Source of the DNA: an uncultured virus (IMG/VR IMGVR_UViG_3300025018_001528)
Taxonomy: Duplodnaviria; Heunggongvirae; Uroviricota; Caudoviricetes
Direction: 5' to 3' (one strand)
Virus record (IMG/VR): IMGVR_UViG_3300025018_001528
DNA: 20,000 bases
The notes below the pieces were generated by a model. That model made no database searches, was not told where the DNA came from, and was given only the letters and a program-made list of their open reading frames with translations. A program made the position numbers and the translations under genes. This document shows positions 1 through 20,000 of the stretch, piece by piece. How positions within the stretch are numbered: position 1 is the stretch's first letter; each line of letters opens with the position of its first letter.

Positions 1-482
1 GCTTCCTGTACCGTTTTGTAAAATTCACCTTGGATCGGGTCTTTAACAAACCATGATAATCTATATACCTCGGGACAACCATTCTTAATAATGGCTGCCT
101 TCTTAATATTCCCACCCTTCAATTTCATAATATTTTCAATCACCTTCTCAACCTGGGCTATGATATCATCAGCCAAAACAGGTAGCACGACCCCGTATGG
201 CCCCCATTCAGGCTTATCTTTTACTATTTGTACTGCCGCTGCACGATCAACTCGTGAGACAAATAAAGGTTGTGTTATGAATACTTCTAACCCACGATGC
301 CCACCACGGGTTAATTTTGCCCCGCTTGGAAATGGACAACCATTTACCACCTTAACCATAGTACCGGGTGGTATATTCATTATGTGCCCCAACAACTGGA
401 CTGGTATTTTACATTGTGGCATAGAAACCACAAATAACTGAACCATCAGATCATACAAAGGTATGATTTCTTTGGCTGCCAT
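1..482 (-). CDS. hypothetical protein, partial (runs off left edge)
   Basis: Manual translation from ATG at 482 (MAAKEIIPLYDLMVQ...KDPIQGEFYKTVQE) is open to position 1. The start overlaps the upstream stop (TAATG). Not in the ORF track because it is truncated. Confidence 0.75.
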   Translation of the reverse strand, partial: MAAKEIIPLYDLMVQLFVVSMPQCKIPVQLLGHIMNIPPGTMVKVVNGCPFPSGAKLTRGGHRGLEVFITQPLFVSRVDRAAAVQIVKDKPEWGPYGVVLPVLADDIIAQVEKVIENIMKLKGGNIKKAAIIKNGCPEVYRLSWFVKDPIQGEFYKTVQE

Positions 483-697
483 TACCGCATTACCTCCTCA
501 CTATTTTTAATCATGAACTGTTTTTTCCTTGCTTCTTTGATGTTCCACAGTGCAACCGTAATCGTCCTACGCACATCCCCTTCTGGCCATTTTCTGATAT
601 TCTTGGATCGTTCCTTACCAATCATATCCCTAAATGCAAATTCTAAAACGGTTTTGGCCATGTGCGCTGTCCTCCATTTATTGTTGAGGGTTGCCAC
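482..697 (-). CDS. hypothetical protein (71 aa)
   Basis: ORF track; packed in the minus-strand gene run. Confidence 0.6.
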   Translation of the reverse strand: MATLNNKWRTAHMAKTVLEFAFRDMIGKERSKNIRKWPEGDVRRTITVALWNIKEARKKQFMIKNSEEVMR

Positions 698-707
698 AAT
701 TACAACA

Positions 708-926
708 TTATGGACGCAATTTTATGTCATATACGAATGTCTTATGAATAACACCTCCTAACTTAATAGCATCATCGAATTTTGTTGAATATAGATGCTC
801 TGCAATTTTGAATCCACTAGCAGCACCAAGCATAAAGACAATCAACCACCAAAATCCAACCTTCTGTATTTTGGTCCACACATTATGAGCTTGTATCTGT
901 ATATCTTCCCCGCTAATTGACTTCAT
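708..926 (-). CDS. small single-pass membrane protein
   Basis: Hydrophobic segment VGFWWLIVFMLGAASG; GAGGG RBS upstream. Confidence 0.65.
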   Translation of the reverse strand: MKSISGEDIQIQAHNVWTKIQKVGFWWLIVFMLGAASGFKIAEHLYSTKFDDAIKLGGVIHKTFVYDIKLRP

Positions 927-1080
927 TTGATCCCTCTCTCTTATCTTTATAATATTTTGGACAATTCATGTACCCCAACGGGATATCCAATTTGCATTCC
1001 GCTTCGTAACTGGGATCATCCTCCGCCATTACATCTACATACAAATTTCTGCATGTGTCACACGGTTTAGGGGTATTCAT
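913..1080 (-). CDS. small Cys-containing hypothetical protein (55 aa)
   Basis: Manual translation MNTPKPCDTCRNLYVD...ECKLDIPLGYMNCPKYY...; GAGG RBS upstream; fills the intergenic gap. Confidence 0.6.
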   Translation of the reverse strand: MNTPKPCDTCRNLYVDVMAEDDPSYEAECKLDIPLGYMNCPKYYKDKREGSNEVN

Positions 1081-1097
1081 TTACCTCATCCTCCTTG

Positions 1098-1592
1098 TCA
1101 AAGTAACCTCTTATACAAAGCAAAAGTTTCTGTTGCATATGCTCTTGCTGCTTCGTTATTCCCGCCTTTATATAAGGCAAGTGCAAGCTTTAAATCGCCT
1201 CTACTATACCGCAACTTCTCACGCAAAATCTCAGCACCATGCAATGTGTCCACACTAGCCCACTTAAACGTAGCCCATGGTGTTTGCATTAATCCCTTAT
1301 ATCCCTTATTCGATACTGCTTTATAATTAAATTCGGATTCTGTTTTCATTAATGCCACAATTAATTCCGGAGAAAGATCAGTCATGGCTGATGCGTTTGT
1401 CACTGCTTTACTTAGGTCATTTATTTTACCTGGTGGCGCTTTGACCTTATATAAAGCAAGTTGCGCTCTATTAATCGCTGCTACTCGTGTCACTGGTTGT
1501 GGGATTGAGGTCATAAATCCATAGATAGACCAACTAAGACATACAGTACTAATTAATAATATAACTGATCTTAGAATTGGTCTGGTAGACAT
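1098..1592 (-). CDS. lytic transglycosylase (SLT domain) with N-terminal signal/TM anchor
   Basis: SLT motifs ALMKTES (catalytic Glu), KGLMQ and LALALYKGG (AYNAG-like); hydrophobic N-terminus; AGGAGG RBS. Confidence 0.88.
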   Translation of the reverse strand: MSTRPILRSVILLISTVCLSWSIYGFMTSIPQPVTRVAAINRAQLALYKVKAPPGKINDLSKAVTNASAMTDLSPELIVALMKTESEFNYKAVSNKGYKGLMQTPWATFKWASVDTLHGAEILREKLRYSRGDLKLALALYKGGNNEAARAYATETFALYKRLL

Positions 1593-1610
1593 GCTACCTC
1601 CTTTGTTATA

Positions 1611-1799
1611 TTATCCCCCTATTCTATTAATATCTACCACAGATACCCTGGTGATTTTAAAACTTTGTGTAATTATTTTTTGTTTTAACAACATCTCTTC
1701 TATATGGAATATTAATAGTGCGGCCTCATCCTCCATTGTACCCTCAGTATCAACCTCTATGGCTACCTGCCACATCTCCGTGGGGTTCAAATTTGGCAT
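1611..1799 (-). CDS. hypothetical protein (62 aa)
   Basis: ORF track; GAGGA RBS. Confidence 0.6.
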   Translation of the reverse strand: MPNLNPTEMWQVAIEVDTEGTMEDEAALLIFHIEEMLLKQKIITQSFKITRVSVVDINRIGG

Positions 1800-2050
1800 T
1801 TATGGTCGTCCTCTGTTATCTTGCGGCATATTTTACATATTATATATCCGCTATTTTCAAAGATATTATCAATTTCGTTTTGGGTAATTGGCAGATCAAG
1901 TACTTTTTTCATACCTAATCCTTCTTCGTACATCTTGGTAGCTGCACCTTCCATCCATCGATGCAGAAACTCATGCATTTCCATAAATCGTGTAGATTCT
2001 GGCAAATATAAAATCTCATTCAACACTTCCTCCCACACAAATTCCATCAC
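1787..2050 (-). CDS. hypothetical protein with C-terminal CxxC...HxC
   Basis: ORF track; CKIC...HKC; G-rich RBS. Confidence 0.6.
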   Translation of the reverse strand: MMEFVWEEVLNEILYLPESTRFMEMHEFLHRWMEGAATKMYEEGLGMKKVLDLPITQNEIDNIFENSGYIICKICRKITEDDHKCQI

Positions 2051-2058
2051 ATACCCCC

Positions 2059-2274
2059 CTAGAGTGATTTATCTACTATTATATATACCATCGTATTACT
2101 TTCATAAATGTGTTTATCACATTTTTTAATAATTGGGCACGTAATAATATGCATCCCAGTATAATATGTTTCTGTTTCGTCTCTTAATACTGTTCCATAA
2201 ATACACTGGTTTCTATTGGTTTGAAACTTACTGAATTGCGCATTAGTTAAATATAACTTATACTTAGGCTGCAT
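2059..2274 (-). CDS. hypothetical protein (likely start MQPKYK)
   Basis: Same frame as ORF 2059..2352; start moved to the ATG overlapping the end of the upstream gene. Confidence 0.5.
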   Translation of the reverse strand: MQPKYKLYLTNAQFSKFQTNRNQCIYGTVLRDETETYYTGMHIITCPIIKKCDKHIYESNTMVYIIVDKSL

Positions 2275-2977
2275 CTTGAATGGTGGGTCCAAAATATTCC
2301 ACCTCTTTTGTGGCCGTATTAAAACATTCAAACTTCTCGTCATCACATCCAAGAGCCCAATGGTTTGACAATACTTGGGTTACTCCGTTAGATGTTTTAG
2401 AATGACCAAATACCTGTGGGACACCATAAAATTCTTCATCTCGATAATCTGCCCAAAATATCCCCCCATATCCATTAGAACCACCACGAGATTTTGGTAT
2501 ATAAAATATTCTACTCTGTTGTGGGTAATGGTGTCTTCTATTCTTTAAAAAAAAATCCCATTCAGAATTGATTATATCTAAAATATTGGTAACGTTTGTT
2601 GTTTTAAATAGGCTATTCCCCAACCCATTAGAAATCCCACCATGGATAATAACAAACCCATCCTCTACAAAAGCTGGCACAAATCGTTCGATGAACGATT
2701 CAAAAATCTGATTAAGTGATTTGGCCGTGTGTTGTCTATATCCTGAACATCTAAATGGCGATCCATCCAGATAATGAATATCGTGATTACCAAGCAATAA
2801 CTTTGCGTCTGACTCAATTACCAACTTTAATGTTCCGTAAATAATTGCATCGGGCTGATTAAAGGAATCGACATAATCACCAGCAAAAACGTGTAAAATC
2901 TCTGGTTTATATTCTAAAAAGGCTTTGGCCTTATCATACCTACCATGAACATCCCCAAGTACTAGTGCCATTATCAT
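2264..2977 (-). CDS. calcineurin-like metallophosphoesterase
   Basis: Motifs GDVHG, GDYVD, GNHD, HGG and GHS in the canonical order; AAGGAG RBS. Confidence 0.92.
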   Translation of the reverse strand: MIMALVLGDVHGRYDKAKAFLEYKPEILHVFAGDYVDSFNQPDAIIYGTLKLVIESDAKLLLGNHDIHYLDGSPFRCSGYRQHTAKSLNQIFESFIERFVPAFVEDGFVIIHGGISNGLGNSLFKTTNVTNILDIINSEWDFFLKNRRHHYPQQSRIFYIPKSRGGSNGYGGIFWADYRDEEFYGVPQVFGHSKTSNGVTQVLSNHWALGCDDEKFECFNTATKEVEYFGPTIQDAA

Positions 2978-2995
2978 CTCCTTTCAATTTAACCG

Positions 2996-3156
2996 GGAGG
3001 GGTGGGGGATGGCAACCCCACCACCCCTCCTTCGACTACGCCCTTTCCGTGCACCACAAGCATGCCGCCCATAATTGCACGGCACCCAGTCCAAGCCACG
3101 GAGGGTCGCTCATAGGCCGTCTGCTACCTACTTCGAAAGGAGGCGCTTGGACTGGG
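2996..3156. other. GC-rich intergenic structured element (three consecutive hairpins), candidate ncRNA or cis-regulatory RNA
   Basis: Inverted repeats GGAGGGGTGG/CCACCCCTCC (2996-3005/3021-3030), CCGTGCA/TGCACGG (3047-3053/3076-3082) and CCCAGTCCAAGC/GCTTGGACTGGG (3085-3096/3145-3156). Confidence 0.5.
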
Positions 3157-3163
3157 GTTAAAA

Positions 3164-3241
3164 TTAGAAGTACGATAAACCGATATTAACCAACAACATG
3201 ACTGCTACAAAGGTCAAGTCATACCAAAACAATTCACTCAT
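3164..3241 (-). CDS. 25-aa hydrophobic peptide
   Basis: MSELFWYDLTFVAVMLLVNIGLSYF, preceded by a strong AGGAGGAG RBS. Confidence 0.5.
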   Translation of the reverse strand: MSELFWYDLTFVAVMLLVNIGLSYF

Positions 3242-3251
3242 TATCTCCTCC

Positions 3252-3986
3252 TTATTTCTTAATATAAACCCTCCAACGATCATGTATATTAAGAAATTGT
3301 AAGAAATGCTTATTTATACGCTCAGACTCTTCTTTTAAGAAAGCAAATGTTATTGGAGGAGGCTCCACCTTATCATCGCCCCAATCATACCAATCATCAA
3401 GAGCACCATGAAAATATTTGTCCCCAGTACACCCACCTCTTCCTTCACCACAATAAAACAATAACTGACCAGTACGCATTACATTTACTACCTCTGTCGC
3501 AAAAGATTCATCATATGGGGGCCATGATAAAATTACACCATCAAATTTATTGACGTTTTCTTCAATAAATTTAACAGCATCCCCCCTTATAACATTACCC
3601 CATGACCGGTAGATTTCATGATACTTATCTTTGTCCGCGTTTATAGCGTCAACCGCGAGACCTTTTTCTCGCAATGCGTGGGCCAATACACCATGCCCAC
3701 ATCCAGCATCAACCAATGTGGTTACCCCAAGCTTTCTGCACACATATACAAAATCCTGGATTATTTCGCAGGTTATAATCGCCCACGAAATATTTTTAAC
3801 ATATATAGACCTGAAAGCAATTACAGACAGCATATTTTTAATATCCCTACTTGTATATGGCGCAAATTCTTTTATGGTTGGGATATATTTTCTTGCTATC
3901 CAATCTTCTACTACATTGTTAGCAAGTTCTATATATACCCCATATTTATCTCTCTTAGTAGGGTGCGTCGCAGTTTTAGTTTCCAC
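3252..3986 (-). CDS. class I SAM-dependent methyltransferase-like protein (start uncertain)
   Basis: Motif I LVDAGCGHG, then SWPPY and GEGRGGCTGD. GTG at 3986 overlaps the Ubl 3' end; the ORF-track start at 4094 is probably too long. Confidence 0.75.
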   Translation of the reverse strand: METKTATHPTKRDKYGVYIELANNVVEDWIARKYIPTIKEFAPYTSRDIKNMLSVIAFRSIYVKNISWAIITCEIIQDFVYVCRKLGVTTLVDAGCGHGVLAHALREKGLAVDAINADKDKYHEIYRSWGNVIRGDAVKFIEENVNKFDGVILSWPPYDESFATEVVNVMRTGQLLFYCGEGRGGCTGDKYFHGALDDWYDWGDDKVEPPPITFAFLKEESERINKHFLQFLNIHDRWRVYIKK

Positions 3987-4206
3987 GAATCTTGGCCACC
4001 GCCAAAACCGTATCCCCGGCCTCGACGTATTCGTTAACTTCGGCGCTGTTCCCGTTCTTCTGGATCTCGCAGCTACCCAAATCCTTAATCCCAATCAGAC
4101 CAAATAACTCGCAGATCTTCTTCTTCCCATCAATTGCCAGTTCATGCAGCTGACCTGGGATCTTGCCGATGGTAATAATATTCTCACCCTTGTTAGACTC
4201 AGTCAT
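3976..4206 (-). CDS. ubiquitin-like beta-grasp protein (ThiS/MoaD/Ubl fold)
   Basis: 76 aa; ...IQKNG...VEAGDTVLAVAKIRGN matches the ThiS/MoaD-type 'NG...GDxV' C-terminal pattern with a subterminal Gly. Directly downstream of the E1; GGAGG RBS. Confidence 0.82.
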   Translation of the reverse strand: MTESNKGENIITIGKIPGQLHELAIDGKKKICELFGLIGIKDLGSCEIQKNGNSAEVNEYVEAGDTVLAVAKIRGN

Positions 4207-4220
4207 TGTTCTAATCCTCC

Positions 4221-4922
4221 TTAGAATTTTTTATTGATGATTAACATCGGAGACAACGACAAAATTATTTCATTTGGAAATGGTTTGTTGTTAACGAAAT
4301 TGAGCATAGAGAATACTGCCATCCCAGCGATTGTGTCTACTGTAGGAGCAATAGCGCGACGTGTACACACAGATTCTTCAGCCTCCTCGTCTGAATAGAG
4401 TGTTTTTTCATACGCCTCCACTTGCGCAGGAATTGTTGGCTTAACTACGTATATCCTCCCTCCCTCAGCCTCCATCCTGGTTTCAATTAATAGATCAACG
4501 GCTAGTTGATATTTCACTGACTTATCCCATATCTGTTTCCGACTTTTCATAGTATCAGTAAGAACAAAAACGATTCCCTTTAACGGTCCTCCAGTGAATT
4601 TTTTGGGGATTGCTTTGATCTTAACACCGGTTGCATCCAACACCATTTCAGCTATAGCATGGACTTTTTTGGCCCCAATATCCTTAATCCTAAATATTTG
4701 ATTCGGTAGATTGTAATTCTCTACTCCATCATCATCATACACTGTAATATCCTTACATCCCATTTTGGCAAGGAGCATAGTGATGTATGAGCCCGTAGCA
4801 CCCGCGCCAATTACAGTAACTGGCGTCTTAAACTTCGTTGGCGAAAAGATATCTAACTGTCGCCAGAAATCAGGCTCTTGTCCTTTTCCTTCCACCAGCC
4901 TTCCCCCTTTGTCCCTTGCCAT
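4221..4922 (-). CDS. ThiF/MoeB-family E1-like adenylyltransferase
   Basis: RQ motif, VTVIGAGATGS nucleotide-binding loop, DDDGVENYNLPNQ, K-K, LTD, and a candidate catalytic Cys in ESVCT. Confidence 0.92.
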   Translation of the reverse strand: MARDKGGRLVEGKGQEPDFWRQLDIFSPTKFKTPVTVIGAGATGSYITMLLAKMGCKDITVYDDDGVENYNLPNQIFRIKDIGAKKVHAIAEMVLDATGVKIKAIPKKFTGGPLKGIVFVLTDTMKSRKQIWDKSVKYQLAVDLLIETRMEAEGGRIYVVKPTIPAQVEAYEKTLYSDEEAEESVCTRRAIAPTVDTIAGMAVFSMLNFVNNKPFPNEIILSLSPMLIINKKF

Positions 4923-5596
4923 ATATACCCTCCTCCATGAGTTACCTTCTTTTTAATCTCTTTGGCGATTTCTTTCCTGCGGTTTTCATCATGGCCAACC
5001 TTAACATCGATTTGCCATGGGCAATCAACAATCTTCAACTTACGTTCGTAATCGAAGAACGTGAAAGAACAGTGCCCTTCTCTGGAAAATATCCCACGGA
5101 TAAAATATTTATTGTGCGCAAACAGATCCATCTGATTCTCATCCTGTGCAGATGGTCCAACCCAACTACCAGGATGAACATGTCCCCAGAAGAGAATACG
5201 ATTCAACATAGCCTTGTTGTTTGGGTTGGCCTTGAGCATGTCAATATAAAATTGGCTGACACTGTTCTGATCAATTTCGGTATGTTCATAACTTACTGAT
5301 TGCTTAAATAAAAATACTTTCTCGATTAAATACCCACCATTCTCAGTCTCTTTCACAGACCCAAGCCATGATATTTCTTCAGTACCACTCTCCTGCATGA
5401 TATAATTCATATCACGAAGGGCCTCTATAGAAATAAGGATATTTGGGATTTCATTTGCACCCAGACGTTCCACTTTTGTTTCTGCTACGTGTGGTACCAA
5501 GGGCCTGGCCGGAGCAGGTGTGTGTACATACATACCATCCCAACCACCCCCATAATCTCCATTTAAATACCCATCATAATATCTACTTTTTGTCAT
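4853..5596 (-). CDS. JAB/MPN+ (JAMM) metallopeptidase
   Basis: Catalytic Glu in EEISWLG and the HxH-x7-S-xx-D motif GHVHPGSWVGPSAQD. Confidence 0.88.
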   Translation of the reverse strand: MTKSRYYDGYLNGDYGGGWDGMYVHTPAPARPLVPHVAETKVERLGANEIPNILISIEALRDMNYIMQESGTEEISWLGSVKETENGGYLIEKVFLFKQSVSYEHTEIDQNSVSQFYIDMLKANPNNKAMLNRILFWGHVHPGSWVGPSAQDENQMDLFAHNKYFIRGIFSREGHCSFTFFDYERKLKIVDCPWQIDVKVGHDENRRKEIAKEIKKKVTHGGGYIWQGTKGEGWWKEKDKSLISGDS

Positions 5597-6215
5597 TTTC
5601 CTCTTCTTTCTTAGCCTTTTTTAAAGGCCAATTTGTGATCTTTGAACGATGTCCACCATCCTCATTAACTGATTTCAAATATTGGATACACACTGAAATC
5701 GCTGCTGCATATTGATACCCTGCAATCATTTGAGGTAAACATTCTTGGATATTACCAAGACATGGATCTCCATTTTCATACACATGTGGATGAGCTGTAC
5801 CATTTAATGACCTGGTCAAATTTTGCATTTTTACAATAAAATTCCTCGGATTAATTGATAAAACAATTTTAAATTTACCAATATCATACACTTTATTGTG
5901 ATATTCAATATAAATTGGCCCAGTAAATATAGTAATATAATTTTCATCTATTAATAAACCTTCTATGTCTGGATGGGTCATTAATCTATCAAATTCTATA
6001 CCTTTAATTTCCGCAAACTCTGGTGTATCAATACGGGCTACCTGGTATTCAGTCCTTGTTTCCTCAAGATCTCTAATATAATTTACCAAATCAATTTGGG
6101 CCGCAACAACGTGCTCTTCTTTATCACGCATTAACCGTTCCAGCTTCTTTATCTTATTTAATCTATTACCACTAACTAGATCTATATATTTTCGACGCAT
6201 TAGAATTGTATCCAT
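5583..6215 (-). CDS. E2/UBC-like protein with N-terminal coiled coil (paralog B)
   Basis: HPHVYENGDPCLG resembles the UBC active-site signature HPN(V/I)xxxGxICL; adjacent to JAB, E1 and Ubl. Confidence 0.75.
   Translation of the reverse strand: MDTILMRRKYIDLVSGNRLNKIKKLERLMRDKEEHVVAAQIDLVNYIRDLEETRTEYQVARIDTPEFAEIKGIEFDRLMTHPDIEGLLIDENYITIFTGPIYIEYHNKVYDIGKFKIVLSINPRNFIVKMQNLTRSLNGTAHPHVYENGDPCLGNIQECLPQMIAGYQYAAAISVCIQYLKSVNEDGGHRSKITNWPLKKAKKEEENDKK
5720..5765. repeat. 46-nt exact direct repeat (second copy 6372-6417) covering the E2-like active-site codons
   Basis: ctgcaatcatttgaggtaaacattcttggatattaccaagacatgg occurs at both positions. Confidence 0.9.
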
Positions 6216-6249
6216 TAATATACCCCAATCTTACCTTGATATCTCTTTC

Positions 6250-7119
6250 CTATTTCCCTCTTCTCTTTGCCATTTTTAAAGGCCAATTGTGAATATTTAC
6301 ATAATATCCACTATCATTAACTGATTTTAAATATTGAATACATACAAAAATAGCGGCTGCAAATTGCCGTGCTGCAATCATTTGAGGTAAACATTCTTGG
6401 ATATTACCAAGACATGGCCGCCCATTATTACGTATGTGTGGATGAGCATAACCTTTAATCTTTCTGGTCAAATTACGCATTTTTACTATAAATTCCGTAG
6501 GGTTAATTGCTAATACTATTTTAAATTCACCAACATCATATATCTTATTATTATACTTAATATAAATAGGTCTAGTCCATACAGTAAAATAATTATCATC
6601 TATAAATATCCTTACTATATCAGGATTAGCCATTAACTTATCAAATTCAACACCTTTGTTTTCTGTGATACCCTGATCACCTTCACAAATTACTTTATAT
6701 TCTCTATTTTTCCCCTCAAGATTTCTTAGGTTATTTACCAAATCTATTTGAATCGCGTGGATGCGTGCTTCTTGATCATGTATCGCATGTTTTAGGTGTT
6801 CCACTGCTTTTTTTGACCTTAAACCACTAGCTATTTCAATATATTTTTGCCGCATTTCTTGTCTTTTATCTTTCAGTTTTGACTTAAATGATTCGTCTAC
6901 TGTAGCCATATACACTCCACGATATACAGTACGACTACTTTTTAACTTACTTATTGGTAATTTTAGTACCTTACATACCTCCTTAAAATGCTTGGCATGT
7001 ACACCAACAACGGTTTGTTTGTTGACCTTTAAACGACCAGCCACAAACCTAGATAATTCGGGTTTATTCTTGAAATAGGCCTCTTTTAAAGCAACCACCG
7101 AATCTGGATGTACCCTCAT
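6250..7119 (-). CDS. E2/UBC-like protein with extended N-terminus and coiled coil (paralog A)
   Basis: HPHIRNNGRPCLG; C-terminal half highly similar to 5583..6215. Confidence 0.75.
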   Translation of the reverse strand: MRVHPDSVVALKEAYFKNKPELSRFVAGRLKVNKQTVVGVHAKHFKEVCKVLKLPISKLKSSRTVYRGVYMATVDESFKSKLKDKRQEMRQKYIEIASGLRSKKAVEHLKHAIHDQEARIHAIQIDLVNNLRNLEGKNREYKVICEGDQGITENKGVEFDKLMANPDIVRIFIDDNYFTVWTRPIYIKYNNKIYDVGEFKIVLAINPTEFIVKMRNLTRKIKGYAHPHIRNNGRPCLGNIQECLPQMIAARQFAAAIFVCIQYLKSVNDSGYYVNIHNWPLKMAKRRGK

Positions 7120-7451
7120 TGATTACCCTCTTGTGGTGGATCTGGTTGAAAACCAATAGACCAATCAATCCAATAAATCATCCCAGCTGCCATAGTCACT
7201 ATCAAAAATATGGCAACTATTGAATCAATTGGTTGTACTAAACGCAACGGGATTGGCCTATAAATTATAACTAATATCGCTGATATCCAGTGGCTAGTAC
7301 AATATACACAGGACACAAGTTTACCAAGCCATGCATTCTTTTTACGGACCCATTGCCTGATGGGTCTCATAACCCCAGCCTTACTAATGGAGCAAGAAAT
7401 TGATGCCACCGCACCAGCCAGTATTAAACAAACAAGCAGCCCATTAAACAT
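7116..7451 (-). CDS. DUF1360-like membrane protein with CxxC
   Basis: TM segments plus LGKLVSCVYCTSHW (G-L-x-CxxC-xx-W pattern). Start at ATG 7451 follows GGAGGT. Confidence 0.7.
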   Translation of the reverse strand: MFNGLLVCLILAGAVASISCSISKAGVMRPIRQWVRKKNAWLGKLVSCVYCTSHWISAILVIIYRPIPLRLVQPIDSIVAIFLIVTMAAGMIYWIDWSIGFQPDPPQEGNQ

Positions 7452-7467
7452 TGTGCCACCTCCAAAA

Positions 7468-7695
7468 TTAACATTCACAATTATGCGAAGGACGCCGGTC
7501 CTGTCTCTGATTAATCCTTTCCTGTGTCCTATTAATCAACCCACCAACATTCTTAATATCACTATCTAAATTGCGTAACACTTCATCAACGCCGGGGATA
7601 ACGGCCATTTCAAGCCCAAGACCGTCAAAATCATTAGAACCGCCCCCCCCACCGCCTTTATGCGACCTCTTCTTAATCTGCTCCTGTGCACTCAC
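7468..7695 (-). CDS. small Pup-like protein (75 aa), C-terminus CEC
   Basis: N-terminus AQEQIKKRSHKGGGGGG resembles Pup MAQEQTKRGGGGG; VDEVLRNLDSDI resembles Pup TDDLLDEIDDVL. Directly follows the ARC-like ATPase. Lacks GG[E/Q]. Confidence 0.55.
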   Translation of the reverse strand: MSAQEQIKKRSHKGGGGGGSNDFDGLGLEMAVIPGVDEVLRNLDSDIKNVGGLINRTQERINQRQDRRPSHNCEC

Positions 7696-7698
7696 AAC

Positions 7699-9378
7699 TT
7701 ACCTCCTTATAGGAATAATATTTGTAACATCTTCACGAAAACCAGCAACAACTTCTTCCAATTCAGTGTTATGATTGAGCCCACAGTTCTGTGCCTCAAT
7801 CTTGTCAATCGCCATCATTATATCCTCTTCACATACCCCAGTCTTTGCTGACCTCTTAATGTCTTTGTGGATAGCGATTGAAATCGCTTGATCCACAATA
7901 CCGACCACCATCCCCCCATTCACCAATTGCTTAAGTGTGAACGGAATCATGCCACCCCTTTTAGTACGAATCTCATATAATATTCTGGTATCGGAAAACA
8001 ATGATTCAGAAGCCTTCTGTGAGAGTACCACCTTAGGTATATCCTTATTGGTGGGAACGCCCTTTAAGGCGATCATAAAAATCTCAGCAGCAGACTTCAC
8101 TGTAGGCCTTGTGACTTTTATCTTCCTGTCAATTCGCCCATCACGTGTTACTGCGGGATCAAGTACATCGGCCCTATTGGTCGCAAGCAATACCAGTGCA
8201 CCAGACTCTTCCATACCATCCATCTCCGCCAAAAACATCGGGACGATGGTATTATTTATGTCCGAACTGATACCAGAACCACGCCTAGCTAGGATGGCGT
8301 CGGCTTCGTCAATAAATACTACAGCAGGGAACCCGTTCTTAGCCTTGTGTTTTTTGGCATTTTCGAAGATCCTGCGAATTGTGGCCTCTGCCACACCCAC
8401 ATATTTGTCCAGGATCTCGGGTCCCTTGATATAGTGAAATCCGCTTCCATTGCCATTCTGCTTATGAATAGCAGCCATTGCAGTAGCTGCTGCTTTTCCA
8501 AGCATGGTCTTACCACAACCAGGAGGGCCCCACAACAAGATCCCTTTTGCCGGTTTCTTGTTATAAAACTTATATAAATTGCTATACTTATGAGGAAGTT
8601 CCACAATTTCGACCATCTCTCTCTTTGCATCTTCCAACCCACCAATATCATCCCAGTTGATTGACATTGATGAAGTTTTAACCTCAAACTTTGTCTCGTC
8701 CTTTCCCAGGTTGTTCAGGACAATTGTTGCAGTATTATCGACAATAACACGGTCCCCTTTTTCCATCTTTTTGGCAAATTTCCCAGTGAGTACTACTTTG
8801 GATGCATCCTGGTGAGAGACTTCCACCAATTCATCTGATATCACCTTATTAACATATCGGATCTCCCCAGATATCACCGGAGCCACGACACCAATTACCT
8901 GCTTCGTCATCGGATTTAGAGTTACCGTATCGCCTAATTCTACCCTAATATATGGCTTTTGGGCATAATGCACCGACGAACCCTCAAGCACACAAATTTC
9001 TTCACCAAGTGAATTTTCAGCAAATTCAAGGTCACATACACCTTCGTCAGTCCCAGGTTTACCGGTACGATACGAATTAGAACTACCGTTATCCCACAAG
9101 ACTTGAGCCCAACCACTCTCATCAATCTTTTGTATTACTCCGGGGACTGTACTCTGATGGGCAAAACTGGAATCCCTACGAAGTTTTACCTTTAAACCCT
9201 TAACAAACTTAGACCACTCTATCTGCCCAGTAACGCCACCAATAACGATACCTTGAAGAAAGGGGGGGGTACGAAATTGATCCAAAACCTCTTCTTGTGC
9301 CATAATAACTTTTTTGGCCTCAATGAGGTTTTTCTTCATAACCTCCAAGGCCTCCATCAGTTTTGCATTATCATCCAT
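7699..9378 (-). CDS. arc: ARC/Mpa-type proteasome-associated AAA+ ATPase (559 aa from MDDNAK)
   Basis: N-terminal coiled coil ending in PP, OB-like region, WDDIGGL, Walker A GPPGCGKT, KGPEILDKYVG, Walker B FIDEAD, RRGSGISSD, TNRADVLDPA..RDGRIDRKI, and an ARC-like C-terminal NGGMVVGIVDQA region. Confidence 0.88.
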   Translation of the reverse strand: MDDNAKLMEALEVMKKNLIEAKKVIMAQEEVLDQFRTPPFLQGIVIGGVTGQIEWSKFVKGLKVKLRRDSSFAHQSTVPGVIQKIDESGWAQVLWDNGSSNSYRTGKPGTDEGVCDLEFAENSLGEEICVLEGSSVHYAQKPYIRVELGDTVTLNPMTKQVIGVVAPVISGEIRYVNKVISDELVEVSHQDASKVVLTGKFAKKMEKGDRVIVDNTATIVLNNLGKDETKFEVKTSSMSINWDDIGGLEDAKREMVEIVELPHKYSNLYKFYNKKPAKGILLWGPPGCGKTMLGKAAATAMAAIHKQNGNGSGFHYIKGPEILDKYVGVAEATIRRIFENAKKHKAKNGFPAVVFIDEADAILARRGSGISSDINNTIVPMFLAEMDGMEESGALVLLATNRADVLDPAVTRDGRIDRKIKVTRPTVKSAAEIFMIALKGVPTNKDIPKVVLSQKASESLFSDTRILYEIRTKRGGMIPFTLKQLVNGGMVVGIVDQAISIAIHKDIKRSAKTGVCEEDIMMAIDKIEAQNCGLNHNTELEEVVAGFREDVTNIIPIRR

Positions 9379-9397
9379 CCTACGCTTCCTCCCCTTT

Positions 9398-9793
9398 CTA
9401 GTTAAAGGTTGGTTTCTTTTTGTCATCGTTGCCAAAGCTCGGGAAATTAGGAGTGCCATCTTCACCAATTGGTATAGAAAGAACCTTAATATTTTTACTC
9501 ATCTCTTTTAAATTAATCATTCCAGTTGTGGTAGCAATAACAAGGGCTATCATAAACTCTTCCTTGTTATCCTGTACAACATTTAAGAGATGATCAACCA
9601 AGAGTTTCGAACTACAAGATTTTGCCATAAACACACGATCCGCATTTGCTTTTACCATAGTAAGAATAAATTGCTCGTTAGCTTCTCCGGCGTCCATCGT
9701 AATCGTTTCATTGGTAAGTTTATTGCGAACAGATATTACCAGGTCTGTCCCCTTTCCCTTATCCATCTTCTCATCTTTATATTCTTTCCCCAT
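9398..9793 (-). CDS. hypothetical protein (131 aa)
   Basis: ORF track; AGGAGG RBS. Confidence 0.7.
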   Translation of the reverse strand: MGKEYKDEKMDKGKGTDLVISVRNKLTNETITMDAGEANEQFILTMVKANADRVFMAKSCSSKLLVDHLLNVVQDNKEEFMIALVIATTTGMINLKEMSKNIKVLSIPIGEDGTPNFPSFGNDDKKKPTFN

Positions 9794-10005
9794 TACTTCC
9801 TCCTATAGTAGTGATGAAAGCGTAATTTTTTTAGCAACTCCTCAGGGAGTTCAATCTCAACATCAGCAATACCAGCGTTTATACACTTGCATGGATCACA
9901 TAAACGATGGAACCTATCTTTTGCTTGAAATTCTACATCACATTTAAGACATTTGCGTTGTGCCATTCTTTTGGGCCTGGCCCCATTAGACGGCCATTCT
10001 TCCAT
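9793..10005 (-). CDS. small zinc-finger protein (CLKC...RLCxxC)
   Basis: RKCLKCDVEFQAKDRFHRLCDPC. Confidence 0.7.
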   Translation of the reverse strand: MEEWPSNGARPKRMAQRKCLKCDVEFQAKDRFHRLCDPCKCINAGIADVEIELPEELLKKLRFHHYYRRK

Positions 10006-10036
10006 CCGTAAGCCTCACTTTCTGCCGCACGGGCAT

Positions 10037-10426
10037 TTAGGGTTGGCTGCTAAATAATACGGTCCCGCATGCTTCGCATTTGATCTCTCCAACAAATGGC
10101 GTCCCACCATAAGCTGGTTGATGTAAACCACTTCTTATTTCTTGAGATCCACAATTTACACAAGTGGGGATTTCATACCCCATATTCTCTATCAATTTCA
10201 CATGTTTGCATGTTGGGCAAACTTCTTCGACAACCGGTGTCTTTACCTTGAAGAACTCAATTGGGAAGTAACCATACGCCTCACAATTCGTATCATCTAT
10301 TATGCGAGTCCATTTTATCTCGGCCCCACAATAACACTGTTCTGGACCAGCAAATAAATTACATTCAATGATTATTAAATGCCCATTATCACAAATCTTT
10401 ATCTCTCTACCTTCGAATGACATCAT
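10037..10426 (-). CDS. multi-CxxC zinc-ribbon protein
   Basis: CDNGH, CYCG, CPTC, CVNC and CEAC. Start MMSFEG follows AAGGAGG. Confidence 0.7.
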   Translation of the reverse strand: MMSFEGREIKICDNGHLIIIECNLFAGPEQCYCGAEIKWTRIIDDTNCEAYGYFPIEFFKVKTPVVEEVCPTCKHVKLIENMGYEIPTCVNCGSQEIRSGLHQPAYGGTPFVGEIKCEACGTVLFSSQP

Positions 10427-10593
10427 TCCTCCTTTATCGTAGGATTTATGGTTTGTTGATGCGACCACTGCATCAACTCCATGATAGATATTTCTAAAGA
10501 AAATTTTTCTATATGCAAAATAAAATCCGCAAGTAATTCATCAAAAGCCTTGTGTAATTCTTTATGACGCTTAATGTGTGCTTCTTTTTCCAC
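10423..10593 (-). CDS. hypothetical protein (56 aa)
   Basis: Manual translation MEKEAHIKRHKELHKAFDELLADFI...ELMQWSHQQTINPTIKEE; GGAGG RBS; both ends coupled to neighbouring genes. Confidence 0.65.
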   Translation of the reverse strand: MEKEAHIKRHKELHKAFDELLADFILHIEKFSLEISIMELMQWSHQQTINPTIKEE

Positions 10594-10832
10594 TAGTACC
10601 TACCTCCTTCACTATGATATTTTATCCATAATTCGTCTGGCATATACTCATCCCAATAATCATGGATTCCTGAAAGACTAGCCCCGGCTCTTGCCTGTGC
10701 CTCAATAATTCGATAAATACAAGATTCATTAATTTGCCTGAGCCTTACCCGCTCCTTCATTACTTCATAATTATATTTTATTTCGCGCTTAATGTCATCT
10801 GGACTAGCCATATCATCCTCCCCTCCCTCCAA
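10593..10832 (-). CDS. hypothetical protein (true start probably MASPDD)
   Basis: ORF track; GGAGG before the internal ATG. Confidence 0.6.
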   Translation of the reverse strand: MEGGEDDMASPDDIKREIKYNYEVMKERVRLRQINESCIYRIIEAQARAGASLSGIHDYWDEYMPDELWIKYHSEGGRY

Positions 10833-11283
10833 AACTTATGGAATACCTAGTTTCATCCATCCCCCTATGTTCAGATGAACGATTAACACTACGGCAACCA
10901 TCACATAAACGAAGGAAACGATTTTTGGCAATAAATTTTCTATCACATTTTAAACAAACCCTTTCGATCTTTTCTTTGCTAATCTTTTTTAGATATGTCT
11001 GATGCTTATTATATATCCCATCACATATACGACAACGCGGTTTGATGGTCATAGTGTTACACGAATGACCCACAGCCGGTACCCCAGGGCATCTCCTACG
11101 CCTAACAACTGTCACCTTCCCATCTTTAATTATTTTCTCACATCGTTCACAGTGTATACGAGACCTTAATCTTGCACAACACTTGTGCATTAATTCTGGC
11201 ACACCAGGACACTGATGATATCCTAGTTCCTTATTTGTTTTTGTCATTAATTTCCTCTTCTTCATAATCTTTATATTTTCCAA
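10813..11283 (-). CDS. Cys/His-rich multi-zinc-finger protein (start uncertain)
   Basis: Two CPGVP..xHxC...CxxC units plus a CLKC...RLCDGC unit. Confidence 0.7.
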   Translation of the reverse strand: MENIKIMKKRKLMTKTNKELGYHQCPGVPELMHKCCARLRSRIHCERCEKIIKDGKVTVVRRRRCPGVPAVGHSCNTMTIKPRCRICDGIYNKHQTYLKKISKEKIERVCLKCDRKFIAKNRFLRLCDGCRSVNRSSEHRGMDETRYSISFGGRGG

Positions 11284-11437
11284 ACATAAACATTCTTAAA
11301 TGTGCCAGTCTACTCCATAATTTACTATATTCATTATATAGATATATACCGGTATTACGTTGATGATACATCTTATAGTTCCGTATTACACAACCAAGTA
11401 ATTCTTGAATATCATACATCATTTTAGATTTGATCAT
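11231..11437 (-). CDS. hypothetical protein (68 aa)
   Basis: ORF track; ATGA coupling. Confidence 0.55.
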   Translation of the reverse strand: MIKSKMMYDIQELLGCVIRNYKMYHQRNTGIYLYNEYSKLWSRLAHLRMFMFGKYKDYEEEEINDKNK

Positions 11438-11628
11438 AAAGAGAAATACAACGTGGCTATTTTTTTAAATAATCTTCGTGATATATATGGTTGGTTATCT
11501 GGCTGTAATACCCAACCAATTTTGTCTAAAATATCACCCCTTGCATTGGCTTGTACTTTATTTTTAGTATATAACTGTGTTTGCACTTTAAACATAAATT
11601 TGTCATTAATACCCACAAAATCTTTCAT
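11434..11628 (-). CDS. hypothetical protein (64 aa)
   Basis: ORF track; packed in the gene run. Confidence 0.5.
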   Translation of the reverse strand: MKDFVGINDKFMFKVQTQLYTKNKVQANARGDILDKIGWVLQPDNQPYISRRLFKKIATLYFSL

Positions 11629-11716
11629 TTAACAATGAAACAACAACCACGCAAGTACTACAATCGAAAATGCCCCGACTACATCACCAAAAGTGGTATG
11701 CGTCATTGTATCCTCC

Positions 11717-12073
11717 TTAATTAAATTTCGTTCCTGGGGGAGGTTCATTATTACTCATAGATGATTTGTCATTGGGCTCGTCGCCAGCCAATACCTGACC
11801 CACATGTTCTTTCAACTGCCCCAACAATGCTTTGCCAACTATCGGCATTGCCATTTCTGGACATTCTTTTATGAAGCTAGTTATTAATTCTTCAACCAAA
11901 GCTGGCCCAGTCATCATCATTCGATGCATTTGATAACTCTCACCCTCTTTCTTGCCAAGCATTACTATCATCTCCCAACCATCTTCAGTGCGATATGTCT
12001 GAACTCCACCATCCACCTTTGGGTGTTTTAGCGTCAATTCTACACCCTTACCTTTTAATTCCTCTCTCATCAT
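11717..12073 (-). CDS. hypothetical protein (118 aa)
   Basis: ORF track; GGGAGGG RBS. Confidence 0.7.
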   Translation of the reverse strand: MMREELKGKGVELTLKHPKVDGGVQTYRTEDGWEMIVMLGKKEGESYQMHRMMMTGPALVEELITSFIKECPEMAMPIVGKALLGQLKEHVGQVLAGDEPNDKSSMSNNEPPPGTKFN

Positions 12074-12243
12074 CCCTCCCTAACCCGCTGGGTCTATGAT
12101 TATTTTACCCCTGTTTCAAATCCCACATCGCTGTCCGTAATTTGGCAATCTTAATCCTTATATGGGTTATCTCTCTTATCTGTAATAATTTGTCCTCTGC
12201 TTGGTAAAGACTTAATAAACAGAGGGTAACCCAGGACATATAT

Positions 12244-12441
12244 CTATCTCTCAAGATTTTGTATCCTTATGTAGATTTTATATCTACCACCCAATACTAC
12301 ATCCCTAAAGAGAAACCCCCACAAATCCATAGCTCTTTTTGCAAGTAGAAAAGACCCTGTGCTGTGATAATATGTAAGATATGTTAAAAAATTTGATAAT
12401 TGATTCCTAACCTCTATAGCTTGTAAACGTTTAGTGCACAT
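12244..12441 (-). CDS. hypothetical protein (65 aa)
   Basis: ORF track; GAGG RBS. Confidence 0.55.
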   Translation of the reverse strand: MCTKRLQAIEVRNQLSNFLTYLTYYHSTGSFLLAKRAMDLWGFLFRDVVLGGRYKIYIRIQNLER

Positions 12442-12467
12442 TATTTCCTCTTTTTAAACGGAAATAT

Positions 12468-12698
12468 TTATCTTTTTATCCATCCAATACTTTTTGATAT
12501 TTTAGGAGTAAACCCACCAAATTCCTTTAATCTTTCCCCAATCCTGGTCATTATCGCTAATTCTTTTTCACCAACAATCTTAAATTCTTCTCTACCCAGA
12601 TCAATTGCACTCATTCCTGGTGACTCCAGAAACCTCCACCACTCGCAAATCTGTTCATGGTTAGCAAGTTCTACCTCTATCAGCGTTGGGTATCTCAT
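12468..12698 (-). CDS. hypothetical phage protein (76 aa)
   Basis: ORF track; ATGA coupling with the upstream gene. Confidence 0.7.
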   Translation of the reverse strand: MRYPTLIEVELANHEQICEWWRFLESPGMSAIDLGREEFKIVGEKELAIMTRIGERLKEFGGFTPKISKSIGWIKR

Positions 12699-12985
12699 TC
12701 TTCACCTGGTGGTAAAAAATATCCTTCACCTTCAAAATAATACATCAACTTAGTAGCATTTCCACCTTGTTGAAATCCATGAAACTCAAGAATTGGAACC
12801 ACCTTTTCAATCATCTGTATTGAAATAACATTTTCGACCAATTCTGATACTGGACCAAGTAGGTCTCTTACCATCTTGAGTCCTTCTGCCCCAAACACTT
12901 TTGCTTTGTCAATCTTATGGGCGAAAATAATATATGCAAATTGCCCCATATCCCTTACATCAAAAGTCCAATCACTGGGTTGCAT
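12695..12985 (-). CDS. hypothetical protein (96 aa)
   Basis: ORF track; AGGAGG RBS. Confidence 0.7.
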   Translation of the reverse strand: MQPSDWTFDVRDMGQFAYIIFAHKIDKAKVFGAEGLKMVRDLLGPVSELVENVISIQMIEKVVPILEFHGFQQGGNATKLMYYFEGEGYFLPPGEE

Positions 12986-13014
12986 TATTTTTCCCCTCCT
13001 TATTTATTTTGCAG

Positions 13015-13215
13015 CGCCAGCCCCCTGCCCCACCCTCACCTTGAATATTATATGCGTTGGGAAGATAACAATGACATACCCTAGGGTTAAACTGTGACAT
13101 GTGAGATCGTATAGGGAATTATAGTAAGCGGATTTAAGGCCCGCATGGGCTCCCCTTTTCCCCTGTCAAGTTTTTATCCCTTATCACATACAACATTAAG
13201 GCTACCTGCTTGGCG
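13015..13215 (-). ncRNA. putative structured ncRNA, copy 1 (family unknown)
   Basis: Shares 20-, 13- and 16-nt blocks with 13779-14019. Closing stem CGCCA/TGGCG; nested stems gain G-U pairs on the minus strand. Confidence 0.6.
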
Positions 13216-13764
13216 TTATCTGTTATTTAAATACTTAATAATATTTAGATATCTCTCAGTTAAATCAACAGAAGCGGATCGAATGCCATCCATAATAGGT
13301 CCATTTGGATACTCTAATATTATATTACATATATTGCAAAGCAAACCTCTAACTTTACCAGTTTTATGGTCGTGATCTACAAGAAAATGATTAAACCCAA
13401 CTCCTGGTTTATCAGTACCACAAATGGCGCAAACCCCACCTTGAGTCTCTAACATCTTATCGTAATCCTTAAGAGTAATATTATACTTTTGTTTTAGTTT
13501 TCCTTTTCTTTTAGATAATTTCCCATTTGGTGTAACCCAGTATTTCTTGTCTGATTTTTTCTTTTCTTCTTTCCCCTTTGGTGTAGTCCGGTACTTCTTC
13601 TTGATTTTTCTCTTTACTTCTTCCCCCTTTGGTGTGGCCCGGTACTGTCCAATTGCTGTGCGATTGCAGGGTTTACACCAATAGTTTAACCCATCTTTAT
13701 TTGCTTTGTGTTTATGAAATTCACTCCTAGGTTTTTCAATTTTACAATGAGAACAAATTTTCAT
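13216..13764 (-). CDS. Endonuclease VII-type HNH (homing) endonuclease
   Basis: N-terminal CSHC..K..SEF...DGL..WCKPC zinc finger; QGGVCAICG...VDHDHKTGKVRGLLCNICN EndoVII signature. Confidence 0.9.
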   Translation of the reverse strand: MKICSHCKIEKPRSEFHKHKANKDGLNYWCKPCNRTAIGQYRATPKGEEVKRKIKKKYRTTPKGKEEKKKSDKKYWVTPNGKLSKRKGKLKQKYNITLKDYDKMLETQGGVCAICGTDKPGVGFNHFLVDHDHKTGKVRGLLCNICNIILEYPNGPIMDGIRSASVDLTERYLNIIKYLNNR

Positions 13765-13778
13765 ATCAACCCCTTTTA

Positions 13779-14019
13779 TAGCACCAAGCGACCCTTGTTT
13801 CTTTGTTCCTCATCGAAGCAAGAGTCCCCCATACCCGCCCTCACCTTGAATATTATACACGTTGGGAAAGTGACAGTGACCCTTTAAGCTGTAAAGATGT
13901 GAGATCGTACTGGGAGAAACAGTAAACGGATTTCGGTTCCGTCAGGGCCTCCCTTTGCCCACCAGAGTGTTGGGTACATTCCCGTTGTGTGTAACATTAA
14001 GGCTACCTTCTTGGTGCTA
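13779..14019 (-). ncRNA. putative structured ncRNA, copy 2 (family unknown)
   Basis: Perfect 10-bp closing stem TAGCACCAAG/CTTGGTGCTA; same conserved blocks as copy 1; extra hairpin at about 13790-13826. Confidence 0.6.
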
Positions 14020-14022
14020 CTC

Positions 14023-14097
14023 TATGAGAGGACTGCGTGGCAAGAATTTGCGGTTCGATCCACGCACGACAACCGCACCTGTCGCTGTCCTCTCATA
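14023..14097. ncRNA. putative 75-nt three-way-junction RNA with loop-loop pseudoknot
   Basis: Stems TATGAGAGGAC/GTCCTCTCATA, TGCGTGG/CCACGCA and CGACA/TGTCG; complementary loops TGCGGT/ACCGCA. Confidence 0.5.
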
Positions 14098-14103
14098 TTT
14101 GTA

Positions 14104-14337
14104 TTATCCTAAATCCGTGTGATACCGAATGTGGCACGCAAAAGCATACGCACCTGCAGGTGGTTCGCCCTTTGCTATGCACCACCCCATTGTTATATTA
14201 AACCAGTCTCGTTCCTGCTCAGGGTCGATCTCTCTTGCCCGGTCATGAACTTCATTCTTGAACGCAATCTCCAATTCAGGCCACTTTGCTGTCGATCGAC
14301 TCTTTAATAGCCCGCATTCTTTGCATGGAAATGTCAT
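14104..14337 (-). CDS. hypothetical protein (77 aa)
   Basis: ORF track; TAATG coupling. Confidence 0.65.
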   Translation of the reverse strand: MTFPCKECGLLKSRSTAKWPELEIAFKNEVHDRAREIDPEQERDWFNITMGWCIAKGEPPAGAYAFACHIRYHTDLG

Positions 14338-14528
14338 TACTCATCTCCTTTCAATGGAGTGCGCATATTCCACCACTTTATGGCCCCAGTCTTACTTTTA
14401 CCCCATCCACCCTCACAAGCACACGAACGACAGCGAATGGAATATTGTTTTTCGTCACGCCCGGACACTGGAAATTCACCCATCAACCCTTTCCCTCCAC
14501 AAAATGGGCACGGTAACAACTTTTCCAT
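14337..14528 (-). CDS. Lar-family restriction alleviation zinc-finger protein
   Basis: LLPCPFCGG...IRCRSC...AIKWWNMR, the typical Lar pattern. Confidence 0.8.
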   Translation of the reverse strand: MEKLLPCPFCGGKGLMGEFPVSGRDEKQYSIRCRSCACEGGWGKSKTGAIKWWNMRTPLKGDE

Positions 14529-14530
14529 TA

Positions 14531-15004
14531 TCAGTCCACTACCAGGTCAATCTCCCAATTCTTTCCCTGGATCTTCGCATCTAACGCATTATACTCGGCG
14601 GCGAGAGCATCGATCTCTTTCTGAATCGCCGGTATATTCATCGTACGGATATATTTCACTTCCAACCGTCCATACGCCCTCACTGGTTCTGTCGCTGCTT
14701 CCGCGAACTTCGCCAGTATATTACGCTTCTTCGCGATCCCATCCCTCTTGGCCAACGCATCGGCCAGCGTCACCACCGGCATTTGCGCTGGGTTCAAGTA
14801 TACCAGGGCGTTCGTCTTGTTGATCTCTATGATCAGATGCGTCAGTTCCTCGTTCGTCCCGTTGATCTCTTTGATCAACTCCAGGGGATTCTCGGAGGGC
14901 GTTTCCCCCTCCTGAGTCTTGGCATTGTTCACCAACCGCTCCGATAATCGCTCGATCTTCTTCTGTAATCCCTTCCGCTCGATCAACGCCTCGGCTAACT
15001 TCAT
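14531..15004 (-). CDS. DIP1984-family coiled-coil protein
   Basis: MKLAEALIER...NAKTQEGETPSENP...INKTN...TLADALAKRD...LDAKIQGKNWEIDL; AAGGAG RBS. Confidence 0.85.
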   Translation of the reverse strand: MKLAEALIERKGLQKKIERLSERLVNNAKTQEGETPSENPLELIKEINGTNEELTHLIIEINKTNALVYLNPAQMPVVTLADALAKRDGIAKKRNILAKFAEAATEPVRAYGRLEVKYIRTMNIPAIQKEIDALAAEYNALDAKIQGKNWEIDLVVD

Positions 15005-15647
15005 CGACTTTCTCCTTTTCTCGTTTTATTTTGGGCCAGTTTTCCAATATAACATAAGGTTTCCCATATTGATCTGAATCTGAATATGACTTTAAATATT
15101 GAATGGCAACATTAATCGCCGCAGCAAACTGATTGGCACCTATCATATGGGGCATACATTCCTTAATATTCCCCAGACATGGTACCCCATTTGTTTGCAT
15201 ATGCGGATGGGGATGACCAAATATATTTTGATCTAAATTCTTAAACCTTAACAACCACCCAATACCACCATTTGTTTCAAGATATATATTAAATCGACCA
15301 ATAAAATATATTTCCCCGCCATACTCAATCTTGATTGGCTTTGTGGTTACTATAATCCCATACCCCTCAAATTCAATATTTTCAATATCAGGATGAAGGA
15401 GCAAATTGTCAAATTCCGCACCCTTAAGTTCTGCCGATGGTTTGATCTGCATTGCGTCATACTCAAATTTCTTAACCTCCAGCTCTCTTATTCGGGCTAC
15501 TAATGCCTTCTGGCACTCCAAAATTTCAATATCCAAATTTGACATTTGTCTAGCGATCTTATTAATTATTTCTTGCCTTGGTTGACAGCTTATCTTAATA
15601 AAATGCTCTCTTAACTGGGCAATCTTTTCTGCCGGTAATTCCTGCAT
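14721..15647 (-). CDS. E2/UBC-like protein, paralog C (3' end overlaps the DIP1984 gene)
   Basis: EFDNLLLHPDI...HPHMQTNGVPCLGNIKECMPHMI...AAAINVAIQYLKS...NWP aligns with paralogs A and B. Confidence 0.75.
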   Translation of the reverse strand: MQELPAEKIAQLREHFIKISCQPRQEIINKIARQMSNLDIEILECQKALVARIRELEVKKFEYDAMQIKPSAELKGAEFDNLLLHPDIENIEFEGYGIIVTTKPIKIEYGGEIYFIGRFNIYLETNGGIGWLLRFKNLDQNIFGHPHPHMQTNGVPCLGNIKECMPHMIGANQFAAAINVAIQYLKSYSDSDQYGKPYVILENWPKIKREKEKVDEVSRGVDRAEGITEEDRAIIGAVGEQCQDSGGGNALRESPGVDQRDQRDERGTDASDHRDQQDERPGILEPSANAGGDAGRCVGQEGWDREEA

Positions 15648-15854
15648 TCACACCACCTTTCTTTTATTATTTTGCCGCTCATCTTGAACCTCGTGTGCTA
15701 GTTCATAAGAATAGTTTGCCAAATTTTGAATTTTTTTACTTAATGCTTTATTATTAATAACCAATTCTATAAACTCTACTACTCGTATTAGTTCACCCAT
15801 CATCTGCCCAAATGAAAACCACTGAACCGAGTTGAAATTTTTATTATTATTCAT
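15648..15854 (-). CDS. hypothetical protein (68 aa)
   Basis: ORF track. Confidence 0.6.
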   Translation of the reverse strand: MNNNKNFNSVQWFSFGQMMGELIRVVEFIELVINNKALSKKIQNLANYSYELAHEVQDERQNNKRKVV

Positions 15855-16029
15855 GATCTATTTTATCCCTGTGGTTATTATATACCAACGCAGTTGTTCT
15901 CCAAATTTCCCACCTCAGTGCGCCAATCTTTTTAAACAAATCCATCAAGTCACACTTTATGCATGCCTCATTAGCATATACCATTTCCCATGTTAATTTG
16001 TTAATCGCATCATGCTTTAAATGATTCAT
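15847..16029 (-). CDS. hypothetical protein (60 aa)
   Basis: ORF track. Confidence 0.55.
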   Translation of the reverse strand: MNHLKHDAINKLTWEMVYANEACIKCDLMDLFKKIGALRWEIWRTTALVYNNHRDKIDHE

Positions 16030-16345
16030 AGTTTTTGGGCCCGATGTAAATAATTACCCACCAAACTAGCAAACCTAACAAAAAGGTACACCCTTTTTTC
16101 ACTCCCTTCTTCTATATTTTTATCTTGTATCATTTTATTCCATTTATTCGCCATATCTTCCCATTTCCTAACCAAAGTAATTAAATGTGACATTATTTTG
16201 TTGTGGCCAATTGGGATATATCACTTATCAATATAGTCATCCGCACATATAAATAATTACTATAATTATTTTAACTACCACGTACAGGGTACGGGCTTCG
16301 ATAATACTAAGCCCTGCGTCAAATAAATAAAATTGCCGAATATCA

Positions 16346-16543
16346 TTAGATTTGCTCATCATTTCCTCGGTGGATATTATTATTTGTATCCTTTTGTATG
16401 TCCCATAGATTTTGTATTAATTTGTCTATCTTGTTTCTGGTATGTTTGCTTTTAATGGCCTCTTTCACATCACGCAAATATTGAAACATTAAAAACGTTA
16501 CTGCTATTTTAATGTGATATTTTGTTACCTTAATATCTGGCAT
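16346..16543 (-). CDS. hypothetical protein (65 aa)
   Basis: ORF track; AGGTG RBS. Confidence 0.6.
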   Translation of the reverse strand: MPDIKVTKYHIKIAVTFLMFQYLRDVKEAIKSKHTRNKIDKLIQNLWDIQKDTNNNIHRGNDEQI

Positions 16544-16546
16544 ATT

Positions 16547-16705
16547 TCACCTATAAATTATACATAATATCTTACCATAAAGTTTCATCAATCGCTTATA
16601 TGGTATACCTTTATTATCATTGGGGTGATTAAATCCTTCCAAATTACGTTTGCATGCGTTTATTTGTATTATAACTGCTTCTAAATAATGGTGTTTATAT
16701 ATCAT
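16547..16705 (-). CDS. hypothetical protein (52 aa)
   Basis: Manual translation MIYKHHYLEAVIIQINAC...LYGKILCIIYR; AGGA RBS. Confidence 0.5.
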   Translation of the reverse strand: MIYKHHYLEAVIIQINACKRNLEGFNHPNDNKGIPYKRLMKLYGKILCIIYR

Positions 16706-16871
16706 TTAATCCTACCTGTTCCTATTGGATATAATATATAAAATATACACCCATATAAATCATAACATTTATCAAACAATACATCTGAAAATATTATAAT
16801 ATCTTCCTCATTAGAAATAATTGTTGCGTTTTGTACTTGATATAATACATCACCTTGTTTTACGATTAATT

Positions 16872-17057
16872 TTATTCCCATAACATAATAATTACAGAAT
16901 TATACACACGTGCTAATCTACTATGTAATTCGCGTGTACCCATTGAGTCCCAATATAAATATTGATAATATCGCATTGTAAAACTAATATTATCTAATAC
17001 TTGTACCATATATTGGCGTTTCTTTATATCTCTAGGCATCTTTTCCTCTCTTACCAA
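16872..17057 (-). CDS. hypothetical protein (true start probably MPRDIKK)
   Basis: ORF track; GAGG before the internal ATG. Confidence 0.55.
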   Translation of the reverse strand: MVREEKMPRDIKKRQYMVQVLDNISFTMRYYQYLYWDSMGTRELHSRLARVYNSVIIMLWE

Positions 17058-17217
17058 TACTGGCCCTCAGCTTACTAAGCTCCCAATCTGCCATCAATAT
17101 TTTCATATATACACTTTTACTAAATAATCTTTGATTTTTGTATATGGCAAATAAGCCCGAATATACCATTTGTATTACCCTAAGTAAATTATGCCTTTTT
17201 ACTATTGATTTATGCAC
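17032..17217 (-). CDS. hypothetical protein (61 aa)
   Basis: ORF track. Confidence 0.55.
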   Translation of the reverse strand: MHKSIVKRHNLLRVIQMVYSGLFAIYKNQRLFSKSVYMKILMADWELSKLRASIGKRGKDA

Positions 17218-17270
17218 TAAGGTACCCTCACAGAATTAATTCGAAGTACTACTAGTGATTTCCAATATTT

Positions 17271-17519
17271 TTACTTCTTTTTCTTTACCTTTTTGGTGAT
17301 TGGAGACGGGAAAATCTCAAACCTTTTCGCACCAATCCTTTGGTATAATTCTGCAAGATCATCCCCGATAGTTTCTGCTAAACCATGAAGATCTATATTA
17401 CTTGTTATTGTTGGATGCTCTACAACAAAATCTGTGAATATTTCTAAGATAAGATGGGTTCGATCAAGTGCTTCATGATAATAAAATTCATCAAGTACCT
17501 TTTTTGTCTTATTTTTCAT
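17271..17519 (-). CDS. hypothetical phage protein (82 aa)
   Basis: ORF track; GGAGG RBS. Confidence 0.7.
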   Translation of the reverse strand: MKNKTKKVLDEFYYHEALDRTHLILEIFTDFVVEHPTITSNIDLHGLAETIGDDLAELYQRIGAKRFEIFPSPITKKVKKKK

Positions 17520-17844
17520 TTACCCTCCATTCCTGGAAAATAAAATGCCCTCCGCGTCTCGACTGCACCCACGTCATTGCCCATACTAATTGATTTCCCT
17601 CCATGGCCTGTATGATATCCTCATTCCCAGACCACCCACCAGTTGATATACTATACCGATGCACTGGCCGATCAAATAATTCATCCGTAGTATCTTCTTC
17701 TCTCCATCCCCAGTCTGCGTAATGCCAACAGGATTTAACAAATGCGAAGAATTCTGTATAATTATCACTGATTGGCCATTCATTAATCTTTTTTAATTCT
17801 GCATCCATTGGGTACCCATCGATATCAGGCATTATTTTTCCCAT
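17509..17844 (-). CDS. Trp-rich hypothetical phage protein
   Basis: DGYP...STGGWSGNEDII..W...RGGHF; GAGGT RBS. Confidence 0.7.
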   Translation of the reverse strand: MGKIMPDIDGYPMDAELKKINEWPISDNYTEFFAFVKSCWHYADWGWREEDTTDELFDRPVHRYSISTGGWSGNEDIIQAMEGNQLVWAMTWVQSRRGGHFIFQEWRVNEK

Positions 17845-18061
17845 ACCTCTTTATCGTACCACCCGCGCAAGCAAAATGCACCTCAATGGCGACCGCATTA
17901 TATGGTCTTCCTTCTCTTGCGCTGGTCTGTGCCTCAGGATCATCCCCAGGTCCAAGTGCAATTAGGGTTGTGAAATCTCCTGCAACAAACGGTTTATGAC
18001 AGGCCCTACATATCTCTCCTACACTAGGGTGATCTGCCGATTTTGGACCAAATTTTCTCAT
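17825..18061 (-). CDS. small CxxC...HxxC zinc-binding protein
   Basis: CRAC...HFAC; ATGA coupling. Confidence 0.65.
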   Translation of the reverse strand: MRKFGPKSADHPSVGEICRACHKPFVAGDFTTLIALGPGDDPEAQTSAREGRPYNAVAIEVHFACAGGTIKRYGKNNA

Positions 18062-18327
18062 TTTACTTTGTTACTCCTTTGTTGTTTTTTATATTCCCAC
18101 AAACCCTGCTCCCCTCCTTGCCCATAAATCGCAATTGTACCTGCCGCTTCATCCTTGGTCATTTTGCGTACCCCACAATGCCGTATACTGCATCTGCGCG
18201 GTCGGGACCCATCAAGTAATGACACCCCTTCGATATCATCGCCATTTATATACTCGCACCTCACCGGGTGAAACGCACAATCCTCATATATATCACCCTT
18301 TCTTATTTTCATATTTTCTCCTCTCAT
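18058..18327 (-). CDS. hypothetical protein (Cys-containing; true start may be MKIRKG)
   Basis: ORF track; GAGGAG before the internal ATG. Confidence 0.65.
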   Translation of the reverse strand: MRGENMKIRKGDIYEDCAFHPVRCEYINGDDIEGVSLLDGSRPRRCSIRHCGVRKMTKDEAAGTIAIYGQGGEQGLWEYKKQQRSNKVK

Positions 18328-18328
18328 G

Positions 18329-18493
18329 TTATGATAACCCGTGTACCCTTTGCCACAAATTGTGTAGCCTTACCCTTATGCGAAAATTGGTTGTCAGAGC
18401 AAGGGACATATGCCGCCGACGATTCAAATACATCATGGCTTGGTAAAGGAATGCCGTAACTTGTTGATTACAACTAATCTTTATTTCAGACAT
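18329..18493 (-). CDS. hypothetical protein (54 aa)
   Basis: Manual translation MSEIKISCNQQVTAFLYQAMM...LHNLWQRVHGLS; AGGAG upstream. Confidence 0.5.
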   Translation of the reverse strand: MSEIKISCNQQVTAFLYQAMMYLNRRRHMSLALTTNFRIRVRLHNLWQRVHGLS

Positions 18494-18521
18494 CCCCATT
18501 CTCCTTTAACGCGGAAGACGG

Positions 18522-18806
18522 TTATATATGCGCAGCGCGGCACGTTCTGCATTCACCATTGGACGTAATATTTTCTTTCATTAAGCCGCAATACGTACAC
18601 TGTTGCACCGGCTTCCCCTTCCGGACAGCATCAGAGATGGCTTCATATAATTCGTCGTTTCCGCATCCTTCAACCACTTTCGCATCGTCCTCCCGGACGG
18701 CTTTCACGACCCATGTTAGTTCTCGAAGAATGGGGCGTGGGTCGCAGTTGGCAATACCGCACAATTTCTTGAGTCGCAGGCGGAATACTCTCTCTTCCTT
18801 CAGCAT
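18522..18806 (-). CDS. hypothetical protein with C-terminal CxxC-CxxC
   Basis: ORF track; CTYC...CRTC. Confidence 0.65.
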   Translation of the reverse strand: MLKEERVFRLRLKKLCGIANCDPRPILRELTWVVKAVREDDAKVVEGCGNDELYEAISDAVRKGKPVQQCTYCGLMKENITSNGECRTCRAAHI

Positions 18807-18918
18807 CTTTATTTCCCCCGTGCGGCGTTGATCGCATCAAATATCCTACACAATAAGTAAATCACATATGCGAACCCCACTATGACAACAACGGTTAGCC
18901 ACAGCATCTGCAACGTCA

Positions 18919-19218
18919 TCATTTTCCTCCCCGGGCGACGTCCACAGCGTCGTGGAGGGTGGGTCCTATAGCCCTGCCGATTATTCCTGCCGCATGGAGA
19001 CTGACCGCACCGTCATTACGATAGATAAGATCAGCGTAATGCTTTTTCAGCCACTCTTCGTCCTCCCGGCGTTCCTTCAGTTCCCGATAGGCGGCGAGGA
19101 TAGTTCTAGCCATCTGGTCATCCATTGGTGGGTTCCCGAATCCGACGCCATGGTTATCCACGGCATCAGCCAGATGCTCAACCCGCTCGAAATCCTTCCA
19201 CTCGGTTTTCGTCATCAT
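18919..19218 (-). CDS. hypothetical protein (start MMTKTEW)
   Basis: Frame of ORF 18919..19401; start moved to the ATG after GGAGGG, removing the overlap with 19244..19843. Confidence 0.6.
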   Translation of the reverse strand: MMTKTEWKDFERVEHLADAVDNHGVGFGNPPMDDQMARTILAAYRELKERREDEEWLKKHYADLIYRNDGAVSLHAAGIIGRAIGPTLHDAVDVARGGK

Positions 19219-19243
19219 TTTCCCTCCTTCAGGTAGGCGGCGA

Positions 19244-19843
19244 TCATTCGACACCCCCTGCGCGGCGGCGGAGTTCGGATTGGATATACCTCCGATCGCA
19301 ATTGTCATCCAACATGCCAAGCGCCCATTCCACCGCCTCCCGTAGCCGGTGTATTTCCTTGTTGATCCTGTATTCATTTGTGTTTGCGCCATCACTCTCA
19401 CAGACTGGGCAGGAAGTCATCGCCAACCCACTTTGTGATTCCTCCCTCAGCCGCTTCGCTTCCTCTTCGTGTCGGCATGGGGGGGAAGAGGTGTATGCTT
19501 CAGTAAGGGCTTCTTTCCTACGCTGCAATTCAAGAGATGCCAAATATGCTTCGTTCATATTTCCCGCCTGCAAGTCTGGCGCGTCTATTACATTCCGTTT
19601 TATCGCCTCCCGTATCATGCACAACCTGTATTCCGTTTCCCCGTTCACTTGCTGGAGTGCTTTCTTCTGGCACTCCAACTCTTTCACGCGGGCCTGCAGT
19701 TCATCCCTGAACGCGACGCCCTTGAGCATATATTCCTCAAGGCGCTTGGCGTGGGCCTCCGCTTCCTGTAATGCGTTCTTATCAACAGCATTTAGTAATA
19801 CCCAGCGAGTGTGTTCCGCCAATCTCGATTGCAGACTGCACAT
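19244..19843 (-). CDS. coiled-coil hypothetical phage protein (true start may be further upstream)
   Basis: Heptad-rich ORF with CPVC. Confidence 0.6.
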   Translation of the reverse strand: MCSLQSRLAEHTRWVLLNAVDKNALQEAEAHAKRLEEYMLKGVAFRDELQARVKELECQKKALQQVNGETEYRLCMIREAIKRNVIDAPDLQAGNMNEAYLASLELQRRKEALTEAYTSSPPCRHEEEAKRLREESQSGLAMTSCPVCESDGANTNEYRINKEIHRLREAVEWALGMLDDNCDRRYIQSELRRRAGGVE

Positions 19844-20000
19844 CGCTTCCTGGACTTCATTTGTTGGAGTGTCTTTCGTACCGCAACATATTGCCGATCC
19901 GTTTATTTTATCGAGTACGTTGCATACCGCATAGACGATATTTTGGTAATACTCCTTTCGCTTCTGTTCTTCCTCTTTGGCGGCGTTGGCGGCGGCGAGG

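Follow-up and report, generated by a model that had tools for sequence, protein, structure and literature searches.

GOLLD and ROOL are orphan ornate RNAs of phages, and in HEARO/IscB systems a structured omega RNA lies directly upstream of an HNH-superfamily gene, whose IscB-type product joins a split RuvC domain to the HNH domain. Free-standing homing endonucleases are further described systems that come close to the locus analyzed here. The F-CphI, or DHHRN, family shows the pattern CX2-4C ... DHDH ... R ... CX2C-N in a C-terminal Endo VII catalytic domain; F-CphI itself stands free beside a conserved gene, and the insertion that protects its carrier is a group I intron in the target (PMC6083498). 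SegB of phages T4 and T6 is free-standing beside stable-RNA genes (PMC13096335, PMC2988022) and can amplify tRNA genes (PMC13096335). Intronless homing is described in PMC2988022 and PMC6083498.

Here, we analyzed a 20,000-nt stretch of DNA (the window) from an uncultured virus of the Caudoviricetes (IMG/VR record IMGVR_UViG_3300025018_001528), in which two diverged copies of an element bracket a nuclease gene (Table 1). Taken together, it is probable from the comparisons below that the two repeats represent, as long-standing paralogs, an uncatalogued element for which a ~200-nt RNA fold is predicted on the gene-coding strand, and that the nuclease is a free-standing homing endonuclease that landed on the 3′ end of this RNA. 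[quoted passage not shown] It differs from F-CphI in that a non-coding RNA gene's 3′ end is the predicted target (for a paralogous nuclease, that of a protein gene), that the insertion lies at the predicted site itself and is a predicted hairpin, and that nuclease activity is putative. SegB also neighbors stable-RNA genes, but it is a GIY-YIG enzyme and its neighbors are tRNAs. Amplification of the SegB type is a possible route to the tandem RNA copies, although those of the window are not a recent amplification, since they are only 68% alike. The copies share with GOLLD and ROOL a phage location, an uncatalogued function, and predicted long-range contacts; however, they are under half the size of those RNAs and match no Rfam model. 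The HEARO/IscB layout is also seen, but the window nuclease has neither RuvC nor other IscB domains, and RNA and nuclease each occur alone.

Table 1. Predicted features at the repeat pair; positions count from the first nucleotide of the window.
Feature	Position	Strand	Remarks
96-aa ORF	12695..12985	-	Starts 30 nt after copy 1; absent there in L109
RNA copy 1, paralog B type (predicted)	13015..13215	-	Nuclease-free allele
182-aa Endo VII-motif putative homing endonuclease (DHHRN / F-CphI-type)	13216..13764	-	PF02945
RNA copy 2, paralog A type (predicted)	13779..14019	-	10-bp closing stem, basal internal loop, 12-17-bp rod, branched cap
38-nt hairpin in copy 2 (predicted)	13789..13826	-	Between G-rich strand and 3′ closing arm
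Element E3, 73-nt structured element (predicted)	14024..14096	-	4 nt upstream of copy 2; 10-bp outer stem
77-aa ORF	14104..14337	-	Ends 7 nt before E3; absent there in L109

The collinear identical blocks reported in a first-pass annotation of this DNA were all found where it had placed them, with a spacing of 798–805 between matching blocks, and the closing stems that it described are present in both copies. The similarity is well beyond chance (BLASTN E 1e-16 over the core), with 127 of 186 core positions identical between copy 1 and copy 2 (68%). Exactly two copies were detected by nhmmer in the virus's own 78-kb record and the same two in G001, a 178-kb record (92% complete) that holds a locus identical to the window's. 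Neither copy belongs to an Rfam family, as a covariance-model search of Rfam, which the annotation had itself suggested, gave no match at E up to 1 and then up to 10. The searched literature gave no account of this RNA; the catalogue of PMC10690425 is comparable only in part, six motifs being absent from four supplementary files and at least one table carrying no sequences, and hence it is still a possible source. Several known identities were rejected. A group I or II intron with an endonuclease ORF finds no Rfam match, and the copies lie between complete ORFs. A retron msr-msd was set aside, as 150 of the 151 G001 ORFs longer than 110 aa contained no reverse transcriptase family; Ro60, RtcB, and recombinase families were likewise absent from these 150 ORFs. 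Inspection excluded tRNA and tmRNA, and inspection against consensus features, with no Rfam support, excluded cobalamin, T-box, and glycine riboswitches, RNase P, the SRP S-domain, and attC.

A relative of the locus was found in metagenomes. The scan covered 44 of 64 parts with a pattern that would miss A-type copies such as that of the relative itself, and it yielded at least 120 loci, of which 120 were checked by nhmmer and 100 by a covariance model. Three of these 120 were real: L162 and L172 are the same phage, and L109 is the relative. On its coding strand, L109 carries in order DUF6847, Lar, E3, copy A, a 171-aa ORF, copy B with a hairpin, nuclease P0002, a remnant, and a 64-aa ORF, whereas the window has Lar, the 77-aa ORF, E3, copy 2, the nuclease, copy 1, two ORFs, and a 65-aa ORF (12244–12441) homologous to the 64-aa one. 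Copy 2 is 88% identical to L109 copy A and copy 1 is 96% identical to L109 copy B, whereas A and B types are 67–69% identical, indicating that the duplication is older than the split of the two phages and that both copies were kept. Four-fold sites of the neighboring DUF6847 gene are identical at 25 of 38 positions (66%) between the window and L109, a lower value than that of either RNA pair (Fisher p 0.001 and 3e-7). For copy B, the 96% identity may come from co-conversion (homogenisation) beside the nuclease, not from selection. The orphan 171-aa ORF in the slot between the two L109 copies (L109:1023–1538, minus strand) had no match in G001 and no usable family, and was found in two database clusters only.

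Pattern and protein scans of viral contigs returned only an identical phage record and chance matches. Among genome contigs, none of 35 loci was real, and matches in cultured phages were confined to the nuclease region. With model R2, 2 of 27 prokaryote genomes gave matches of 18–19 bits only, which were treated as chance, and 1 of 15 virus records matched, being the same phage; one further record gave none. Eight DNA runs showed neither a joint nor a nuclease-free allele but two single-letter differences, a result from which absence is not provable. The window stretch or part of it occurs in 24 groundwater or aquifer DNA runs, 18 of which contain at least half of its words; no RNA run was listed as containing it.

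The phage represented by G001 has genes for capsid, DNA polymerase III alpha, and primase-helicase, together with three tRNA genes. It also encodes a peptide deformylase, an adenylosuccinate synthetase-like protein, dTDP-sugar genes, and an adenosine deaminase (L282:5019–5960) for which at least eight clusters are 80–86% identical, making it a marker for related phages; adenosine deaminases of named bacteria are only 55–60% identical. Three intein-bearing genes (L282:13339–15537, L284:9122–12505, and L285:13893–16844) and several further HNH genes indicate that this phage is rich in homing elements. A possible ubiquitin-like/proteasome cluster was observed at 3976–9468 and 14721–15647 (minus strand) of the window. 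It comprises a 76-aa ORF ending in RGN, a ThiF/E1 gene (4221–4922) with relatives at ~32% in crAss-like and Flavobacterium phages, an AAA ATPase (7699–9468), a 247-aa ORF in which a JAB-like HVH motif was seen by eye, and three related ORFs of 210–308 aa that share a repeated domain. The final 284 nt of the 308-aa ORF (14721–15647, minus strand) are shared, in another frame, with the DUF6847 ORF (14531–15004).

The predicted fold was compared across the two copies of the window and the two of L109. On the minus strand, 22 core pairs (12 bp of a rod and 5 bp in each of two cap helices) were paired in 87 of 88 cells; two-sided changes were seen in 5 of these pairs and one-sided changes in 7. Equally high values were reached by 2 of 500 shuffles, and slid controls reached 36–59%, although the helices were picked by eye from the same four sequences, which represent two lineages and in effect two pairs, so that the shuffle controls overstate the support. 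A substitution null gave p 0.006–0.05 in five of six pairwise comparisons. With two lineages, the covariation is therefore suggestive and below R-scape grade. Non-Watson–Crick cells on the minus strand comprised 14 G-U (9 columns) versus 1 A-C (1 column; binomial p 0.02). The first-pass annotation had claimed that pairing is kept on the minus strand; the comparison bears this out, whereas single-sequence folding does not. The window copies gave minus-strand z-scores of −0.87 and −1.07, which are not significant, the values being weak overall (−0.25 to −1.73), and copy 2, as the only one, folded better on the plus strand (z −3.42). Since the single-sequence energies on the minus strand are unremarkable, the call of that strand rests on the comparison.

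A closing stem is present in each copy, with arms that differ between A and B types. It measures 11 bp in L109 A, 10 bp in copy 2, and 7–8 bp in L109 B; in copy 1 it is shorter (5 bp and a bulged extension), and the putative nuclease site is altered. The inner part, from the GGGA/UCCC helix onward, can be drawn in two registers that are equally compatible with the four sequences, and the alignment contains invariant unpaired blocks. Three long-range pairings of 4–5 bp, which would link the cap to the basal loop, fit each of the four copies; one-sided G-U changes occur in two of these pairings and a two-sided change in none. Because 32 helices of at least 4 bp fit all four rows and chance fits abound, these pairings are only a lead.

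The first-pass annotation did not include E3. This element (folding z −4.31) is single-copy in G001 and stands directly upstream of A-type copies only. Compared with its counterpart in L109, two-sided changes were observed in the outer stem, both inner hairpins, and the loop-loop pairing. Two folds stand, namely two hairpins with complementary loops or a nested rod with a lower computed energy. Within SRP RNA, the Alu domain is a three-way junction with loop-loop pairing; such a junction fits both E3 copies, but the nested rod is lower in energy and no SRP model matched. E3 may be a 5′ module of the RNA or a separate RNA. For the 96-aa ORF beyond copy 1, no usable family was found.

The gene between the copies had been annotated as an EndoVII HNH gene, which was confirmed by a match to PF02945 (Endonuclease_7) with E 1.6e-22. 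The match spans residues 89–180, and residues 100–180 align with residues 11–96 of T4 Endo VII; Pfam and PHROGs returned Endo VII families only. The N-terminal region contains CxxC-CxxC and basic repeats, and the C-terminal catalytic domain supplies every DHHRN element (C112/C115, D130-H133, R139, C143/C146, and N147). The start codon, annotated 15 nt past copy 2, lies 14 nt beyond its 3′ arm (arm end 13779), and the TAA stop adjoins the 5′ arm of copy 1 (13215), as had been reported. Between the window and L109, the nuclease gene is identical at 31 of 36 four-fold sites versus 25 of 38 for DUF6847 (p 0.058). The window nuclease has 17 extra residues near its C-terminus relative to P0002 and 12 relative to other relatives (13260–13310, minus strand), which align with T4 Endo VII beyond the catalytic core. 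The protein is likely a free-standing homing endonuclease of the F-CphI (DHHRN) type that landed on the 3′ end of the RNA, not an enzyme that this RNA guides.

In the window this nuclease lies behind paralog A, whereas in L109 its relative P0002 (78% identical) lies behind paralog B. Across the two lineages, each paralog thus occurs once with and once without a nuclease behind it. The first-pass annotation did not link the extra 38 nt of copy 2 to the nuclease. A homologous 30-nt hairpin occurs in L109 copy B at the same insertion point, between the G run and the closing arm, so that both nuclease-followed copies contain the hairpin and neither of the two others does. Directly behind the stop codon of the L109 nuclease, an 18-nt remnant matches the uninterrupted 3′ end of copy A at 16 of 18 positions, a level of match found at none of 2.33 million other positions. 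This remnant could also pair with the 5′ arm of copy B, and together the match and the pairing are what the displaced original 3′ end of the RNA would show.

A paralogous nuclease, 48% identical and with no RNA nearby, is encoded elsewhere in G001 (L287:4132–4734, in the region L287:4040–4737, ~175,040–175,740). The last 20 codons of the upstream gene recur, as a diverged duplicate, at the end of its reading frame, and the present end of that upstream gene is recoded at the motif. This duplicate is the best match in G001 to the 3′ motif of the RNA (15 of 18, the next best being 14); the match was noticed after the fact, but chance would not easily hit a 70-base target among 356,000 positions. 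The A/B swap, the hairpin, the remnant, and the paralog at a shared motif make it likely that the nuclease is a passenger that targets the RNA gene. Of the origins that the first-pass annotation had put forward, the duplication of a phage ncRNA and its invasion by a homing endonuclease are favored by the swap in L109, the different ORF between its copies, the displaced 3′ end, the covariation, and the RNA-less paralog. A nuclease-associated RNA or mobile unit, the other origin, finds no support, given the two of four copies that have no nuclease behind them.

Intronless homing would be the simplest reading of how the nuclease spread. The enzyme would recognize a G-rich DNA motif at the 3′ end of the RNA gene and cut nuclease-free alleles during co-infection, after which its gene would be copied in by repair. 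It would bring a replacement 3′ end whose hairpin interrupts the motif and whose closing arm has been remade; as we propose, the RNA would thereby survive and the carrier would be immune. However, L109 copy A keeps an intact motif beside the nuclease gene, and thus homing would need longer-range specificity or a weak enzyme. No 3′ remnant was found behind the nuclease in the window, which would be explained by a deletion that also took the cargo ORF.

What the RNA itself does is predicted with less support. We tentatively favor a processed, stable RNA that would lack a promoter of its own, be cut from a long operon transcript at the closing stem, and act during infection as a compact fold binding a protein, as decoy or scaffold. 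On the minus strand from 15384 to the copies, no promoter-like site exceeded chance, and the RNA is packed 4–7 nt behind E3 or a stop codon on the coding strand, so that it would be part of an operon transcript. We chose a processed stable RNA because its ends pair, the genes downstream of it are not related, and their ribosome-binding sites are located beyond the fold. The last two points also weigh against a cis-acting element retained in the mRNA, which would serve the following gene by stabilization, processing, or translational control, with the nuclease profiting from its position behind it. All four copies do lie 14–55 nt before a same-strand gene start, directly after a stop codon or E3, and hairpins upstream of T-even homing endonuclease genes regulate translation (PMC2988022). 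However, the genes that follow here (the nuclease, the 96-aa ORF, and the 171-aa ORF) have nothing in common, and no terminator follows any copy, one terminator-like match inside A-type copies being at chance level; we consider a cis role unlikely, though by no means negligible. A new self-processing ribozyme is improbable. Its internal loop below the capping hairpin would dock on both strands of the basal loop, and the resulting multi-pseudoknot core would cleave or cap the transcript. The three long-range pairings, the invariant unpaired blocks, and the tight packing between genes would suit such a ribozyme; these pairings show no two-sided change among so many compatible helices, and neither a ribozyme nor an intron in Rfam matched nor is any gene interrupted. 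We give a similarly small chance to a new class of compact catalytic or heterodimer-forming RNA, in which A and B, joined by E3 as their 5′ module, would dock an internal loop onto the basal loop and process or cap the transcript of the following gene, a service that the homing endonuclease would have captured by landing at and rebuilding the RNA 3′ end.

The option of a 6S-like decoy, an open-promoter mimic trapping host RNA polymerase holoenzyme, had been raised in the first-pass annotation and gained little. With ~200 nt, a closing stem, a bubble, and a branched terminal region, the copies follow the outline of 6S RNA (PMC3847290). However, no 6S model matched at E up to 10, a TATAAT occurs, in paired form, in three copies but has been lost from copy A, and the copies have no own promoter and form two phage paralogs. 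The closing stem (5–11 bp) and the 5′ bubble strand (5–7 nt) are both shorter than those of 6S RNA and the bubble is lopsided; this poor fit leaves the decoy quite implausible. Repeats that act as DNA, as a promoter, an origin, or sites like cassette ends at which single strands recombine, would account for the ORF-element-ORF layout with exchanged cargo, and G-T wobble is also possible in single-stranded DNA. The branched 200-nt fold, promoter-like matches at chance level, the lack of a recombinase or reverse transcriptase in the long G001 ORFs searched, and the absence of the attC end consensus make such a role very improbable. Still less credence is due to an RNA that serves the nuclease as a guide or scaffold (HEARO/OMEGA-like), or to repeats that are the ends of a nuclease-carrying mobile unit. 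The nuclease does start 14–21 nt behind one copy in both lineages, but its 182 aa contain the Endo VII domain only, the L109 copies bracket a different ORF, and linkage is not obligate given the unaccompanied copies and the RNA-less paralog; a HEARO/OMEGA RNA-guided nuclease was rejected on these grounds.

The preferred reading, a processed RNA with a homing endonuclease at its tail, would add to phage biology a structured RNA family that is absent from Rfam and kept as two paralogs, as judged by the predicted fold. Neither the nuclease nor its mode of spread is of a new kind, and the reach so far is two uncultivated phage lineages. The locus nevertheless documents with unusual clarity a natural invasion of a predicted non-coding RNA gene by a homing endonuclease, with both alleles for both paralogs, a visible displaced end, and a paralogous enzyme pointing to the target motif. 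The enzyme's site and the essential 3′ arm of the RNA are thereby open to direct test. Depending on the strain, the likely selfish nuclease gene is found behind one copy or the other, which suggests that the RNA matters to the phage.
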